Assembly (NCBI GenBank): GCA_041490525.1
Contig: JBGPTH010000017.1
Coordinates: 52-64,051, forward strand
Reading direction: 5' to 3'
DNA length: 64,000 nucleotides
DNA from: Nitrospiria bacterium
GTDB lineage: Bacteria > Nitrospirota > Nitrospiria > Nitrospirales > NS-4
Under the pieces are notes generated by a model that searched no databases, had not been told where the DNA came from, and saw nothing but the letters and a program-made list of their open reading frames with translations. Positions within the stretch are counted from its first letter, which is position 1; each line of letters opens with the position of its first letter. Shown here piece after piece: positions 1 to 64,000 of the stretch. A program made the position numbers and the translations under genes.

Positions 1-1
1 A

Positions 2-1114
2 TACGTTTTGCAGAAGCTGGAATTTCTGCTCAAATCCGTGAGGCTCGGTGAAACGGCGCGGGTCCATGCAGGCACGACCGTGCAACCGTATAACCTGCCG
101 GTCAAGGTTGACGGCACCTTCGGTCCGCTGACGGAATCCCTTGATCTCAAGACGATCGATCTCATGATCGGGCTGGGCAACATCGCTTTGGCCGTCAAGG
201 GAAGCAACGTCGGCGGGGACCTCAAGCTGGCCGTGACCTCACCGACGATCAACACGGCCGACCTGCCTGTCGCGCTGCCGCTCAAGAAACCCATCGAGGC
301 CAAGGACTTGAAAGTGGCCGTGGCGGTGAAAGGGCCGCAGGCGCGGCTCCAGAATCTGTCCCTCAACCTCTTCGGAGGACAACTCGCAGCCCAGGGTGGG
401 CTCACGACCGGGTCCGCTGCGCCACCGTTCGACGGAAAGGTCGCCATCCAGGGCATTCAGCTCGGGCCGCTCATGGAGGCGGTCGGGACGGATAAGGTAT
501 CGATCAGCGGGACCGCTGCTGTGAACCTCACCGTGCGCGGAGCCGGTTTCTCCATGCCTGACCTGACCAATGCGCTGGAGGGACCCGGCCGCCTCCAAAT
601 CAAAGACGGGAAAATCGAGGGCATCAATCTCCTGAAAGAAGCGTTCGCCCTCCTGAAGGCGGTCGGGGTCAAACAGGACACCGCCAATGCCACCGTCTTT
701 TCGACCATCGAGTCGGATTTGAAAATCAAGCGTGGCATCATCACGGTCGAGCGCTTGCTGATGGACAGCCACGATTTCCAGGCCACCGCTAACGGGACGG
801 TCGGGTTCGATCAGACGCTCAACCTGAAAGCCAACCTGAACCTGTCGGAAGCCCTCAGCAAGAGCATCACCGGTGCATCCCCCGTCGCCAAATTCGCGGC
901 GAAGGGCGGCCGGATGACGGTCCCCCTGCTTATCACCGGGACCGCGCAGGCCCCCTCGTACGCCCTGGACGCGAAGGCTCTGGGCGCGAAAGCCCAAGAA
1001 CAGGTGAAGGAACAGGCGAAAGAGAGATTGGGTGAGATCTTGAAGGACAAGGGAGCGCCGCCGGGCGGTCTGGAGAAGGGCGAGGACGCGCTGAAGAAGT
1101 TATTCGGACAATGA
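2..1114 (+). CDS. AsmA-family protein, C-terminal part (5' end outside window)
   Basis: Frame is open from the window start. AsmA-like C-terminus: LEGPGRLQIKDGKIEGINL, TVFSTIESDLKIKRG, ATANGTVGFDQTLNL, VPLLITGTAQAPSY. Confidence 0.8.
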   Translation, partial: YVLQKLEFLLKSVRLGETARVHAGTTVQPYNLPVKVDGTFGPLTESLDLKTIDLMIGLGNIALAVKGSNVGGDLKLAVTSPTINTADLPVALPLKKPIEAKDLKVAVAVKGPQARLQNLSLNLFGGQLAAQGGLTTGSAAPPFDGKVAIQGIQLGPLMEAVGTDKVSISGTAAVNLTVRGAGFSMPDLTNALEGPGRLQIKDGKIEGINLLKEAFALLKAVGVKQDTANATVFSTIESDLKIKRGIITVERLLMDSHDFQATANGTVGFDQTLNLKANLNLSEALSKSITGASPVAKFAAKGGRMTVPLLITGTAQAPSYALDAKALGAKAQEQVKEQAKERLGEILKDKGAPPGGLEKGEDALKKLFGQ

Positions 1115-1125
1115 GGGGAACCGCC

Positions 1126-1950
1126 ATGTCACTGAAAGATATTCCCATCGACCTCGTGATCCACTACACAGTTCAGATTTTCGGCGCGATCGTCATCCTC
1201 GCGGTCGGCCTCCTCCTGGCGCGATGGGTGGGAAACCTCGCGCAGCGGTGGCTCCAACGGCAGGAAATGGAGCCTCCGGTCCGGACCCTTCTGGTCCGAA
1301 TCGTTCGGGTCGTCGTGCTTGCTTTCACGCTCGTGGTGGCGCTCGACAAGTTCGGGGTACAGGTCGCCCCGCTCATCGCCGGCATCGGAGTCGCCGGCCT
1401 GGGAATCGGCCTCGCGCTCCAGGGCGTGCTCGGCAACGTGATGGCCGGGCTGTCGATCATCTTTACGAAGCCCTTTCGAGTCGGTGAGTATATCGAACTG
1501 GTCGGCGTGTATGGCGAGGTGACCGCAATCGATATCTTCTCGACGACCTTGCAGCATTTGGACAGGTCTCGAGTCGTGATTCCAAACCGGAAGATCGTCC
1601 ACGAGATCCTGCACAACTATGGCACGATGCGCCAACTCAGCCTGGCCGTCGGGGTGGGATATAGTTCGAACCTGAGCCAAGCGCTTGCGATCGTGCATGA
1701 CGTCCTCGGGAAGAACCCCCGGGTATTGAAAGAGCCGGCGCCCGTCGTGGGCATCTCCCAGTTGGGGGACTCCGCCATCACGCTTTCGATCCAGCCCTGG
1801 ACCAAGGTGCCCGACTACGGCCCCGCCCAGGCGGAGCTCTACCAGGCTCTCGTCGAACGGTTCCGCGCCGGCAATATTGACATTCCGTTCCCGCAGCGGG
1901 AGGTGCGCCTGCTGAATGCGCCGTTAGCGGGCTCTACCCATAGCGGTTAA
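1126..1950 (+). CDS. mscS: Small-conductance mechanosensitive channel
   Basis: TM3 motif GIGVAGLGIGLALQGVLGNVMAGLSIIFTKPFRVGEYI, IPNRKI and C-terminal IPFPQREV. ATG at 1126 follows GAGGGG (alternative start 1111). Confidence 0.9.
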   Translation: MSLKDIPIDLVIHYTVQIFGAIVILAVGLLLARWVGNLAQRWLQRQEMEPPVRTLLVRIVRVVVLAFTLVVALDKFGVQVAPLIAGIGVAGLGIGLALQGVLGNVMAGLSIIFTKPFRVGEYIELVGVYGEVTAIDIFSTTLQHLDRSRVVIPNRKIVHEILHNYGTMRQLSLAVGVGYSSNLSQALAIVHDVLGKNPRVLKEPAPVVGISQLGDSAITLSIQPWTKVPDYGPAQAELYQALVERFRAGNIDIPFPQREVRLLNAPLAGSTHSG

Positions 1951-1974
1951 CCGATCATCTCACAGGAGAAAGCC

Positions 1975-2274
1975 ATGGTCATGATGAGACATACGACGAT
2001 GCTCGTCCTCGCGGCATTCTTATTGGGTTTCGGTTTGGGAGGCGTGTCCTTGCACTATGCCCAGGCGCAGGGCCTCTTCGGGCTTACCGCCTCGATCCAG
2101 CAGATCGGCAGCGCCATGGCGGACATGCAAAAGAATATTGACGATCTGCAAAAAAACATGGGAACGATCAAGCAGGTGAAAGAGCAGTTGACCACATTGT
2201 CCACCGAGAGTGGCGGGACCATTCCGAAGGAAGGTGAACCCTTCAAGAAGTTGATTCCCGGCCTCGGCCAATAG
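1975..2274 (+). CDS. Small secreted coiled-coil hypothetical protein
   Basis: AGGAG RBS, signal-peptide-like N-terminus ending AQA, heptad-like segment MQKNIDDLQKNMGTIKQVKEQL. Confidence 0.6.
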   Translation: MVMMRHTTMLVLAAFLLGFGLGGVSLHYAQAQGLFGLTASIQQIGSAMADMQKNIDDLQKNMGTIKQVKEQLTTLSTESGGTIPKEGEPFKKLIPGLGQ

Positions 2275-2809
2275 GGGGGAAGGGAACACCGGAATTTCGC
2301 GCCTGTCGATAGGCGAGGATTCGTTCCAGAAATTTCTTTACGGCTTGCGGGTCGTGCAAACGGCTTTCCTCCTCGACCGGAATGAGCGGGAAGTGCGCCA
2401 TGAAGGCGCGCGCGAAGAGGCCGACACCATCTGGTGTCTCCATTCCCTGTGCTGTGAAAAGCGGGACGTGCTCGATACCGCAACTCGGTGAGTCGCTCTT
2501 GAAGACGAAGCCGGAGAGGTTCAGGGTCTCCAGTTCTCGGACCCGTTGCCGTGCGAAGCGGTTCATCGCGTCGGTGTGATCGACTCCTGTGTTGATTGTT
2601 ATGAGGCGCGGCGCGTGGAGATCCCCGGCCAGCCGCATCGGTTCGCGCGGCGTGCCTAGTCCCACCTCGACTTCAGGGCACACCGGAATCCACTCCACGT
2701 GCGGGCCCAGGGCCTCGAGTAGAAACCCGTCGCGCTTGTGCCCGCCGTCATGCCGGACGTTCTCGCCCATCAGGCACCGGCTGATTCCGATGCGAGGAAG
2801 TATGGCCAT
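2243..2809 (-). CDS. DUF523 / thiouracil desulfidase (TudS)-like Fe-S protein
   Basis: Motifs ISRCLMGENVRHDGGH, VCPEVE and KSDSPSCG. Start uncertain (2809 or 2818). The 3' end overlaps the convergent gene. Confidence 0.8.
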   Translation of the reverse strand: MAILPRIGISRCLMGENVRHDGGHKRDGFLLEALGPHVEWIPVCPEVEVGLGTPREPMRLAGDLHAPRLITINTGVDHTDAMNRFARQRVRELETLNLSGFVFKSDSPSCGIEHVPLFTAQGMETPDGVGLFARAFMAHFPLIPVEEESRLHDPQAVKKFLERILAYRQARNSGVPFPPIGRGRESTS

Positions 2810-2874
2810 GTCCGCCAACTTGCCGCAGAAACGTTGGATGTGTCAAGCGCTGCTAACCACGTTGGACCGGATAT

Positions 2875-3135
2875 GAGCGGGTGGCGCCGCATGGGACCCG
2901 GGTGGAGCGGAGGGCGCCTACAGCCGAGTCTGCGGGGCTGCAACGCCGAAGTCACCCGTTGCAATCGAGCGGGTGACACCGCATGGGCGCCCAGATGCAG
3001 CGCGGGGCGTACAGCCGGGTCTGCGGGGCCTCAACGGCGAAACGCCCAGCTGCGATGGGCTTTGCGGGGGCAGGACCCGCTCAAAGAGCAACGGGTTCCC
3101 CGTCGCACGTCAGGGTGGCTCGGCGACAGGACCCG
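2875..3135 (+). repeat. GAGCGGGT-family structured repeat, nested copy A (inner 116-bp unit 2967-3082)
   Basis: Begins GAGCGGGTGGC and ends GCGACAGGACCCG. Strongly similar to 3972-4234 and related to 7001-7116, 8586-8729 and 21061-21165. Confidence 0.9.
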
Positions 3136-3142
3136 TAATGAT

Positions 3143-3913
3143 ATGCTGATCGACAGCCATTGTCATCTCGACGACGCCCGCTACGAGGCCGACCGCGAGG
3201 CGATGATCCAGCGCGCGAGGGACGCCGGGATCGGGCACTTCGTGACGATCGGGTGCGACCTCGACACGAGCCGCGCCGGGGTGGCTCTGGCGCAGCGTCA
3301 TCCCTTCATCTCCGCAACCGTGGGCGTCCATCCGCACGAAGTCAAGCTCATCCAGGACGGCTGGTACGACGACCTGCGCGCGCTGGCGAAATCCGGCCGC
3401 GTGGTGGCCTATGGCGAAATCGGGCTGGACTACCACTACGACCACTCCCCGCGGGACGTGCAGCGTGAGCGTTTCCGCGAGCAGGTGCGTTTGGCCCGCG
3501 AGCTCCGCCTACCCATCGTAATCCACACGCGGGAGGCCCAGGAGGACACGATTGCAATCCTAAAGGAGGAGAAGGGCGGGGAAGCGGGCGGGGTCTTTCA
3601 CTGTTTCTCGGGGGATGCCTGGCTGGCGAAGGACGCGCTGGACCTGGGGTTCTATCTCTCGTTCTCCGGCGTCATCACCTTTCAGAACGCGACGATGCTC
3701 CGCGACATCGTCAAGACGGTGCCGCTGAACCGCATCCTGGTCGAGACCGACGCCCCGTACCTCACCCCTGCCCCCCACCGCGGCAAGCGGAATGAGCCGG
3801 CCTACGTCCGCCATGTCGCCGACAAGATCGCGGAGCTGCATGGAATCAGCGTGCAAGAAGTCGAGGAAGCGACTACTCAGAACACCAGGCGTCTGTTCAG
3901 GATCAGCGGGTAA
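3143..3913 (+). CDS. tatD: TatD-family deoxyribonuclease
   Basis: MLIDSHCHL, GVHPH, GEIGLDY, IHTREA, VFHCFSG, ETDAPYL, RGKRNEPA. The real start is ATG 3143; the longer ORF from 2738 only reads through the repeat. Confidence 0.95.
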   Translation: MLIDSHCHLDDARYEADREAMIQRARDAGIGHFVTIGCDLDTSRAGVALAQRHPFISATVGVHPHEVKLIQDGWYDDLRALAKSGRVVAYGEIGLDYHYDHSPRDVQRERFREQVRLARELRLPIVIHTREAQEDTIAILKEEKGGEAGGVFHCFSGDAWLAKDALDLGFYLSFSGVITFQNATMLRDIVKTVPLNRILVETDAPYLTPAPHRGKRNEPAYVRHVADKIAELHGISVQEVEEATTQNTRRLFRISG

Positions 3914-3971
3914 CTGATAAAGATTAGCGGGTGGCGCCGATGTCGCCGGAGGCGACGGGGTGATATTTCTC

Positions 3972-4234
3972 GAGCGGGTGGCGGCGCGTGGGAACCGGGC
4001 GGAGCGGAGCCCGCTACAGCCGAGTCCGCGTGGCTGCAACGGCGTTTCGACCCGTTGCAATCGAGCGGGTGACACCGCATGGGCGCCCAGATGCAGCGCG
4101 GGGCGTACAGCCGGGTCTGCGGGGCCTCGACGGCGAAACGCCCAGCTGCGCCGGGCTATGCGGGGGCAGGACCCGCTCAAAGAGCAACGGGTTCCCCGTC
4201 GCACGTCCGGGTGACGCGCCGACAGGACCCGCTC
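3972..4234 (+). repeat. GAGCGGGT-family structured repeat, nested copy B (inner unit 4063-4178)
   Basis: Terminal inverted 8-mer GAGCGGGT...ACCCGCTC on both the outer and inner units. A truncated 5' end (AGCGGGTGGCGCCG) also sits at 3926. Confidence 0.9.
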
Positions 4235-4240
4235 CTGGAT

Positions 4241-4759
4241 TCAGAATTTCTTTAACTGGCTAGCTTTCTTCCGTAGCGCCTTCGAAAGTTTCTTGGGATT
4301 GCCTTTCTTCTTCGGATCGCGCCGCGCCTGAACTTCCTCTTCCTCGTCGGCCGCCTGCTTTCTCGCTATGGGCCGAGCCCCCGACGTGTGCAGGCGCGTT
4401 TCGAACTCGCCCGACGTGATGACCGTGCAGCCACGGGCGCGGGCAAAATTCACGACCTCATGATCCGAGGACACCACCGCGGAATCGGAGCCGTACTTTT
4501 CCGCCAGCCGTTTCACGACCGCGTCGGCGGTCTCCCCCTGACGCGAAAATACGACCTCGATCCCCTCGCGCCACTCGGCTCGCTGCACCGGTTGCCCGGA
4601 CCGCCAGCCGTCGAAGACCACCGTGAGCGGGAAGCCCTTGCGGTGCCGGTATCCGGCCAACTGGCGGATCAAGGCCTCCCGCCGGGACTCCACATCGCCG
4701 CCCAAGCCGCCCCGCACCCCTAAGAGGTTATATCCGTCAATGATGAGATGGATCGCCAT
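4241..4759 (-). CDS. YacP/Rae1-like NYN-domain nuclease
   Basis: LIIDGYNLL, VVFDG, VFSRQGETADAVV, VVSSDHEV and a basic C-terminus. Confidence 0.85.
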   Translation of the reverse strand: MAIHLIIDGYNLLGVRGGLGGDVESRREALIRQLAGYRHRKGFPLTVVFDGWRSGQPVQRAEWREGIEVVFSRQGETADAVVKRLAEKYGSDSAVVSSDHEVVNFARARGCTVITSGEFETRLHTSGARPIARKQAADEEEEVQARRDPKKKGNPKKLSKALRKKASQLKKF

Positions 4760-4770
4760 GTCTCTCTATA

Positions 4771-4799
4771 AGCCTATCGGGAGAACCCCACCGTGTCAA
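4771..4799 (-). promoter_or_regulatory. Putative sigma70 promoter for the NYN gene
   Basis: Minus strand TTGACA (4799-4794), 17 bp, TAGGCT (4776-4771). Only about 12 nt from the ATG, so the leader would be very short. Confidence 0.45.
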
Positions 4800-4820
4800 C
4801 GCGCGGAATCATCCAAGACC

Positions 4821-4849
4821 TTGACAATACCTAGGGTTTCCATTAAGTT
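4821..4849 (+). promoter_or_regulatory. Putative sigma70 promoter for amidase-truA
   Basis: TTGACA, 17 bp, TAAGTT; back-to-back with the divergent promoter. Confidence 0.5.
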
Positions 4850-4897
4850 GTAGAGTGTTGGTCGACTTTCGAGCGGCCGGCAGGGACCGGGACAGAT

Positions 4898-6202
4898 ATG
4901 AGTTTCAACCTCAGGCAGACGACCCGTTCGGCGGGACCAATAGGGAAGGCCCTGCTGGCGGCCGTGTTCTTCATGACGGCCCTGCCGCCGATCCCTTGGG
5001 CGAGCGCGGCTCCCGTTGGGGTCGCCACGCCGCGGTTGGCCTCCGCCCAGTCCAAGACCGACACGGCGGCCCGCCGCGTCACAGCCAAGTCCAAGAAGCC
5101 TTCCGCCAGGATCTCGACGATCGACAACCTGCGCTTTACGCGCTCATCGAAACAGACCCGCCTGGTGTTCGATCTTGCCCGGGCGATCAAATACACCCAA
5201 CACCGGATCGAGGACCCCGACCAGGTCGTCATCGACCTCAAGAACGCCGCCCTCAGCAAAGCCGCGAAGCGCACGGTCGAGAACGACGGATTTCCCGGCG
5301 AGATCGACATCAAGCAGACCCAGCCCGGGCTGGTGCGGGTGACCCTCGACATGGAGGGGGTCACCGGGTTCAAGCTGCGGGCCCTGACCAAACCCAACCG
5401 GCTCGTCATGGATTACTTCCCCAGGAGCGACTCCGCTGCACGGGCGTCGCGGCCCAAGGTCACGCTCCCGCCTGTGGCCCGCCAGATCACCGAGGCCGAG
5501 CGGAAAGCGCGCCTGGATATCGAGACGATCGTGCTGGACCCCGGTCACGGCGGCAAGGATTCGGGCGCCCTCGGCCGCAGCGGGCTGATGGAGAAGGACG
5601 TGGTCCTGGATGTGGCCTTGCGGCTGGGCAAGCTGCTGCGGGACCGGCTCGGCAAGAACGTCCTGCTGACCCGCGATAAGGACGAGTTCATCGAACTGGA
5701 CGACCGGGCCAAGTTCGCCAACCGGCACAAGGCCGACCTCTTCGTCTCCATCCACATCAACTCGCACCCCAAGCGCACCGCGCGGGGTCTGGAGATGTAC
5801 CACTTCGGGATCGCCTCGGACCGCCGGGCCATGGAAGTAGCCGCGCGTGAAAACGGCGACGCCATCGATTACTCGCGCGACTTCGTGGACATGATCAAGG
5901 CTGACCTCGCGCTCAGCAAGCGCATCGAGGAGTCGCAGAACCTGGCGTGGGAGGCCAAGCTGGCGGTCGTGAACCTCGTGGCGCCCCAGTATGGGCTGGA
6001 TGATCACGGGGTCAAGACGGCCCCCTTCTATGTCCTCCGCTACACCGCCATGCCCAGCATCCTGGCTGAGCTCTCGTTCATCAGCAACCCCGTCGAGGAA
6101 AAACGCCTCCGGATGCCCGTCTTCCGCCAGAAGATGGCCGAAGGACTGTACGAGGGCATCCGGAACTACCTGAACTCGGTCCAGGTCGCCTCCGCCCGCT
6201 GA
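4898..6202 (+). CDS. N-acetylmuramoyl-L-alanine amidase (AMIN + Amidase_3; AmiB/AmiC-like)
   Basis: Signal peptide, AMIN-like TRLVFDL/PNRLVMD, IVLDPGHGGKDSGA, LFVSIHINS, APFYVLRYTAMPSILAELSFISN. Confidence 0.92.
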   Translation: MSFNLRQTTRSAGPIGKALLAAVFFMTALPPIPWASAAPVGVATPRLASAQSKTDTAARRVTAKSKKPSARISTIDNLRFTRSSKQTRLVFDLARAIKYTQHRIEDPDQVVIDLKNAALSKAAKRTVENDGFPGEIDIKQTQPGLVRVTLDMEGVTGFKLRALTKPNRLVMDYFPRSDSAARASRPKVTLPPVARQITEAERKARLDIETIVLDPGHGGKDSGALGRSGLMEKDVVLDVALRLGKLLRDRLGKNVLLTRDKDEFIELDDRAKFANRHKADLFVSIHINSHPKRTARGLEMYHFGIASDRRAMEVAARENGDAIDYSRDFVDMIKADLALSKRIEESQNLAWEAKLAVVNLVAPQYGLDDHGVKTAPFYVLRYTAMPSILAELSFISNPVEEKRLRMPVFRQKMAEGLYEGIRNYLNSVQVASAR

Positions 6203-6218
6203 ATTCCGCCCGTTCGCC

Positions 6219-6953
6219 ATGCCGACCTTCAAGCTTGTGCTGGAATATGATGGCACCAACTATCACGGCTGGCAGATCCAGCCCCATCTTCCAACCATCC
6301 AGGGCATCCTCGAGTCCACCATCCGTCAGGTCGCTCAGCAGGAGGTCAATGTGACGGGCGCCGGGCGCACCGACGCCGGCGTCCATGCGCTCGGCCAAGT
6401 GGCCGGCTTCACCACGTCCGCCTCGCTCTCAGCGCAGGACTGGCAGCGGGCTCTGAACGGACTCCTCCCCGCGGACATCGCAGCGCTGGATGTCGAACCG
6501 GCTCCGGAGACTTTCCACGCTCGTTTCGAGGCGAAGTCCAAACTCTACCTGTACCGGGTCCTGACGCGCGTCCAACGCTCCGCTCTCAGCCGGAACAAAG
6601 TCCTGCACTTTCCGCAGCCTCTGGAGCTCGGTCCCATGCAAGAGGCAGCGCGCCTGCTAATCGGCACGCACGATTTCTCCTCCTTCCAGGGATCGCCGAC
6701 CGACACGGAGAACCCCGTCTGCACGATCACCCGCATGGAGATCGAGCGGTTTGGAGATGAGATCCGGTTCGAGGTCGAGGCGAACCGCTTTCTGAAGCAG
6801 ATGGTGCGGAATATCGTGGGGACGCTGCTGGCGGTGGGGAGGGGGAAGCTGAAGGCGGGAGACGTGGCGGGGATTCTCGCGGCGAAGGACCGCACCAAAG
6901 CCGGCCCGACCGCGCCGCCGCACGGGCTGTATTTAGTGCGGGTGGACTACTGA
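6219..6953 (+). CDS. truA: tRNA pseudouridine(38-40) synthase
   Basis: LEYDGTNYHGWQ, GAGRTDAGVHALGQVA, FHARF, FLKQMVRNIVG, TAPPHGLYL. Confidence 0.96.
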   Translation: MPTFKLVLEYDGTNYHGWQIQPHLPTIQGILESTIRQVAQQEVNVTGAGRTDAGVHALGQVAGFTTSASLSAQDWQRALNGLLPADIAALDVEPAPETFHARFEAKSKLYLYRVLTRVQRSALSRNKVLHFPQPLELGPMQEAARLLIGTHDFSSFQGSPTDTENPVCTITRMEIERFGDEIRFEVEANRFLKQMVRNIVGTLLAVGRGKLKAGDVAGILAAKDRTKAGPTAPPHGLYLVRVDY

Positions 6954-7000
6954 GGGAAGAACAACATCCGCCCTCCGAGAACCTCAGGGCGAACGATATG

Positions 7001-7116
7001 GAGCGGGTGGCGGCGAGCGGGACCCTGGCGGAGCGGAGCGCGGTACACCTGAGTCTGCGGGGCCGCGACAGGGAAACCGCGCGAGCACGTCAGGGTGGCT
7101 CGGCGACAGGACCCGC
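7001..7116 (+). repeat. GAGCGGGT-family repeat, simple 116-bp copy C
   Basis: GAGCGGGTGGCGGCGAGCGGGACCCTGGC ... GCACGTCAGGGTGGCTCGGCGACAGGACCCGC. Confidence 0.85.
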
Positions 7117-7129
7117 GTCAACGAATGAC

Positions 7130-7189
7130 GAAAAGGGGACGGGCAACTTTTCTCACCGCAAAGAGAGAAAAGTAGCCAGTCCCCTTTTC
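7130..7189. repeat. 25-bp-arm inverted repeat (GAAAAGGGGAC...GTCCCCTTTTC); possible bidirectional terminator or REP-like palindrome
   Basis: Arms 7130-7154 and 7165-7189 match at 23/25 with a 10-nt loop, between convergent truA and the TPR gene. Confidence 0.75.
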
Positions 7190-7203
7190 TGCACTACCAT
7201 GCT

Positions 7204-7992
7204 CTATGGAGGAGATTCGCGGCTTTTGCTCGTTGACGATAGCGGACGACGTTTGCCATCCAGGATATCCACAACCATCGCTCTAACCGATTCGTACGAA
7301 GGGAAGTTATTAAAATGGGCGAAGGTGGCGTGACCAACACGATCATATCTGTCCAAATGGAATGCCCTAGCATCCTTGGCGATCTCACCCAGCTCACGAG
7401 CAATGTCCGTTGTGGAATCGTAGCTCCCGAGAGAAATAAAGTACTCCTCCTTCCCGGACTCATCTAGTACGGAAAATCGAAGGTAAATTCGTTTAGGACT
7501 CTTCGGCTCGAAGAGTTCAAAAGCTAAGACCTTTCGGTTTCCTGCGTTAAACTGCTCCCGACAGTAGGAGGGCATGGATTCTGCGAGCTTAGCCGGAAGC
7601 GCCTTTCGGAATTCGATGAGGGCAGCGCGCTCCTGGTCGCGTTCCGCGGTGCGGCCGAGCGCCTGATAAGATTGGATGAGTTTAGCGCGGGCGCGCCAAT
7701 CGTCCGGCTTCGCGTTCCTGTAAAGCTTCCACGTTGCGAGCGCCAAAGGATGGTCTCCAATCTCAGCGGAAGCTATCCCGAGATTCCACAAGACGTTCGG
7801 ATTGCTGGGGTATGCTTCCTGTGCCTCCTTCAAAAGCGGAATAGCCTCAGCATAGCGCCCTGCTTCCATCAACTTTACAGCGCGATCGAATGCAGCTTCT
7901 GGAACGGCTTCGGCTCCACACATAAAAGTAATGGTGAACAAGAGCACTAGAGAAATGGAGAGACGGGTATAGATTATCTTGACCAGTGCCAT
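7204..7992 (-). CDS. Secreted TPR-repeat protein
   Basis: Signal peptide ending AEA; TPR-like AGRYAEAIPLLKEAQEAYPSNPNVLWNLGIA. Visibly lower GC than its neighbours. Confidence 0.75.
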   Translation of the reverse strand: MALVKIIYTRLSISLVLLFTITFMCGAEAVPEAAFDRAVKLMEAGRYAEAIPLLKEAQEAYPSNPNVLWNLGIASAEIGDHPLALATWKLYRNAKPDDWRARAKLIQSYQALGRTAERDQERAALIEFRKALPAKLAESMPSYCREQFNAGNRKVLAFELFEPKSPKRIYLRFSVLDESGKEEYFISLGSYDSTTDIARELGEIAKDARAFHLDRYDRVGHATFAHFNNFPSYESVRAMVVDILDGKRRPLSSTSKSRESPP

Positions 7993-8011
7993 TTGACTAT
8001 TTATTCACCAC

Positions 8012-8572
8012 TCAGGCGGGTTTCCATTTGATGTTGCAGCCAACACTGGGGCGTTGGGTGGGGTCCACCGGACGGTCGTCGAGGACGGCGTCGAGCGCCG
8101 CGCGCAGATCGCGCCCTGTCACCGGTTTGCCGCTGCCGGGCCGGCTGTCGTCCAGCTGGCCCCGATAGACCAGCCGCCGTGTTTGGTCGTAGAGGAAAAA
8201 GTCGGGCGTGCACACCGCGCCGTAAGCCTTCGCGACCGCCTGCGACTCGTCGTAACAGTATGGAAAGGTAAACTTCAACTCCTCCGCCATCGCTTTGAGC
8301 CGTGCCGGAGCGTCCTCCGGATACCCCTTGGCGTCGTTGGCGCTGATCGCTACGATCCCGACGTCCCGGGCGGCATAGTCCCGGCCCAGACGCGCGAGTT
8401 CCTGCTGCACGTGCTGCACATACGGACAGTGCCGGCAGATGAACATGACCAGCAGGGCCGCTTTCCCCGCGAAGGTCGCGAGCGAGATTGTCCGGCCGGA
8501 CACGACATCCGGCAAGGGAAAATCCGGCGCCGGCGTCCCCAGCACCACCATAGTCGATTCGGTTAGGGCCAT
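8012..8572 (-). CDS. Thioredoxin-fold (AhpC/TSA-like) protein
   Basis: GTPAPDFPLPD, FICRHCPYV, YDESQAVAKAYGAVCTPDFF, YRGQLDDSRP, GCNIKW. Start ATG 8572 after AGAGG. Confidence 0.9.
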   Translation of the reverse strand: MALTESTMVVLGTPAPDFPLPDVVSGRTISLATFAGKAALLVMFICRHCPYVQHVQQELARLGRDYAARDVGIVAISANDAKGYPEDAPARLKAMAEELKFTFPYCYDESQAVAKAYGAVCTPDFFLYDQTRRLVYRGQLDDSRPGSGKPVTGRDLRAALDAVLDDRPVDPTQRPSVGCNIKWKPA

Positions 8573-8585
8573 TGCGATTCCTCTT

Positions 8586-8729
8586 GCGGGTGGCGACGAG
8601 CGGGACCCTGGCGGAGCGGAGCGCGGTACACTTGAGTCTGCGGGGCTGCGACAGGGAAACCGCGTGAGCTGGTGACCCGTTGCATTGGAAGAGCAACAGG
8701 TGCCCCGGTGGCTCGGCGACAGGACCCGC
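8586..8729 (+). repeat. GAGCGGGT-family repeat, copy D carrying the empty ACCCGTTGC hairpin
   Basis: GCGGGTGGCG ... ACCCGTTGC-ATTGGAAGA-GCAACAGGT ... GCGACAGGACCCGC. Confidence 0.85.
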
Positions 8730-8742
8730 GGTTGGGAGGGCG

Positions 8743-9393
8743 TTACTTCTTCTCGGGCGGGTTGTGGCTGTCGATCTGCTTGCGGAGTTTGATGAGCTCG
8801 CGCTCGAGGGCTTCGAAGCGGTCCAGGACGGGGTCGGGGATGTTGGTGTGGTCCATCGTGACTTCCGGGAGGCGATCCCCCTCGGCCTTGATGATCCGGC
8901 CCGGCACCCCGATGACCGTCGAGTTCGCAGGGACCGACTTGAGGACGACGGAGTTGGCCCCGATCTTGACGTTGTCGCCGATCCGGATGCCCCCGAGGAT
9001 CTTGGCCCCCGCGCCGACCACGACGTGACTGCCCAACGTCGGATGGCGCTTGCCGCGCTCCTTGCCGGTGCCTCCCAGGGTGACGCCCTGAAAGAGCGTG
9101 ACGTGGTCGCCGATCTCGGCGGTCTCGCCGATGACGACCCCCATGCCGTGATCGATGAAGAAGCCGCGGCCGATCTTCGCGGCCGGATGGATCTCGATGC
9201 CCGTCAACAAGCGCGCGAGCTGGGAGATGACGCGGGGAATGAACGGGACGCCCCACGCGCGGAGCCGGTGCGCGATCCGATAGGCCAGCAGAGCATGAAA
9301 GCCCGCATAGGTGAGGACTACCTCCAGCTTGCTGGTCGCGGCCGGGTCGCGCTCGAAGACCACGGCCAGATCTTCCCGGATCGTCTTGAACAT
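8743..9393 (-). CDS. cysE: Serine O-acetyltransferase
   Basis: [46 protein letters not shown]. Start MFKTIRED at 9393. Confidence 0.96.
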
Positions 9394-9398
9394 GGCCT

Positions 9399-9875
9399 CT
9401 AGGAGATCCCCTCGAGCAGGCAGACCGCCTGCGCCGTCATCGCCTCTTCCCGCCCCACCGCGTCCTGCCCCTCCCCGCTTTTCACCTTGAGGTTGAGGCG
9501 CGCCGGCTCCATTCCCATCGCCTTGGCCAGCGCGTCCTTCATGGCGGGCAGGTGCGGGCCCAGCCGCGGGGCCTGAGCATTGAGCACCGCGTCCACATTC
9601 GCCACCCGAAAGCCTTTCCGGGCCATCAGGGAGACCACGCGCTCCAGGAGCGTCCGGCTCGGGATGTCCTTGTACTGCGGATCGGAAGCCGGAAAATGCG
9701 AGCCAAGATCCCCCTCCCCCATCGCGCCGAGGAGCGCATCGCATATCGCATGGGTGAGGACGTCTGCATCCGAGTGCCCGCTCAAGCCCTTCGCGTGCGG
9801 GATCTCGATCCCGCCCAAGACCAGCTTGCGCCCCGACACCAGGGGGTGGATGTCGTAGCCTATTCCGATTCGCAT
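9399..9875 (-). CDS. ispF: 2-C-methyl-D-erythritol 2,4-cyclodiphosphate synthase
   Basis: [37 protein letters not shown]. Confidence 0.96.
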
Positions 9876-9889
9876 AGCCTCGTCGTCGC

Positions 9890-9959
9890 TCGTTATACGT
9901 TATTCGTTAATCGTAAAAGATACCAGGCCTGCAACCGTTTAACGATTAACGATTAACGG
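9890..9959. repeat. Inverted heptamer arrays, cargo-free (4 + 3 units)
   Basis: TCGTTAT ACGTTAT TCGTTAA TCGTAAA, 21 bp spacer, TTAACGA TTAACGA TTAACGG. The ispD stop lies in the outermost unit. Confidence 0.9.
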
Positions 9960-10660
9960 TGCTGGCGTGAAGCCAGAATGGCTTCCGCCAGCACCAGGTC
10001 CTCCGGGGTCGTGATCTTGATGTTCTCCCAACTGCCCGGGACGATGCCGACGGGCTGGCCCAACCGCTCCACCAAAGCCGCATCATCGGTGGCGTGAATG
10101 TGATCCGCCAGCGCCTTCCCGTAGGCCTCCAGAAGAATCGCGCGCCGGAACGTCTGGGGGGTCTGCGCATGCCAGAGACCGGTGCGATCCAGGGTCCTCA
10201 GGATCAATCCGTCCGGCCCGACCTGCTTGGGAGTGTCCTTCATCGGAATGGCCACCACGGCCCCCCCGACCTTCCGGGCCATCTCGATGGAGCGTTCGAT
10301 GAGGTCTTCCGTCACGAACGGCCGGACCGCATCATGGATGACCACGATCTCGACATCGGCTCCGGTCTCCTGAAGCCCGTTCGAGACCGACTCCTGCCGG
10401 GTCGCGCCGCCGCCGACCACCTTCAGCACCTTCTTCACGCCGTACCGTTCGATCACCTCAGTCAGCGCGCGAGCGCGCTCCTCCTTGGGCACCACCAGGA
10501 TGACTTCCGCCACACTCGGGGACTGATCGAGGACCCGCAACGAATAGAGCATCATGGGCCACTCCCCCAGCATCCTGAATTGCTTGGGGGTCCCGCTTCC
10601 CATCCGCTTGCCGGCCCCGCCGGCCGGCACAATGGCCACCACCCGTCCCGCCGATTTCAT
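9953..10660 (-). CDS. ispD: 2-C-methyl-D-erythritol 4-phosphate cytidylyltransferase
   Basis: PAGGAGKRMG..PKQF, GGATRQESV, IHDAVRPF, AQTPQTF, TDDAALVE, NIKITTPEDL. Confidence 0.96.
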   Translation of the reverse strand: MKSAGRVVAIVPAGGAGKRMGSGTPKQFRMLGEWPMMLYSLRVLDQSPSVAEVILVVPKEERARALTEVIERYGVKKVLKVVGGGATRQESVSNGLQETGADVEIVVIHDAVRPFVTEDLIERSIEMARKVGGAVVAIPMKDTPKQVGPDGLILRTLDRTGLWHAQTPQTFRRAILLEAYGKALADHIHATDDAALVERLGQPVGIVPGSWENIKITTPEDLVLAEAILASRQHR

Positions 10661-10685
10661 CGCGCCACGCCTCCCGCTCCGCCGC

Positions 10686-11729
10686 TCACCCTCGGGCCAC
10701 CGTAAGGTCCGGGCTCTCCGTCTCCTCCTTCAGCCGGGTGAAGATCATGCGCCCGGCCTGGGTCTGCAGGACGCTGGTGACCACCACATTCACGTTGGAT
10801 CCGATGAACCGCTTGGCGTTGTCCACGACGATCATGGTCCCGTCGTCCAGATACGCCACGCCCTGGCCGGCCTCCTTCCCTTCCTTGAGGACGAAGACGC
10901 GGAGTTGTTCGCCCGGCAGCACGACCGGCTTGAGGGCGTTGCAGAGCTCATTGATGTTGAGCACCCGAACCCCCTGGAGTTCCGCGACCTTGCTCAAGTT
11001 CAGGTCGTTGGTGATCACCTTGGCGTTCATCTTCTTGGCCAGCATCACGATCTTGGAGTCCACCTCCTTGATGTGCGGGAAATCCTCCTCGATGACGTGC
11101 ACCTCGACGTCCACCATCTTTTGGATCTTGTTGAGCACGTCCAGGCCGCGCCGCCCCCGCCCGCGCTTGAGAGGATCCGACGAATCCGCGATATGCTGAA
11201 GCTCGAGCAGAATAAATTGGGGCAGGATAAAGGCCCCTTCTAAGAATCCGGTCTCGCAGAGATCCGCCACCCGCCCGTCGATGATGACGCTGGTATCGAG
11301 AATCTTATTGCTGATGTGGGCTGCAACGGCGGATCCGCCTCCCTCCGATAACTTGAGGACCCCGGCGGCTTCAAAGATTTTGCGCCCATAGATCAAGCCA
11401 AGATAGGGAAAGGCCGCCAGGAGCACGAATCCCAGGACGGGCACCGATTCGAGGCCCGGGACGGCAAATCCCACAGCCCACGACGCCAGCCCGGCCACGA
11501 ACAGGCCAGCCGCGAGGCCCGCGGCCCCTCCGAGGAGCACCCCCGGCTTGGCATGGCGGAGACCATATTCCACCCCGAGGACGACGCCGGCCACGAGCAG
11601 GCCGACTCCCGCCGCCCAGATCCATCCGCTTTCCTGGCCGAAGCCGTCGGAGAACAGGGCAAGACCAGCCACGATGCAGAGAATGACGAATGTCGCACGC
11701 GGCACCATACTGCTACCCCCTTTCGTCAT
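10686..11729 (-). CDS. YacL-like membrane PIN/TRAM-domain protein
   Basis: N-terminal TM helices; KILDTSVIIDGR, RGRRGLD, TNDLNL, GKEAGQGVAYLDDGTM, VTSVLQTQAGRMIF. Confidence 0.92.
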   Translation of the reverse strand: MTKGGSSMVPRATFVILCIVAGLALFSDGFGQESGWIWAAGVGLLVAGVVLGVEYGLRHAKPGVLLGGAAGLAAGLFVAGLASWAVGFAVPGLESVPVLGFVLLAAFPYLGLIYGRKIFEAAGVLKLSEGGGSAVAAHISNKILDTSVIIDGRVADLCETGFLEGAFILPQFILLELQHIADSSDPLKRGRGRRGLDVLNKIQKMVDVEVHVIEEDFPHIKEVDSKIVMLAKKMNAKVITNDLNLSKVAELQGVRVLNINELCNALKPVVLPGEQLRVFVLKEGKEAGQGVAYLDDGTMIVVDNAKRFIGSNVNVVVTSVLQTQAGRMIFTRLKEETESPDLTVARG

Positions 11730-11794
11730 GCGGCCATATTATCACACGACCGCGCGAATGCAGAAGAAGAGGAAAGCTATATAGGAACTAAAAT

Positions 11795-13333
11795 TTACGG
11801 CTTGATCGTGAGATAGGAGCTCCGGCCGTTGCGGAGCACCAGGACGAGGGCGGACTCCTTGGGGGCGAGCTCCTCCACGGCGCGCATGAAGTCCCGCTGG
11901 TTCGTGACATGCTTGCGATTGATCTCGATGATGACATCGCCGGCCTGGATTCCCGCCTCCTCGGCCGGGCTGCCGTCGGCGACACGGACCACGACGACGC
12001 CCCCCCGGTCATCGCGGGGAAGGTTGAAGCGGCGCGCCACCTCCGCGGTGAGGTCCCGCGCCTCCACGCCGGCGAAGGCGCCCGCCGAGCGGACCTCCTC
12101 GTCTTCCGGTTCCAGCTTGCCCCGGGCCATGGATTTCGGTTGTTCGGCGATCGTGGCCTCCGGCTCCAGCACCTTGCCGCTGCGGAGCAGCCTGATCCGG
12201 ACCTTCTTGCCGATTGCCGTCTGTGCCACCAGGTTCCGGAACTGGGTGGGGCTCTCGACCTGACGGCCGTCATACTCGAGGATCACGTCGCCCCGCTCCA
12301 GCTTGGCCCGTTTCGCCGGGCTGTCGGCCAGGACATCGCTGATCAGGACCCCCTTGCTTTCGGGCACGTTGAATTGCTTGGCGAGGTCCTGGGTCAGGTC
12401 CTGAATGGACACGCCGAGGTAGCCCCGGACGACCTTGCCCCCCTTGATCAACTGGTCCATCACGGACCGCACCATATTGCTGGGGACGGCGAACCCGATC
12501 CCCATGTATCCCCCGCTCTGGCTGAAGATGGCCGTGTTGACGCCGATCAGCTCCCCCCGCGCATTGACCAGCGCGCCGCCCGAGTTGCCCGGATTGATGG
12601 CCGCGTCGGTCTGAATGAAGTCCTCATACTCGGCGATCCCGACGTTGGCCCGGCCCACCGCACTGATGATCCCCATGGTCACGGTCTGGTTCAGCCCGAA
12701 GGGGTTGCCGATGGCCAAGACGTACTCCCCCACCTGGAGCTTGTCGGAATCGGCCCAGGGGATGGTCGGCAGGCTTTGCGCGTCCACCTTGATCACCGCG
12801 ATGTCCGTTTTTGGGTCGGTCCCCACGACCTTGGCCTTCAGCTCCCGCTTGTCCGAGAGCAGGACCTTGATCTCGTCCGCCTTCGCCACCACGTGGTTGT
12901 TCGTGATGATGTAGCCGCTGGGGTCCACGATCACGCCGGACCCCAGGCTGCGCTCGCGGCGGTCGCGGGGAGCCTCAAACCGGCGGAACAGCTCGTCCCC
13001 GAAGAACCGCCGGAAGAAGGGATCTTCGAAGGGGCCCAGGCCGTGCCCCTCCGGGAGCCGGCTGGTCCGGGTGGTGGCGATATTCACGACGGAGGGGGTG
13101 ACCGCCTTGGCCACCTCCACGAAATTCCGGTCGGAGCCGGCCGGCTGGGCCAACGAGACCGGCTGCGGCGCGCTGAGCGTGATTTGCGCCACCGGCGGTT
13201 CGGGCCCGACCCCGCTGACCGGCCGATACCCCAGGTCCGCCGCGGCGACCCAGCCGAGGACCATGCCCACCCCGACCAGGAGCAGGCCGCCGGCCACCGA
13301 TCTGCTGCCCCCTTTACTGAATAGTTCCGGCAT
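11795..13333 (-). CDS. DegP/DegQ (Do) serine protease with two PDZ domains
   Basis: GSGVIV, TNNHVV, DIAVIK, IQTDAAINPGNSGGAL and two PDZ segments. Start probably 13333. Confidence 0.93.
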   Translation of the reverse strand: MPELFSKGGSRSVAGGLLLVGVGMVLGWVAAADLGYRPVSGVGPEPPVAQITLSAPQPVSLAQPAGSDRNFVEVAKAVTPSVVNIATTRTSRLPEGHGLGPFEDPFFRRFFGDELFRRFEAPRDRRERSLGSGVIVDPSGYIITNNHVVAKADEIKVLLSDKRELKAKVVGTDPKTDIAVIKVDAQSLPTIPWADSDKLQVGEYVLAIGNPFGLNQTVTMGIISAVGRANVGIAEYEDFIQTDAAINPGNSGGALVNARGELIGVNTAIFSQSGGYMGIGFAVPSNMVRSVMDQLIKGGKVVRGYLGVSIQDLTQDLAKQFNVPESKGVLISDVLADSPAKRAKLERGDVILEYDGRQVESPTQFRNLVAQTAIGKKVRIRLLRSGKVLEPEATIAEQPKSMARGKLEPEDEEVRSAGAFAGVEARDLTAEVARRFNLPRDDRGGVVVVRVADGSPAEEAGIQAGDVIIEINRKHVTNQRDFMRAVEELAPKESALVLVLRNGRSSYLTIKP

Positions 13334-14243
13334 AAATCCCGGTGATGGTTCGAAGGAACTTGAGGGCATCCTCTTTTTTGCGCTGGAAGGAGTTGCGCCC
13401 CATGATGGACCCGAACCCGCCCCCGTCCCGGATGGCCCGGACTTCGTCGAAGAGGGCCTTGTCGTCCTCCTTGGTGGCCCCGCCGGAGAAGATCACGATG
13501 CGGCGTCCGTTGAAGGAGGATTGCACGACGTGCCGGACCCGATCGGCCAGGGTTTTGATCGGGACGTGCTGGGCCTCATAGACCTTCTTGGCGGCCGCCT
13601 GCTCCAGGTGATCGGTCGGCAGCTTGATCTTGATGATGTGGGCGCCCAGCTGGGCGGCGATCTGGGCCGCATAGGCGACGACATCGAGGGCGGTCTCGCC
13701 TTCCTTGCTGATCTGCGACCCCCGGGGGTAGGACCAGACGACGACGGCCAGCCCGTGGTCCTTGGCTTCCTGCATGATCTCGCGAAGCTGCTCGTACATG
13801 CCCTTGCAGTGGGCCGACGCGGGATAGATCGTGTAGCCCACGGCCGCACACCCCAGCCGCAGCGCGTCCCGCACGCTGCCCGTGACGGCCGGGACCGGGT
13901 CCTTATCCTCGTAAAGGGAATCGTGGTTGTTCAATTTGAGGATCAGCGGAATCTCCCCCGCGAACTCGGAAGCGCCCGCCTCCAGAAAGCCCAGCGGGGC
14001 GGCGTAGGCGTTGCAGCCCCCCTCGATGGCCAGCTCGAAGTGGTACCGGGGATCGTAGCCCGGAGGATTGACCGCGAAGCTCCGGGCCGGCCCGTGCTCG
14101 AAGCCCTGGTCCACGGGAAGGATCAGGCACTTGCCGGTCCCCTTCAGCGTGCCATGGTTCAGGATGCGCGCCAGGTTCGCTTTCACGCCGGCCTGCTCGC
14201 TACCGTACCAGCTCAGGATTTCTCGGACACGATTCGTCATCAT
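13314..14243 (-). CDS. fbaB: Class I fructose-bisphosphate aldolase (DhnA type)
   Basis: ILPVDQGFEHGPARSF, VVWSYPRG, LGAHIIKIKLP, GSIMGRNSFQR. Confidence 0.92.
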   Translation of the reverse strand: MMTNRVREILSWYGSEQAGVKANLARILNHGTLKGTGKCLILPVDQGFEHGPARSFAVNPPGYDPRYHFELAIEGGCNAYAAPLGFLEAGASEFAGEIPLILKLNNHDSLYEDKDPVPAVTGSVRDALRLGCAAVGYTIYPASAHCKGMYEQLREIMQEAKDHGLAVVVWSYPRGSQISKEGETALDVVAYAAQIAAQLGAHIIKIKLPTDHLEQAAAKKVYEAQHVPIKTLADRVRHVVQSSFNGRRIVIFSGGATKEDDKALFDEVRAIRDGGGFGSIMGRNSFQRKKEDALKFLRTITGIYAGTIQ

Positions 14244-14250
14244 CCCCCCC

Positions 14251-14330
14251 TCGTTATTCGTTATTCGTTAAACGTTAATCGTGAAACGGAACTCAAGATG
14301 TAATTACGATTAACGAATAACGTTTAACGA
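14251..14330. repeat. Inverted heptamer arrays, cargo-free (5 + 4 units)
   Basis: TCGTTAT TCGTTAT TCGTTAA ACGTTAA TCGTGAA, 17 bp spacer, ATTACGA TTAACGA ATAACGT TTAACGA. Confidence 0.9.
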
Positions 14331-14358
14331 TGACCGGTTCCCTTTCCCCGATTCACGC

Positions 14359-15363
14359 TTAACAAGTCCCACGAATGAAGGCCTCGGCCGTCCCCACGTC
14401 GTCCGGGCTCCCGATCAGAAGCGGCACCCGCTGATGCAGGGTCTTGGGTACGACCTCCATGATCCGCTCGGTTCCGGTGCCAGCCCGGCCTCCCGCCTGT
14501 TCCACGACCATCGCCAAGGGGTTGGCCTCGTATAGCAAGCGCAACTTTCCCTCCGGTTTGTCTTTTTCACCGGGATACAGGTAGATCCCACCGCCCAGGA
14601 GGATGCGGTGGACGTCCGCCACCAAGCAGCCTGAATACCGGAAGGTGTAGGGCCGCCCCGTGGCCTTGTCGGACTCCTTGAGATGGTCCACAAACCGCTG
14701 GGTGCCGGCCGGCCACTTGTGGTAATTCCCCTCGTTGGCACTGTACACCTTGCCCCTCGCGGGGACTCGGATCCCCTCGTGCGTCAAGAGGTATTCGCCG
14801 ATACCGGGTTCCAGCGTGAACCCATGCACCCCCTGCCCGGACGTGAAGACCAGCATGGTGCTCGACCCGTAAATCAGATAGCCGGCCGCCACCTGCTCCG
14901 TCCCCCGCCGGACCAGCTCCGACTCGGGTGGGAGCCCGCCCTTCCCATTATATCGGAGCACGGAGAAGATCGACCCCATCGGCATGTTGACGTCGGTGTT
15001 GGACGATCCGTCCAGCGGGTCGAACAGCAACATGTACTTCCCGTGCGGCCAGTTCTCGGAGAGGTGGACCGGCTTCTCCATCTCCTCCGAGGCCAGGGCG
15101 CAAACGAGTCCGCTGTAATGAAAGGCCTTGATGAACGTCTCATTCGCGCGCTCATCAAGCTTCTTGACGGCCTCCCCCTGGATGTTCGTCCCGCCGGTGG
15201 CGCCCAGGACATCGATCAAGCCGGCCTGCCGAAGGTCCTGCGCGATCATCTTGCCGGCCAACCCGATCTGGGCCAGCAAGGCCGAAAACTCCCCGGTCGC
15301 GGCGGGAAGCCCGGCCTGCGTCTCAATGATGAAGCGGGTCAGCGTAGTTCCCGTACGACTCAT
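14359..15363 (-). CDS. fbp: Class 1 fructose-1,6-bisphosphatase
   Basis: NIQGEAVKKLD, ASEE, FDPLDGSSNTDVN, RYSGCLVADVHRIL, GKLRLLYEANP. Start MSRTG at 15363. Confidence 0.95.
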   Translation of the reverse strand: MSRTGTTLTRFIIETQAGLPAATGEFSALLAQIGLAGKMIAQDLRQAGLIDVLGATGGTNIQGEAVKKLDERANETFIKAFHYSGLVCALASEEMEKPVHLSENWPHGKYMLLFDPLDGSSNTDVNMPMGSIFSVLRYNGKGGLPPESELVRRGTEQVAAGYLIYGSSTMLVFTSGQGVHGFTLEPGIGEYLLTHEGIRVPARGKVYSANEGNYHKWPAGTQRFVDHLKESDKATGRPYTFRYSGCLVADVHRILLGGGIYLYPGEKDKPEGKLRLLYEANPLAMVVEQAGGRAGTGTERIMEVVPKTLHQRVPLLIGSPDDVGTAEAFIRGTC

Positions 15364-15391
15364 GAAAGCGGGGTCCTCATCGAATGACGGA

Positions 15392-15420
15392 ATTATATCG
15401 GCTTTCCGCGGGCACGGCAA
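15392..15420 (-). promoter_or_regulatory. Putative sigma70 promoter upstream of fbp
   Basis: Minus strand TTGCCG, 17 bp, TATAAT. Confidence 0.6.
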
Positions 15421-15441
15421 CGACCAGGCCCCGGCTGGGGC

Positions 15442-16239
15442 TCAAGGTCTTGCCGTAAGTGTGATGCCGTTGACCGAGGCGAGCGTCGCCGTCACGGACC
15501 CGATGACGACCTTGGCTTTCATCAGAACCGGGACCCGGGCCGCATCGTCGGTCAGCCAGACGCGGATATTGCCTTCGTTCAGGAAGAGCCCCCGGAAGGG
15601 CATGATGACCAGGACACGGATAGTGTCGAATTCCCCGAGCGGCCCTTTCAGGCGCTCCTTGCCCTCGATGCGCGCCTCCAGCCGGTAATTTTTTTTATCG
15701 TGGAACACGTTGATAAACGACGACGAACCTACGTCGACTGTGCGGAGCGTCCGGAAGAGGTAGAGGCAGGAGAGGGTATCCTGGGCTTCGGGCGGGATGT
15801 CCATCGTCTCGGTGGCCCCGTCTTTCGTCACCGTCGCCCGATGGGCGACCTGATCGAACAGGACCTCGATGTCGTTTTTGCGTTTGCCCTCGCGCCGCTT
15901 GAAGAGGAGGCGGGTGGAATAGTTCCCTTGCTCGTCGAGCAGGGACTCGACGCGATTGTTGACCGGATAGAAGACCGAGATGAAATCATTCGACTGCGCG
16001 GTATGGACGACCTTGAGCACGGACCGCACGCCGACGGTCTGGCGCTCCGCAACCTCCATTACCGCAGTGCCGGCGGAGATGACCCCCCACCTCAGGTCGT
16101 AGGTAAGCCGCTCGCCGACGGTAAAGGGGGCGAGAGTGGGATCGGCCAGGCAGGGTGCCGCCAGCACCAGAACCCCCGCCGCGAGCGGGGCGAGGAACCG
16201 GACCGGCACGGAATGCCGTGGACCACTCTCTGCGCGCAT
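15442..16239 (-). CDS. DUF3108-family exported protein
   Basis: PFTVGERLTYDLRWGVISAG ... IRVWLTDDAARVPV; signal-like N-terminus. Confidence 0.75.
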   Translation of the reverse strand: MRAESGPRHSVPVRFLAPLAAGVLVLAAPCLADPTLAPFTVGERLTYDLRWGVISAGTAVMEVAERQTVGVRSVLKVVHTAQSNDFISVFYPVNNRVESLLDEQGNYSTRLLFKRREGKRKNDIEVLFDQVAHRATVTKDGATETMDIPPEAQDTLSCLYLFRTLRTVDVGSSSFINVFHDKKNYRLEARIEGKERLKGPLGEFDTIRVLVIMPFRGLFLNEGNIRVWLTDDAARVPVLMKAKVVIGSVTATLASVNGITLTARP

Positions 16240-16260
16240 CGGGATCAGCGCCGTTCACCC

Positions 16261-17625
16261 TCAGTGCGTGCCGGAAGACCCGCCGACATACTTCTTGACC
16301 TTGGATTCGACGACCTCCCGGATGCGACGCAACGCCTCCTCGGAGGTCGCCTCGAATCGCAAGACGAGCGCCGGCTGGGTGTTCGAGGCCCGAATCAGCC
16401 CCCACCCCTCGGGGAACAGCACGCGCACCCCGTCAATGTCGATGATCTTGTGCTCGCGGGCCAGTTCCTTCCGGGCTTCTTCCACCACCTGGAACTTGAC
16501 GGCGTCCGGGCAGTCCACTCGGATCTCCGGGGTCGCGATCGTCGGAGGCAGGTCGGCGAGCAGGGATGAGAGCGGACGCCCGGCCCTGGCCAGGATCTCC
16601 ACGAGCCGGCACGAGGCATAGACCGCATCGTCATACCCGAAGTACCGATCGGCGAAAAACATGTGGCCGGACATTTCTCCCGCCAGCACCGCATGCTCCT
16701 CCTTCATCTTGGCCTTGATGAGGGAGTGGCCGGTCTTCCACATGATGGGACGGCCGCCCCGCTTGGCCACGTCGTCGTAGAAGACTTGCGAGGCCTTGAC
16801 CTCGGAGATGATCGCGGCGCCTGGGTGGTCCTTCAGGATATCGCGGGCGTACAGCACCAGCAGCTTGTCCCCCCAGAGGATGTCCCCCTTTTCGTCCACG
16901 GCCCCGATGCGGTCCGCGTCCCCATCATAGGCGATCCCGACGTCGGCCTTCGTCTCGCGCACCTTGTGGATCACATCCTGGAGGTTGGCGACCACCGTGG
17001 GATCGGGATGATGGTTCGGGAATCGCCCGTCCACCTCGACGTACATGCCGGTCACCCGACATCCGAGCATGCGCAGGGACTCAGGTCCCACGAGCCCGCC
17101 CATGCCGTTGCCGCAATCCACGATGACGTGGAGGTGAGCGGCGTTGACGCCGGCGAAAGCCTTTTTCATGTAGGCCAGGTAATCCGGAATGATGGCGTGC
17201 TCGGAGACGGTCCCCCGTCCCTCCTCAAAACGGCCTTGTGCGATCTCACCTTCGAGAGCCTTGATGGCGGCGCCGTGGAGGGAGTCTCTCCCAAGACAGA
17301 GCTTGAACCCGTTGTACTCGGGAGGATTGTGGCTGGCCGTGATCATGACCCCCCCGCCCACGGGAAGGGTGAAGAGCGCGAAATACATCAGCGGGGTGGG
17401 ACAGACCCCGATATCCACCACGTCCAGGCCACAGCCTGTCAGGGATTTCAGGATGGCCTCCCGCATCGGCCCCGCGCTGGTCCGCCCGTCCCGCCCCACG
17501 GCCACCGCCTTGGCGCCCGCGCGGACCGCGGTGGACCCGTAAGCCCGCCCGATCTTCTCGGCCAATTCTACCGTGAGGTCGGTCCCGACCACGCCCCGGA
17601 TGTCGTACTCTCTGAAGATGGACAT
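16261..17625 (-). CDS. Phosphomannomutase/phosphoglucomutase (AlgC-like)
   Basis: IFREYDIRG, TASHNP, DGDADR, AGEMSGH, RASNTQP. Confidence 0.95.
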   Translation of the reverse strand: MSIFREYDIRGVVGTDLTVELAEKIGRAYGSTAVRAGAKAVAVGRDGRTSAGPMREAILKSLTGCGLDVVDIGVCPTPLMYFALFTLPVGGGVMITASHNPPEYNGFKLCLGRDSLHGAAIKALEGEIAQGRFEEGRGTVSEHAIIPDYLAYMKKAFAGVNAAHLHVIVDCGNGMGGLVGPESLRMLGCRVTGMYVEVDGRFPNHHPDPTVVANLQDVIHKVRETKADVGIAYDGDADRIGAVDEKGDILWGDKLLVLYARDILKDHPGAAIISEVKASQVFYDDVAKRGGRPIMWKTGHSLIKAKMKEEHAVLAGEMSGHMFFADRYFGYDDAVYASCRLVEILARAGRPLSSLLADLPPTIATPEIRVDCPDAVKFQVVEEARKELAREHKIIDIDGVRVLFPEGWGLIRASNTQPALVLRFEATSEEALRRIREVVESKVKKYVGGSSGTH

Positions 17626-17681
17626 TCGTTAATCGTTATACGTTAATCGTTATTCGTAAATCGTTATTCGTAAATCGTAGA
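17626..17681. repeat. Heptamer tandem array, left arm (8 units)
   Basis: TCGTTAA TCGTTAT ACGTTAA TCGTTAT TCGTAAA TCGTTAT TCGTAAA TCGTAGA; abuts the PMM start codon. Confidence 0.92.
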
Positions 17682-18078
17682 CTAAAGTTCAGTATCTTTG
17701 GCCTTGACTAGATAACGTATAAAACCATTGACGAGCGAAATAGCTCGGAGTGTCCGCTCGCAGTACTTTTGAAATGAATCTTTATCAAAAAATTCCAGCA
17801 TCAAAACCCACAGTCAGGTGGTCAATGACTTCGAACAAGGACCCTCGTGCGTGGCGGACAAACTGAATATTCTCCTGATAATGAAACCTGCCGTAGCCCT
17901 CGGCAATATTTGCGGTCACCGATCTGGCCGCACGAATCAACTGATCAGAAAGACGATACCGCTCTTCAGGAGGAAAGGTTCTCGTCAGATCTGAAATCTC
18001 TTTCCTAAGATCCCTGCAAACAGTCCAAACCTCTAAGTCCTCAAATGTCCTAACTGTCCTCTCGGTCTTGTCAGCCAT
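17682..18078 (-). pseudogene. Four-helix-bundle protein (23S rRNA IVS protein / Avd-like family), frameshifted in a T6 run
   Basis: FEDLEVW, FPPEERYRLSDQLIRAARSVTANIAEGYGR, ARGSLFE. The ORF stops at 17785; deleting one A from 17787-17792 restores IFDKDSFQKYCERTLRAISLVNGFIRYLVKAKDTEL* (131 aa). Confidence 0.88.
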
Positions 18079-18102
18079 ATTTCATCAGACACCGGAACCT
18101 CC

Positions 18103-18137
18103 CAAACGTTTAACGGATAACGTTTAACGATTAACGT
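18103..18137. repeat. Heptamer tandem array, right arm (5 units, inverted relative to the left arm)
   Basis: CAAACGT TTAACGG ATAACGT TTAACGA TTAACGT; contains the manC stop codon (18131-18133). Confidence 0.9.
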
Positions 18138-19606
18138 TTTTCAATCCGGTCGTAGTCGTCCGCCAACCGCACGATGTCGTCTTCGCCCAGATAATCCCCG
18201 CACTGGACCTCGATGATGTCGAGGGGAACAGGGCCGGGATTTTCGATGCGGTGCGCCGTCCCCACCGGAATCGCCGTGCTCTCGTTAACCCGAAGTTCAA
18301 AGACCCGCTCGCCACAGGTGATGCGGGCCTGTCCCGCCGTGACCACCCAGTGCTCGCTCCGCCGATGGTGGAGCTGGAGCGACAGACGGCCGCCCGGCTT
18401 CACCGTCACGCGCTTGACCTTGTATCGAGGGCCTTCCTCCAGCACCGTGTAGCTGCCCCAGGGCCGCTGGACCGTCTTGTGGATCAACTGCTCCGGGGCT
18501 TTCCGCCGGCGCAGCACCTCGACGATCTGCTTGACCTCCTGCGCCCGATCCTTGGGACAGACCAGCGTGGCGTCAGCCGTGTCCACCACCACCATATCGC
18601 GCAGGCCGATGGTGGCCACCAGCCGCTGCTCCCCATATAAGATGGAGTCGCGGCTCCCGAGGTCCACGATCGGGCCGATCCGGACGTTGCCCGCGCGGTC
18701 CTTCTCGGCCACCTCGTCCAGGGCGCTCCAGTTGCCGACATCGCTCCATCGAAACGGCGCCGGGATGACGGCCGCCCGCCGGGTCCGCTGCAGCACGCCG
18801 TGGTCGATCGAGATCGTCTCCGCGCGGCGGTAGAACCGGTCCAGCGCCTGCGCCTCAATAGGCGTGCCCAGCGCGGCGCCGAGCCGCGTGAGGCCGCGCG
18901 ACAGAGCCGGCAAGGCGGCCGCGATTTCCTTCAATATCGCATCGGCCCGCCAGACGAAGATGCCGCTGTTCCAGTAAAACTGCCCGGAGCGCAGGTACCG
19001 CTTCGCGGTGGCCCGATCCGGTTTCTCCATAAAGCTGGTCACCGCCAATGCCTTGAGGCGGCCCTGGGTCAGCAGCGGCTTCCCCTTTATCGCCCGGATA
19101 TAGCCGTAGCCGGTCTCGGGCCGGATCGGTTTGATCCCGAAGGTCACCAGCCGTCCTGTCTGGGCGAGGCGAACCGCCAACGCGGTCGCCCGGCGAAATT
19201 CCGCCTCATCGGGAATGACATGGTCGGCCGGCATCACCAGCATGATGCCTTCGGGGTCCCGCCGGCGGATCACCGTCGCCGCCCACCCGATCGCCGCCGC
19301 GGTGTTGCGGGCTACCGGCTCGGCCAGGATGTTCTCTTTGCGGACCCCGCCGGGATCATCCAGTTGAAACCGGATGGCCTCGGCGTGCCCCGCGCCGGTG
19401 ACGACCACCACGCGGTCGCCCGGAACGATCGGCCTGACCCGATGCACCGTCTGCTGGATCAGCGTCCGGTCGCTCAACACCTTGAGGAGCTGCTTGGGAT
19501 AGAGCTCCCGGCTGAGCGGCCAGAATCGCGTGCCGCTGCCTCCGGCCAGGATGACGGCATAGAGATGCGCGGAAATAGGATCAGAGCCCTTTGTCAATGA
19601 GGTCAT
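18131..19606 (-). CDS. manC: Mannose-1-phosphate guanylyltransferase / mannose-6-phosphate isomerase
   Basis: ILAGGSGTRFWPLSRELYPKQ, EPVARNTA, PETGYGYI, WNSGIF, WSDVGNW, RPWGSY, SLQLHHRRSEHW. Confidence 0.95.
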   Translation of the reverse strand: MTSLTKGSDPISAHLYAVILAGGSGTRFWPLSRELYPKQLLKVLSDRTLIQQTVHRVRPIVPGDRVVVVTGAGHAEAIRFQLDDPGGVRKENILAEPVARNTAAAIGWAATVIRRRDPEGIMLVMPADHVIPDEAEFRRATALAVRLAQTGRLVTFGIKPIRPETGYGYIRAIKGKPLLTQGRLKALAVTSFMEKPDRATAKRYLRSGQFYWNSGIFVWRADAILKEIAAALPALSRGLTRLGAALGTPIEAQALDRFYRRAETISIDHGVLQRTRRAAVIPAPFRWSDVGNWSALDEVAEKDRAGNVRIGPIVDLGSRDSILYGEQRLVATIGLRDMVVVDTADATLVCPKDRAQEVKQIVEVLRRRKAPEQLIHKTVQRPWGSYTVLEEGPRYKVKRVTVKPGGRLSLQLHHRRSEHWVVTAGQARITCGERVFELRVNESTAIPVGTAHRIENPGPVPLDIIEVQCGDYLGEDDIVRLADDYDRIEKR

Positions 19607-20546
19607 GGAGATGAATCATCCCGCAGACGTTCCGATCGGCCTCTACCACCGGCAGCACCGCAAACGGCTTCTCCCGCTCTTCCATCAGCTTGAGCGCCTG
19701 GACCGCCTTGGCATCGGCGTCGATAAAGATCGGATTCGGGTTCATGATCTCGGGGATGCTCATCGTGAAGATGTTGCGCCCCTCCCCGACCGCGCGCCGG
19801 ATGTCGTAATCAGTCACCAGGCCCGCCAGCTTGCCGGTGTCATCCACGATGGAGACCGCGCCGGTGTGCTTCGCCGTGATCTCGGAGAACAGGGCCTGGA
19901 CAGACGCCCCCATATGGACCACCGGATTTCGCGACCCGGTCCGCATCAGATCGCGGACGGTCAGCAACAGGCGCTTGCCGAGCTGCCCGCCCGGGTGGTG
20001 CCGGGCGAAGTCCTCCGGTTGGAAGTCCCGGAGCTTCATGAGGGCCATCGCCAGCGCGTCCCCGACGACCAGGGCTGCGGTCGTGCTGCAGGTCGGGGCC
20101 ATGTTCAGGGGACAGGCCTCCTCCTCCACCGGAGTCAGCAGGACGATATCGGCATGGCGGGCAATCGTGGAGTCGGTCTCCGCCGTGATCGCAATGAGGC
20201 GCGCCCCGATCTTTCGGATGAACGGCAGCATGACGATCAGCTCATCGCTCTCGCCGGACTTGCCGACGGCCACGATCACATCGTCCTTGTGCACGATCCC
20301 GATGTCCCCGTGCATCCCCTCGGTGGGGTGCAGAAACAGGGCGGGGGTCCCCGTGGACACCATCGTCGAAGCGATCTTCTGCGCGATGATCCCGGATTTG
20401 CCGACGCCGGTCAGGATCACCTTGCCGGGGGAGGCGTATATGAGGCGGACCGCTTGTTCGTACGCCGGCCCGACGCATTCACGCACCCGCGCGACCGCCC
20501 TCCCTTCGAGGTCCAGGACCCGCTTGATCTCAGTCAGAATGTCCAT
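19581..20546 (-). CDS. kdsD: Arabinose-5-phosphate isomerase (KpsF/GutQ; SIS + CBS)
   Basis: TGVGKSG, HPTEGMHGDIG, SGESDE, EACPLNMAPTCSTT, HHPGGQLG and a CBS pair. Confidence 0.93.
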   Translation of the reverse strand: MDILTEIKRVLDLEGRAVARVRECVGPAYEQAVRLIYASPGKVILTGVGKSGIIAQKIASTMVSTGTPALFLHPTEGMHGDIGIVHKDDVIVAVGKSGESDELIVMLPFIRKIGARLIAITAETDSTIARHADIVLLTPVEEEACPLNMAPTCSTTAALVVGDALAMALMKLRDFQPEDFARHHPGGQLGKRLLLTVRDLMRTGSRNPVVHMGASVQALFSEITAKHTGAVSIVDDTGKLAGLVTDYDIRRAVGEGRNIFTMSIPEIMNPNPIFIDADAKAVQALKLMEEREKPFAVLPVVEADRNVCGMIHLHDLIDKGL

Positions 20547-20795
20547 TCACACTGCCTGGCCTATGGGCCTCTCGTTTTTGATGGTGACGGTCGGATTCGG
20601 ATTGACCGGCGGGACGGGCAAGCCTCGTTCTTTGAGCAGCGCGACATGCTCTTCCATGCCGCGTCGCGCCTGCTGCAGGCAATCCTCGATGGAGCGTCCC
20701 GTGCCGGTGAACCCGTCGAGGTCCGGCGAATAGAACCCGAAGAAGGTCGGTTCCGCCGTTGCTTCGATGATGAGCGAATACTTCAGGTCAATCAC
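20547..20795 (-). CDS. hicB: HicB-family antitoxin (short, no DNA-binding domain)
   Basis: YSLIIE, YSPDLDGFTGTGRSIEDC, ERGLPVP; overlaps the hicA stop. Confidence 0.8.
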   Translation of the reverse strand: MIDLKYSLIIEATAEPTFFGFYSPDLDGFTGTGRSIEDCLQQARRGMEEHVALLKERGLPVPPVNPNPTVTIKNERPIGQAV

Positions 20796-20994
20796 GCTCC
20801 GTCTCCCGGCGTCCCAATCCGGCAGCCTTCAAGATCGCCTGGCAGGTCCCGGTCGGGACTTCCTTCGTCCCATGATAATCTATGCGAATCAATTGGTCTA
20901 TACCCGGCTTCGAATAATAGCGAATCGCCCCTTTCTCTTTCACGAGCTTAAACCCGTTTCGCTCCAGCAACCTGACTAATTCGCTGAATTTCAC
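20788..20994 (-). CDS. hicA: HicA-family toxin (variant)
   Basis: 68 aa basic protein: ELVRLLERNGF ... HGTKEVPTGTCQAILKAAGL, upstream of hicB. Confidence 0.75.
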   Translation of the reverse strand: MKFSELVRLLERNGFKLVKEKGAIRYYSKPGIDQLIRIDYHGTKEVPTGTCQAILKAAGLGRRETERD

Positions 20995-21060
20995 GCATAG
21001 GCTCCGTCTCCATCAATAGACACCTCAAGAGCAAAAAGGTGACCTGTCGTTTTCGAATCC

Positions 21061-21165
21061 GCGGGTCCTGTCGCACGTAGGGGCAGGCCTGCGTGCCTGC
21101 CCGATGATTGGGCAACCACACAGGGTTGCCCCTACAGCCAGGGTCCCGATCGCCGCCACCCGCTC
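21061..21165 (-). repeat. GAGCGGGT-family repeat, copy E, with its centre replaced by a GTAG-REP doublet (21077-21135)
   Basis: Minus strand GAGCGGGTGGCGGCGATCGGGACCCTGGC ... GCGACAGGACCCGC. Internal GTAGGGGCAGGC..GCCTGCCC and inverted GGGCAACC..GGTTGCCCCTAC. Confidence 0.85.
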
Positions 21166-21170
21166 GTGTG

Positions 21171-21707
21171 CTATTTATTGTGCCCTCTGGCCGCGAGGAT
21201 TAGGTCGGCCAGTTCGCGCACCGCCCCCTCGCCGCCTTTTTTCCCACAGACATAGTGAACACATTTGAGGACAGCGGGTATGGCATCGGCAGGAGCCGCC
21301 GACAACCCTACGGCGCGGAGGGCCTCCAGGTCGTTGACGTCATCGCCGATGTACGCGACCTGATCGAGGGTCAGCCCGTGTTTCTCGACCAGGCTATGCA
21401 GGACCGAGAGCTTGTCGTCCACGCCTTGATGGACCTCGGGGACCGCCAGCTTGCGCCCGCGCTGCTCCACGATGGCGGTCTTCTCCTTGGTGATGAAGGC
21501 CGTGATGAGGCCGGCCGCCTGGAGCATCTTGATCCCCATGCCGTCGCGGGTGTTGAATTTCTTCAGCTCATCCCCGGACTCCGAGTAATACATGCCGGCG
21601 TCGGTCAGGACACCGTCCACGTCCATAGCGACCATCCGCACCCGGCGAAGCCCGGCCGGATGGGCCTTGCGGGAGCGACTCGAAGACCTCAGAACTCGTT
21701 TCGGCAT
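21171..21707 (-). CDS. kdsC: KDO 8-phosphate phosphatase (HAD, YrbI family)
   Basis: DVDGVLTD, KKFNTRDGMGI, YIGDDVND, GGEGAVRE. Confidence 0.88.
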   Translation of the reverse strand: MPKRVLRSSSRSRKAHPAGLRRVRMVAMDVDGVLTDAGMYYSESGDELKKFNTRDGMGIKMLQAAGLITAFITKEKTAIVEQRGRKLAVPEVHQGVDDKLSVLHSLVEKHGLTLDQVAYIGDDVNDLEALRAVGLSAAPADAIPAVLKCVHYVCGKKGGEGAVRELADLILAARGHNK

Positions 21708-21722
21708 CGTTCATTCAGGCTC

Positions 21723-22769
21723 CTAAAACGGTTTGACCACCATGAGCCCCATGGGTTGCCCCCGGTCGAGGGTGAGGGGACGGATCTCGATGTCTGAATC
21801 TCCGTCGCGATGGCGCGCGCTTAACGTCTTGCCGATGATCCATCCCAGGACGCTGCCGGCGGCAACGTCCGAGAGAAAATGCTTGTCGTTGTACACGCGG
21901 GACAGGGCCACCGCGGTGGCCAATCCATACGCGATGGCCGGAATGGGCTGGTCGAAGCGATCGGCAAAGACCGCGGCCGTGGCAAAACTGACGGCGGCGT
22001 GCCCGGAGGGAAAGGAATCGTCGCCGCTGAACAAACGGAAATGGGTGGTGCCTTTTCCCTGATCCGGCGGTGCCCGGCCCACGAATTCCTTCACGACGAA
22101 GACCGAGGCCAATGAGAAGATCTCGGATTCCAGGCTGACCAGCGCGGCGTCCTTTAACCGGCTGTCTCCGGTATAGGACCAGCTCGTGACGCCGACGACG
22201 ATTAAGCCGGCGTTCAGCGCGAGCACGCCGACCGGGCTGCCGATCGCACTGAATCCATCGGCCACGTCCTTGCCGCCGGAGGATGTGTTCTTCTGAACCT
22301 CGTATCGGACCCCGTGGTCCGCCGCCATGAGCCCCCCGATCCCGGCGAGCACGCCCCCGACCACCAGCGTGTCGTTTAGCGTCATGCGGGCGGGCGCGGT
22401 CACCAGGAAGATCGAATCGTCCCAGAGGGCCTTGAACCCCTTGGTAAAGGATTCCGGCGGCTCTGGTTCTTCAAGCTCTTCCTCCGGGATGACGGCCGGC
22501 CGGGACCGAAGCGCCGCCTTGGGCTGATCAGATCGGCCCGTTTGGCCAATGAGGAGGCGGTCGTCCAGCCGCTGCGCATAAGCGGGAGCCATCCCATCCC
22601 AGAGAAGGCTGACGCTCAAGGCCAGGCCGAGGATCGGCGCGGCCCGGACCACTATTGAAATCGACTTGAAGACATCCCACCCCGGCATACGTTCATTTTC
22701 GTACATCCCGCTTATGGCCTCGGCGTGAACGCAAAGACCCAACCGAGCGCAAGCCCCCCAATAATCCAC
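21723..22769 (-). CDS. PAP2-family membrane phosphatase
   Basis: SFPSGH and SRVYNDKHFLSDV motifs. Start uncertain, probably about 22688-22706. Confidence 0.8.
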   Translation of the reverse strand: MDYWGACARLGLCVHAEAISGMYENERMPGWDVFKSISIVVRAAPILGLALSVSLLWDGMAPAYAQRLDDRLLIGQTGRSDQPKAALRSRPAVIPEEELEEPEPPESFTKGFKALWDDSIFLVTAPARMTLNDTLVVGGVLAGIGGLMAADHGVRYEVQKNTSSGGKDVADGFSAIGSPVGVLALNAGLIVVGVTSWSYTGDSRLKDAALVSLESEIFSLASVFVVKEFVGRAPPDQGKGTTHFRLFSGDDSFPSGHAAVSFATAAVFADRFDQPIPAIAYGLATAVALSRVYNDKHFLSDVAAGSVLGWIIGKTLSARHRDGDSDIEIRPLTLDRGQPMGLMVVKPF

Positions 22770-23689
22770 ACCGCTTCCCGAAACCTCCGGACCAAGGACA
22801 CCGTCAGCCCGAGGGTCGGGTCCATCCCCATGGCGCCGAAGACCAGGTAAAACGCCCCCTCCTGGGCGCCCAGACTGCCGGGAATGAAAAAGGTCCCGAG
22901 GCGCACCAACTGGGCCATGGATTCGATCATCCAGGCTTCCCCAAAGCCGATAGGGTGCCCTAAAAAAAACATCGTCACGTACAACTCAGGGAGTCCAAGC
23001 AGCCAGGCGAGCAACGACAACCCGACGGCGCCGGCAAATCGCTTCCGATGGCCGGTGTAAAAGCGCACCAGCAAATCGTCGACTTCAGAAAGCTTGTGGA
23101 GAACACGACTCAGGTACGGGCCCACCCTCCCGCGACGGATCCAGGCGCCGGCGTAGGAGGACATCTTCAGCCGTTGCGCCAGGAAAAGAATTAGGAGGCC
23201 GATCCCGAACGCCGCCAGCCCGTACCCGGCAATCTGCTTGTACAGCCCGGGCAGCCGCTCCGAGTGGAGGATGACGCCGAACCCGCCCGCGAGAAAAATC
23301 AACAGGGCCATCATCACCGTTGTCTTGGCCAGGATCAACGAGGTAACCCCTTCCCGGTACGGCACGGCGTAATGGTCTTTCAAAAGCTGCGCCTTGACTG
23401 GCTCTCCTCCGATCGTGGCCAACGGGGTCACCTGGTTGAACGCCTCCCCCACCATTCGGACCTTCCAGAACCGGAACACCCAGAGGATATCGAGGGGAAC
23501 CCCGCCCACCATCAACCCCCAAGCCGCCGTGTCCATGAGAAATTCGAAAAAATAGATGACCAGAACGACGACGATTCCCCAGCGCATCTGGAGGAGACTT
23601 CGCCCCACGGCCTCGAGGTCCGTCTGCAGGAGGACCCATCCGAGCAGAAACAGTCCCAGCAGCAGGTAGACGACCTTGAGGACTTTTAT
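22712..23689 (-). CDS. Flippase-like membrane protein (lysylphosphatidylglycerol synthase TM / UPF0104 family)
   Basis: GEAFNQVTPLATIGGEPVK, FIPGSLGAQEGA, RRFRE. The first TM helix lies upstream of GTG 23608, implying an ATA start at 23689. Confidence 0.8.
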   Translation of the reverse strand: MKVLKVVYLLLGLFLLGWVLLQTDLEAVGRSLLQMRWGIVVVLVIYFFEFLMDTAAWGLMVGGVPLDILWVFRFWKVRMVGEAFNQVTPLATIGGEPVKAQLLKDHYAVPYREGVTSLILAKTTVMMALLIFLAGGFGVILHSERLPGLYKQIAGYGLAAFGIGLLILFLAQRLKMSSYAGAWIRRGRVGPYLSRVLHKLSEVDDLLVRFYTGHRKRFAGAVGLSLLAWLLGLPELYVTMFFLGHPIGFGEAWMIESMAQLVRLGTFFIPGSLGAQEGAFYLVFGAMGMDPTLGLTVSLVRRFREAVWIIGGLALGWVFAFTPRP

Positions 23690-24360
23690 GCCGTCCTCCC
23701 GACCGCCCGGCTCGACCGGGCCCGCTCAAGGATCGCGGCCATCCAATACGCCTGGCTCCCGACCGCGGCCGCGGGCAGGAGCCACCAGGCCACGTCGAAC
23801 AGCGTCAGTGCCAGTACCAGAAAGCAAAAATCTGCGCGCGTCAGTTCTCGAAAGACGAACAGGGCCTGGTCGGTCCAGGTCCGATCGCGCGCATGCACCA
23901 GCGCGCCTACCAATTGGGACGCAGGGCCGTCCTCGCGCGCAAGGGCTAACAGATAATTAACGGAGGAGCCCGCCACCGCCGCCCACGCGAGCCACATCCA
24001 CGGGCCCTGCGGATCGCTCCTGCCGAGGCCGATCCCCAACGCCAGAAAGAGCACCGCATGGACGAGCCAGTCCGTGAAGGTGTCGAGGCGGTCTCCGAAC
24101 CGGCTCTCCAGTCCCTTGAGCCGCGCGATCTCGCCGTCACAATTGTCCAGGACATAGGACAGAACCAGGAGCAGGGCGCCGGTCAGCATCCACGGCCGGC
24201 TCCCCTGGGCATAGCACCAGGCTCCGCCGATGCCGAGCGCGAGGCCGGCGCCGGTGATCTGGTTCGGAGTGAACGGGGTCCTGGCCAGCAGAGGCGTGAG
24301 GCGGTAGGAGAGGTGCCGGATAAGCGGAAACCCCGAAGGGGCTGGAGACGTCATGCGCAT
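23686..24360 (-). CDS. CDP-alcohol phosphatidyltransferase family protein
   Basis: TPNQIT and signature LDNCDGEIARLKGLESRFGDRLDTFTD. Start about 24360 (MRMTSP). Confidence 0.88.
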   Translation of the reverse strand: MRMTSPAPSGFPLIRHLSYRLTPLLARTPFTPNQITGAGLALGIGGAWCYAQGSRPWMLTGALLLVLSYVLDNCDGEIARLKGLESRFGDRLDTFTDWLVHAVLFLALGIGLGRSDPQGPWMWLAWAAVAGSSVNYLLALAREDGPASQLVGALVHARDRTWTDQALFVFRELTRADFCFLVLALTLFDVAWWLLPAAAVGSQAYWMAAILERARSSRAVGRTA

Positions 24361-24377
24361 TGGATGAAAAGGGTCCT

Positions 24378-26087
24378 TCAATACCGGAAACTCAGCGCGG
24401 CCCCGACATATCGATTCCAATCGTTCAACCCACTCACGCCTCCTTCGTTCGTAAGACGCTGGAGACTGACAGTGGGTTCGAATCTTAACTGAGGGGAGAG
24501 ATTTGCGGTGAGTCCAAGGATCACCGAGCGCTCCTTCTCGCCAACCGGTAGCAAGGCTGCCGGACACACAATATCGCTGTTAGGAAGGACCGCGCCGGGT
24601 ACACAATTTTTTATCCCATGGCGTTGCTGCTCCAACGCAAGATTCAGGCGGAGCGTCGGCGTGAGGTGCTGTGTGAGCCGCACGAAGATGGCATCGGCAT
24701 TGCTCCCCATATTGTGGCCGATCATATTCCTCTGAAAACGATACCCGCTCGTAAAGATGTGGTGATTGTAATCCGCAAACGGTTGTATTGGATTGTCCAG
24801 CGATTGCGAATTGCTGTATTCAATACGGAGGTCCGTGCCGGACCAGATGAAGCCGGGAATGAATACGCCGGTCTGCCAGAATAAATCCTCCAGAAAATAC
24901 GTCCCGCCTTCCTCCCCGCCAAGTTCTCCGTAGAACTGCATGGTCTTGCCGAAGGACAGCGCCTCCGGAAGCGGGACCAGCGTGCGGAAATCCATAGTGA
25001 TCCGCTCATCGCTTTTCGTTCGGAAGTCACTGGTGGAATTGGCTCCAGAGGATTTCGTTCTGAAAAATCCCCTCCAAAAGTCCACGAAGCGGGTCCCTTG
25101 CCCATCTTTGCCGAAAATGATCATCCGGTTGGCGCCGAATTCAAACCAGGAAGCAGGCATCCATCCAATGCGGGTCCCCACAAATTTCGGGTTTCCATCA
25201 TCCCCCCTCAGCTTCGTGGCAAACATCGTAAACGTGAAATCGCCTAAGGGACGGAACACCCAGGGCAATCGGAACGGCTCGACGCTTCCGATCTTGAGCA
25301 GGTCAAAGGATCGGGCGTTGTCGGTCATGAGGATGGTTCCGCTGTAGCCCGGTCCCCACCACATGCTGTCGCGCCCGACCAGCAGATCAACGTTCGACAG
25401 TGTGAACTTGCCATACAGCTCTTTCACTTGGAGCTGATCAGATTGATCCGAATGAATGAATTTCGGGTTGAAGCTCAGGCCGAAGTGATCGCCGACCTCC
25501 GCCCAGGTCCGAAGTTCAGACTGGACATTCAAGCCGTCCCGAAAGGATTCCCCCCGGAAATTCGGTCTGAATCCCGGCTGGCGAAAGTCCGCGTGTCCGC
25601 CAATGGGGGGAGGAGCCGGGGTTTTTGAATTGATGTCGGCGCCGAAGACTTCGACCCGCAGCGGGTCTGCAAAGCGGTAGCGCATGGTGGGAAGGGCCGC
25701 CAGCGGCGGCATCCCGGGAGCTGTCCGAGTCGGCTCCACGCCCAAAGCGATGAGCTCTTCTTGAAATTCATCCCGGAGGTCCGCGAGGGCCTGTTCGACC
25801 TCGGCGGTCGCCAGGCCTTCCTCCGTCCTCCCGGCCTCGATCTTCCTAATGGCCTTGGCCACCAACTTAGCGGCCGCAGTGCGACTGAATGGCTTGGTGG
25901 ACAGCATGGCCCGATCGATCAACCCGATCACCGCCAGCCGCTCCAGCTCGTCATATGCCCAGTGGTGGACCGGCAGATTGACCGCAGCCCAGGCCCCGCT
26001 CATAGACGCGAAAAGGCCCAGGAGCGTCAGGATCATCGTCGCCTGACTGCATCCCCTTCGCTGCATACTGCGACTGCGCTCGATCAT
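24378..26087 (-). CDS. Capsule assembly Wzi-family outer-membrane protein
   Basis: HWAYDELERLA, KPFSR, VGRDSMWWGPGYSGTILMTDNAR, YGELGGE, HHIFTSGY; aromatic C-terminus SFRY. Confidence 0.85.
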   Translation of the reverse strand: MIERSRSMQRRGCSQATMILTLLGLFASMSGAWAAVNLPVHHWAYDELERLAVIGLIDRAMLSTKPFSRTAAAKLVAKAIRKIEAGRTEEGLATAEVEQALADLRDEFQEELIALGVEPTRTAPGMPPLAALPTMRYRFADPLRVEVFGADINSKTPAPPPIGGHADFRQPGFRPNFRGESFRDGLNVQSELRTWAEVGDHFGLSFNPKFIHSDQSDQLQVKELYGKFTLSNVDLLVGRDSMWWGPGYSGTILMTDNARSFDLLKIGSVEPFRLPWVFRPLGDFTFTMFATKLRGDDGNPKFVGTRIGWMPASWFEFGANRMIIFGKDGQGTRFVDFWRGFFRTKSSGANSTSDFRTKSDERITMDFRTLVPLPEALSFGKTMQFYGELGGEEGGTYFLEDLFWQTGVFIPGFIWSGTDLRIEYSNSQSLDNPIQPFADYNHHIFTSGYRFQRNMIGHNMGSNADAIFVRLTQHLTPTLRLNLALEQQRHGIKNCVPGAVLPNSDIVCPAALLPVGEKERSVILGLTANLSPQLRFEPTVSLQRLTNEGGVSGLNDWNRYVGAALSFRY

Positions 26088-26178
26088 GGCAAACCTGGCC
26101 GATGCTCCCCGGATAAATCGTAATGAGGGTCTTGAAGGTGAGGGCGGTCCCGTTTCTTTCAGGAAGGTCGGAAAGGAC

Positions 26179-28539
26179 TCAATGCAGGGGGCTGGAACAC
26201 TCCGCCAGCATGGCCGCTGCCACGGACCCCTGACCGCTCACTCGAGCGCCCACGCGAATCCCCGGAGGGACCTGACTGAGACACCGGGCAACCCCCACTC
26301 CAGCCCTGAGCTGCCGGTCCCCTCTTGCGGGAAGCGTGACCGCCATCGGGCTGACCTGGTAATCCCTGGGGGAGAACCCCAACCCCGTCGCACTGACTTC
26401 GACATCCACCGGTTGCCCCACCCACCTGAGGCTGTGGTCACCGGGGCAATAGAACCGGCCCGTGCTGACCCGAAGCCCGGAGCCGTCCGACATGGGGAAG
26501 GTCTCGTACACCTCGTCGACTCCAGCCGTCCGGACCCCGACGAGGACCCCGGCCCCCGCTTCCCGAACCGCGCACGCGAGCATCTCCGCTGTCCCCGCAG
26601 TGCGCTCGTTGACCAGGACCACCAGCCGCCCCTTGGGACGGGCCGGCCCGTCCGATCGGTACTCGGTCCGGTCCCCCGTCTTCCTGGCGATCACCGAGGT
26701 GATGAGGTGCCCCTTCGGCAGGAGGCTCATGGCGGTGGCAACCGCAGGCTCCAGCTCCGATCCAGTATTATCACGCAAGTCGAGGAGAAAGGCTCCGGCC
26801 CCCTCGGGCGAGCCCGTGCCGCCGGCCATCCACACCTGCACCTGCCCCGCGGTGCGTTGGTCGAATCGGGGCAATTTCAAATAGTTGACGTCTCCTTCAA
26901 AGACGGTCTGGATGATCTCCTGTCGCCCCCAGCCCGATGCGGCGATCGCCTGCGCTCCCGCATCCGTGGTGGAGTCCCGACCCAGGCCTCGTCGCTCCTG
27001 TCCGGAGACGACCCGCACGCCCGGACCCAGTTCGGTGAGGACCCCATCCACGGCCGCATTTTCCAGGCTACGCGCCGAGCCCTGATGGGAGACCAGGAGA
27101 AACTTCTGGGCCGCTTCGTACGCGCGAACGGCCTGCCGGAGGCCGGTCTTCCCCAACGTCCCTCGCAAAGGACGCAGGTCAAGCGTCAGGGATCGCCCCC
27201 CCTCGGTCAGGATCAGCTTGTCCGTCTGGGTCTCGACGGCGGAGCCGGGAGTAACCTCCACCATGGCCTCGACCGCCCGTATCATCACCCGATCAAAAGG
27301 AAGCAGCCGCATATACTCGTCCTGGGCGATCTGGAGGACATCAGCCAAAGTCCGGGAAGACACCGCGGGAGCGACGGCCTCGCGAGAAATTCCCCGAACC
27401 TGCCCGGCGGTGGGGATTCCTTTCGCTCCCTCCTGCCGCTCGGCAAGGACCGTGGCGAGCGGCGCGGAGGCCGTTCCCGCCACCCGATACAGATACACGG
27501 TGCGCTGCACCGCCACCGCCAGGAAGGCTCCATCCGGCGAATAGGCCATGTCCGAGATGGGCAAGAGGTGACGCTTGGACCAGATCGGATGGGACTGGCG
27601 AGACTCGATGACCAGCACTTTGCCGTTGTCCTGCCCAAGGGCGAGCTGTCGGCCATCCGGCGAGAACGCCAGGGCCTTCACCGCCGAGGATCCCTTGAAC
27701 TCCACCACCGCTCGCTCTGCCTTTCGATCCCAGAGCACCGTTTTTCCATCCCGCCGGCCGTACGCCAGGACCTGCCCGTCGGGCGAGAAGGCCGCGCTGG
27801 TGATCGCGAGACCCTCGTCGCGATTGGAGGTGATCTTGACCGGCATGGACCGAGGGACGGTGAAGCTCCAGACCGCCAACCCACCCTTCATCATACCCAC
27901 CGCCAGGTCCTTGCTCTCCGGCGAGAACGCCAAAGCGGAGACCGGCCCGAATTGTTGGACGACCTTGATGATGCCCCCTGTGGTCATGTCCATGAAGCCC
28001 AACGGAAACGTGGGATCCAGACTGCCGGAAGCGACCCACTTCCCGTCGGGGGAGAAGGCCATGGCCGTGATCTCGCTCTTCTGATGGAGAAGGCGAGGAA
28101 GGGTCTTCGCGGCGGCCGAGGACCGGATCAGCCGGCCCGAGGCGTCCCCGGCCACCCATTTCCTTCCATCGGGCGACACGGCAATCGCGGTCACCGCGCG
28201 CGGGAACTTCAAGGCCGCCTCCAGCGCGCCCTGTTCCACATTCCACACCTGAACCATTCCTTGAGTGCAGGCTGCGCTTTCCTGCGTGGCCCTGCCGTCC
28301 TGGCACCCCGCAACGGCCAGGGTGCGCCCTCCCTGGGAAAAAGCAAGGCGGGTCACCCGCCCTTCAAACTTGAACTGCTGGGCCATTTCGAAACCCGTGG
28401 ATTCCAGGCTGTCGCCCTTGCCGGTCGGCGGCAGTACCTGGCACGCCACGGCCAGGCTGAACACCACCGGCGTCAGGAGCAGGGAAGCCTTGTAGTACAG
28501 GAGATTGGGAGAGAAGCCGGGGCTGGTGTTGTCCATCAC
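26179..28539 (-). CDS. Probable lipoprotein: WD40 beta-propeller fused to a degenerate S41 (CtpA-like) peptidase domain
   Basis: Lipobox-like LAVAC; about 7 repeats of the A[FY]SPDG type; then NYLKLPRF, LLDLRDNTG, LVVLVNERTAGTAE, LVGVRTAG, DGSGLRVSTGRFY. Confidence 0.8.
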   Translation of the reverse strand: MMDNTSPGFSPNLLYYKASLLLTPVVFSLAVACQVLPPTGKGDSLESTGFEMAQQFKFEGRVTRLAFSQGGRTLAVAGCQDGRATQESAACTQGMVQVWNVEQGALEAALKFPRAVTAIAVSPDGRKWVAGDASGRLIRSSAAAKTLPRLLHQKSEITAMAFSPDGKWVASGSLDPTFPLGFMDMTTGGIIKVVQQFGPVSALAFSPESKDLAVGMMKGGLAVWSFTVPRSMPVKITSNRDEGLAITSAAFSPDGQVLAYGRRDGKTVLWDRKAERAVVEFKGSSAVKALAFSPDGRQLALGQDNGKVLVIESRQSHPIWSKRHLLPISDMAYSPDGAFLAVAVQRTVYLYRVAGTASAPLATVLAERQEGAKGIPTAGQVRGISREAVAPAVSSRTLADVLQIAQDEYMRLLPFDRVMIRAVEAMVEVTPGSAVETQTDKLILTEGGRSLTLDLRPLRGTLGKTGLRQAVRAYEAAQKFLLVSHQGSARSLENAAVDGVLTELGPGVRVVSGQERRGLGRDSTTDAGAQAIAASGWGRQEIIQTVFEGDVNYLKLPRFDQRTAGQVQVWMAGGTGSPEGAGAFLLDLRDNTGSELEPAVATAMSLLPKGHLITSVIARKTGDRTEYRSDGPARPKGRLVVLVNERTAGTAEMLACAVREAGAGVLVGVRTAGVDEVYETFPMSDGSGLRVSTGRFYCPGDHSLRWVGQPVDVEVSATGLGFSPRDYQVSPMAVTLPARGDRQLRAGVGVARCLSQVPPGIRVGARVSGQGSVAAAMLAECSSPLH

Positions 28540-28570
28540 GCTTATTGAAAGACGGCCATTAATGGGGCAG

Positions 28571-29938
28571 CTACCGGTTAAGGGCGTTGATCCCGACGAT
28601 CAAAGAGAATCCCGTGAGGAACAATCCCGTCACAAATCCCGCGAGCGCGATATAATCTTGCCAATTCTTGAAGGTCTTCTCGAGGACCACGATGCTGTCT
28701 CCGTTATTGACCTCGGTCGTGCCGACGTATGGCTCCACGGCGCCGTCCGCGCGTTTGATGAACGACTTCTCCAGATCGGCGGTGAGGGAGGCACCGCCGG
28801 CCTCCATCAGATAGGCATCAGCCGGCCTGCCGGGGACATACACGTAGGCGGCAGGCAGCTTCACCGCGCCGGCGACCAGGACCCTCCGGATCGAGGCCGG
28901 GATATAAACTTGATCCCCGCGCTCCAGAAGCACATTCTGGCTTTCATCCCCCTCGATATAGTACCGCCGAAGGTCCGCGGGAATGCGCATCATTCCCTGG
29001 GGCGCTTCTGAGACCCGCTGGATGAAGACCCCTTCCAGGTCCCACCAGGGACTGACGCCTCCCACTTCGCTGATCAGCGTGGATAACCGCTCCCCTTCTT
29101 TCAGTTCGACCGTGTACGGGATTGAATCCTCGATCAGGCCCGTCGCCCCCGAAGTCCGAGGCGCGATTTCGCTGATATAGACCGAGACACGACGGTCTCC
29201 CATGGGCGGGACAAAGATCACATCGCCGTCATGGACGTACGGATTCCCAGATTGATCCCCTTTTCGAAGGAAGGCCGCAATGTCGGCGGTTGCATACACT
29301 TGCCCGGTTTTTTGGACCTGAATACGCCGCTGACTGCCGCCGGGCAGTGCCCCCCCCGCCTGAGCGATGAGGTCGGAAACGCGCTTGACCGGCGTCGCCA
29401 GGTAGGTGCCCGGCAGCAGGATCTCCCCCAACACCTGCACCTCAAACACCCGTAACGAGGTAAGGCTCAGCCCGCTCTTGACGTTTCGGTAATACCGCTT
29501 TACCTCGGTCTGGATGAGGGACTCGGCCTCGGTCAGACTCAATCCTTTGACGCTCAGGTTGCCGATCGTCGGAAGGCTGATTTTCCCGTCCGGGGTAACC
29601 CACACGACGTAATTGGCATCGTATTCTCCCCACAGGGAAATGGACAGGCCGTCACCCGGGCCCAGAATATATTGATCCGGTACCACAGCCCTGGACAGCG
29701 CCTGCCCTCCCGGCAGTTGACTTTCCGCCGGTGTCTGGGACACGACCCCACCCCTTCCTGGAACAGGTTGAACGCCAGCGCGCCCCATGCCGGGGATCGA
29801 AGAACGCGGGGAGCCTGGACCGGCCGGTCCAGGCGGCAGTGGCGACGATTTCGACACCTGACCCCAGGCCATGCCCCCAGGGCACAGGACAAATTGGACC
29901 ACGAGTATCACCGCGACGAGGCGATTCAACTTGTTCAT
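28571..29938 (-). CDS. Polysaccharide export protein with SLBB domains (Wza/KpsD-like)
   Basis: YILGPGD, VTPDGKISLPTIG, VLGEILLPGTY, VAGAVKLP, DGDVIFVP. Confidence 0.85.
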   Translation of the reverse strand: MNKLNRLVAVILVVQFVLCPGGMAWGQVSKSSPLPPGPAGPGSPRSSIPGMGRAGVQPVPGRGGVVSQTPAESQLPGGQALSRAVVPDQYILGPGDGLSISLWGEYDANYVVWVTPDGKISLPTIGNLSVKGLSLTEAESLIQTEVKRYYRNVKSGLSLTSLRVFEVQVLGEILLPGTYLATPVKRVSDLIAQAGGALPGGSQRRIQVQKTGQVYATADIAAFLRKGDQSGNPYVHDGDVIFVPPMGDRRVSVYISEIAPRTSGATGLIEDSIPYTVELKEGERLSTLISEVGGVSPWWDLEGVFIQRVSEAPQGMMRIPADLRRYYIEGDESQNVLLERGDQVYIPASIRRVLVAGAVKLPAAYVYVPGRPADAYLMEAGGASLTADLEKSFIKRADGAVEPYVGTTEVNNGDSIVVLEKTFKNWQDYIALAGFVTGLFLTGFSLIVGINALNR

Positions 29939-29974
29939 GAAAAAACCTCAGGAAATAGGGGGAAGGAATGGCAA

Positions 29975-30003
29975 TCTATAGCACCACGGGCATTGAATGT
30001 CAA
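29975..30003 (-). promoter_or_regulatory. Putative sigma70 promoter of the export operon
   Basis: Minus strand TTGACA, 17 bp, TATAGA, preceded by TG-n (extended -10). Confidence 0.5.
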
Positions 30004-30110
30004 AGCACACTGACGACCGATCATCGGCGAGAACCAGAGAAGAACCAGCCCTTGGCTGAGAACAGCGCTGTCGGCCGGACAGCCCGGCCCGTTTTCCCGC
30101 GACCCTGCGA

Positions 30111-31439
30111 TCAGCTCTGCAGGCGTTCCATCTCCTTGGCAGGGACTGGGAGGCCCTCGGTCCTGTCTCCATTGCCCTTGAGGTAACCGGTGGCAGGACT
30201 GCCGGCCCCCTGGGTCAAGGAAACTGCGGCGGCTTCCTGAGCCTTAAGGGTCTCCAGGTAGTTGAAGAAGAAAACGAGTACAAGTCCCAGGACGAGCGAG
30301 GCAGCGCCCGCGACCTGGAGGTTGAATAGATTATTCGGCCTGCTCTTGCGCTCGGGCGGAACGGCAGAATCCAGCACCTGGATCGTTGGCAGGTCGCGGA
30401 CTTCAGCAATCTTGGCCTGTTCCAGCATCCCGACCAGCATCCCGTACACCGACTCTTCGATCTTGACCTGCCTGGTCAGACGGATGAAGTCGAGGTGAAA
30501 AGCCGGCATCTCTTCGAACGAGGGGAACAGCTTGCTTGGCCGGACGGTCTTAGCTCCCGGTTTTGTCCCAATCCCCTGGACCTGACTTCGCTCCATGCGA
30601 TCCAGCTCATCCCGCAATTGCTGAATTCGGACTCGCAATTGATTGATCATGGGATTCGAAGGTGTGGCATATTCCCTTAAAGCGGCGAGCTCGACCTCAA
30701 GCCCGACGATCTCGCCCCTAATGTTCGCAGCCCCAATGTTCGCAGCCCCAGCCGTCGCCGCTATAGCCTGTTCGGCATATCCAAGGAACCGATGCTCCCT
30801 CTGAAATGCATTCAAAGCACTTTCCGCCTCAGCCAGCTTTAGGGCCTTCTCTTCCAGCCTCTTTTCGATAAACAGGCGGTTCCGCTTGGTGGAGGTGATG
30901 TTGATTTCCTGGTTAAGGCGGTCGAGGTTCAAGATGTAGGAATTGGCTATATCCGCTGCCATTTTCGGGTCACGGGTCAGCACGATGATCTCGATCATCT
31001 TCTGTTTATTGATCCTGACATCAGACTCTCGGCGAAGGGCCTCGATGGTCTTGTCCAGCAAGGTCTCACCGTAATATTCCTTCAGGTTGAGTTGGCTAAT
31101 GACCGCCTCCGCCAACGTGCGGGAGAGCAGGATGGCATGGAGCGTTTCCAGCACGCTTGGGCCGGCTTTGGGACCCCCAAAGGCCTCCATGCTCATCGTC
31201 ATGCCGCCCTTATCCTTTTCTGTCCCCCCGAGGTTAATTCCGCCGCCTCCGATGTCCTGCTTGGCAGGGAACACGGATGCTTTGGCCTCATAGAGTTTAG
31301 GCAGAAAGAAGACGGACAGGAACCCGGTGATCACGACCGTGGTGACCACCAGCCCCGCGATCATCCAGCGGTACTGGAGGAGGATCCTCCAGTAATCCAG
31401 GATCGTGGGTTCTCGTCTGGGATTAGCCTGTTCCATCAA
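30111..31439 (-). CDS. Polysaccharide chain-length regulator (Wzz/GumC-like, GNVR domain)
   Basis: N- and C-terminal TM helices, YEAKAS, a long coiled coil, IQVLDSAVPPERKSRP. Confidence 0.85.
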   Translation of the reverse strand: MMEQANPRREPTILDYWRILLQYRWMIAGLVVTTVVITGFLSVFFLPKLYEAKASVFPAKQDIGGGGINLGGTEKDKGGMTMSMEAFGGPKAGPSVLETLHAILLSRTLAEAVISQLNLKEYYGETLLDKTIEALRRESDVRINKQKMIEIIVLTRDPKMAADIANSYILNLDRLNQEINITSTKRNRLFIEKRLEEKALKLAEAESALNAFQREHRFLGYAEQAIAATAGAANIGAANIRGEIVGLEVELAALREYATPSNPMINQLRVRIQQLRDELDRMERSQVQGIGTKPGAKTVRPSKLFPSFEEMPAFHLDFIRLTRQVKIEESVYGMLVGMLEQAKIAEVRDLPTIQVLDSAVPPERKSRPNNLFNLQVAGAASLVLGLVLVFFFNYLETLKAQEAAAVSLTQGAGSPATGYLKGNGDRTEGLPVPAKEMERLQS

Positions 31440-31976
31440 ACCTATTGCCTATGGGCTCCGTTTTGCAAGGACCCATCAAGCCGTTCTTCGTTGTAGAGAC
31501 GTAACGCTAGCAGGAGCAACTCCCTAAAAGCAAGCATAACTGAGCTTTTCAGAAATCCTCGCTAGGTTAATCCGCTGAAAATGGTTAGCCGAGATCTCCC
31601 CCGGCAAAGGACTTCCCTGGTCCTTCCCCTGTCGGCCAAACGACGACAAACCGACCAGCAAAATTCGACAGAAGAATCGAGTTTCTTCAGGCAAGATTTG
31701 GCCACCGGACGTGGTATGTTGCCTCGCGTCGTATGCAGCAAACTGGATGTGGGGTTCTCCCTGAACCTTTACCGATAATGTTCACGGATTGGCCAAAAAA
31801 TATTAATAATTTTAACCTTTTATCATTCATCTGAAGTCTGAATGAAAATTCCCATAACTGTAAAATAAACTGAAAGTGTCAATAAAAAAAAGAAGAAGTG
31901 GAAAAAACAAAAATGAAGTTATCTATTAATGTTTTTCAGGTCTTATATGATTTTCCCCGATTAAAAACTCATTGCA

Positions 31977-31993
31977 TGTCAGAAATTTTTACA
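31977..31993 (+). promoter_or_regulatory. Putative enhancer (TGT-N11-ACA, PEP-CTERM/PrsR-type box)
   Basis: TGTCAGAAATTTTTACA about 55 bp upstream of a sigma54 site, in AT-rich DNA. Confidence 0.6.
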
Positions 31994-32045
31994 TTTCACA
32001 TAGTTTCAAAATATTGTTAAGCCTTTAACTACTTGAAAAAATAAG

Positions 32046-32062
32046 TCGGCACATATCCTGCA
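32046..32062 (+). promoter_or_regulatory. Sigma54 (-24/-12) promoter
   Basis: TCGGCACATATCCTGCA has exact GG-N10-GC spacing. Confidence 0.7.
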
Positions 32063-32154
32063 TACTTATGATTGTGGGTTGGCATATGAAAGAGATTTAC
32101 ACAGGGGAATCTTCTAAACAACAATCTTCTAAAGATCAGGAAAGGATAGTCACC

Positions 32155-32877
32155 ATGATCAAACAATGCGCGTTTCTCTCGTTATTTATCCTGGTTGGAC
32201 TCACAGCGTTACCAGTTGGGGCCACCACGATTACCACGTTTAGCGACAAGACCACCTTCCTTGCGGGAACCGGCGCTACCTCCGCCACGGGCGCGCTCCC
32301 AAACTTAGGACTCATCTCCGGTGGAGCGAGTGCAAGCCAGACCGTTGGGAGCGTCACATTCACCATTACTGCACCTAGTACTGAACTCTACGTGGGAACT
32401 CTGGGCCTGCCTTTTTCAACCTGGACGACCCTCCTTCCCGGAAACCAAATTGCCATCAGTGGAGTTAAAAATCTGAATGGTACTTTAGCGGGTCCCGTAT
32501 ATGCTTATGGGTTCGATTTTGTGGCGCCGTTACTTGATTCTCCACCTGGGAAACCGTCAGGGTACTACTGTCCTTGTGTAGATACTACCTTTACCGAGAC
32601 CCTCAAAAATAGTGGGGCGACCGTTGGGTCATTTACATTCGATGCTGCTCCGCATGATGTAGCGGCGTTCGTCGGGGTCCAGAGTAGTTCTGCCTTTGAC
32701 CGGGTAGAAATCAGCCAGATCGGTGACGGGACTGGCAACAAGTATTTCGGACAGGTCTACACCGCCACGACCTCACCGTCATTGGTGGCAAACCCAGAAC
32801 CCTCCACGGTGTTGCTCATGGGGATGGGGTCAGGAGCGCTGTTATTGTGGGGGCGGTATCGCAAAATGAACGTCTGA
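32155..32877 (+). CDS. PEP-CTERM sorting-domain surface protein
   Basis: AAGGA RBS, signal peptide, Thr/Ser/Gly-rich body, C-terminal NPEPSTVLLMGMGSGALLLWGRYRK. Confidence 0.9.
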   Translation: MIKQCAFLSLFILVGLTALPVGATTITTFSDKTTFLAGTGATSATGALPNLGLISGGASASQTVGSVTFTITAPSTELYVGTLGLPFSTWTTLLPGNQIAISGVKNLNGTLAGPVYAYGFDFVAPLLDSPPGKPSGYYCPCVDTTFTETLKNSGATVGSFTFDAAPHDVAAFVGVQSSSAFDRVEISQIGDGTGNKYFGQVYTATTSPSLVANPEPSTVLLMGMGSGALLLWGRYRKMNV

Positions 32878-32897
32878 AGCGAATTTGATTTCGCTTC
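32876..32897. terminator. Hairpin between convergent genes
   Basis: GAAGCGAA-TTTGAT-TTCGCTTC; the U-tract is weak. Confidence 0.35.
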
Positions 32898-32931
32898 TTA
32901 CTGCATTACAGTAAGCGGTTTTCGTTTTCGA

Positions 32932-34938
32932 CTAGGACGGGTGCCTGGGGTTATTTCCTGGGCTGGCAGTTTGACGCCACGAACTTGGGCTCAGGCTTCT
33001 ATCACTCAGCTCGCGCACGGGTAATTCCTGCACCTTTTGCCCGCCCACAGAAAATTCAAGTATTTTCAGCGCAATCTTCTCTTCCGTCTCCCCATTTTTT
33101 CCTCCGTCTCCTTGTGGCCTGTAGGTCGGCACCAATTCACAAAGCAACTCGATCACAGCCTTGGATTCACCCTGGGCTGCAAGCCTCTCCATCTCCGCGA
33201 CCTTTGGCACCAAAAAAGCCGGCTCGGGCACACAGGCTGACTGTACCCGGAATATCTTTTCAACCAAGGACGGCTCCACTGTTTCATCTTTTCCCACCAA
33301 CTCCTCAAAGAGCTTCTCACCCGGCCGCATCCCCACGAACACGATCGGTATCTCTTCTTCCGGCACAAAACCGGATAATCGAATCAGGTTCCTGGCCATA
33401 TCCAGAACCTTGATTTGCTCGCCCATCTCCAACGCAAAGATCTCGCCACCCTTCACCATCGCTGCCGCATGCAGCACTAGTTGCACCGCCTCAGGGATCA
33501 ACATGAAATACCGACGCACCTCAGGATGGGTAACCGTGACAGGCCCTCCGCCCCTGATCTGCTCAAGAAAGCGAGGGACCACACTGCCATTGCTGCCCAG
33601 AACATTCCCGAATCTAACCACGGCAAACATCGCATTGCCGGAATTCGTCATGCCTTGTACCAGAAATTCCGCCACACGTTTGCTCGCCCCCATGACGCTT
33701 GTGGGGTTTACAGCCTTGTCGGTGGAGATCAGCACAAACCGTTCGACCCCATGGCGGCACGAAGCCTCGATCACAATCCGCGTCCCGAGCACATTATTCT
33801 TCACCGCCTCGCAGGGATTTAACTCCATGAGCGGCACATGCTTGTGTGCCGCAGCATGGAAAACGATCTCAGGATGGTGCTCAACCATCACCGCATTCAT
33901 TCGTTCAGAATCGGTCACATCTCCGATCACGGAATGGACAAGGCATGAACCGCCGCGGGACGCCAATTCGTTGGCCACTGCGTAGAGCCCGTTTTCATAT
34001 CGTTCATAGAGAACCACCGCGGACGGTTGAAACGAAACGATTTGCCGGCACAGTTCCGAACCGATCGACCCGCCGGCACCGGTCACCAAAACCCGTTTAC
34101 CCGCGATCAGATGCCGGATGGTACCGGCGTCAAGCCCAACCGGAGCCCGTTCCAGCAAGTCTTCGATTGACAAGCTTCGGATCTGAGTCGCTTCGGCCTT
34201 ACCATCCAGGAGCTCCCGCAGGTTGGGCAGTGTCTTGATGGGCACCTTGAATGGTTGAAGAGACTTCACAATCGTGCGGATCTCGGTCAGGCTTGCCCGA
34301 GGCATCGCCACCAATACCGCGTGCGGCTCCTTTTGGGCGATCACCTCGGCGAGGGAGTCCCGCATCCCCAGTATTTTCACCCCGTGAACCCGCCGTCCCA
34401 CCTTATTCGGGTCATCATCGATAAAACCGATCGGTTCATACTCATAGAACGGATTGTTTTTCATGTCCCGGACAATCATCTCCCCTGCGTCGCCGGCACC
34501 ATAGATCAACAATCGTTTTCCCCGATCCACATGCCCAAGCTCCCGGAAAATCCTCCTGGTAAGACGGACCCCGCCCAGAAAGAAGACGAGAAGAATCGAA
34601 TCAATGATATGGACCGACCTCGGATAGTCGGTCAGCTTCAACACCCAATGGATCAGGGCATAGAACAGAAGCGTGCTCGAGAGCACCGCGCCGACAATGT
34701 TCCGCAGGTCCAAAATACTCGTATAACGCCAAAGCCCTTCATAAAGGCGAAATGGAATCAAGGTGAGGCCACGAATCACCACCAACCACGGCAGCATTTG
34801 AACCATCTGCGCCATATTTTTGTCCGGGATCTCTCCATCAAACCTGAGCCAAAAAGCCAGGTAGTTGGCGAGCGCGACGAGAGCCAACTGGAGCCCAATG
34901 ACGAGAAACCGGCGGGGCTTTAAGATGAGGCGCATCAT
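32932..34938 (-). CDS. Membrane-bound UDP-GlcNAc 4,6-dehydratase (CapD/WbpM/PglF family)
   Basis: TM N-terminus, YGAGDAG, VTGAGGSIGSEL, HAAAHKHVP, STDKAVNP, RFGNVLGSNGSVVP, RPGEKL. ATG 34938 overlaps the upstream TGA. Confidence 0.93.
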   Translation of the reverse strand: MMRLILKPRRFLVIGLQLALVALANYLAFWLRFDGEIPDKNMAQMVQMLPWLVVIRGLTLIPFRLYEGLWRYTSILDLRNIVGAVLSSTLLFYALIHWVLKLTDYPRSVHIIDSILLVFFLGGVRLTRRIFRELGHVDRGKRLLIYGAGDAGEMIVRDMKNNPFYEYEPIGFIDDDPNKVGRRVHGVKILGMRDSLAEVIAQKEPHAVLVAMPRASLTEIRTIVKSLQPFKVPIKTLPNLRELLDGKAEATQIRSLSIEDLLERAPVGLDAGTIRHLIAGKRVLVTGAGGSIGSELCRQIVSFQPSAVVLYERYENGLYAVANELASRGGSCLVHSVIGDVTDSERMNAVMVEHHPEIVFHAAAHKHVPLMELNPCEAVKNNVLGTRIVIEASCRHGVERFVLISTDKAVNPTSVMGASKRVAEFLVQGMTNSGNAMFAVVRFGNVLGSNGSVVPRFLEQIRGGGPVTVTHPEVRRYFMLIPEAVQLVLHAAAMVKGGEIFALEMGEQIKVLDMARNLIRLSGFVPEEEIPIVFVGMRPGEKLFEELVGKDETVEPSLVEKIFRVQSACVPEPAFLVPKVAEMERLAAQGESKAVIELLCELVPTYRPQGDGGKNGETEEKIALKILEFSVGGQKVQELPVRELSDRSLSPSSWRQTASPGNNPRHPS

Positions 34939-36014
34939 TGACCTCTGAGTTGCCTTCTGTACTGCTGTTCTACGGTACGGACGCCGTAAGCCAAGAGGCA
35001 GTATGTGATGCCCCACCCCAGCAATAAGACAAGTCGCCACTCATTGGTGGTCTTCATGTACAGGGTGGCACTGAGCCCGCAGGCGCACATCACGGCATAC
35101 TCGGCCCATACCGTTTTGCGGTGCCCCCATCCTGCCAGAGCCAGGCGTTGGTAGTAGTGCTCTCGATGCGCATGCAAGACCTTTTCTCCTCGCAGCAGGC
35201 GCCGGAACAACGTCACCGTGGCATCGACGATGAACGGAGAGAAGATCAGCATCGGCACCCAGATGTCAAATCGGCCCCCGTGAATGCCCACCAAGGCAAG
35301 GGCCCCTGCCAGAAACCCCAAGGGAATGCTCCCAACATCGCCCATAAAAATCCTGGCAGGGGGCATATTATAAAAGAGAAATCCGCCTGCAGAACCGGCG
35401 ATCAGAAGAGAGAGCATCGAAAGAACTTGATCCCCCGCTGCCCAGGCAATATAGCTGAGAAAACCAAACCCCACAACCGCCATCCCACCGGCAAACCCAT
35501 CCATGCCATCCATGAAATTGTACAAGTTGGTCATCCACATCAGGGACAGCATCGTAAACGGGGCAGCCATCCACCCCAGTACCCACGTGGCGGCAAGCGG
35601 TAGGGTGATCGTCTCGATCATCAAACCGGCGCCCCACACCAGGATCCCCGCCACCACCGCATGAGTTCCAAACCGAACCAGGCGGGACAAGCCTTTACGG
35701 TCATCCAAGAAGGAGAACGCGCCCAGGAACAATGCCAGCCCCACAAGCCACAAAATCTTGGTCGCCTCTTTCTCCCCTTGTGGGCCAACAATATAAGCTC
35801 CAGACCCTTGGAGGAACAAGCTTAGTGAGAGGCCGACGAGCAAACTGCCGAGGACCGCAAGGCCGCCTGTGCGCGGAGTAGGCGTGACATGCAGGGACCG
35901 CTCGTTAGGGCGATCGAGGGTATAGAGCCATGCGGAAGGCGAACAGAGACGGCCGGTAAGCCACCGGGCTAAAAGAAACACCACTGCGACTACACCAAGG
36001 CCGCCCAGATTCAT
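34935..36014 (-). CDS. Undecaprenyl-phosphate sugar-1-phosphate transferase (WecA/WbpL, MraY family)
   Basis: DRPNERSLH..PTPRTGG, NLYNFMDGMDG, IFMGDVGS, HREHYYQ. Confidence 0.92.
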   Translation of the reverse strand: MNLGGLGVVAVVFLLARWLTGRLCSPSAWLYTLDRPNERSLHVTPTPRTGGLAVLGSLLVGLSLSLFLQGSGAYIVGPQGEKEATKILWLVGLALFLGAFSFLDDRKGLSRLVRFGTHAVVAGILVWGAGLMIETITLPLAATWVLGWMAAPFTMLSLMWMTNLYNFMDGMDGFAGGMAVVGFGFLSYIAWAAGDQVLSMLSLLIAGSAGGFLFYNMPPARIFMGDVGSIPLGFLAGALALVGIHGGRFDIWVPMLIFSPFIVDATVTLFRRLLRGEKVLHAHREHYYQRLALAGWGHRKTVWAEYAVMCACGLSATLYMKTTNEWRLVLLLGWGITYCLLAYGVRTVEQQYRRQLRGQ

Positions 36015-36024
36015 TTCATGCCAT

Positions 36025-37164
36025 TCAATACAAGAGGATCAAAAGCCTCTGATAGAGCGCCATTGTCCGCTCTACAACAATTTCATCAGAAAACTCTTCG
36101 AGTACAATTTGCCGACCACGCCTCCCCATTTGCCGTCTCAGGTCTGGATTTTGAAGTAAGAGTTTCAAGGCACTGGCCAGCGCGGCAGGATCTTTTGGCG
36201 GAACCAGGAGACCGTTCTCATTATGACGAACAATTTCATTGCACCCGGACACGTCGGTGGTCACAATTGCGCGGCCGCAGGACGCAGCCTCAAGCAAGAC
36301 CTTGGGGGCCCCCTCATGATAAGAAGGAAGGCATACAATATGCGCTTGGGAGTAAACGTCCGGCATGTCTTCCCGATGCCCCCACCACTCCACAATTCCT
36401 TCAGCCTGCCAGTTTTTTAGCGTTGCTTCTGGAACGGCGTCCGGGCTTTCTGAATCCGCATCTCCTACCAGAACCATTCGGCACTTAATCCCCTCCGTGC
36501 GGAGCTGTTGGGCCGCTTCCACAAATTCTCCCACCCCTTTTGCCCAAAGCATGCGGGAGGCCAAGGCGACGACTGGTGCGTCGCCAGACTCAGGGGAATC
36601 AAGAAACCGGGAGGTGTCTACGCCGGAACCCCGAATCAACTCCATCTTATCCTTCTTGATTATCCCGCTCTCAAGAAATTTATTCATGTCCGTCACATTC
36701 TGAAAAATCGTGACCTGATTCATCCTCCAGAAGGCAAGGCGGTATCCGAACTCGACCAGCTTGCCGAGAATCCATGACTTCCATCTTTGAGCATGAAACT
36801 TTTCGGTAAGGCCTGTCAGGAGATTGACCACAATCGGGACCCCGACAACTTTTGCCGCCCACGTCCCGTATAAGACCGGTTTGATCGCGATCTGGTGCAC
36901 GATGTCGGGGCGTTCCCGGCGATAGATGTTCATAAGTTCCAAGAAGGTCAAGAACTCGGTGACGATGTTCGTGCTCCCTCTGGCCAAATGAATTGGAATA
37001 AGCCGAAAGCCTTCTCGTTCGATCAGTTCCTTATGGTTGCGCACACGGGCCGCAACAATCACCTCAAAGCCGGCGTCGCGGGCAGCCCTTGCCAAGGAAA
37101 GACGATGCGACCAGAAAACCCAGTCCTCAGTAATGACGTATATAAGCCGAGGCTTCCTTCCCAC
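36025..37164 (-). CDS. GT4-family glycosyltransferase
   Basis: FWSHRL, IKPVLYG, GSGVD, ASRMLWAKGVGEF, LPSYHEGAPKVLLEA. Start uncertain (GTG 37164 or ATG 37203). Confidence 0.9.
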   Translation of the reverse strand: MGRKPRLIYVITEDWVFWSHRLSLARAARDAGFEVIVAARVRNHKELIEREGFRLIPIHLARGSTNIVTEFLTFLELMNIYRRERPDIVHQIAIKPVLYGTWAAKVVGVPIVVNLLTGLTEKFHAQRWKSWILGKLVEFGYRLAFWRMNQVTIFQNVTDMNKFLESGIIKKDKMELIRGSGVDTSRFLDSPESGDAPVVALASRMLWAKGVGEFVEAAQQLRTEGIKCRMVLVGDADSESPDAVPEATLKNWQAEGIVEWWGHREDMPDVYSQAHIVCLPSYHEGAPKVLLEAASCGRAIVTTDVSGCNEIVRHNENGLLVPPKDPAALASALKLLLQNPDLRRQMGRRGRQIVLEEFSDEIVVERTMALYQRLLILLY

Positions 37165-37184
37165 CTGGTTCCTCTGAAAAAGTT

Positions 37185-39146
37185 TCAGTGCTGATCCACC
37201 CATGCCTGAAACATGAGCACATCCCACAGGTAATGCTGCCAGTTTCGTGTGCCTGACAAATGTTCCTTCCACTTTTCGCGAACAGGCAAGGGATCGAAGA
37301 AGCCCTCTTCCGACAGCCGTTTCTTGTCCAGCAGATCCTCCGCCCAATCCCGGAGGGGGCCGCGCAACCAGGCGTCTATCGGCAGGCCAAAACCCGTCTT
37401 AGGACGCTCGATCAATTCCTTCGGCACATACCGGTACAGCACCTGTCGCAGGAGCCATTTGCCCTCTCCATCCCGCACCTTCATGGACAGCGGCAACCGC
37501 CAGGCAAACTCCACGACCCGATGGTCCAGGAAAGGGATCCGCGCCTCCAGGCTCACCCCCATGCTGGCCCGGTCCACTTTCACCAGAATGTCGTCCGGCA
37601 GGTAGGTCACGGTGTCGAGGTACATCATCCTCTGGGTGAAGTCAGGCAGATTGGACCACAGGCGACGGTCCGTGAGAGCCGTTGGGGGTTCTCGCGCCCC
37701 CAATACCACGGACGCCGGGTCCTTCCAATGAGAAGCCAACCCGCGATACATCGCTTCAGGAGATTCCGCGGCGAGAATTTCAGCCAGTTTGTGGATCTTG
37801 TCCCCAGGGTTACGCTGCTTGATCGCGGATGGCAACAAGGGACCTGCCACACCAAAAACCCGATCCCAACTCTGGGGGGGGACCGCCGTCAAGACAGCGG
37901 CCGCCGCCGCCCGCAGGGACCTCGGCATCCAGCCGAGTTTCTTCCAAATGCTTCGCCCCCAAAAATACCGGTTATAGCCCGCAAACAACTCGTCCCCGCC
38001 ATCGCCGGAAAGACTCACCGTGACCGATCGACGCGCCAGCTCAGACACTAAAAATGTGGGGATCTGCGACGAATCGGCAAACGGCTCATCGTACAAATCC
38101 GGCAGTTTGGGAATCACCGCCATGGCCTCCGCGGGGGTCACGTACAACTCAGTATGCTCAGTGCCCAAGCAAGCGGCGACGGCTTTAGCGTGCAGCGCCT
38201 CGTTGTAATCCGCTTCCTTGAAGCCGATCGTGAAAGTCTTAACCGGTCGATCGCTCTGGGCCTGCATGAGCGCCACCACCGTTGAGGAATCAACACCGCC
38301 GGAGAGGAACGCGCCCAGCGGCACATCGGCGACCATCTGAAACCTGACCGCATCGCGCAATAACCCATCGAGCGCAGCGATAGCCTCCTCAGTGGAACCG
38401 GTAAACGGCTCAGCCATACCCCGTTCGGCAGCTTCTCTGGCAGACCAGTACTGGACAGGAGCGGGAAACGAGGCCTCACGGCCCGAAACGGCCAACATCG
38501 TACCGGGCGGGAGCTTGTAGATTCCCCGATAAATGGAATAAGGCGCCGGGATACAATTGTGTCGCAGGTAAAGTGCCAGGGCATCGCGGTCGATCTCTCC
38601 CTTGAAAGCGGGATGGGCCCGCAAGGCCTTCAACTCGGACCCGAAAAGGATGCTCCCTCCCATCCGCCCGTAATAGAGCGGCTTTTCTCCCATCCGGTCC
38701 CGCACAAGGTGCAGAACCCGCTCTGTCCGGTCCCAGAGGACAAAAGCAAACATGCCAATGAACTGCTTCACGGCCGCTTCTATTCCCCACCGACTGATAG
38801 CGGCCAGCGCCACCTCCGTGTCGGAATGACCACGCCACGCTATGGAAGGTCCCTGCGACTCCCGCTCCAATTCACGGCGGATGGTCTTATAGTTATAAAT
38901 CTCCCCGTTGAAGACGATCACGTAACGGCCGCAAGCAGAATGCATGGGCTGATGGCCTTCCACGGAGAGGTCGATGATAGCAAGACGCCGATGTCCCAAC
39001 GCGATTCCTGCATCAACATCAACCCATGCGCCGCCATCGTCTGGACCGCGCAAGCGCAGGGTATCGGCCATCCTCAGAACCGTTCCCCGGAGTTCATCGC
39101 GACTCATCTGGCGGGGTCCAGTGAGATATCCGGCTATGCCGCACAT
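37185..39146 (-). CDS. asnB: Asparagine synthase (glutamine-hydrolysing) family amidotransferase
   Basis: MCGIAG, GHRRLAIIDLS, FNGEIYN, LSGGVDSS, SGDGGDELFAGY, KVDRASM. Probably a sugar amidotransferase in this context. Confidence 0.92.
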   Translation of the reverse strand: MCGIAGYLTGPRQMSRDELRGTVLRMADTLRLRGPDDGGAWVDVDAGIALGHRRLAIIDLSVEGHQPMHSACGRYVIVFNGEIYNYKTIRRELERESQGPSIAWRGHSDTEVALAAISRWGIEAAVKQFIGMFAFVLWDRTERVLHLVRDRMGEKPLYYGRMGGSILFGSELKALRAHPAFKGEIDRDALALYLRHNCIPAPYSIYRGIYKLPPGTMLAVSGREASFPAPVQYWSAREAAERGMAEPFTGSTEEAIAALDGLLRDAVRFQMVADVPLGAFLSGGVDSSTVVALMQAQSDRPVKTFTIGFKEADYNEALHAKAVAACLGTEHTELYVTPAEAMAVIPKLPDLYDEPFADSSQIPTFLVSELARRSVTVSLSGDGGDELFAGYNRYFWGRSIWKKLGWMPRSLRAAAAAVLTAVPPQSWDRVFGVAGPLLPSAIKQRNPGDKIHKLAEILAAESPEAMYRGLASHWKDPASVVLGAREPPTALTDRRLWSNLPDFTQRMMYLDTVTYLPDDILVKVDRASMGVSLEARIPFLDHRVVEFAWRLPLSMKVRDGEGKWLLRQVLYRYVPKELIERPKTGFGLPIDAWLRGPLRDWAEDLLDKKRLSEEGFFDPLPVREKWKEHLSGTRNWQHYLWDVLMFQAWVDQH

Positions 39147-39222
39147 TGGCACTCGGTAATTTCAGTAGTTAGAGAGACACGTAACCTGTCAATGGTATTC
39201 GGAGCCTCCCTGGCGCTTTGAT

Positions 39223-40605
39223 TCATGAAGACGGCCCGGGCAGGGATTTGGCTACCGCCGGCGGAAAGGGGAGGTTGTCCGTGACAGAAGAAGGCACGGG
39301 GGCTCGTCGCCTTGAGAGGTAGACCAACAAACAGATCATGACCGGCAATATCTGCAACCGGTACCGTGACGCAGTTCCAAGGTTGTAACTGGAGACAAAC
39401 GCATAGACGGTTGACCAGGCAATCACAAACGACAGGGCCCACGTGACCACCGGTTCTTTCAGCTCCTCCCAATGGGTTCGTTTTATCGCCAACCACAATA
39501 AGCCAAGCGTGGCCATGTTTTCCAGACTGGCAAAAATCCCAAAGATGTTAAGGACCTCCCCCGGCAAAGGACGGAACAAAGCGGTAAAGACACCGAAAGG
39601 CAAAAAAGCCGCCATTCCGGAAAAGCTACCATATTCGATGTATTCCAATGTGGAGCCACCCACTTTTTCACCAAATCCACCCCCCAGAAATTCCGCTTTG
39701 TCCAATATGTCATCGGCTGTTTCAAGTAGGAAATATTCCGCAAACTGACCCGAGCTAAACCACAGTGCGACTCCGACCAGCAGCCCAAACACCACTTTTG
39801 CACCGATATTGAGCTTCCCTCTCAAGAGGATAATCGCGAGGGGAAGAAACATGATTACTCCCAGCCACACCCGCATCATCACCGCGACCATAACTCCCAA
39901 TGCCAGCACCGGCAGATAGCGGGGTTTCTTCGTATGGATCCATCCGACAGCCCCATACACATAGAGGGCAATGCCCAACAAGACCAGAGGGTCTTTGCCC
40001 AGAATAGAAGACCAGAACAAAACTGTGGGCCAAAACGCCAAGAGGAAAAAGATTCGCCTGTCCTCGTGACCGAGAAACAGCACCGCGGCACGGTAGAAGA
40101 GATACACCGCTACGAGGCCCATCATGGCGAAGCTGACTTTCAACCCGTGAAAGGAATTGGGCACAAGCTGCTGGAGCAGCCAACACAGGTGGGTCATGTT
40201 ATAGGTACCGGAGCTCTCACTACCTATTTGAAATCCCTCCCATTCGAACCCTCTTTGCCTTGACCCATCAAAGTATCCTATCGCATCCAGCGGATAATTC
40301 CATTCGTAAAACAACATTAGCCCCAGCGTGACGAGGGACTTGGCGAACCACACCCATAAGAGATCTTGTTTGCTCCTTTCTGACACCGGCCAGGCCAGGA
40401 TACTGAGACCCAAGACAATGGCCCACGCCACCCCTTTCGCATAGTCGGTCGCAAGGTCTTCCTGTGGCAATCGATATCCCAAGGCTGCAACGATATCCAG
40501 AGCTTTGAAGGAAATAAGTCCCAGGCTTATCGCGCCGACCACGACAAGAGCGATGGCTCCTGGCTTGCGATGTATTGCAAACTGATTAGTCATCCCGGAA
40601 CGCAC
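39223..40605 (-). CDS. Multi-TM membrane protein, probable polysaccharide polymerase (Wzy-like)
   Basis: About 10 hydrophobic segments; PTVLFWSSILGKD, LFRPLPGE, NLGTASRYR; located in the glycan cluster. Confidence 0.6.
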   Translation of the reverse strand: MRSGMTNQFAIHRKPGAIALVVVGAISLGLISFKALDIVAALGYRLPQEDLATDYAKGVAWAIVLGLSILAWPVSERSKQDLLWVWFAKSLVTLGLMLFYEWNYPLDAIGYFDGSRQRGFEWEGFQIGSESSGTYNMTHLCWLLQQLVPNSFHGLKVSFAMMGLVAVYLFYRAAVLFLGHEDRRIFFLLAFWPTVLFWSSILGKDPLVLLGIALYVYGAVGWIHTKKPRYLPVLALGVMVAVMMRVWLGVIMFLPLAIILLRGKLNIGAKVVFGLLVGVALWFSSGQFAEYFLLETADDILDKAEFLGGGFGEKVGGSTLEYIEYGSFSGMAAFLPFGVFTALFRPLPGEVLNIFGIFASLENMATLGLLWLAIKRTHWEELKEPVVTWALSFVIAWSTVYAFVSSYNLGTASRYRLQILPVMICLLVYLSRRRAPVPSSVTDNLPFPPAVAKSLPGPSS

Positions 40606-40671
40606 CTAAACTTCCCATTCATTCTCGACACAGAAAATGCCGGTATGGCAGCTACCGGCATCCGACTTGCC

Positions 40672-41757
40672 TTATTGCAAAACGGACTGAAACAGCCGGT
40701 CCCAATTTTCCAGGTACATATCCTCGCTATAGGCGCTGTCGGCGCACTGTTTCCCAAGCGTCCCCGCGGTTTTCCTGGCAGCAAAGTCCACAATCAATCC
40801 TTCTAATTTCCTTTGCCAGTCGGCACTGTCTCTACAATACAAATCTAAGCCACATTTTTCCATTGCCCGGACATAGGCTGGAGACGCCGTGACAACCGTG
40901 GGCATCCCCATTCTCCAAAACAGCAGCAACTTATTCTCGGGTTTTCCCATGGCCAGCGGGCTTTGTGGATCCAGGGGTATCACGGCCAGATCACAAGTCG
41001 TGACGATTCGGGAGAACGTCTCGATGTTCCACTGGTATAAGCACACCGCCGAGTCATTATTAAAGAGATACACGTCGCCAAATAAGTGCCTGGCTTCCTC
41101 CACCGTAGATTTTGTCCAAAATTTGTTCATGTACTTCTTGTGCTCAAGATCGGTAATAATGTGCAATGAGATGGGATGCTTCTTCCTGAGCTGAGCCAGC
41201 ACACCGTTAAGCTGCGCCAGCCCTGGCATATTGTCCGGAAAACCCTCCCAAACCAGATTGACTCGGCTTCCGATGGAATAGTCCCTCTTGATCTCCCGCA
41301 CGGCCTTGAAATGGCAATCGAGAATGACATGGACATTCTTGCAATATTTGAGAATGTCTCTCTTTTGTTCCAAGGTAGTGCAGACCACGGCATCGGCCCT
41401 TCTGCACATATCCTTGATCGCGCTGGAATAATTCATTTGCAAGTACTTATGCTCACGAGCTACATACTTGGCCAACCCTCGCAAGGCTCCTTTGACATCA
41501 AACCGTCGAACCGACAAGTATGAATCCACACTCATGTAGATAATCTTCGCCTTGTTCCTCCCATACCTGCTCCACATGGTCAAATCAACCTGCGGCGTCA
41601 ACAAGATCACATCATACTTCTCGCCCGGTTCCACGATTTCAAATTTCACGCCTCGCTTATTTGCGTAATAAAGGAAGTTCCTCAAATCAAAGGGGTGTTT
41701 CAATGAGCCAGGGATATTGTAGGGCGCAAAACCTATTCGCAGGCCGGACCAATTCAT
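40672..41757 (-). CDS. Glycosyltransferase-like (GT-B) protein
   Basis: LVWEG, CDLAVIPLD, GKPENKLLLFWRMGMPTV; GAGGAG RBS before ATG 41757. Confidence 0.6.
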   Translation of the reverse strand: MNWSGLRIGFAPYNIPGSLKHPFDLRNFLYYANKRGVKFEIVEPGEKYDVILLTPQVDLTMWSRYGRNKAKIIYMSVDSYLSVRRFDVKGALRGLAKYVAREHKYLQMNYSSAIKDMCRRADAVVCTTLEQKRDILKYCKNVHVILDCHFKAVREIKRDYSIGSRVNLVWEGFPDNMPGLAQLNGVLAQLRKKHPISLHIITDLEHKKYMNKFWTKSTVEEARHLFGDVYLFNNDSAVCLYQWNIETFSRIVTTCDLAVIPLDPQSPLAMGKPENKLLLFWRMGMPTVVTASPAYVRAMEKCGLDLYCRDSADWQRKLEGLIVDFAARKTAGTLGKQCADSAYSEDMYLENWDRLFQSVLQ

Positions 41758-41833
41758 TTTTCTCCTCGTCCTACTGATCAGAATTATATATCTGGACAAC
41801 CGCTGGAAGCTGCCTACTTATATCTACGGCGGG

Positions 41834-42988
41834 TCAGCCCTTTCCGGCGGAAGGCCGGCTGCTGACCCATCCCGCAAACTCTTTGATACTGGAAATATTC
41901 TCCAGCGGCAGGGCCCCCTGCCAGATATATTGAATCTTATTCTTTTTCGAGCTGCGAAGGAGCAGCCACAGGCGCTGCCAGCTTTGCTTGTCAAATACGG
42001 ATGACAGCAAATACAGCCAATCGGCAAACGACAGCAAGCGAGCCCACTTGACGAGCTGCCCCTGCGACGCGGCCCCGGACCTGTACTGGAGATACCAGGA
42101 ATGGACCTGCCGCCTCACATACGCCGCCCGGCTGATTTCAATGCCGGCTAAGCGTTCCTTATAGTTTGCCTTCAATCGGGTCAGCCATAGATACATGCAG
42201 TTGTTCAGTTCAATGCCCGGCAAACGGCCATCAAAGTCCGACTCGATGCCCAAGTACTTTTTGCCCTCATCCTGTTTGTCGCTATAGACAAAATGGCCGA
42301 ATGATTTGGGTGAGACCCCGACGACGAGCAGGTCTTCAGGGACATACACCCACGTTTTCGCGTTCAGCAGCAGGGAATTTAACGCATAGTGATCCGGAAA
42401 GGGCGGTTGGAAGATGCCCCCGGCTATCTGGTTTGCCGCCCGACGGGATACCAGGGTGGTTTGCATATTGAGCGGGATGCGGTTCCGGAAGCGGAACATG
42501 TCCCGCACGATCGCAAACCTCATTTCCGGGGAGATCACACCCTCACCGTCGAAATCCTGGTCAAACTTGAAGAAGGCTTCTTTGTAGTAACTCTGCATAT
42601 TGTCGTTGATGGAACCTTGGGCCACATACGAGTAGGCATTGTAGGTGATGCAGTCCGGGTTCCCATACTTGTCGAGGATCTGCTCGACTCTCTGAAAATA
42701 GCCCGGCAACAGGCAGTCGTCGTCACCCATCGTTAGAAGGTAGTCGCCGGAGCTGGCGCGAAGCGCGCAGTTCCAGTTATCCGTGACACAGACGGGCTCA
42801 TCGAGTCGTACCGCTTTCAGGCGAACGTCTCCCGAAAACGACGCGATCACCGCCGGCGTTTCATCGGTGTTGGCATTATCGGACACCACCAACTCCATGT
42901 CGGAGCACGGTTGCTCCAGAATTGACGCGATACAATCGGCCAGGAAACGGCCCCCGTTACGGGTCGGCAGCAACACGGAAAATTTCAC
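41834..42988 (-). CDS. GT2-family glycosyltransferase
   Basis: FSVLLPTRN, VVSDNANTD, NWNCAL, MGDDD. Confidence 0.88.
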   Translation of the reverse strand: MKFSVLLPTRNGGRFLADCIASILEQPCSDMELVVSDNANTDETPAVIASFSGDVRLKAVRLDEPVCVTDNWNCALRASSGDYLLTMGDDDCLLPGYFQRVEQILDKYGNPDCITYNAYSYVAQGSINDNMQSYYKEAFFKFDQDFDGEGVISPEMRFAIVRDMFRFRNRIPLNMQTTLVSRRAANQIAGGIFQPPFPDHYALNSLLLNAKTWVYVPEDLLVVGVSPKSFGHFVYSDKQDEGKKYLGIESDFDGRLPGIELNNCMYLWLTRLKANYKERLAGIEISRAAYVRRQVHSWYLQYRSGAASQGQLVKWARLLSFADWLYLLSSVFDKQSWQRLWLLLRSSKKNKIQYIWQGALPLENISSIKEFAGWVSSRPSAGKG

Positions 42989-43080
42989 TCGTGAACGTTC
43001 CTCTTCAAATATACAGAGGTGCTGAGACTACCTCGGGCTCATCGGGATTGCTGACTTGCTGGAAGCCGCGATGCAAAGAT

Positions 43081-44028
43081 CTACCCTGGCGCCGACACAA
43101 CAGCCTTTTGGAGAATAAGGGTATAGGCGCTGCCCTTCAACTCTCTGCGCTCCCACAGGGCCATGGGTACACTGATCAGGTATCCCAAAACAAACGCTGC
43201 CATTTGCGCCAGCTTGCTTGAAAACCGATTCATAAGAAAACGCTGCCAGCCGAAACGGTTCCAGCTCTGCCCCCCCTTATCGTTCGTGGTGAGCAGCACC
43301 GGCTCCAATCCCAAGGGCCGTAAACGCTGGATCACAACGTTTGCGGGAATCAAGTACAGGTGACGGGGGGCATCCACATGGGGCCATGCGGAACCCATCA
43401 TGTGAAATTGAAGCGCGTCGGGATTCGGCGTGGCGATGAGCAAGACCCCGCCAGGAGCCAAGTTGTGAGCCGCGCTCTCCAGACATTCCCACGCATTCGG
43501 GAGGTGCTCGATGACGTGCCACAAAGCTATCACATCTTTCGGCCCGGCCGTTTTGAGCACTTCGGCCGGTCTGCTGCTGTTGATGGCCTGTACCCCTACG
43601 ACCTCTGTCAGGTACTTGCAACAGCGGTCGCTCATCTCGATGACTTCGACGTCAAAACCGGATTTCTTTGCGAGACGAGCGAAGGTTCCATAGCCCGGCC
43701 CGACCTCCAGGAGCCGCCCGGCCGGGATGAATCGCTGCACCATTTCGATCTGGTAACGGTTGGCTTCGGCAATCTGATCCAGTCTGCGCATAGACCTGGG
43801 TATCGCGTCGTAGTACTCGTTCGGATAGTAGTCTTCTAAGTTTGCAGGAACAGGAGAGAGGAAAATAAGACCGCAGGCCCGACAGCGGAAATAGCTGAAT
43901 TGCTCCGTTGTAACTTGTCGGTTGACATCATGCGTCCGAAACTCAGGGATGGCAGGTTCATGACAGAATGGACACGTACCGCTCATGCAGATCGCCTCGT
44001 CGGCCAAGTCCGACGGGGCACCGCTCAC
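43081..44028 (-). CDS. Class I SAM-dependent methyltransferase with N-terminal Zn motif
   Basis: CPFC...CRACG, LLEVGPGYG, WHVIEHL, LAPGG, HVDAPRHL. Start GTG 44028 or ATG 43986. Confidence 0.85.
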   Translation of the reverse strand: MSGAPSDLADEAICMSGTCPFCHEPAIPEFRTHDVNRQVTTEQFSYFRCRACGLIFLSPVPANLEDYYPNEYYDAIPRSMRRLDQIAEANRYQIEMVQRFIPAGRLLEVGPGYGTFARLAKKSGFDVEVIEMSDRCCKYLTEVVGVQAINSSRPAEVLKTAGPKDVIALWHVIEHLPNAWECLESAAHNLAPGGVLLIATPNPDALQFHMMGSAWPHVDAPRHLYLIPANVVIQRLRPLGLEPVLLTTNDKGGQSWNRFGWQRFLMNRFSSKLAQMAAFVLGYLISVPMALWERRELKGSAYTLILQKAVVSAPG

Positions 44029-44945
44029 TGAACCCCTCGCGCCTTCCACCATTCAATGGTCTGTGACAGACCAGACCTCAGGGTCGGGTACTGTGGCTTC
44101 CATCCCGTTTCCCTGTGCAACCGCCGATTGTCGCCACAAATAGAGCTCGGCTCCCAATCACGATAAGGCAGTTCCCCGAATCGAATCAGGTCCGTGCGGC
44201 CGGTAATCTCGCCAACAGTCTCCATGACCTGTCTCATCGTCACCGGCACTCCTGATGCGATATTCACAATGCCGGACACGCCGCGCTCAGCCAGCGCGCA
44301 CAAAGCCGACGCGACGTCTTCCACATGCAGGTAGTCACGCACCTGCTCGCCTTTCGTCGCCTGAAAAGTTTCCCCGCGCAACAGCGCCCGGATCAACGCC
44401 GGCACGGCACGCCGCTCATCCTCGTATGGCCCGTACAGGTAGAACAGTCGCGCCCAGGCAAAGCGAACCCCGGCCGCTGATGCGATGTGTTGCCCTAAAA
44501 GACTGAGCGAGAGCTTTGCGGCGGCGTAGATCGTCGTCGGCCGCGTCGGTCCGTCTTCCCGCAAGAGTCTCTCATCCGTGTCGTATTCCGCGCAGGTTCC
44601 GGCCATGACTACCTGCCGGCACCCCGCCTTGATCAGTTCGTCAAACAACGTCAGGCTGGCAGTCAGCGCGGGGATGTTTTCTGGTGAGGTCAGGTACTTG
44701 ACCGGTTCCGCATACCAGGCCAGGTGAATACAGGCTTCCGGCTTCCATTCACCCAACGCCGGGCGCAACACCGCGATATCCGACAATTCGCCCCTCAGCA
44801 GGGTGAGATGATGGGCCACATCGCGCAGCCGCCACAAGGGATTGCCGGGCCTGGCCAGGATGGCCACTTCGCAACCCGTTGAAAGCAGGGTGCGGGCAAC
44901 ATGGGACCCGATAAAGCCTGAAGCGCCGGTTAAAAAAACCCTCAT
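44025..44945 (-). CDS. NAD-dependent NDP-sugar epimerase/reductase
   Basis: TGASGFIG, HLAW, GTCAEY, YAAAK, RDYLHVED. Confidence 0.88.
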   Translation of the reverse strand: MRVFLTGASGFIGSHVARTLLSTGCEVAILARPGNPLWRLRDVAHHLTLLRGELSDIAVLRPALGEWKPEACIHLAWYAEPVKYLTSPENIPALTASLTLFDELIKAGCRQVVMAGTCAEYDTDERLLREDGPTRPTTIYAAAKLSLSLLGQHIASAAGVRFAWARLFYLYGPYEDERRAVPALIRALLRGETFQATKGEQVRDYLHVEDVASALCALAERGVSGIVNIASGVPVTMRQVMETVGEITGRTDLIRFGELPYRDWEPSSICGDNRRLHRETGWKPQYPTLRSGLSQTIEWWKARGVQ

Positions 44946-44951
44946 CAGCAG

Positions 44952-45482
44952 CTAGACCATGAAGTCTTTGTACGTTCTATCTTTGTCCGAAATGATCGGA
45001 TTTGCTATCGGCCACTCAATGCCAAACGCCGGATCATTCCAGCGCACTCCCCTCGCCGATTCAGGATGATAAAACTCGGCCATCTGGTAGAAAACTTCGC
45101 TGGTGTCTTCCAGCGTCTGGAATCCATGAGCAATGCCCTCGGGTATGTAAAGCATTCGGTGATCGTCGGCCTTCAAGACCACCGACACCCACTGCCTGAA
45201 GGTGAGCGAGGCAGGGCGCAGGTCAAGAATCACATCGTAAATAGCCCCCATGGTGCACCGGACCAGTTTGGCTTCTTCAAACGGTTTCACCTGATAGTGC
45301 ATTCCGCGCAACGTCCCTTTTCGCTTGCTGAATGAGCGATCGCACTGCACCAATCGAGCATTGAGCCCGTGCGCCTCAAATTCCCGCTGACACCAGGTTC
45401 TGCAAAAGAAGCCACGCGCGTCCTCTTGTAGCTCCGGCTCAACGATGAACGCGCCCTTGAGTTTGGTTTCGAAAAACTTCAT
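44952..45482 (-). CDS. rfbC: dTDP-4-dehydrorhamnose 3,5-epimerase family
   Basis: DARGFF, GTLRGMHYQ, AHGFQTL, GVRWNDP. Confidence 0.9.
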   Translation of the reverse strand: MKFFETKLKGAFIVEPELQEDARGFFCRTWCQREFEAHGLNARLVQCDRSFSKRKGTLRGMHYQVKPFEEAKLVRCTMGAIYDVILDLRPASLTFRQWVSVVLKADDHRMLYIPEGIAHGFQTLEDTSEVFYQMAEFYHPESARGVRWNDPAFGIEWPIANPIISDKDRTYKDFMV

Positions 45483-45506
45483 CAGCGCTTCTGCTCACTC
45501 GCCGGC

Positions 45507-46751
45507 TCAGACAATCCTCGGCTTCGGAATAGGAATGATAAACTGCCCGCCCCTCCGCCTGTACTCCTGCTGCTGCGCAATGATTTCCTCCGCCAGGTTC
45601 CAGGGCAAAACCACGGTGTAGTCGGGCATCTCCTTGAGCAAGGCTTCAGGGGGACGGATAGGGAGCCGGGCCCCCGGTGTAAAAAGGCCCTGTTTGTATG
45701 GGCTACGGTCCACCGTGAACTCCAACAGGTCCGTTCCGATCCCGCAGTAATTGAGGAGCGTGTTCCCCTTGGCCGGCGCCCCATAGGCAGCCAACCGCTT
45801 GCCGGCGGCCTTCAAGCCGTAGAGCAGGCTCCGCAACTCCTCTTTTAAATTGGCCACCTCCCGGCTGAACGAAGCGTATCGCCCGGGGCTGGTCAGGCCT
45901 GAAGCCTTCTCTCCCCGGAGAAACTCACCCACATTGGCGGTGACAGGATGCGTTCCCTGGTGCTGGAGAAAGACACGCAGGGAGCCGCCATGGACAGGCC
46001 GGTACATCACATCGAACAGTTGAAGGCCCGCCCGTTCCGCCAGCTTTTCGACCGCCGACAGGGAGTAATAGAACACGTGTTCATGATAGATGGTATCGAA
46101 TTCGGTCCCATCGAGAAGATCTTTCAGGTACGGAAACTCGAAGACTGCCGCTCCGGCCGGCTTCAGGCATAGCTTGACGGCATGCAGAAACTCATTGATC
46201 ACGGGGACGTGAGCCAGGACGTTGTTGCCGATGATCAGATCGGCTTGCCCGAAACCGCTCACGATTTTGTCCACCGCTTCGAGGCCAAAGAAGCAGTTGA
46301 GCGTTGGAATCCCTCGACGCTCTGCCTCGACAGCGATGTTCCTCGCCGGCTCGACACCGAGCACCTGGATGTTACGCTGCTTGAAATACTGCAGGAGATA
46401 CCCGTCATTGCTGGCGACTTCCAGAACACGGCTCTCCGGCCCCAGCGCAAACCGCGCCGTCAGCGACTCGGCCATTTCACGCGCGTGAGCGAGAAAACTG
46501 TCCGAGTAGGACGAGAAATACACATATTCGGTGAACATCCGTTCCGGCGGCACCAGATCCGTCAACTGCACCAAGTGGCAGGCCCGACAGCAGGCTACGG
46601 CCAGCGGGAAGCCGGCTTCCCGGATATAGGCTTCCTCAGGATGGACAAGGGCGTTGACAAGAGGGAGCGTGCCAAGGTCGAGGAACGGCTCCGGCAGCAA
46701 GCTCCCGCAGCCAAGACACTTCTTTTGCTGTGTGAATTTCGTTGTGATCAA
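45507..46751 (-). CDS. NDP-hexose C-methyltransferase
   Basis: CLGCG, CRACHLVQL, YVYFSS, EVASNDG, FDTIYHEH, HGGSLR, YGAPAKGNTLLN, LPWNL. Confidence 0.88.
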   Translation of the reverse strand: MITTKFTQQKKCLGCGSLLPEPFLDLGTLPLVNALVHPEEAYIREAGFPLAVACCRACHLVQLTDLVPPERMFTEYVYFSSYSDSFLAHAREMAESLTARFALGPESRVLEVASNDGYLLQYFKQRNIQVLGVEPARNIAVEAERRGIPTLNCFFGLEAVDKIVSGFGQADLIIGNNVLAHVPVINEFLHAVKLCLKPAGAAVFEFPYLKDLLDGTEFDTIYHEHVFYYSLSAVEKLAERAGLQLFDVMYRPVHGGSLRVFLQHQGTHPVTANVGEFLRGEKASGLTSPGRYASFSREVANLKEELRSLLYGLKAAGKRLAAYGAPAKGNTLLNYCGIGTDLLEFTVDRSPYKQGLFTPGARLPIRPPEALLKEMPDYTVVLPWNLAEEIIAQQQEYRRRGGQFIIPIPKPRIV

Positions 46752-46809
46752 AGTCTGGCGGGCTCAGGGCAGGATCAACCGACCGCAGTGGGGGGAAAAT
46801 TTATGATCG

Positions 46810-47583
46810 TTACCGCCACACCGCCCACGGAGTTTGGCCGGTCTTCCAGAGTTCGTTCAAGAGTTCCATTTCCCGGTAGGTATCCATGCACTGCCAGAAC
46901 CCGTCGTGCTGATACACAGCCAGTTGCTTCATCGTCGCGAGTTTGACGAGAAGCACTTGCTCCAAGACCTCATCGTCTCCCCTGATCAAGTCCAAGACCT
47001 CCCGCTGGAACACGAAAAACCCCCCGTTGATCCAGCCGGAGTGGACCTGCGGCTTCTCTTGAAACACCTCGACCATATTGTCCTCGATGGACAACTCCCC
47101 GAATCGGGACGAAGGATGGACGGCGGTCACGGTAGCAAGCTTGCCATGCTGTTCATGAAAGGCGATGACGTCCTTGATGTTGACGTTCGCGACCGCATCT
47201 CCATAGGTCATCAAGAAACAGTCTCCGGTCAAATAGGGGGCCACGCGCTTGAGCCGGCCGGCGGTCAGGGTTTTCTCGCCCGTCTCAGCCAAGGTCACCC
47301 GCCAGCCGGTCTCCGGATGCCCGTTGTGGATTTCAAGGTCACGGGAGCCCAGCGTCACCGTCACATCACGGTTGCGAATCTCGTAGTTCAAGAAATAATC
47401 GCGGATCGCGTCGCCCTTGTACCCCAGGCACAGGACAAATTCGGTGTACCCATAGTGGCTATAACACTTCATGATGTGCCAGAGGATCGGCTTGGCTCCG
47501 ATCTCCACCATGGGCTTCGGTTTGAACTCCGTTTCTTCGCGCAACCTGGTTCCGAGCCCGCCTGCAAGGATGACAACTTTCAT
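46810..47583 (-). CDS. rfbF: Glucose-1-phosphate cytidylyltransferase
   Basis: LAGGLGTRLREET..PKPMVEIG, TYGD, WINGGFF, GFWQCMDT. Confidence 0.92.
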   Translation of the reverse strand: MKVVILAGGLGTRLREETEFKPKPMVEIGAKPILWHIMKCYSHYGYTEFVLCLGYKGDAIRDYFLNYEIRNRDVTVTLGSRDLEIHNGHPETGWRVTLAETGEKTLTAGRLKRVAPYLTGDCFLMTYGDAVANVNIKDVIAFHEQHGKLATVTAVHPSSRFGELSIEDNMVEVFQEKPQVHSGWINGGFFVFQREVLDLIRGDDEVLEQVLLVKLATMKQLAVYQHDGFWQCMDTYREMELLNELWKTGQTPWAVWR

Positions 47584-47593
47584 ATGGAGCCCC

Positions 47594-48660
47594 TCACTTC
47601 CGATGGGTTGAGTTTCGGCGGGCAGGCCCTGAATAGGAAGACCCCAGCATCCTGGCCACCCATGGGAAATCCAAATTTATTCGGCGATGCCAAAGATAGG
47701 CCTTGGCCACAAGTCCACCGGTCATCGTCAACAGCTTGAGCATGGCGAAGAAAACTCTGTCCAGAAGCATGGGCTTGGGTCTCAACTTTCTCAGTCGGTC
47801 GAGGAAGTCTCGTTGTTCTTCGAGGCGACGACGCGCATGTCTCATCTCCAGGCTGTACCGCCCTCTCCATTCCCATTTTTTCGTATATTGTTCCGTGAAG
47901 AGTGCCGCGTACCGAGAGGATCGCATTAGCTGTAACATATTGTCAAACGCTGTTCGAGAAGACTCCATATTGTTGAACATCGTCTCAGCATATCCGGAAT
48001 CCAATACCCGCCAGGTAGCTAGTGTCTCAGGAATGAAACAAGCCCCGAATTTCAGGACCAGCACCATATCCACAAACTGGTCGGAATGGTGGGACAGTTC
48101 CGGCGCGTAAACAAGGTTCTCGCTCAATACAGCGTCACGTCGGCAAATACCGGTTTATCCTGTGAACCAGAATCCGTAGCGGGTCAAGGTGGTAAGAACC
48201 TTCTCCGGTGGCAGAAAACAGGCGGTTTTTGAAATCACCGGTGATTTGATCCACCCCTTGTCCCCACCATCTTCTCCGATTAATTGCAGCAATGCCGAAC
48301 AGAGCCCCGCCTGTGGATATTGCGCCAAGAGCTCCATCGATTTTTCAAAGCATCATGGGCAGACCCGGTCGTCAGCCGCCGAGAAAATTATGTATTCGCC
48401 TGCGGCAAGATTCAACCCTCGATTTAATGAGAAAATGACACCTTGATTCTGCTCATTGCGATAGAGGCGAACGATCGGGTCCTTCCGTGCAAACCCTTCG
48501 ATTACTTCGACGCTGTTATCCGTCGAGCCATCGTCAATGACGATCACCTCCAGCGGCCGGAAGGATTGATCCAGGATGGCCTGCAGCGCCTCGGGAAGGT
48601 AGCGTCCGTGGTTGTATTAGGGACTACGACCGACTGCGTTTCCTTCTTCAACGGAAATCA
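47594..48660 (-). pseudogene. Disrupted paralogue of the GT2 gene at 52839-53906
   Basis: Colinear fragments 48353-48547, 48155-48337 and 47594-48127 share one frame and are split by TGA and TAA. There is also a 1-nt deletion near 48620. Shared blocks include IEGFARKDPIVRLYRNEQNQG and LKFGACFIPE.LATWRVLD.GYAETMFNN. Confidence 0.88.
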
Positions 48661-48750
48661 CTCCTTATGTCTATGCGAGACGCTATGATCGGTTCACCTT
48701 CGATCATCATCGATAGCATCCCGAGACATGCGGCGGGTTTGAGACTGCAT

Positions 48751-50538
48751 TTACGAGGAGCTATGGATGCGTACATTGGAGGTCACCCGACCGTGTTCCA
48801 GTTCCACGATGGTGTCGCAGCGTTGCACGGTAGTAAATCGGTGAGCGATGATGAGGATGGTGATGTCGCGGTTCAGTCCTTCGATGGCATCCATCACCGA
48901 CTTTTCGGTGGCATTGTCGAGGGCGCTGGTAGCTTCGTCGAATACGAGCACGCTGGCCTGTTTATAGAGCGCGCGGGCAATGCCGATGCGTTGGCGCTGC
49001 CCGCCGGAGAGACGAATGCCCCGTTCTCCGACGAACGTGTCATAGCCATCTTTTCGGCTTTCAATAAATTCAGCGATCTGTGCTTGAAGTGCTGCTTGTC
49101 GGACGCGGTCGAAATCAATAGCCTCCCGCGGTACGCCAAAGGCGATGTTCTCAGCCACAGTGGTATCGGCAAGATAAATACTCTGGGGCACGTGAGCGAT
49201 CGTCCGCTGCCACGCTCTGATCCGGCTACCGGTGATAGGTTGGCCATCTACCAGAAGTTCGCCTTCCGTCGGAAGCAGCAGCCCCATCAGGATATCAAGT
49301 GTGGTCGTCTTGCCGCTTCCGGTGCGACCGACAAAACCGACGCGCGCACCCTTCGGGATGGTCAAATCGAGACCATCTAATACCCACGGCAGATCGCTGC
49401 CGTACCGGAAGCGCACGCCGGCGAAACGGATGCAATCTTTGAAGGGCAGTGGCGCAGGAGCCGGTTGCAGCGCTTCCGGTGGTAGAGGTTGATCAAGGAG
49501 TTCGAGCGTGTCCAGGAGGTAGGCATGATGGCCGACAATGGTTGCCCAGTTCGTGTAAGCTTGCTGTAAGGCCGGCAGCAATTTTTGAGCACCAAGCGCC
49601 AACGCACCAAGGACCGGCAATGCTGTGGCGATTCCACCCGCCTGCCGGCTAAGACCATAGGCTACTCCGGCGATCAGCACCATGCCCAATGCCTCCGTGG
49701 CATAACGCGGGCTTTGGCTGATGAAAAGATTGTTGCCTTGCGCCCGCCGCAACGGATGATCTGCACGGCGGTAGATTTCGCAGTAAACGGGCTGCGTGCC
49801 ATCCAGCAGCACGTCGCGAATCCCGCCTAATCCTTCCTGCAAAGCTTTGATCACTTGTGTTTCTTCATGGGCCATACGCTGGCTGTTATGGCGCAGTCTA
49901 CGGCGAGCCATCCACGTAATCAGCCCATACGTCCCCCCAAATCCAATGGCTGCCATTGTTGCCACGACCGGATCAATGATGACTAAAGTCAGCGTGACAG
50001 CAACCAGCAACACGATTGAACTAACCAGTGTCAGCAACGGCTGCAGAACGCCGAACACAACGCCACTGACCTTGGCTGGTCCGCTGAGAACAGTGCTGCT
50101 GTTCCGGGCTACATGCACCCAGTAGGGTTGATAGAGGGTGCGACGATATACCTCGATACTGAGCTCTGCCCCGCTCGCAAACGCGAGCCGCATGCTAGCC
50201 CACAACAGGAGCATGCGGATTGCGCCCGCTAATAACGCCATGCTCGCAAACGCGACCGCGAGGGGTATTATCAATTGATCAGTGGAGGTGAATCCCCAGG
50301 CCTTCGCTGCATCGCCGACAAGACGATAATTGAGTACCGACTGAGACGCTGTAAGTACGCCGATGAAGGGCAACACGGCCCCCAAGCTCACCACTTCCGC
50401 AAACATACTGATCAGCATCAAGCCTATCAACAGAACAAAGTGACGACGACGGCGACGGTTGAGGTGGTACCAGAGACGAATCAGTAAGTAGGGTAGGCCG
50501 GCGTTGAAGGATGCAAATTTAGGAATGGTAAAACTCAT
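48751..50538 (-). CDS. ABC transporter permease + ATPase (PglK/MsbA-like glycan flippase)
   Basis: TM domain, GRTGSGKTT, LSGGQRQRIGIARALY, FDEATSALD, IAHR. Confidence 0.9.
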   Translation of the reverse strand: MSFTIPKFASFNAGLPYLLIRLWYHLNRRRRRHFVLLIGLMLISMFAEVVSLGAVLPFIGVLTASQSVLNYRLVGDAAKAWGFTSTDQLIIPLAVAFASMALLAGAIRMLLLWASMRLAFASGAELSIEVYRRTLYQPYWVHVARNSSTVLSGPAKVSGVVFGVLQPLLTLVSSIVLLVAVTLTLVIIDPVVATMAAIGFGGTYGLITWMARRRLRHNSQRMAHEETQVIKALQEGLGGIRDVLLDGTQPVYCEIYRRADHPLRRAQGNNLFISQSPRYATEALGMVLIAGVAYGLSRQAGGIATALPVLGALALGAQKLLPALQQAYTNWATIVGHHAYLLDTLELLDQPLPPEALQPAPAPLPFKDCIRFAGVRFRYGSDLPWVLDGLDLTIPKGARVGFVGRTGSGKTTTLDILMGLLLPTEGELLVDGQPITGSRIRAWQRTIAHVPQSIYLADTTVAENIAFGVPREAIDFDRVRQAALQAQIAEFIESRKDGYDTFVGERGIRLSGGQRQRIGIARALYKQASVLVFDEATSALDNATEKSVMDAIEGLNRDITILIIAHRFTTVQRCDTIVELEHGRVTSNVRIHSSS

Positions 50539-50568
50539 GCTGAAAAACCTCGCGTTGATTGCAATAAC

Positions 50569-51543
50569 TTATGTGAATTCGCGTCTCAACATGTTCGCTA
50601 CAATTCTGGCAGCTGTGATATTACGCCTAACGAACTTCTTAAATCGTCGAATGGCTGGTTGTGGATGAATGCCGACTCCGATCTTGCCAAGATGTGTCAG
50701 ATACTCTGGGTAATTCTCCTTCCCATTGCGGCCAAGGACGATTGGTCTTTTACAAGAGCGCATAGACTCGACATTTTTGTCGAACTGCTTTCTCCAGCCA
50801 TCATCTAATCGATATTGATCCTGAATTGGCTGCCTCTCCGAAGTTGATGCACTTCCTTTCTCAGCGATTGTAACGATTACCAGGTGGTTGTTTTCGATTG
50901 CTTCGGGTGGGGCGCCATTCCTATCAGCTTCCAGATTGGCGAAGTACCAATCACAGGGCCCGAAAAAGAGCTCCTCGGTGTCATGGTATGAAGCGATGTA
51001 AACCTTGCAATCGGTGAATCCGTTAGTCACGTAATAATCCCAAAACCATGCAGGGGAAAACATTATGTACGGACAGTTCCACGACGAAACCGATTCGAGG
51101 CAGACAACTCTACCTCCCGGACGCAACATTTTGGACAAATTAACAATGGCGACTCCAGGATTGAACATGTTGTCGAAGCAGCCGCCGTTATATATAAAAT
51201 CGTAACGATTTAACAATGATTCAGGGACCGGATATCCCAAGTCGTGCACGATTTCGGCTCCCTCATAATCCGTGACGTCAAGACAATCAACCTTTCCCAC
51301 TCCGATACTTCGCATAAAACAGCGTTCGGTAATGAAATTCTGCCCTTTTGCGCCGATTGTCTTATGGTCGTACTCATAGGTAAATCCGGCAGACAATGAC
51401 AAACCATACTTTTTCAACAGCAAATTCAGAGAATTTTCATCGAGGTAGGTGGTTTGTCGTCCAATGAACAACGCATTACCTTCAATTTTCTTGTAACAAT
51501 GTTCAGTGAATATCACCTCTTCAACTGGTAGGAGCAAACCCAT
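50569..51543 (-). CDS. Methyltransferase-like protein
   Basis: LDVTDYEGAEIVHDL, YDFIYNGG, MLRPGG; low GC. Confidence 0.6.
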   Translation of the reverse strand: MGLLLPVEEVIFTEHCYKKIEGNALFIGRQTTYLDENSLNLLLKKYGLSLSAGFTYEYDHKTIGAKGQNFITERCFMRSIGVGKVDCLDVTDYEGAEIVHDLGYPVPESLLNRYDFIYNGGCFDNMFNPGVAIVNLSKMLRPGGRVVCLESVSSWNCPYIMFSPAWFWDYYVTNGFTDCKVYIASYHDTEELFFGPCDWYFANLEADRNGAPPEAIENNHLVIVTIAEKGSASTSERQPIQDQYRLDDGWRKQFDKNVESMRSCKRPIVLGRNGKENYPEYLTHLGKIGVGIHPQPAIRRFKKFVRRNITAARIVANMLRREFT

Positions 51544-51641
51544 CTATTGTCCTTTATCTATCTAGGCGTTCGGCTTTTGATATGACCGCATCGCAAAAAC
51601 CGAAGGTTAGCACAACCGCAAACTCGCCTGGTAACCGGATA

Positions 51642-52733
51642 TCAGCGGTTCGGTTCATAGGCAACACCGTAAGCGACGGTTTCGATGATTCCCGCGTCGT
51701 GCTGACGCAAATGCAGCGAGTAAGACGAATCCAGTTCTCGGATTAGAAACGGCACGCGCCAGAGATCGGTGGGCCGGTGATACGCCGAAATTGCCAGGCG
51801 CGGCCGCCAACGTTTGATGCAGTCGCGCGCCCCGTCCAGAGCGGCGAGCTCTGCGCCTTCGATATTCATCTTGACGAAAGTGACTCTATCCTGCCCTAAG
51901 ACCTCGTCAAGACTTGTAACAGGAACTTCGATCTGACCATGCTCGCTAATTATTGATCTGCGCGATGCATCACCCACAAATCGCAATGTAGTCGAGTGGC
52001 TGTAAAGGCCCTTAGGGATAGCGTGGACACGATGTTCGGAAATGAAATTTGCTTCTAGTCGTCGAAACGTCTCGGGATCAGGCTCAAATGCTACGATCCG
52101 ATCGAAAGACCCTCCAACGCGGCGAATAAAGAGCCGAATCGTGTCGCCATCATATGCGCCAGCGTCGATGTAAACTTCATCGGGACGAATAATGAACAGT
52201 CCCGATGGAAGATAAACGTCCTCGTCGACGATGGGCAGAAGCGTGCCGATATCGCAGGTTTGGCGGTATCCGAGGATAGCATCGAGGTGCATCCGAGATT
52301 TGTCGTCCTGGAATGCAGCCGATAGCGCGTGGTAACGATCCAGATTTTTTATCAGGTCTTCGAGAATTCCATCGTAGAACATATGCGGTGGGAAACGCTC
52401 AGGATCCATCACTTGCAGCGCCATGAATAGCGCGATATCGCGGAAACCATGATTCCGCAGCCGTTCCACTAGGCGCAACGGGCGGTGCGACGCGATGACC
52501 ACTGGCACATCAGGCGAGAGTTGGGTAAGCGAATCCACTGTGACGACAGTAACGCCTTCAATAATTGTTCCGCAGCGCGCGGGATTATCGTCGGCGATTG
52601 CGCATACACTGATGCCCAATCGGGCACACAGGTGGGCAAGCCGCTTTCCCTCATCAGCTGCGCCCACGATGGCTAGCCGTGACAGCCGCCCCCAATCGAA
52701 TGCTGAGTAGCGCTCTCGCAGCGCCTCACGCAT
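51642..52733 (-). CDS. FkbM-family methyltransferase
   Basis: YIDAGAYDGDT, FEPDP, FVKMNIEGAE, LAISAYHRPTDL. Confidence 0.88.
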   Translation of the reverse strand: MREALRERYSAFDWGRLSRLAIVGAADEGKRLAHLCARLGISVCAIADDNPARCGTIIEGVTVVTVDSLTQLSPDVPVVIASHRPLRLVERLRNHGFRDIALFMALQVMDPERFPPHMFYDGILEDLIKNLDRYHALSAAFQDDKSRMHLDAILGYRQTCDIGTLLPIVDEDVYLPSGLFIIRPDEVYIDAGAYDGDTIRLFIRRVGGSFDRIVAFEPDPETFRRLEANFISEHRVHAIPKGLYSHSTTLRFVGDASRRSIISEHGQIEVPVTSLDEVLGQDRVTFVKMNIEGAELAALDGARDCIKRWRPRLAISAYHRPTDLWRVPFLIRELDSSYSLHLRQHDAGIIETVAYGVAYEPNR

Positions 52734-52838
52734 GGCGTCGATTGAGCCTATGCGCGCAATTTCCTCAAGCCACGTAGCTGCTATGGGCCTAGGAGTTTCA
52801 ACGGCTGGGATGCTTATGTCTCCTCCTGCAATACCGGA

Positions 52839-53906
52839 TCACCACGGCCTGCCGCCTGACGAGTTTCTGCGAAGAACCAACCGTACCTTACAAATTAACC
52901 AGGGGAGATCCCAATTAATTCGACGATGCCAAAGATAGGTCTTGGCAACGAGTCCATGGGCCAGCGCCAACAACTTGAGTGCAGCGAAGAAGGTCTTGTC
53001 GAGAAGCGTTGGCCTGCGCCTCAACTCTCTTAACCGGCCGAGAAAGTCTAATTGATTCCTCTCGACAAGCCGTCGATAATGCCGCGCTTCAATGGAATAC
53101 CAGCCTCTACGCTCCCAGACCTTTGTGAATTTTTCGGGGAAGAGAGCGACGTATTCTGGCGATCGCATTAATCGGGTAACTTTCTCAAACGCCGTCCGGG
53201 ATATCTCCACGTTGTTGAACATGGTTTCGGCATAGCCTGTATCCAACACGCGCCACGTGGCCAGTATCTCTGGGATGAAACAGGCCCCGAATTTCAACGC
53301 CACGACGAGGAACAAAAACTGGTCTGTGTGGTGGAACAGATCCGGCCTGTAGCGGCCTGCTGCTTGTAATACTGCATCACGGCGCATAATAACCGTCTGC
53401 CCTGTGTGCCAATGGCCGTATTTGACTAAAGTTGCGATAGCTTTTTCCGGCGGCAGGAAACATGGAGCTTGAGAAATTACCGGTGTTTCAATCCATCCCT
53501 TGTCGTTCCCATGCGCGTCAATTAATCGCACTAACGCCGAACACATCCCTGCCTCCGGATATTGCGCCAGGAGCTCCATTGATTTTTCATACAGGCCTGG
53601 GCAGATTCGATCGTCAGACGCCGCCATATTAATGTACTCACCCGCGGCAAGGTCCAGTCCTCGATTCACTCCGAAAATGCTGCCTTGATTCTGCTCATTG
53701 CGGTAGAGGCGAACGATCGGGTCCTTCCGTGCGAAGCCTTCGATTATTTCCACGCTGTTATCCGTTGAGGCATCGTCAATGACGATCACCTCCAGCGGTC
53801 GGTAGGATTGATCCAGGATGGCCTGCAAAGCCTCCCCAATATAATGACCGTGGTTGTAGTTAATAACGACGACGGATAGCGTTCCCTTCTTCAACGGATG
53901 AGGCAT
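52839..53906 (-). CDS. GT2-family glycosyltransferase
   Basis: SVVVINYNHG, IDDASTD, AASDD. Confidence 0.88.
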   Translation of the reverse strand: MPHPLKKGTLSVVVINYNHGHYIGEALQAILDQSYRPLEVIVIDDASTDNSVEIIEGFARKDPIVRLYRNEQNQGSIFGVNRGLDLAAGEYINMAASDDRICPGLYEKSMELLAQYPEAGMCSALVRLIDAHGNDKGWIETPVISQAPCFLPPEKAIATLVKYGHWHTGQTVIMRRDAVLQAAGRYRPDLFHHTDQFLFLVVALKFGACFIPEILATWRVLDTGYAETMFNNVEISRTAFEKVTRLMRSPEYVALFPEKFTKVWERRGWYSIEARHYRRLVERNQLDFLGRLRELRRRPTLLDKTFFAALKLLALAHGLVAKTYLWHRRINWDLPWLICKVRLVLRRNSSGGRPW

Positions 53907-53926
53907 ATTAAAACGATGTGAATTCG

Positions 53927-54796
53927 CTAAGAGCTGCGCGTTTCGGGCGGCAATGGCCCGCCTAAAACCGCGTCATGACAGCGCAAGCAATCCACCGAAC
54001 ACCGAGTTATTTCAGGCTGTGCACGGATCACGGGAGCAAGACAGTCCAGCAACTCGCGAACGTTGGCCGTTTGAGCTACACAACTGCCGATGCGCTCAAC
54101 ACGAAACACGTCTCGACAATACGGCATGAGCGCGTCAAATCCTTTCGCGCAACCATTGGTCTTCACCTCGCGGATGGCGCCCATTCTATCCTTCGCCCAA
54201 CGAACGAATGGACGGCGGCCAAGCCTTTCTTCAGCCACATGGACGGCAGTACACGACGCAAGGCCAACACCTAACAGCACTACAAAACCCCCGGCATCGG
54301 CGAGTGTTTCAAGCGGTCGATTGGGCGAATCCCAAGGATGGTCGGCAAGCCAATCCGAAGCGTCTTTGCCGGTACCAAGCCAGGAGTGCCACGGGTGGTC
54401 ACTACGCGATACACCGTCTGCCTTTGCGAGAGTGTGAGCGATAATCCCCATTTGGGGATGGATCGGAGCAGTGTTCACATCGAAAGGTCGCGGGGGATTT
54501 ACAAAATCGAAGTGGACCGCATAATCACAGCCATTCTGTCGATAACGCATCTCTGGAGGTGGAAGTATTTTTGCTGCGCATTGGAATCCCGGCATCAACA
54601 CCGTTGGGCACACGTATTGCAACGCTTTGATCACTGCTTCAGGACCGCCGTGGACTCGACCAAAGCTTCGCAACGAACTATGAACGACAACTGGTTTTCC
54701 TGAAAGGCCCAGATCGCAAAGCCTTGACGCGATGAGTTCGGAAGTAACTGTCTGTTTGGCGGCGGCATCCGCATCCATTGCAAGATCCTCAATCAT
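53927..54796 (-). CDS. AAC(3)/YokD-family (Antibiotic_NAT) N-acetyltransferase
   Basis: VVHSSLRSFGRVHGG, RSDHPWHS, LLGVGLASCTAVHVAEE. Confidence 0.8.
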   Translation of the reverse strand: MIEDLAMDADAAAKQTVTSELIASRLCDLGLSGKPVVVHSSLRSFGRVHGGPEAVIKALQYVCPTVLMPGFQCAAKILPPPEMRYRQNGCDYAVHFDFVNPPRPFDVNTAPIHPQMGIIAHTLAKADGVSRSDHPWHSWLGTGKDASDWLADHPWDSPNRPLETLADAGGFVVLLGVGLASCTAVHVAEERLGRRPFVRWAKDRMGAIREVKTNGCAKGFDALMPYCRDVFRVERIGSCVAQTANVRELLDCLAPVIRAQPEITRCSVDCLRCHDAVLGGPLPPETRSS

Positions 54797-54851
54797 AAGA
54801 TGCCTTTATTCACAACTGTTCCACCCTATTGTCAATTGGCTCTGGCGAGCC

Positions 54852-55568
54852 TCACAATTTATTTACACACAGCGCTATCAAGTACTGGCACATCGGGAAG
54901 TAGCCGGTATGAAGCACTTCATCATTCATCCCGAACATAAAGACCTGGCGATAGTATTTGCGGCACAAATCTCGCAAATCATCTCCACTCTTGCAGTTGA
55001 TGTGGCCCTCCTTGGAAGCCGCTGATGCATATTTCTGGGATTCGAGTGACGGCATTCCTACTATGAAAATGCCATTCGCATTCAAACTAGCCGCAATGTT
55101 TTTCATGTACAAATGTTCTTGCGACTGATCAATGTGCTCGAGGACGTCCATGGAAAATGCGGCATCGAAGTGCTCGTCCCCTTCCAACTCGACAGCTCCA
55201 TCGATTATGTCATGATCGCGAAATGACACATTACTCAGGTGGGGCAGCATATATTTATTAGCTTCTTCGATATATGGCTTGAAAAAGTCGATTGACACTA
55301 ACCGCTCGACGTGTTGAGCCATGAAAAGAGAGGTAAATCCATCCTGGCAACCTACCTCAAGAACAATCTTGCAGCCTGAGAGCATTTTCCCGACAAACTT
55401 ATGCCTTGCGATTCGAAATCCAATTTGCTTCGGATCCGTAAAAAATCCAAATGAAGTCGTAGTACCGAGCGTTAACTGACCTAGTTCACTTCGTTGTACA
55501 ACGGAGTTGGCGGATTCAAAAGTGCGTTTAGCGATCGGAAGACTACCCGATCCAGAAAATTCATTCAT
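54852..55568 (-). CDS. Class I SAM-dependent methyltransferase
   Basis: ARHKFV, VLEVGCQDG, DVLEHI, GHIN. The true start is MNEFSG at 55568. Confidence 0.82.
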   Translation of the reverse strand: MNEFSGSGSLPIAKRTFESANSVVQRSELGQLTLGTTTSFGFFTDPKQIGFRIARHKFVGKMLSGCKIVLEVGCQDGFTSLFMAQHVERLVSIDFFKPYIEEANKYMLPHLSNVSFRDHDIIDGAVELEGDEHFDAAFSMDVLEHIDQSQEHLYMKNIAASLNANGIFIVGMPSLESQKYASAASKEGHINCKSGDDLRDLCRKYYRQVFMFGMNDEVLHTGYFPMCQYLIALCVNKL

Positions 55569-55638
55569 GTCGCGTTCACCTTTTGAGAGGCAGGTCCCGC
55601 GCCCCTCTCTGCGAAGTAGCCTAATATTTCCTGACGCC

Positions 55639-56844
55639 TCATGGTGTAGACAAAGCGGCTTCGACCTTCGTGATTGCGGCGATGATGTCACGGGCTTCAG
55701 CCATGCCGTATTTTTCGTTGAGGTAGACGCAGAAAGTGGCGTCACGCACGGCGCTCGCATTGACGGTCTCGAACCGGTCGGCCAAGTAGGGCCGCACCCA
55801 CTCCCAGTCACGCACCAGGTACCTGTAGTGCGGGTTAAGGCCGATGCCTTCAGCGACGATCGCCCGAGCAAAAGCGGTCTTGTCGCAGCGCAGCCGCGAC
55901 TGGTCGACGAACACGGGGTAGATGAAGAGCGAGTCGCCGTCGGTCGCCGGATAGGGCCGGCAGACACGGGAAGAGGCAAGACCTTTCTCGACGCTGCGAA
56001 CGAAGGCCAGACGGACGGCGATGGTGTCCGGTAGCCTCGCGAGGGAAGCAATCCCGATGGCACAGGAAATTTCGTCCGTGTGCAGGTTAAGCGCCGGGAA
56101 GAGATAGCCCGACGGGTCGCGGTCGTCAAAGTCGGCGCGCCAGCGCGGCTTGCCGCGGTCAGCGTGTGCTAGCGCCATGTGGAACAGATCTTCGTCCTGG
56201 GCATAGACAACGCCGCCGCTCGCTCCGGTCATGTGCGCCTTGCGGTACATAGTGGAGAAGGCCGCGATGTCGCCGAAGGTGCCGGCCTTCCGTCCTTTCC
56301 AAGCGGCACCATGGGCCTGCGAGCAGTCCTCGACCACCTTAATACCGTGGCCATGGGCCACCTCGACGATGGCATCGATGGGGGCGGCTTGACCAACGCA
56401 ATGCACAATTACCGCCGCCTTCACGCGGGGCCCGCTCCGTTCGGCCAACTGCTCTGGCCCGACGTTGTAGCTGCCCGGCATGCTGTCCATCAGCTTCGGC
56501 ACCAGCCCGTTGAGCACGATGGCGCTGAGGGTGCCAGGATCGGTGACGGGCGAGACCAGGACTTCCGAACCCTTCGACAGCCCTAGGGCAGCGATGGCGA
56601 CGTACAGGGCCGCTGTGCCGGTCGCCACGGCGTCGGCATGGCCACCACCCAGATAGACCTCGAATGCGCGGCAGTAGCGCTCCTCGAAGTGCCCCTGGTA
56701 GCCAGGATCCGCCTTTCGGCTGCGGTAATAGTCCAGGCACTCGGCGATCATCGCCTCCTCGGTCGGGCCGAGGGCGAAGCGGGACGGCATCGGCTGCCGG
56801 CGCACCGCCGCACCGCCGTTGATGGCTAGGCGCGAATCAAACAT
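55639..56844 (-). CDS. DegT/DnrJ/EryC1/StrS PLP-dependent sugar aminotransferase
   Basis: ATGTAAL, EDCSQAHGA, GTFGDIAAFSTMYRK (PLP lysine). Start 56844-56859. Confidence 0.88.
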   Translation of the reverse strand: MFDSRLAINGGAAVRRQPMPSRFALGPTEEAMIAECLDYYRSRKADPGYQGHFEERYCRAFEVYLGGGHADAVATGTAALYVAIAALGLSKGSEVLVSPVTDPGTLSAIVLNGLVPKLMDSMPGSYNVGPEQLAERSGPRVKAAVIVHCVGQAAPIDAIVEVAHGHGIKVVEDCSQAHGAAWKGRKAGTFGDIAAFSTMYRKAHMTGASGGVVYAQDEDLFHMALAHADRGKPRWRADFDDRDPSGYLFPALNLHTDEISCAIGIASLARLPDTIAVRLAFVRSVEKGLASSRVCRPYPATDGDSLFIYPVFVDQSRLRCDKTAFARAIVAEGIGLNPHYRYLVRDWEWVRPYLADRFETVNASAVRDATFCVYLNEKYGMAEARDIIAAITKVEAALSTP

Positions 56845-56958
56845 GCAATCAGAAGTCATAGACGCCGAACACCGCTGCATCCCCCGGTCGCAAGCTCTGG
56901 CGGTCAGTCACATGATGGTCGATGACCATCAGAGGAGCACCCCCAGCACTGGTTTCCA

Positions 56959-58866
56959 TCAAACACCATCCCTTTTCCGTGCGCTGAGGACAATGCCGAG
57001 CTCAGATTGGTGCGATTTATCGAATAAGTCCAAAAAACAGCCCAGTGCGTTCAGTACACCAAAGACCAAAACGCTACCACCGATCACAAGAGGAAATAGC
57101 AGTATTTCCAATGCCAGCCTACCTGGTATCCGTTTTAGAATTGCCTGCAGAGTGTTCGACAGCCTCGCACAAGCGGCACTTCCGCGATTCCCCTGCGGTT
57201 GTATGGTCATCGCAGTCAGCGCGGTCCGAGCTCTTTCTAACTGTTCGCCATTCAAGTAATCGGAAGGCAAGCCACCCATCACTAGCCCACCGCCCGGTTT
57301 CAGAACTCTCGTGGCTTCAGCAAGAATGTGATCTATGTCATGTCTCGTTAAAGATAAAGGTAGCAAGACACGTACATTGGAAAATTGCGAATCAATGAAT
57401 GGCCAGGCACGAGCTCTATTTTGCGGCAATAAATACCGGGTTTCCAGACCGGACGTATTAGTATTTTCGTCGTATCCAGCTTCCAACACGAACAAATTGT
57501 TGCTACCAGCTGTTATGGTCAGAACCGCTGAACAGGCGGAGTAGAACCTCCTCCTCTCAAGCCATTGCCAATGCCACAATCGTAAGCGCGGCGGCTCGCC
57601 ATAAATAAGTGTCCCGATTCGCGTGCGAATCGGGAAATACCTAAATATAAACCGAGCATAAGTGCTATATGCCTGATTGAGAAGTCTTCCAACGGTGGCG
57701 CCTGCAAGACGTTCAAAACGATTTAACTGCAGAGTGGCAATGTCCAGCCGAGCGTTTTTTGCTCTTTCCATTTCCACAGCAATACGGCGGAGTCTGCGCA
57801 ACAGCAGTAAAGGATCAGACAGCAACAGTTCACTCGAACTGCGCTTGAGGGTGGCAATAATCTGGTTCATTACCAAATCCATTTCCACCGCCGCAGCAAT
57901 CCATTTCTTTTCGGTTTGCACCTTCCCATGCAAACGAACGACAGTGCTCGCATTGTGAACATGTTCCCGCGAGACCAGGATTTCGGCGAAGGAGATCACA
58001 TCTTCAATGGAGTCTTTGCGCATCCCTTCCAGCTTACGATCGGAAGAGGAAACCTCACAAAACATCAGCTCATCAGAGTCAGCTATCGTGTACCAATCCC
58101 GCGGGTCTGGGCAGGCCCCCAGAGCAAAATCGATATCGATCGTCGAATTGAAGCGGGGGCTCTTAACGCGTGGATTCACCATGAGAGGGCTGAGATGAAA
58201 ACACCGACCGATAAGACCTTCCCCATCGACGCGCCAATAAAGGTTTGACGGAAGCATCCCGTTTGATCCGGAACCCCAGATCTGCATCAACGTTCTTGGA
58301 TGCAGACAGTTGATTCCGAAATCAAATAAATCATGGGAGGAAATCGCGATCGAGCAGGCTGATGAATCGGCCATTGATGTGAACACCGGAGCGGCCTCTT
58401 CAGCAATGAGACTTAGTCCCGGGCACAATACAACTCTATAGCCCGAATCAGCCAGCCGAGAAATTGCTGCCAGTGAACCGTTGGCCATAATAAGGTCTGG
58501 ACCAAGACACACTATGGCCGACTTGCGGCTTTCGGCTTCCGCAATCGCGTGTCTATGGCAAGAAGACATTTTTTCGTACCTGTCTCCTTTCAATCCCTGT
58601 GGAAAATGAATGTTGACCGGCATAAGCCGTTGAAGAGCTGCAAATGCTGCACTTTGACGAATCTCTACGGCATCTATATCGGTTGTATAAATGCAAAATC
58701 TTGACTTACTCAGACTCGATATCGCAGGTAGGTTGCCCGATGCCAGCAGCGATGGCAAACACACATCTAGAAGCAATCTCGTGTAAGAGGGTCCCCAGCA
58801 GACGATCACGAAATCAAACGCAACAGGCGAATGGTTGCAATGCGGCGGCAGACGGTTGCTCATCAT
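56959..58866 (-). CDS. Uncharacterised 635-aa protein (GT-A-like N-terminus, degenerate methyltransferase-like C-terminus)
   Basis: VCWGPSY..LLLDVCLPSLLA.GNLP, IYTT, PDLI; C-terminal WPF.D.QF and EATRVLKPGG; low GC. Confidence 0.55.
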   Translation of the reverse strand: MMSNRLPPHCNHSPVAFDFVIVCWGPSYTRLLLDVCLPSLLASGNLPAISSLSKSRFCIYTTDIDAVEIRQSAAFAALQRLMPVNIHFPQGLKGDRYEKMSSCHRHAIAEAESRKSAIVCLGPDLIMANGSLAAISRLADSGYRVVLCPGLSLIAEEAAPVFTSMADSSACSIAISSHDLFDFGINCLHPRTLMQIWGSGSNGMLPSNLYWRVDGEGLIGRCFHLSPLMVNPRVKSPRFNSTIDIDFALGACPDPRDWYTIADSDELMFCEVSSSDRKLEGMRKDSIEDVISFAEILVSREHVHNASTVVRLHGKVQTEKKWIAAAVEMDLVMNQIIATLKRSSSELLLSDPLLLLRRLRRIAVEMERAKNARLDIATLQLNRFERLAGATVGRLLNQAYSTYARFIFRYFPIRTRIGTLIYGEPPRLRLWHWQWLERRRFYSACSAVLTITAGSNNLFVLEAGYDENTNTSGLETRYLLPQNRARAWPFIDSQFSNVRVLLPLSLTRHDIDHILAEATRVLKPGGGLVMGGLPSDYLNGEQLERARTALTAMTIQPQGNRGSAACARLSNTLQAILKRIPGRLALEILLFPLVIGGSVLVFGVLNALGCFLDLFDKSHQSELGIVLSARKRDGV

Positions 58867-58885
58867 GGGAATGTACTGCGGAAAT

Positions 58886-59731
58886 TCACCATGGCATGAC
58901 CGATTTGGAGCTGATGAAAAGACTGCCTTCGCGATGGGATGTCGGGACGTCGTTCACCCGCTGGACACGGCCCCATCCTATCTTTTGCGCATACATCCAG
59001 ATCCCGATCGATTGGAAATGTCCGAAGACGGCTTTTGCGTTCTCGGGGTTGCCGATCTCCACCATGATGTCCAGCTTTTGCATGATCTCTCTGGTTGCCG
59101 TCAGCAGCAATTCCTTTTCATGTCCCTCCGCGTCGATCTTGGCGAGATCGGCCCATTCGAACAAAGGCTGCACCGCGCGCGTCGGTACCATAAAGAACTC
59201 TCTTTCACCGTAAGAATTCTTTGAGCCGGCGAGGTGACTCCCGGTCGTGTTGCCGAGTACACGGACAAATTGTGCTTCTCCATCGGAGACCGAAACCGCC
59301 TCCTTGAAGGTGGTGACAGTGGTAGCGGCGTTCGCGGCCAGGTTGTCGGAAAGAAGTCCGTAGTGCCATGGGTCGGGCTCGAAAGCCTTGACCACATACC
59401 CGCAGCGGGCCATGACGGTCGAGTGCAGGCCAAGATTGGCGCCGATATCGAGAACGCGGCTGTAGCGCCCGCGGTTGGCGTTGTAGAAGGCGAAGATTAT
59501 CAGCTCGTCGACCCCGAACAGATCGAGCGAATCGATGGCCCCCATTTTCGTGTAGGGCATCGAAAGGCTGCCAAAGGGACCGAACGGCTGGGCAACCCGC
59601 TCGGGCGCCGAAAACAACTCCTCGACGGCGGCGCGGGCAGTTGCCTTGCAAAGCCGGTAGAACGCGGACGAGTGAACATGCAGCTCCGGGCGTTCGGCTA
59701 GGGCCTCAAAAATCAGATCGAGTGCAGGCAT
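58886..59731 (-). CDS. FkbM-family methyltransferase
   Basis: LDIGANLGLH, FEPDP, KIDAEGHE. Confidence 0.85.
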   Translation of the reverse strand: MPALDLIFEALAERPELHVHSSAFYRLCKATARAAVEELFSAPERVAQPFGPFGSLSMPYTKMGAIDSLDLFGVDELIIFAFYNANRGRYSRVLDIGANLGLHSTVMARCGYVVKAFEPDPWHYGLLSDNLAANAATTVTTFKEAVSVSDGEAQFVRVLGNTTGSHLAGSKNSYGEREFFMVPTRAVQPLFEWADLAKIDAEGHEKELLLTATREIMQKLDIMVEIGNPENAKAVFGHFQSIGIWMYAQKIGWGRVQRVNDVPTSHREGSLFISSKSVMPW

Positions 59732-59740
59732 CGGGCCTGC

Positions 59741-61525
59741 CTAGGAAGAAGAGGACACGGGCAGGGGTTTGACGATCATGTTGTCGAGGAACTCCTTGCG
59801 GTCCAGCAGGGGATCCGCGTCCTCATTCGGGCGGCCGAACTTCACTTGAGGGATGACCCGGTGCTCCGGATCGGTCTCAATGTTCAAAAAAGCGTGGCCT
59901 TCGCTGCCGAGGGTCTGCGCAAGCTTCGAGGCGATGTCGGCGTTCAGGGCAAGGGTATCGGTGTGGAATCCGTAGGCGCGCGCCACGGCGGCAAAGTCCG
60001 GGCAGGCTAATCCGCCTTGAGCCGACGTGGAGTAATACTTGCGGCCAAGCCACTGCTCCTGGGTCTGCCTGACCATGCTGTGCCCTTGATTGTTGAAGAG
60101 CAGGATTTTAACGGGCAGGCGATGGTGCGCGACCGTGGCGAGCTCCTGGATGTTCATTTGCAGGCTTCCATCGCCGGTCATGCAAATCACACGCTGCCCC
60201 GGCCGCGCAAAGCTCGCTCCCATGGCGCCGGGCAGTCCGTAGCCCATGGGGGTATTGTTAAACGCATGGAAAAACCGTTGCCCCCGCTTGAACTCAAAGC
60301 CCTGCATCATCCACGCCAGGGCACAACCAGTGTCGGAGAAGATGACTTCATCCTCGCCCAATAGCGATGAAAGCTGCTTAACCAGCCAGTAGGGGTTGAC
60401 TCCGGTCTCCATTGCGTACTCCGGCCGGCATGCAGGATAGCGGGATTTCCATTCGTGGATGCGCTTGATCCAGGTCGCAAAGTCTGGGAACCGCTGACCG
60501 CGGGCACGGCTGATCAGGGCGCGCAGAAAAGTTGCGGCGTCCACACTGATGCCGAGACCGACCTTGAGTCCAAGCCGTTCGAACTTCCTGATTTCGGTTG
60601 GATCAATATCTAACATGATCAGGTTCGCCTCGCGCGCGAAACTGGAAGGCGGCGAACCGGTTGCCTTTGTGTCCAGGCGAGACCCAATGGAAATGATCAG
60701 GTCGGCATTCTGCACGGCGAAGTTCGCGTACCTTGTCCCATGGGTACCGAATCCACCGATCGCAAGCGGGTCGTCGTATGCCAGAAGGTCCAGTGCGGCC
60801 CAGGTCATCGCCACCGGAATGCCGAGAATGTGGGCTAATTCCCGTGCCTCGGCTTCGGCCTTGGCCAGATGGATGCCCCAGCCATACACCAGAACCGGCC
60901 TTTGGGCATGCTTCACCTCCTCGATGCAGGTTTGGAGCGAATCTTCCGAGACAGGCGGGGCAGAGATGGCCGGTTCCGGTTCGTAATCGATCAGCTTGTT
61001 CGGATCGATGTCCATGCGTTGCAGGTCGTCTGGGATATCGACGAGCACCGGGCCGGGCCGGCCCGACCTTGCGATTGCGACCGCTTTCTGAAGCTCATAA
61101 CGGATGCGGTAAGGGTCCTTTACCAGAACCGCGTATTTGGTGATGGAGCGGCAGATGTCCACCACATCGGTTTCCTGAAAACCCATCTGCCTGACTCCGG
61201 TGTCGCCTTTTGCGCGGAACGTGGCGACCTGCCCCGTAAGGTAGAGCACCGGAACGGAGTCGTAGAAGGAGCTGCAAATTCCGGTGATGAGGTTGGTCGC
61301 GCCGGGACCGCTGGTGGCAACCGCGCAGCCCAAGCCCCCCGTTACGCGAGCGTAGCCGTCGGCCGCATAGGCGCCCGCCTGTTCGTGCAGCGGGCACACG
61401 TAGTCGATGCCTTTGGTCTCCGCAATCGAGTGGATCAGGTGCAGGGAAGCCCCGCCCGATATCGCGAATACGTGTTTGATACCCTCCTTCACCAGAAAGG
61501 CGGCGACTACATCGGATAGCTTCAT
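59741..61525 (-). CDS. ThDP-dependent acetolactate-synthase-like enzyme
   Basis: HEQAGAYAADGYAR, TSGPGATN, RPGPVLVDIP, GDGSLQMNIQEL...NN. Confidence 0.9.
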   Translation of the reverse strand: MKLSDVVAAFLVKEGIKHVFAISGGASLHLIHSIAETKGIDYVCPLHEQAGAYAADGYARVTGGLGCAVATSGPGATNLITGICSSFYDSVPVLYLTGQVATFRAKGDTGVRQMGFQETDVVDICRSITKYAVLVKDPYRIRYELQKAVAIARSGRPGPVLVDIPDDLQRMDIDPNKLIDYEPEPAISAPPVSEDSLQTCIEEVKHAQRPVLVYGWGIHLAKAEAEARELAHILGIPVAMTWAALDLLAYDDPLAIGGFGTHGTRYANFAVQNADLIISIGSRLDTKATGSPPSSFAREANLIMLDIDPTEIRKFERLGLKVGLGISVDAATFLRALISRARGQRFPDFATWIKRIHEWKSRYPACRPEYAMETGVNPYWLVKQLSSLLGEDEVIFSDTGCALAWMMQGFEFKRGQRFFHAFNNTPMGYGLPGAMGASFARPGQRVICMTGDGSLQMNIQELATVAHHRLPVKILLFNNQGHSMVRQTQEQWLGRKYYSTSAQGGLACPDFAAVARAYGFHTDTLALNADIASKLAQTLGSEGHAFLNIETDPEHRVIPQVKFGRPNEDADPLLDRKEFLDNMIVKPLPVSSSS

Positions 61526-62346
61526 CGCCCGTCCAAGGAAATGCGCAGATCGTTCCCGAACCGGCGCAGCTTATAAAAGTTCCCGTCCTGCGCGAGCCAG
61601 CGTGCCAGGGCAGCCCCCCCGCCTCGCCATGCATCGTGTACCAGGGACAGGTTGCGTCCGCCGATGACCGCTTTTCCGGCATTTACGCACCATTGAAGAC
61701 AGGCGTAAATGTCGTCGTGGCTGGTGCCCGGATTCGCGGAGCCCAGGAACTCGACGACCCTACGGTAATTGTCCCCGCTTTGCCCGGATGCGCGCAATGT
61801 CTGATCGTGGATCTTGGTGCGCACAATTCCCGGGCCGATGATGAAAAAGCTCGTATCGGGCGACTCTGCGTCCAGAAGCTCGCACATCTTGATGAGCAGT
61901 ATTTTCGACACGCAGTAGGAAGAGTAGGCCGGAGCCGCATTATTGGTCCCCGAGCCCGAGAAGAACGCGACGCCTGGCGCTCCGAACTTGTTTCGCAGCG
62001 GATAAAGCCGCCGGAGGAGACGAAGTGGCGCCAACGCATTAACCTGCACGCCCTGCTCCCATGCGTCTTCGGCGCATTCCCAGAAGGGGCCGATTGGCTC
62101 CTCGGTTCCGGCGGCGACGACCAGCACGTCCCAACTGAGACCTTCGCGACAGAATTTGTCAACGGCAGCCGCGATGCTATCGCGCGCGGTCAGATCGCAG
62201 GGTGTCAGCAGTATTCCCGGCGGCATGCCCTCCAATCCGGCCCGGGTGCGATACGTACCCCATACCGTCCAGTTCTGTGCGGCATATCGCAGGGCGAGTT
62301 CGCGCCCGATGTCGCTGCCAATACCGATGATTGCAACTACGGGCAC
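61522..62346 (-). CDS. SDR-family oxidoreductase
   Basis: IIGIGSDIG, VNAL, YCVSK, PGIVRT. Confidence 0.82.
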   Translation of the reverse strand: MPVVAIIGIGSDIGRELALRYAAQNWTVWGTYRTRAGLEGMPPGILLTPCDLTARDSIAAAVDKFCREGLSWDVLVVAAGTEEPIGPFWECAEDAWEQGVQVNALAPLRLLRRLYPLRNKFGAPGVAFFSGSGTNNAAPAYSSYCVSKILLIKMCELLDAESPDTSFFIIGPGIVRTKIHDQTLRASGQSGDNYRRVVEFLGSANPGTSHDDIYACLQWCVNAGKAVIGGRNLSLVHDAWRGGGAALARWLAQDGNFYKLRRFGNDLRISLDGR

Positions 62347-62352
62347 CTTCTA

Positions 62353-63417
62353 TTAGTGTGAGCGAGTTGCTAAAGGAAGGAGCTGCTTAATCACCGCCTC
62401 CTCCTCCAGATAATAAAGCGCTTCCAATGCGGTACTCATTGGCGTGTGGCTGTCGGGGTAACAAATCCTGACGGGATCCGCACGCAAGAGGTGGCCCGAG
62501 CGTTCCGCAACGCGCGCGATGATTTCCGCCGATATGCCAAACGACTGCCACGCAGGGTCAATCACGCACAGACGGCCGGTCTTGCCGACTGAGGAACAGA
62601 TCGTTTCAGTATCCAGAGGAGAGATCGTTCGCAGGTCTATGACCTCGGCATTGACGCCAAGTGCCGACAGCCGATCGGCCACTCTTAAAGCGAGGGGGAC
62701 CATCACGCCCGCAGCTACCACTGTAAGATCGCTCCCCAGCCGGCGAACGGCGGCCCGTCCGAAGCGCACCCTATATGGGATTTCTGGAACGCTGTCCTTC
62801 AAGCCGAACAGGGATCGATGCTCAATAATAATGACCGGGTCCTGTCCGAATATGCTCTCGAGCAAGAGGCCTTTGGCATCAGCGGCAGTGGCGGGCATGG
62901 CCACTTTGATCCCGGGAACATGCGCAAACCAGGCATGCAGACTCTTGGAGTGCTGCGGCCCTTGCCCCCACCCACGGCCAACGATCGCACGAATGACGAC
63001 CGGCACCGACGCCTGGCCATTCGACTTGAACCGCCACAGCGCCATCCAGTTGACGATCGCATCCATCGAATACAGCATGAAGTCGAGTCGATGGTGAACC
63101 AGGACAGGCCTGAGGCCGACGACGGCGGCCCCTATGGCGGCTGCCGTCATTACACTCTCAGAGACCGGGAAGTCGCGAACGCGCCTCGAACCAAACTTAT
63201 CGACCAGGCCGGTTGTGGATCCAAAGACGCCGGGGCTGTAATCTATAAGTTGCCCCAGAACGACGACGTCTTCGCTCAGCTCCATGGCTTGTCGTAGCCC
63301 CTGATTCAGAGCCTCGCTATAGCTGATCTCGGGGTGAACGGTCTGTTGCACAGAATGCGCCGGAATGAGGCTGGATTTGTTTGGCATGGTGGAAGCTGCC
63401 CCTTGTCTTTTCTCCAT
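62353..63417 (-). CDS. 2-oxoacid dehydrogenase E1 beta / transketolase-like subunit
   Basis: EALNQGL, RVRDFPVSE, GLRPV, GPQHS, VIDLRTISPLD. Start 63417 or 63387. Confidence 0.88.
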   Translation of the reverse strand: MEKRQGAASTMPNKSSLIPAHSVQQTVHPEISYSEALNQGLRQAMELSEDVVVLGQLIDYSPGVFGSTTGLVDKFGSRRVRDFPVSESVMTAAAIGAAVVGLRPVLVHHRLDFMLYSMDAIVNWMALWRFKSNGQASVPVVIRAIVGRGWGQGPQHSKSLHAWFAHVPGIKVAMPATAADAKGLLLESIFGQDPVIIIEHRSLFGLKDSVPEIPYRVRFGRAAVRRLGSDLTVVAAGVMVPLALRVADRLSALGVNAEVIDLRTISPLDTETICSSVGKTGRLCVIDPAWQSFGISAEIIARVAERSGHLLRADPVRICYPDSHTPMSTALEALYYLEEEAVIKQLLPLATRSH

Positions 63418-63427
63418 TAAACCGCGC

Positions 63428-64000
63428 TTAGTAGCCTTTTGCCTGTTGAGTTTCCTGGTTCGCGTCGAAGTTCGCAGGATCAAAGTCAACCAGAAGCTTG
63501 TCCGCCAATGGGGAACCGGGGCTGAAATTGAGCGCTTGCCAATCCGGAGCGCCCGGGAACGGACTGGACTTGGCGACCTGGAAGCTCCGATCAATCTCTA
63601 CTTGAGCTTCACGCTCAAGGCTCTCCCGATCGCCCGGCCTTAGGAGGTCATTTGCCCGCATCGCCTCCTCAAGCAGCGCGATCGGGCAGTTCCGCTTCCA
63701 GGCCTCAAGATCGGCTGGATCACGATAGCCCACCAAATCGTCGCTCACCGGTCCGTAATGGCCGTTCCAGCGGTATGTATAGGCCTCGACGAAAGCCGGG
63801 CCTTCCCCGGCGCGCGCGCGCGCGATTTCGTTTCGGAGCGTTCGGTTGACCTCCATCACATCGTTGCCGAACAATGCCGTACTTCTCATGCCGAATGTTG
63901 CGACCCGGGCGCTCAGGTTGTCGAGCGCCTGCCGCTTGTGCTGGGGGGAGAACACGGAGTAGTTGTTGTTCTCGCAAACAAACACCATCGGCAGTTTCGC
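63428..64000 (-). CDS. 2-oxoacid dehydrogenase E1 alpha-like subunit (5' end outside window)
   Basis: LPMVFVCENNNYS, GNDV, GPAFVEAYTYRWNGH. Confidence 0.85.
   Translation of the reverse strand, partial: AKLPMVFVCENNNYSVFSPQHKRQALDNLSARVATFGMRSTALFGNDVMEVNRTLRNEIARARAGEGPAFVEAYTYRWNGHYGPVSDDLVGYRDPADLEAWKRNCPIALLEEAMRANDLLRPGDRESLEREAQVEIDRSFQVAKSSPFPGAPDWQALNFSPGSPLADKLLVDFDPANFDANQETQQAKGY

What the first reader, a model, noticed from the sequence alone, without database searches (positions are those of the whole stretch)
2875..4234. Self-nesting structured repeat: a 116-bp unit inserted into a hairpin loop of its own relative
Seen: copies A (2875-3135) and B (3972-4234) are an outer GAGCGGGT...ACCCG(CTC) element holding an inner 116-bp element with the same ends (2967-3082; 4063-4178). 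The inner unit sits in the loop of the stem ACCCGTTGC-AATC^AAAGA-GCAACGGGT. The two inner units differ at only 4 positions, while the outer 5' arms are clearly more diverged. Inference: a non-autonomous mobile family (MITE/REPIN-like) that targets itself, or a modular structured RNA. No cognate transposase lies in the window, and I cannot assign it to a named family.
Basis: partly seen in the sequence, partly recalled or inferred. Interest (0 to 1): 0.7.

Follow-up and report, generated by a model that had tools for sequence, protein, structure and literature searches.

The report
Russian-doll palindromic repeats in Nitrospirales
Two 261-base non-coding repeats flanking a housekeeping gene are nested copies of a lineage-specific family of hairpin-forming intergenic repeats that sit inside one another's loops, a new variant of the known REP/REPIN/MITE kind of small mobile DNA.

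Summary
Copies A (2875-3135) and B (3972-4234) flank tatD. Each is a 112-116-nt long-hairpin unit ("U", subfamily I1) lying in the loop of a 9-bp hairpin "H" (ACCCGTTGC/GCAACGGGT), which lies inside another U (subfamily S).

U has at least 33 full units in 40 intergenic loci of this 2.8-Mb Nitrospirales genome. It occurs in 20 of 20 genomes of the same family and 0 of 20 from three sister families. Neither the finding region nor the whole window matches Rfam. Stems covary strongly.

Intermediate states exist: simple U, U with an empty H, U[H[U]], and three-level nests. One relative has an S unit with an empty H exactly where A and B carry I1. Orthologous intergenic sites differ among genera: absent, present, inverted or nested.

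Best reading (0.6): non-autonomous REP/REPIN-like mobile DNA that lands, without target duplication, in H loops, while H modules land inside U. Composites then spread as units.

The mobilising enzyme is unknown. The genome's single RAYT-like gene is flanked by a different repeat and does not co-vary with U. REPs inserted in target palindromes are in print, so this is a new variant, not a new kind.

The parts
2875..2966 (+). Copy A, outer unit (S-type U), 5' arm: terminal GAGCGGGTG, 5' stem strands, conserved core GTCTGCGGGGC, then the left arm of hairpin H (ACCCGTTGC, 2954-2962) and loop bases AATC
   Evidence: (core 2920-2950 matched by model R1)
2967..3082 (+). Copy A, inner unit (I1-type U); the core unit GCGGGT..ACCCGC is 2969-3080
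   Evidence: (121.5 bits, E 9e-24)
3083..3135 (+). Copy A, outer unit 3' arm: loop bases AAAGA, right arm of H (GCAACGGGT, 3088-3096), 3' stem strands, terminal CAGGACCCG. It ends 7 nt before the tatD start codon.
3143..3913 (+). tatD (TatD-related DNase), the gene flanked by A and B. It is not part of the repeat and is syntenic in relatives.
3925..3971 (+). Remnant 5' end of a U (AGCGGGTGGCGCCG) followed by a small hairpin (GTCGCC-GGA-GGCGAC). It corresponds to the 5' end of the element that occupies this site in relatives.
   Evidence: (repeat D3)
3972..4062 (+). Copy B, outer unit (S-type U) 5' arm with the left arm of H
4063..4178 (+). Copy B, inner unit (I1-type U); core unit 4065-4176
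   Evidence: 119.9 bits
4179..4234 (+). Copy B, outer unit 3' arm with the right arm of H; ends ACCCGCTC. Its 3' end coincides with the 3' end of the element at the same site in relatives.
7001..7116 (+). Simple, uninterrupted S-type U downstream of truA
   Evidence: (7003-7116, 91.1 bits)
8586..8728 (+). S-type U carrying an empty H hairpin (ACCCGTTGC-ATTGGAAGA-GCAACAGGT, 8675-8701) in its 3' half
21061..21165 (-). Element with U-type ends (GAGCGGGTGGCGGCG...GCGACAGGACCCGC) but a different interior (two small hairpins, no core motif)
   Evidence: (20.5 bits, E 0.05)

Best explanation
A and B belong to a lineage-specific superfamily of non-coding, extragenic palindromic repeats built around GGGT/ACCC stems. 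There are two kinds of module. U is a 112-115-nt long imperfect hairpin: GCGGGT..., a conserved apical core GTCTGCGGGGC, then ...CAGGACCCGC. It has several subfamilies (S, I1, I2 and others) and variants that keep the ends but have a different interior. H is a 25-29-nt REP-like hairpin, ACCCGTTGC, a loop of 7-11 nt, then GCAACGGGT. U units lie in the loop of H in one orientation relative to the asymmetric loop and without target-site duplication (shown). H modules lie inside U just 3' of the apical domain (shown). I infer that both arrangements arose by insertion. Repeating the two steps gives the Russian-doll composites U[H[U]] and U[H[U[H[U]]]]. A composite then behaves as a longer family member and is copied as a whole. 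The elements are non-autonomous mobile DNA of the REP/REPIN/MITE kind, mobilised in trans (inferred). The enzyme is not identified. The lack of target duplication, the preference for hairpin loops and the strand-specific tolerance of G.T pairs point to a mechanism acting on folded single-stranded DNA, of the HUH/Y1 type or an unknown one (inferred, weakly). Long persistence in the family and enrichment between convergent genes suggest the host tolerates them or uses them as REP-like 3'-end structures (inferred).
For: Family and structure. All units share length and core position. Model R1 finds 45 matches at E<=1e-3 in the genome, 33 of them above 90 bits, among 150 candidates scored. BLAST merges them into 40 loci totalling 7.6 kb.

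Location. 0 of 40 loci lie inside a called gene. Of the 33 loci with both neighbours called, 13 lie between convergent genes, against 275 of 1636 intergenic regions in the background, by a crude gene caller.

Lineage. The model matches 20 of 20 genomes of the same family (1 to 37 matches each) and 0 of 20 genomes of three sister families (same split by BLAST). H with exact arms occurs in 18 of 20 against 0 of 20, and the reversed control pattern gives 0 everywhere. The I1-specific 38-mer is found only in Nitrospirales/Nitrospirae MAG records (18 stretches), not in viral contigs. Copy A has no match in plasmids.

States of the H site. In this genome 22 H hairpins are empty, allowing at most 1 mismatch per arm. 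Seven hold I1 (arm distance 125-126). Three hold I2 and a fourth a related unit with a GGAGTGGGG start (arm distance 127-128). In the single flank context CTGGTG-H-(G/A)CCCCGG, 5 are empty and 3 are filled, by two other unit types. G007:C316 holds an S-type unit with an empty H (loop AGTCCGAAGA) exactly where A and B hold I1. G010:C344 holds an outer unit whose inner I1 itself carries an empty H. G019:C11 holds a deeper nest with an empty innermost H. Three-level nests occur at C59, C56 and C13:70614.

Gain and loss. The site downstream of truA is occupied by a simple S (window), only a 3'-end remnant (G007), nothing (G012), an S in the opposite orientation (G013) or a nested S[I2] (G001). The site holding the 8586-8728 unit is 40 nt long in G005 against 192 nt here.

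Stand-alone I1 copies lie in unique DNA with varied flanking dinucleotides and no duplication in 10 of the 18 loci inspected from other genomes.

Composites as units. Seven S/other[I1] composites from three genera share the block hL-I1-hR but have outer arms of different sub-types or chimeric arms. V[I1] occurs twice with about 96% identical arms.

Other. Loci are clustered: 14 neighbour pairs within 10 kb against 4.6 expected, reached by 1 of 5000 randomisations. Six of 40 loci lie at contig ends. The principle is in print: REPs inserted within small target palindromes (PMC3733652, passages read) and IS elements that target REPs (PMC1525189, passages read).
Against: No mobilising enzyme was found. 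The genome (99% complete by marker genes) shows no TnpB, IS110 or DDE_Tnp_1 match and only one broken rve gene.

Its single Y1/RAYT-like gene scores 77.4 bits against the NF047646 cut-off of 80. It is preceded by a different repeat and carries no U or H in its flanks. Relatives of it occur in only 9 of 20 family genomes but in 7 of 8 genomes of a sister family that lacks U. Several U-rich genomes (G010, G015, G017) lack it.

No insertion polymorphism within one population was shown. Laying metagenome contigs gave only joints attributable to other copies.

An element has sat at the tatD-downstream site since before these genera split (L077 2287-2420). That is slow turnover.

I1 is 94-98% identical across genera while tatD DNA is 77-85% identical. 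Simple neutral mobile DNA does not explain this.

Strong covariation and the G.U excess on one strand (116 cells against 14 A.C cells; 39 against 14 without the two invariant U.G pairs) would equally fit a selected RNA fold.
Confidence: 0.6

Rival explanations
1. U is mainly a functional structured RNA: a cis-acting element in 5' or 3' untranslated regions, or a multi-copy small RNA. Selection keeps its fold and apical loop. Nesting is modular growth of an RNA architecture (a three-way junction), and DNA-level copying is secondary.
For: 96% of cells are paired against 84% in shuffles, and 19 of 33 pairs show changes on both sides, reached by 0 of 500 shuffles. Slid controls give about 40% paired. 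G.U cells outnumber A.C cells 116 to 14 on the core-forward strand. The apical core is the most conserved part: 42 of its 48 exact genomic occurrences lie in U loci and 4 more in a second hairpin family. I1 is 94-98% identical across genera. A and B are both in the sense orientation of tatD, in its leader and trailer. An RNA-library contig covers a related copy (weak; DNA carry-over is not excluded).
Against: No Rfam match at E<=10 in the region or at gathering score in the window. Orientation is not tied to transcription: among the 11 loci between tandem genes with a defined orientation, 7 are co-oriented and 4 opposed. Against the local majority gene strand, 8 are the same and 18 opposite (crude gene calls, clustered loci). 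Copy number runs from 1 to 37 per genome within the family, and orthologous sites are gained and lost. Variants keep the ends but replace the interior. Both features are typical of mobile DNA. The alignment was fitted to the model and the sequences are related, which inflates the covariation measures.
Confidence: 0.2
2. The H arms are not a target but the true ends of a longer one-piece element: hL + I1 + hR, 143 nt, with a small hairpin at each end as in IS200/IS605-type elements. 'Empty H' is its smallest internal-deletion derivative. This block, not I1 alone, inserts into U at one fixed position.
For: The block including its junction bases is conserved in 7 of 7 composites whose outer arms differ. 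The outer unit without the block has almost the length of an intact S unit (joints). The minimum-energy fold pairs hL with the I1 5' end, which would be a left-end hairpin. H with its flanks resembles a U 3' end joined to a U 5' end (sequence comparison).
Against: I1 also occurs without any H arm: 10 of 18 loci in other genomes, and C11 and C50 here. H occurs alone 22 times in three further flank contexts. At least four different unit types sit in H with different junction bases. U with an empty H at the same position exists.
Confidence: 0.1
3. There is no transposition at all. The mosaics arise by homologous or illegitimate recombination, gene conversion and template switching among pre-existing palindromes. 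Quasi-palindrome correction mimics compensatory change.
For: Outer arms are chimeric in copy A and in L004. Variants of I1 are genome-specific (GCGATGGG here against GCGCTGGG elsewhere), which suggests homogenisation. The loci are clustered.
Against: Near-identical units lie in unrelated unique intergenic DNA in many genomes. Units have precise, constant boundaries. Asymmetric features that palindrome correction should erase are conserved: G against CAGG beside the terminal stem, the apical core, and the U.G pairs.
Confidence: 0.1

Closest known systems
REP sequences inserted within small target palindromes (GTAG/CGTC-tagged REP super-families; Di Nocera et al. 2013, PMC3733652, passages read)
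   Same: Small extragenic palindromic repeats sit in the centre of another, separately repeated palindrome. The target palindrome also exists unoccupied in many copies (the Thermomicrobium roseum case). G-T pairing in stems is noted there as a hint of transcription.
   Different: Here the inserted unit is a 112-nt structured hairpin, not a 20-40-bp REP. No GTAG or CGTC tag sits at the end of H or U. The target hairpin in turn sits inside the inserted family, so nesting is recursive, reaching three levels. In the passages returned by my term search of that paper, 'nested' has 0 occurrences.
REPIN-RAYT systems (Bertels and Rainey; bioRxiv 10.1101/2021.07.10.451892, passages read)
   Same: A hairpin of about 100 bp made of inverted arms. 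Almost exclusively extragenic. Lineage-restricted and apparently vertically persistent. Non-autonomous.
   Different: In REPINs the apex is the less conserved spacer; here it is the most conserved part. The cognate single-copy RAYT flanked by its own REPINs was not found: the only RAYT-like gene is flanked by another repeat and does not co-occur with U.
BIMEs (bacterial interspersed mosaic elements) of enterobacteria
   Same: Mosaic combinations of palindromic units and linker motifs in intergenic regions, often at 3' ends of genes.
   Different: BIMEs are tandem arrays of alternating units (abstracts of PMC2817692 and PMC3333891, search listings). Here the modules are nested inside each other's loops.
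Insertion sequences that target REP hairpins (IS1397, ISKpn1, IS621, ISPpu9/10 and others; Tobes and Pareja 2006, PMC1525189, passages read)
   Same: Mobile DNA that lands at one fixed point of a REP palindrome.
   Different: Those are autonomous IS elements with transposase genes, some with 3-bp duplications. Here the insert is non-coding and belongs to the same repeat superfamily as its target.
Classical bacterial MITEs (Correia/NEMIS, RUP, ERIC, Nezha)
   Same: Size of 100-260 bp, terminal inverted repeats, folding into long hairpins, intergenic position and co-transcription with neighbouring genes.
   Different: No target-site duplication. No parent IS with matching ends was found in the genome. 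A recent review of prokaryotic MITEs contains none of the terms 'nested', 'self-insertion', 'inserted into another', 'within another' or 'hairpin loop' (PMC10969869, term search only).

Membership tests
REP / BIME-type extragenic palindromes | Located outside genes, often at 3' ends | tested here: met
   0 of 40 loci lie inside a called gene. 13 of the 33 loci with both neighbours called lie between convergent genes, against 17% of all intergenic regions (crude gene caller).
REP / BIME-type extragenic palindromes | Short (20-40 bp) G+C-rich stem-loop present in many copies | tested here: inconclusive
   H is 25-29 nt with an invariant 9-bp stem and a variable loop. There are 16 exact copies here and 0-37 per relative, fewer than the more than 100 copies per genome usual for REPs (PMC2817692 abstract). 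U itself is far longer than a REP.
REP super-families of Di Nocera et al. 2013 | GTAG or CGTC tetranucleotide at one end of the palindrome | tested here: not met
   The bases before H are CATG, CATC, GGTG, TTCG or AGTC. U ends are GCGGGT and ACCCGC. CGTC occurs inside the S-type 3' arm, not at an end.
REPIN-RAYT system | Two inverted REPs forming a hairpin of about 100 bp with a less conserved spacer | tested here: not met
   The long hairpin of 112-115 nt is met. But the apical region is the best conserved part (invariant columns).
REPIN-RAYT system | A cognate single-copy RAYT gene flanked by members of the same repeat family | tested here: not met
   There is one Y1_Tnp gene, at C25:28853-29527. 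It scores 77.4 bits on NF047646, below the cut-off of 80. No U or H lies within 1.4 kb. It is preceded by two GGTGTCAG(G/A)CAC half-sites of another repeat. One of the four relatives' loci checked (L092) has a U 1.1 kb upstream.
REPIN-RAYT system | Repeat population depends on presence of the RAYT | tested here: not met
   U is in 20 of 20 family genomes. The Y1 relative is in 9 of 20, and in 7 of 8 genomes of a sister family without U. MAG incompleteness (71-99% complete) weakens this test.
Classical MITE | Target-site duplication flanking terminal inverted repeats | tested here: not met
   The terminal inverted repeat GCGGGT/ACCCGC is present. No direct duplication flanks the 10 stand-alone I1 copies inspected or the S units.
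Classical MITE | A parent insertion sequence with the same ends in the genome or its relatives | tested here: inconclusive
   No intact DDE or DEDD transposase of four Pfam families is in the own genome. IS elements are often lost from MAG assemblies, and relatives were not searched for these families.
IS200/IS605-derived elements (PATE-like) | Sub-terminal hairpins, no inverted terminal repeats or duplication, insertion 3' of a fixed tetra- or pentanucleotide, strand specificity (features recalled, not taken from a call) | tested here: inconclusive
   No duplication. One-strand G.T tolerance. Left flanks are A+T-rich but show no fixed motif. Orientation against local GC skew is 18 opposite and 8 same, which is not the direction I recall for IS608. 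No TnpB.
Any Rfam RNA family | Match to a curated covariance model | tested here: not met
   0 matches at E<=10 in 2500-4600 and 0 at gathering score in the whole window.

The most novel reading that the evidence does not exclude
Hairpin-into-hairpin insertion here is carried out by something not yet described. One option is a family-specific enzyme unrelated to the known REP-associated Y1 transposases. The other is the host's own replication and repair machinery acting on folded single strands. On either option a purely structural 'grammar' (U enters the H loop; H enters U beside its core) would generate recursive palindromes without any dedicated transposase gene. The near-invariant I1 unit and the shared apical motif GTCTGCGGGGC would then be the recognition elements of that system.
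Probability: 0.2. Interest if true: 0.8.

Novelty: new variant of a known kind. Interest (0 to 1): 0.5.

Why it matters
How REP-like repeats spread is still poorly understood outside a few Gammaproteobacteria, where RAYT transposases are implicated. This family offers an unusually legible record of the process in an uncultured soil and sediment lineage of Nitrospirales.

Every intermediate is preserved: simple unit, unit with an empty target hairpin, and filled two- and three-level nests. The insertion points are precise and there is no co-varying RAYT. That makes the question [quoted passage not shown] directly testable with defined oligonucleotides.

Practically, these repeats break assemblies (6 of 40 loci lie at contig ends). 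They sit in the leader and trailer of housekeeping genes such as tatD, where they may shape transcript ends and stability.

Tried and rejected
Rfam: nothing in the region at E<=10 or in the window at gathering score.

Transposase searches in the own genome: TnpB, IS110 and DDE_Tnp_1 gave none, and rve gave one broken copy. Reverse transcriptase is patchy, in 6 of 20 family genomes, so a retro-element origin was dropped.

The Y1/RAYT-like gene was rejected as cognate enzyme.

Vectors: the I1 pattern is not in viral contigs, and copy A has no distant BLAST match in plasmids.

Public reads: 22 sediment DNA runs hold the stretch. I laid two DNA runs and two RNA or possibly-RNA runs. All joints (for example 2950 to 3105/3107) are explained by simple S units at other loci or in other organisms. 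No contig bridged an empty version of this locus. One RNA-library contig covers 2875-3082 with 15 differences and foreign flanks, so it is another copy and no proof of transcription here.

Promoter and terminator scan of 2700-4400: one promoter-like site on the minus strand and no terminator-like site; uninformative.

Integron attC sites, CRISPR and retron ncRNA were considered from the anatomy and dropped without a dedicated test. tatD is syntenic in relatives, there is no spacer array, and reverse transcriptase is patchy.

A GAG target duplication at I1/I2 junctions was considered and dropped, because stand-alone copies lack it.

My first motif scans with loose mismatches were too noisy to use. 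One search was a faulty stub script. Earlier findings of this scan were not open.

Literature: searches for Nitrospira with REP, REPIN/RAYT/nested, bacterial nested MITEs, Nitrospirota MITE and REP/BIME loop insertion found no description of this family or of recursive nesting of REP-like repeats. Subscription-only papers are not covered.
Full report
**Observation.** The window is G000:C17:52-64051 of a 2.82-Mb, 62-contig genome with 62.4% G+C. By the record titles of its closest tatD relatives it belongs to uncultured Nitrospirales. Copies A (2875-3135) and B (3972-4234) flank tatD (3143-3913) and are 91% identical. Each holds a 116-nt inner unit (2967-3082; 4063-4178) between ACCCGTTGC-AATC and AAAGA-GCAACGGGT. 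The inner units differ at 4 of 116 positions, the outer 5' arms at 14 positions plus 1 gap in 92 columns, and the outer 3' arms at 4 of 53.

**The family.** All members share one plan: 5' GCGGGTG, several stem strands, an apical domain with the core GTCTGCGGGGC at about position 50, the complementary strands, and 3' CAGGACCCGC, in 112-115 nt. I call this unit U.
- The inner unit of A and B is subfamily I1. It has 19 near-full copies at 92-100% identity plus 2 partial ones.
- The outer units are subfamily S. Simple, uninterrupted S units lie in the window at 7001-7116 and, with an extra small hairpin, at 8586-8728.
- Other subfamilies (I2, a short I3, X) and variants that keep the ends but have another interior also exist: V, window 21061-21165 and L077.
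- A covariance model built from 23 own copies finds 45 matches at E<=1e-3, 33 of them above 90 bits, among 150 candidates scored. BLAST merges everything into 40 loci of 7.6 kb.
- Rfam has no match.

**Structure.** RNAalifold predicts one long hairpin, and 17 of 33 pairs show compensatory double changes among the 23 own copies. On 51 matches (42 distinct) from this and related genomes:
- 96.0% of cells pair, against 84.2% in shuffles.
- 19 of 33 pairs show changes on both sides.
- 0 of 500 shuffles reach any of the five measures.
- Sliding the partners drops pairing to about 40%.

That alignment was fitted to the model and the sequences are related, so these figures lean towards the structure. 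G.U cells outnumber A.C cells 116 to 14, or 39 to 14 without two invariant U.G pairs in the apical helix. The fold is therefore better on the core-forward strand than on its complement. This fits either an RNA or a strand-specific single-stranded DNA intermediate.

**The second module.** The stem that encloses the inner unit is itself a repeat. I call it H: ACCCGTTGC, a loop of 7-11 nt, then GCAACGGGT. Allowing one mismatch per arm, 22 empty H hairpins lie in this genome in several flank contexts; 16 have exact arms.

**States of the H site.**
- In this genome 7 H hairpins hold I1. Three hold I2 and a fourth a related unit with a GGAGTGGGG start. In the single flank context CTGGTG-H-(G/A)CCCCGG, 5 are empty and 3 are filled, twice by the short I3 unit and once by an S unit.
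- In relatives all intermediate states exist. G007:C316 has an S unit with an empty H (loop AGTCCGAAGA) at exactly the position where A and B carry I1, between ...GACGGCGTTTCG and (A/T)CCCCGTCGCACGTC.... G010:C344 has an outer unit whose inner I1 carries an empty H at the same relative position. G019:C11 has a deeper nest whose innermost H is empty.
- Three-level nests occur here at C59, C56 and C13:70614.

So two complementary placements are seen: U in the H loop, and H inside U just 3' of the apical domain. Repeating them gives the nesting.

**Is it mobile?** Orthologous intergenic regions differ among genera.
- Downstream of truA there is a simple S (window), only a 3'-end remnant (G007), nothing (G012), an S in the opposite orientation next to an inserted toxin-antitoxin pair (G013), or a nested S[I2] (G001).
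- The spacer that holds the 8586-8728 unit is 192 nt here and 40 nt in G005.
- In 10 of the 18 I1 loci inspected from other Nitrospirales MAGs, near-identical I1 units lie alone in unique DNA. They have constant boundaries (GCGGGT...ACCCGC), varied flanking dinucleotides and no target duplication.
- Copy number per genome ranges from 1 to 37 within the family (a lower bound, since only 92 candidates were scored per genome).
- Loci are clustered: 14 neighbour pairs within 10 kb against 4.6 expected, reached by 1 of 5000 randomisations. Six of 40 lie at contig ends.

Against fast turnover, the site downstream of tatD was already occupied before these genera split. L077 (88% TatD identity) and L011 (80%) carry an element with the same ends but another interior at the place of copy B. 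A 5'-end remnant survives at window 3925-3938.

**Composites travel as units.**
- The full 261-nt composite occurs at 87-91% identity in several copies in genomes of another genus.
- Across 7 composites (21 pairs) mean identity is 78% for the 5' arm, 96% for the inner unit and 88% for the 3' arm. The outer arms belong to different sub-types or are chimeric.
- Copy A's arms do not match each other in one helix, whereas B's are fully compensated.
But it reflects the general conservation of I1, and probably exchange of arms, at least as much as recent insertion.

**Distribution.** U is in 20 of 20 genomes of the same family (six genera) and 0 of 20 genomes of three sister families, by both BLAST and the model. 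H shows 18 of 20 against 0 of 20.

**Enzyme.**
- The own genome is 99% complete by marker genes. It has no TnpB, IS110 or DDE_Tnp_1 match, one broken rve gene and one RT.
- Its one Y1 gene is RAYT-like, at 77.4 bits on NF047646 against a cut-off of 80.
- That gene is preceded by half-sites of a different repeat (GGTGTCAGGCAC...GCCAGACACC), which gave 21 motif hits at up to one mismatch, about a dozen of them with the full hairpin context. It has no U or H nearby.
- Its relatives occur in 9 of 20 family genomes and in 7 of 8 genomes of a sister family that lacks U.
- Genomes with 29-31 U matches (G010, G015, G017) lack it.
- It is therefore not supported as the mobiliser. Cross-mobilisation and MAG gaps cannot be excluded.

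**Context and orientation.**
- All 40 loci are intergenic. Convergent intergenic regions are over-represented: 13 of 33 against 17% in the background.
- Divergent regions are not avoided (7 of 33). Copy A lies between the starts of a 2-thiouracil desulfurase gene and tatD.
- Orientation relative to tandem neighbours is 7 same and 4 opposite.
- Relative to local GC skew, and relative to the majority gene strand, it is 8 same and 18 opposite.
- These rest on a crude gene caller and clustered loci, and I treat them as a weak trend only.

**Comparison with what is known.**
- REPs inserted in the centre of small, separately repeated target palindromes have been described (PMC3733652, passages).
- IS elements of five families target REPs (PMC1525189, passages).
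- REPINs are about 100-bp hairpins that depend on a flanking single-copy RAYT (bioRxiv 10.1101/2021.07.10.451892, passages).

The present family works like these but fails defining tests of each: no GTAG or CGTC tag, a conserved rather than variable apex, no cognate RAYT, no target duplication and no parent IS. What is new is the reciprocal, recursive nesting of two module types with all intermediates preserved, in a phylum where my searches found no such repeats in print. I rate it a new variant of a known kind.

**Verdict.** My confidence that these are non-autonomous mobile palindromic DNA elements that insert into hairpin loops is 0.6. A selected RNA fold remains a serious, partly compatible rival (0.2). 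The moving enzyme is the open question.

Noticed in passing
G000:C25:28786-28840 (L001 1380-1460), and about a dozen other places in the genome: A separate hairpin repeat, GGTGTCAGGCAC-ATTTTCTC..GAGAAAAT-GAGCCAGACACC. The motif GGTGTCAGGCAC gave 21 hits at up to 1 mismatch, about a dozen with the full hairpin context. Two half-sites lie directly upstream of the genome's only Y1/RAYT-like gene, so this, not U, looks like that gene's cognate REP family. Copies also lie next to U units (C11:80217, C1:156300), and a relative of it lies at window 7140-7190.
   Followed up: partly
G000, 12 places, for example C7:62198, C14:31119, C10:2694: A 'mini' hairpin family, GTGGGTGCGGGAGGGGC-GTC(T/A)GCGGGGC-CCCCTCCCGC, carries the same apical core motif as U in its loop. 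Of 48 exact occurrences of GTCTGCGGGGC in the genome, 42 are in U loci and 4 in this family, against about 5.6 expected from base composition. The motif itself may be a recognition element.
   Followed up: partly
L156 (G013:C83), between truA and cysE: An antitoxin/toxin-like gene pair sits downstream of truA next to an inverted U. It is followed by a duplicated copy of about 30 nt of the truA 3' end, which looks like the scar of an integration event.
   Followed up: no
window 7204-7992 (-): A TPR-repeat gene with unusually low third-position G+C (0.56 against about 0.8 in its neighbours). It is missing between truA and the next conserved gene in G011 and other relatives, so it is probably a recent acquisition in a variable spot flanked by U units.
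   Followed up: partly
window 3131-3145: The 3' end of copy A (CAGGACCCG) places an AGGA 11 nt upstream of the tatD start codon. Relatives without the element have no obvious Shine-Dalgarno sequence there. The element may supply or alter the ribosome-binding region.
   Followed up: no
G000:C2:100781-101073: The only rve (integrase-core) match in the genome is split over two frames. It is probably a decayed IS3-like transposase.
   Followed up: no

Follow-up and report, generated by a model that had tools for sequence, protein, structure and literature searches.

A PF05635 four-helix-bundle gene between inverted heptamer arrays at the manC-PMM junction of a Nitrospiria bacterium, and similarly bracketed genes in other bacteria

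The manC-PMM locus

We analyzed a 64-kb stretch of DNA from a Nitrospiria bacterium (the window), in which three consecutive minus-strand genes occur in the order manC, PF05635 ORF and PMM. The upstream host gene, manC (mannose-1-phosphate guanylyltransferase/mannose-6-phosphate isomerase, 18131–19606), matched the Pfam families NTP_transferase (1.9e-45) and MannoseP_isomer (3.5e-48), and the downstream host gene, PMM (phosphomannomutase/phosphoglucomutase, 16261–17625), matched PGM_PMM domains I–IV. The ORF between them was recognized by PF05635 (E = 6e-27, 94.4 bits, cut-off 33.8) and by TIGR02436 (NCBIfam, 1.3e-23, 83.3 bits, cut-off 24), which confirmed the original prediction of a PF05635/Avd-like gene at this junction. 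The window copy is frameshifted: its first 97 codons (17785–18078, minus strand) end at a premature TGA, short of the approximately 115–135 aa of an intact ORF, and the rest of the gene, including the C-terminal helix ...RAISLVNGFIRYLVKAKD..., continues in another frame (17682–17804, minus strand), as seen in the ORF list and in DNA alignments with the intact orthologs of two related genomes (G014 and G020), which placed a 1-nt insertion near 17787–17797. In a separate sequencing run (X9), a 607-nt contig spans 17591–18197 with no differences.

The gene is flanked on either side by inverted CGTTAWW heptamers. On the minus strand, TRF reported 5.0 tandem copies in the 5' arm (18105–18139, period 7, score 49) and 7.6 copies in the 3' arm (17626–17678, period 7, score 64; period 14, score 89), in agreement with the five and eight inverted units counted previously. 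Read on the coding strand, the 5' arm is composed of units such as AAACGTT and AATCGTT, with invariant CGTT, and the 3' arm of units such as ACGATTT, ACGAATA and ACGATTA, with invariant AACG. As had been proposed, the arrays reach into the host genes' signals: the TAA stop codon of manC (18131–18133) lies within an outer unit of the 5' arm, and the end of the 3' arm (17626) abuts the PMM ATG (17623–17625). The gene had also been described as AT-rich, and GC content is indeed 0.37–0.50 within the element and 0.62–0.72 in the flanks. The coding strand contains no promoter-like site, and sites resembling terminators were no more frequent than expected by chance. No purine-rich Shine-Dalgarno sequence was seen before the PMM start in ...ACGATTAACGA-ATG, so this part of the prediction held at the locus but not as a general rule, since GAGG or AGGAGG follows the 3' arm at many other junctions. 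A GGGAGG located 3' of the 5' arm was considered as the Shine-Dalgarno sequence of the PF05635 gene itself, but it is 19 nt from the ATG and is not claimed as such.

With at most one mismatch allowed, the pattern CGTTANNCGTTANNCGTTA had 15 matches in the window, whereas none was seen in any of 100 dinucleotide shuffles. All 15 matches were confined to the cassette and to two gene-less hairpins of the same heptamer family (14252–14329 and 9891–9958), which were identified by TRF, have predicted folds of -30.2 and -28.2 kcal/mol, respectively, and each lie between two co-oriented minus-strand genes. Rfam searches revealed no family at the locus and no rRNA within 16000–20000. The sole Rfam match, away from the locus, was to a miRNA model and was below threshold.

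In the predicted RNA fold, whether taken as MFE or as centroid structure, the two arrays pair and close a domain of ~430 nt; the outer helix has a 4-nt internal loop at its base, in which the PMM ATG is located. The suggestion that the arms pair and loop out ~420 nt agrees with this prediction. Two features of this pairing count against the explanation that we favor below: the fold of the whole element was only modestly more stable than those of shuffles (z-score of -1.9, with 5 of 100 shuffles equally stable), and the arms of the window locus are imperfect partners (best match, 11/14). The 46-nt 5' arm and adjoining leader were, by eye, identical in this genome and in G014, despite a dS of at least 0.8. 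The genome contains an RNase III gene. RNA sequencing runs (X22 and X23) contained only short pieces, in which no transcript ends were seen. Apparent joints from 17649–17664 to 18105–18120 were considered as excision products and rejected, because their loop sequences derive from other hairpin loci (e.g., C1:142304, C21:16152, C5:6286 and C3:91943).

An intact ortholog (L009), which stands in for the broken window copy, was modeled as four helices with a pLDDT of 93. Query-normalized TM-scores were 0.78–0.83 to 2GSC, 0.72–0.75 to 2RLD and 0.74 to Avd (4DWL), suggesting a four-helix up-down bundle of the 2GSC/2RLD type, and a sequence search against 2GSC gave an E-value of 5.6e-13. Both 2GSC and 2RLD entries contain chains A–E, and homopentamers are described in published reports for Xcc0516 and Avd. 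Pfam detected PF05635 and a weak bAvd (PF22296) match and nothing else in the protein, including no nuclease or recombinase motif, and PADLOC assigned no defence family to three members of the family. In the two of three orthologous comparisons in which dS was computable, dN/dS was 0.06–0.07; at the sequence level, the ORF is under purifying selection.

Arrays around PF05635 genes in other genomes

Related loci were gathered by single-protein queries. The first set comprised 100 loci (95 usable), 20 from Nitrospirales relatives and 80 from named genomes of Planctomycetota, Omnitrophota, Atribacterota, Desulfobacterota, Gammaproteobacteria and other groups, and the second contained 68 usable loci of a second PF05635 subfamily from metagenomes; the counts below refer to these two subfamilies and one order rather than to the whole Pfam family. 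The original prediction proposed a search of PF05635 flanks for inverted 7-mer arrays, and an association was found. When a lag-7 self-match of at least 11/14 was used as the criterion, 63 of the 95 loci of the first set had arrays upstream of the gene, 60 had them downstream and 42 had them on either side at once; the corresponding numbers in the second set were 56, 58 and 47 of 68. Lags of 4–6 and 8–11 gave no more than 5 hits on either side and no more than 1 on both in the first set, and other lags gave no more than 5 in the second. For the pooled sets, lag-7 arrays occurred on both flanks of 89 of 163 loci (0–1 for other lags). Of 162 loci, 123 had a best period of 7, one had a best period of 9 and 38 did not reach the threshold. 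With TRF alone, arrays were missed when their units alternated or their period differed from 7 (L008, L010 and L015).

The two arms of a locus also match each other. Arm complementarity of at least 13/14 was observed in 56 of 95 cognate pairs and in 31 of 564 non-cognate ones, and an inverted 12-mer with at most one mismatch enclosed the gene in 84 of 100 loci of the first set and 65 of 68 of the second, with a median arm of 31 nt. Stem boundaries were taken from 12-mers, as 10-mers produced chance matches and over-long arms. Arm mismatches showed no excess of sense-strand G·U (106) over A·C (103, p = 0.89), so that pairing in coding-strand RNA is not favored over symmetry at the DNA level, where arm pairing could matter equally. 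Most mismatches were transversions (281), a pattern suggestive of unit turnover and not of compensation.

Placement at operon junctions, the other property proposed for examination, was the rule in the sampled loci. Of 84 loci, 76 had an upstream ORF on the same strand, and in 58 the stop codon of this ORF was located between -20 and +12 nt relative to the stem. A downstream ORF on the same strand was present in 79, and in 66 its start codon was located between -5 and +30 nt relative to the stem.

Repeat type varied with the protein. The top repeat unit was shared by 86% of 21 protein pairs with at least 80% amino-acid identity, 41% of 197 pairs with 65–80% identity and 9% of 735 pairs with 45–55% identity, and the observed difference was reached by none of 2000 label shuffles. 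Judging from these sequences, protein and repeat type travel together. One protein subfamily, together with CGTGAAG/CGTATCT units, was detected in several phyla at 62–80% identity, suggesting transfer of the whole cassette. Arrays of TAACTGA, TCAGTTA, GACAGAT or ATCTGTC were absent from all fetched loci. We found no paper stating a general association of PF05635 with such arrays in a literature search that covered openly available main texts. The recurrence of this gene-boxing layout in many phyla suggests a widespread and apparently undescribed kind of cassette.

Gene-less hairpins and the distribution of the repeat families

Gene-less hairpins of the cassette repeat family, two of which had been noted in the window, proved to be dispersed through the genome. 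It has a single PF05635 gene and 39 array loci of the cassette heptamer family (120 pattern matches), just one of which contains the gene. Thirty hairpin loci were examined, of which 22 are located between genes of the same orientation and mostly lie no more than 30 nt from either neighbor. Hairpins occupy narrow gaps in nuo and central-metabolism operons and also occur next to tRNA and SRP RNA genes. In four relatives, each repeat family flanking a resident PF05635 gene was likewise scattered genome-wide, and when six repeat patterns were searched in five genomes, the repeat flanking the resident gene was dispersed (at least 20 hits) in 8 of 8 genome-pattern combinations. Two repeat families, H4 and H5, were also abundant in genomes with no detected cognate PF05635 gene; this indicates that the hairpins are not strictly gene-dependent and counts against the explanation preferred below. 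The loops of gene-less hairpins were inspected for a motif that would orient them, but they start with CGG and end with CCG on both strands, a mere extension of the stem that is uninformative about polarity or an ORF remnant. The sole Y1_Tnp gene (contig C25) and the sole reverse transcriptase gene (RVT_1, contig C31) of the genome had no arrays within 400 nt (CGT/ACG arrays in the case of Y1_Tnp), and 19 pattern matches in viral contigs yielded no confirmed relatives.

A PF05635 gene was found in 14 of 41 related genomes, and the copy in G027 is also broken. The manC-PMM junction itself varies among genera, with the full element, a remnant, no element or another repeat family (CGT-type repeats in G027, AAGTC-type in G033 and G040), and the orthologous cassette has been kept there in three genera; the comparison of manC-PMM alleles suggested in the original prediction thus revealed full elements, remnants and empty junctions. 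No clean empty/filled pair with a target-site duplication was found at this junction. As a whole, the earlier interpretation was supported in part, namely with regard to array association, placement, alleles and dispersed gene-less hairpins, while the RNA-level events that it proposed (excision, RNase III processing or ribosome hand-over) are hypothetical. Its further ideas, that the cassette is a transposase-free mobile element and that the empty hairpins are its derivatives, are likewise inferences.

Possible origin and function of the cassette

We favor, with moderate confidence, the explanation that the locus is one recently frameshifted copy of a widespread, IVS-like PF05635 cassette in operon mRNA, in which a PF05635 gene between inverted short tandem arrays (usually of 7 nt) occupies, in the orientation of its neighbors, the gap from a stop to a start codon. 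In architecture, the cassette matches the ORF-bearing 23S rRNA intervening sequences, but it is located in an mRNA. The cassette is probably transcribed together with manC and PMM, without its own promoter or terminator, as suggested by the absence of such signals and by co-orientation. Its arms would form an imperfect stem of ~30–35 bp with several registers and a loop of ~430 nt, setting the manC stop opposite the PMM start, and a ribosome terminating in the 5' arm might open the helix in which the PMM start is hidden, whereby translational coupling would be kept. The stem could also serve as an RNase III-type substrate, as in rRNA intervening sequences. The protein may bind the arrays of its own repeat family, as suggested by homology to Avd and by the co-distribution of repeats and gene, possibly with one unit per pentamer subunit, and may serve upkeep or spread of that family; the correspondence of five subunits to approximately 4–5 repeat units is read from arm length only. 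The ~38 gene-less hairpins at other junctions would be non-autonomous relatives or relics. Besides the observations mentioned above, two more count against this explanation: further broken copies of the gene (L019, L020, L034, L036, L076 and L100), and the fact that we know of no catalytic activity of the four-helix bundle.

The closest known counterparts are the 23S rRNA intervening sequences of the Leptospira and Coxiella type ('S23p' ORF), which share with the cassette a PF05635 ORF enclosed by stem-forming terminal inverted repeats. According to PMC4990558, the Coxiella sequence has a PF05635-family ORF and, upstream of it, tandem heptamers (GACAGAT) in 3–4 strain-variable copies; its 28-bp terminal stem is cleaved by RNase III where the first repeat begins. 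This fits the earlier statement that the family occurs in 23S rRNA intervening sequences. The predicted fold encloses the ORF in a stem in the same manner; however, the cassette lies outside a 23S rRNA gene, in mRNA between manC and PMM, both of its arms are multi-unit arrays that touch stop and start codons, and it has dozens of dispersed gene-less copies. REP/RAYT systems (REPINs) similarly have one gene per genome flanked by inverted short repeats, many intergenic gene-less hairpin doublets and a repeat family specific for the gene subfamily. Dispersed gene-less hairpins are thus common to both, but the gene between the repeats here codes for a 120-aa four-helix bundle and not for a Y1 (HUH) transposase, and the repeats, rather than being single palindromes, form tandem arrays with a period of 7 nt.

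Correia/NEMIS-type elements are small hairpins between operon genes that have no transposase, are co-transcribed and reportedly cut by RNase III. They resemble the cassette in being small, transposase-less and hairpin-forming within operons, but their terminal inverted repeats are fixed and accompanied by a target duplication, whereas the cassette has tandem heptamers and its own protein gene. Intergenic direct heptamer repeats are also known in cyanobacteria as STRR. Like these, the TAACTGA repeats of Beggiatoaceae and cyanobacteria are tandem 7-nt intergenic units; according to PMC4679880, they mostly end 1 nt before a start codon, are direct repeats with one inverted case and are suggested to have a role in translation, and the terms S23, 'intervening' and 'four-helix' do not occur in that paper. 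The Avd protein of diversity-generating retroelements has a homologous fold, as judged by the TM-score to 4DWL and the weak PF22296 match, but the cassette has no adjacent reverse transcriptase, the only such gene being on contig C31. In a study of Avd (bioRxiv 10.1101/2023.10.23.563531), the protein is described as a pentamer with positive charge that makes contact with RNA, and a putative Avd-binding stem-loop is reported in 207 of 278 retroelements with Avd homologs.

An alternative, which is possible but not probable, is a mobile element that operates at the DNA level, with the RNA stem as a by-product. The arrays would then be terminal protein-binding sites or single-stranded DNA hairpins, comparable to transposon ends, REP/RAYT or IS200/IS605, recognized as DNA by the PF05635 protein while a host or another activity moves the element. 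Such an element would agree with the absent sense-strand G·U bias, with repeat families that are specific for gene subfamilies and dispersed in the same genomes, with the lineage-dependent repeat families at manC-PMM and with the transfer across phyla suggested above. On the other hand, the protein lacks a nuclease or recombinase motif, the single Y1 transposase and reverse transcriptase genes are not near arrays, neither a target-site duplication nor an excised form was seen (the contig joints being other hairpin loci) and an orthologous copy has stayed at one junction in three genera. Moreover, near-universal co-orientation with the operon and the fit to stop and start codons point to selection at the level of the transcript.

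It is unlikely that the protein is a host regulator, i.e., a domesticated RNA-binding protein with no present mobility, whose regulon would be the junction hairpins that set mRNA processing, stability or the coupling of neighboring genes. While strong purifying selection, vertical inheritance at manC-PMM in three genera, a 5' arm identical across genera and hairpins at tight operon junctions (nuo and central metabolism) and next to tRNA and SRP RNA genes would all be expected of such a system, dozens of hairpins persist although the gene is broken here and in G027, hairpin families exist without a cognate gene, only a minority of related genomes has the gene, and its patchy cross-phylum spread with a conserved repeat type looks horizontal. 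That the gene landed by chance in one of many ordinary REP-like intergenic repeats, as the single gene-bearing locus among 39 might suggest, is very improbable given the bracketed layout of so many independent loci (84/100 and 65/68) with varied repeat sequences in many phyla, and given arms that match their own partners far better than foreign ones.

Returning to the IVS-like cassette in operon mRNA, we tentatively extend it to a modular mode of recognition, a doubtful proposal as a whole, in which each pentamer subunit would read one ~7-nt unit made of a constant anchor, such as NGT, and approximately four variable bases, giving each protein subfamily its own repeat 'address'. The cassettes would then form a class of transposase-free elements that colonize stop-start junctions of operons as well as rRNA and tRNA precursors and remain harmless by folding out of the transcript. 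If this is true, the same system would have left the intergenic heptamer repeats seen in cyanobacteria and Beggiatoaceae as its footprints.

For annotation, it is relevant that the arrays provide stop codons, adjoin start codons and disrupt assemblies. To our knowledge, the PF05635/TIGR02436 family, very common in bacteria and with solved structures, has no known role besides that in diversity-generating retroelements. If the rule of gene-bracketing arrays holds, the family would gain its first cognate nucleic-acid partner, and several questions would become testable, such as the ligand of the protein, the relation of rRNA intervening sequences to mRNA elements, the way in which an insertion between coupled genes is harmless, and whether heptamer repeats of other phyla are members of the same group.

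The manC-PMM cassette

The interval between manC (18131-19606, minus strand; matches to NTP_transferase, ManC beta-helix and MannoseP_isomer) and PMM (16261-17625, minus; PGM_PMM domains I-IV) contained an IVS-protein/Avd-like gene, as the original prediction had proposed: the ORF at 17785-18078 on the same strand matched PF05635 (E=6e-27, 94.4 bits, cut-off 33.8) and TIGR02436 (83.3 bits, cut-off 24). To this we add that the gene is frameshifted. Its ORF terminates after 97 codons, a 1-nt insertion near 17787-17797 was evident in an alignment with intact orthologues, and the last helix is encoded in another frame (17682-17804, minus, in the ORF list). A 607-nt contig of another sequencing run matched 17591-18197 with 0 differences, and the frameshift is therefore not specific to this assembly.

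The gene is bracketed by two arrays for which Tandem Repeats Finder reported period 7, a 5' arm (18105-18139, minus, 5.0 copies) and a 3' arm (17626-17678, minus, 7.6 copies), in agreement with the five and eight inverted heptamers predicted. Read along the coding strand, (N)CGTT units make up the 5' arm and AACG units the 3' arm; thus, the two are reverse-complementary. As predicted, an outer unit of the 5' arm contains the manC stop codon (18131-18133), the last base of the 3' arm directly precedes the PMM ATG, and the element is AT-rich, with GC 0.37-0.50 vs 0.62-0.72 in its surroundings. The three-unit heptamer pattern occurred 15 times in the window vs 0 in 100 shuffles. In both the minimum-energy and centroid folds predicted for a 541-nt RNA, the arrays pair with each other and close a domain of ~430 nt. 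The manC UAA falls within the outer helix, which is 12 bp long, and at the base of that helix the PMM AUG occupies an internal loop of 4 nt; the fold energy of this stretch exceeds that of shuffles modestly (z=-1.9; 5/100 as good). On the coding strand of the element, no promoter-like site was found and terminator-like sites were not above chance, and an Rfam search at the locus returned no family. Elsewhere in the window, two small overlapping ORFs (20547-20994, minus) resemble, by eye from their translations, a putative HicB/HicA antitoxin-toxin pair, and Tandem Repeats Finder reported a tandem repeat at 2875-3041 (unit 91 bp, 1.8 copies, 80% matches).

Two of three comparisons among the genes of the window and the related genomes G020 and G014 gave dN/dS of 0.06-0.07 (dS 0.83 and 1.24), dS being not computable for the window vs G014. 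The 46-nt 5' arm plus leader was identical, by eye, between the window's genome and G014, and their 3' arms differed in unit order and number. The predicted model of an intact orthologue had four helices (pLDDT 93) and query-normalised TM-scores of 0.78-0.83 to Xcc0516 (2GSC; sequence E-value 5.6e-13), 0.72-0.75 to BT_0352 (2RLD) and 0.74 to Avd (4DWL), the accessory protein of diversity-generating retroelements (DGRs). Xcc0516 is an assembly of five four-helix bundles, according to a title cited in PMC10053308. Excerpts of a preprint (bioRxiv 10.1101/2023.10.23.563531) describe Avd as a positively charged pentamer touching RNA in the DGR ribonucleoprotein, and report a putative Avd-binding stem-loop in 207/278 DGRs with Avd homologues, besides a duplex between stretches on either side of the template.

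Array-bracketed PF05635 genes in other genomes

Three sets of PF05635 loci were collected. Set 1 comprises 20 places from 14/41 genomes within the same family and order. Set 2 was chosen from 567 confirmed relatives that the N. defluvii protein has in named genomes; the best 80 were kept, and these represent Planctomycetota, Omnitrophota, Atribacterota, Desulfobacterota, Gammaproteobacteria and others. Set 3 was drawn from metagenome contigs, where L013, a distant subfamily member, has 515 relatives, again with the best 80 kept. This sample covers two subfamilies and one order, a part of PF05635. At least 60 nt on each side was available for 95/100 loci of sets 1 and 2 (L010, L014, L018, L041 and L079 were dropped). 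Inverted 7-mer arrays beside PF05635 genes, the association predicted across genomes, were indeed found. With a lag-7 self-match of at least 11/14, arrays were detected upstream in 63/95, downstream in 60/95 and on both sides in 42/95 loci of sets 1 and 2; lags 4-6 and 8-11 gave at most 5/95 per side and 1/95 on both. The corresponding counts in set 3 were 56, 58 and 47 among 68/80 usable loci, with at most 5 for other lags. The best period was 7 in 123/162 loci of all sets and 9 in one (L008), and 38 fell below threshold. Arms of other periods were seen by eye, such as period 8 in L015 (G040:C9, about 250986-251445; AAGTCNNN) and period 9 in L008 (G021:C3) and L010 (G008:C15), with GGTCTNNNN and CTGGTTNNN.

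In sets 1 and 2, at least 13/14 bases were matched between arms in 56/95 cognate vs 31/564 non-cognate pairs. An inverted 12-mer (one mismatch allowed) surrounded the gene in 84/100 of these loci (cut flanks included) and in 65/68 of set 3, and the median arm length was 31 nt. Arm polarity was constant in sets 1 and 2. Chains of at least 4 GT spaced 7 nt apart occurred upstream in 67/94 loci (AC in 6), and such chains of AC downstream in 66/94 (GT in 5), other periods being found in 0-1 loci.

For sets 1 and 2, stop/start adjacency was likewise borne out. A stem was present in 84 loci. In 76 of these, a same-strand upstream ORF of at least 80 aa ended nearby; relative to the first paired base its stop fell at -20 to +12 nt in 58 loci, and in 31/76 it lay 1-22 nt within the arm. 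A same-strand downstream ORF was present in 79, and in 66 its start was at -5 to +30 nt relative to the last paired base. In the three sets together, the coding strand of the 5' arm had stops in two or three frames in 80/108 loci (mean 1.99 frames vs 1.41 in shuffles), and that of the 3' arm had zero stop codons in 70/108 (0.62 vs 0.93). The stop codon of the upstream gene is thus often provided by the cassette.

Repeat families, gene-less hairpins and junction alleles

Six repeat patterns were counted (forward plus reverse matches) in the window's genome (G000), G040, G021, G038 (FP929003.1) and G027, in that order. CGTTANN x3 gave 120, 0, 1, 0 and 35; GTRAATN x3, 0, 20, 0, 0 and 0; the AAGTC octamer AAGTCNNN x3, 0, 115, 0, 1 and 3; ATRGCNN x3, 1, 152, 41, 46 and 9; CGTGAAR plus three CGT, 23, 29, 39, 63 and 73; and GGTCTNNNN x3, 10, 2, 49, 4 and 8, the last being noisy since reversed-pattern controls gave 8, 8, 20, 4 and 5. 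All 8/8 genome/pattern cells in which the repeat flanks a resident PF05635 gene had at least 20 matches. The reverse was not true: cognate genes were not found for the abundant ATRGC hairpins in G038 or for the abundant CGTGAAG-type hairpins in G040, G021 and G027.

The main unit was common to 86% of 21 set 2 protein pairs with at least 80% identity, 41% of 197 at 65-80%, 14% of 1054 at 55-65% and 9% of 735 at 45-55% (64/80 loci; a locus was left out when its ORF was broken, its flanks were short or its anchored units numbered fewer than 4), and 0/2000 label shuffles reached the observed difference. CGTGAAG and/or CGTATCT were mostly among the main units of L021-L036, which span several phyla; L024 had one-base variants only. 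Co-inheritance and specific recognition account equally well for unit sharing.

The window's genome (2.82 Mb, 62 contigs; same order as Candidatus Nitrospira defluvii) had one PF05635 match and 79 arrays of at least 3 units, forming 39 loci; the same sequence was present on contigs C31 and C44. Most of these loci spanned 51-95 bp as a compact pair in which the CGT arm comes first and the ACG arm second, with predicted folds of -14 to -36 kcal/mol. By a crude GC3-based gene call, 22/30 loci examined lay between co-oriented genes (13 minus-minus, 9 plus-plus), 2 were convergent, 1 divergent and 5 unclear, and the gap to both neighbours was mostly <30 nt. The nuoE gene is bordered on each side by such hairpins. 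At G000:C5:6286-6699, hairpins lie around a tRNA-like sequence and an RNA resembling SRP (4.5S) RNA, and thus the family also occurs between stable-RNA genes that are cut from precursors. At G000:C10:63283-63812, CGT-type and ACG-type arrays 470 bp apart lie in a stretch that is open on the minus strand through both, suggesting that arrays may be within or at the edges of coding sequence.

At the manC-PMM junction of relatives, G014 and G020 had the full cassette with an intact ORF, and in G015 the ORF was at a contig end. In G017 (L102, G017:C108) four 3' arm units remained and the gene was replaced by another palindromic repeat of GTCATTGCGAGG...CTCGCAATGAC type, and G013 had a ~1.9-unit remnant alone, with 4 nt between genes. 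Gene-less hairpins were of CGT type in G027 and AAGTC type in G033 and G040. Empty alleles, which we had looked for, were found in G004, G001, G012, G036 and G038; these are free of repeats and have an ordinary Shine-Dalgarno or overlap. Between nuoE and nuoF, G027 had a PF05635 pseudogene with CGTTAAN arms (L019), and the window's genome a gene-less hairpin of that family. These states suggest that junctions were taken repeatedly, by differing repeat families, and that the cassette decays into hairpins or stubs. In addition, the space from manC to the 5' arm in the 611-nt G020 intergenic region (L009, G020:C106) contained an extra nested heptamer-family hairpin as well as a TGCTAGT repeat. 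Another junction, between a gene ending in ...LPKFPVLSL and a ybgC-like thioesterase (MEIRIYYEDTDCGG), was occupied in various Nitrospira genomes by cassettes from two protein subfamilies, whose repeats differ (L003/L021-L024 vs L012, L017 and L020).

Relation to rRNA intervening sequences

In the Coxiella 23S rRNA intervening sequence (IVS), as described in part of PMC4990558, an ORF is enclosed by a 28-bp terminal stem that RNase III cuts, and three to four GACAGAT heptamers, variable in copy number among strains, lie upstream of the ORF. The cassette shares the layout of such ORF-bearing elements but its host is an operon mRNA, and by this analogy the manC-PMM element reads as an IVS-like cassette in operon mRNA. 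The arms would fold the cassette out of the transcript. A helix holding the upstream stop would mask the downstream start, and we propose that a ribosome terminating within the arm would expose that start. The stem could plausibly serve as a substrate of RNase III, whose gene is present in the window's genome; the PF05635 protein probably binds its own arrays.

The mismatch spectrum counts against the RNA-only view: among 3361 Watson-Crick positions, the arms had 106 sense G·U vs 103 A·C mismatches (p=0.89) and 281 transversions. Unit turnover and arm symmetry at the DNA level would account for this spectrum as well as an RNA stem would. No arrays were found within 400 nt of the genome's only Y1 transposase or only reverse transcriptase, and viral contigs yielded no close relative. 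The reverse transcriptase (G000:C31:21752-22675; RVT_1, E=1.3e-19), in AT-rich DNA beside a helix-turn-helix-like ORF, probably belongs to the retron- or Abi-type defence genes and is unconnected with the hairpins.

A full-text literature search, with subscription journals and supplements outside it, returned no published statement of a general array/PF05635 rule. The available part of PMC4990558 notes heptameric repeats in a single IVS, and that of PMC4679880, which treats direct repeats of the heptamer TAACTGA in Beggiatoaceae and cyanobacteria, does not mention the PF05635 protein family. We describe the finding as an IVS-type element that resides in mRNAs, has arrays as its arms and is accompanied by dispersed gene-less relatives.
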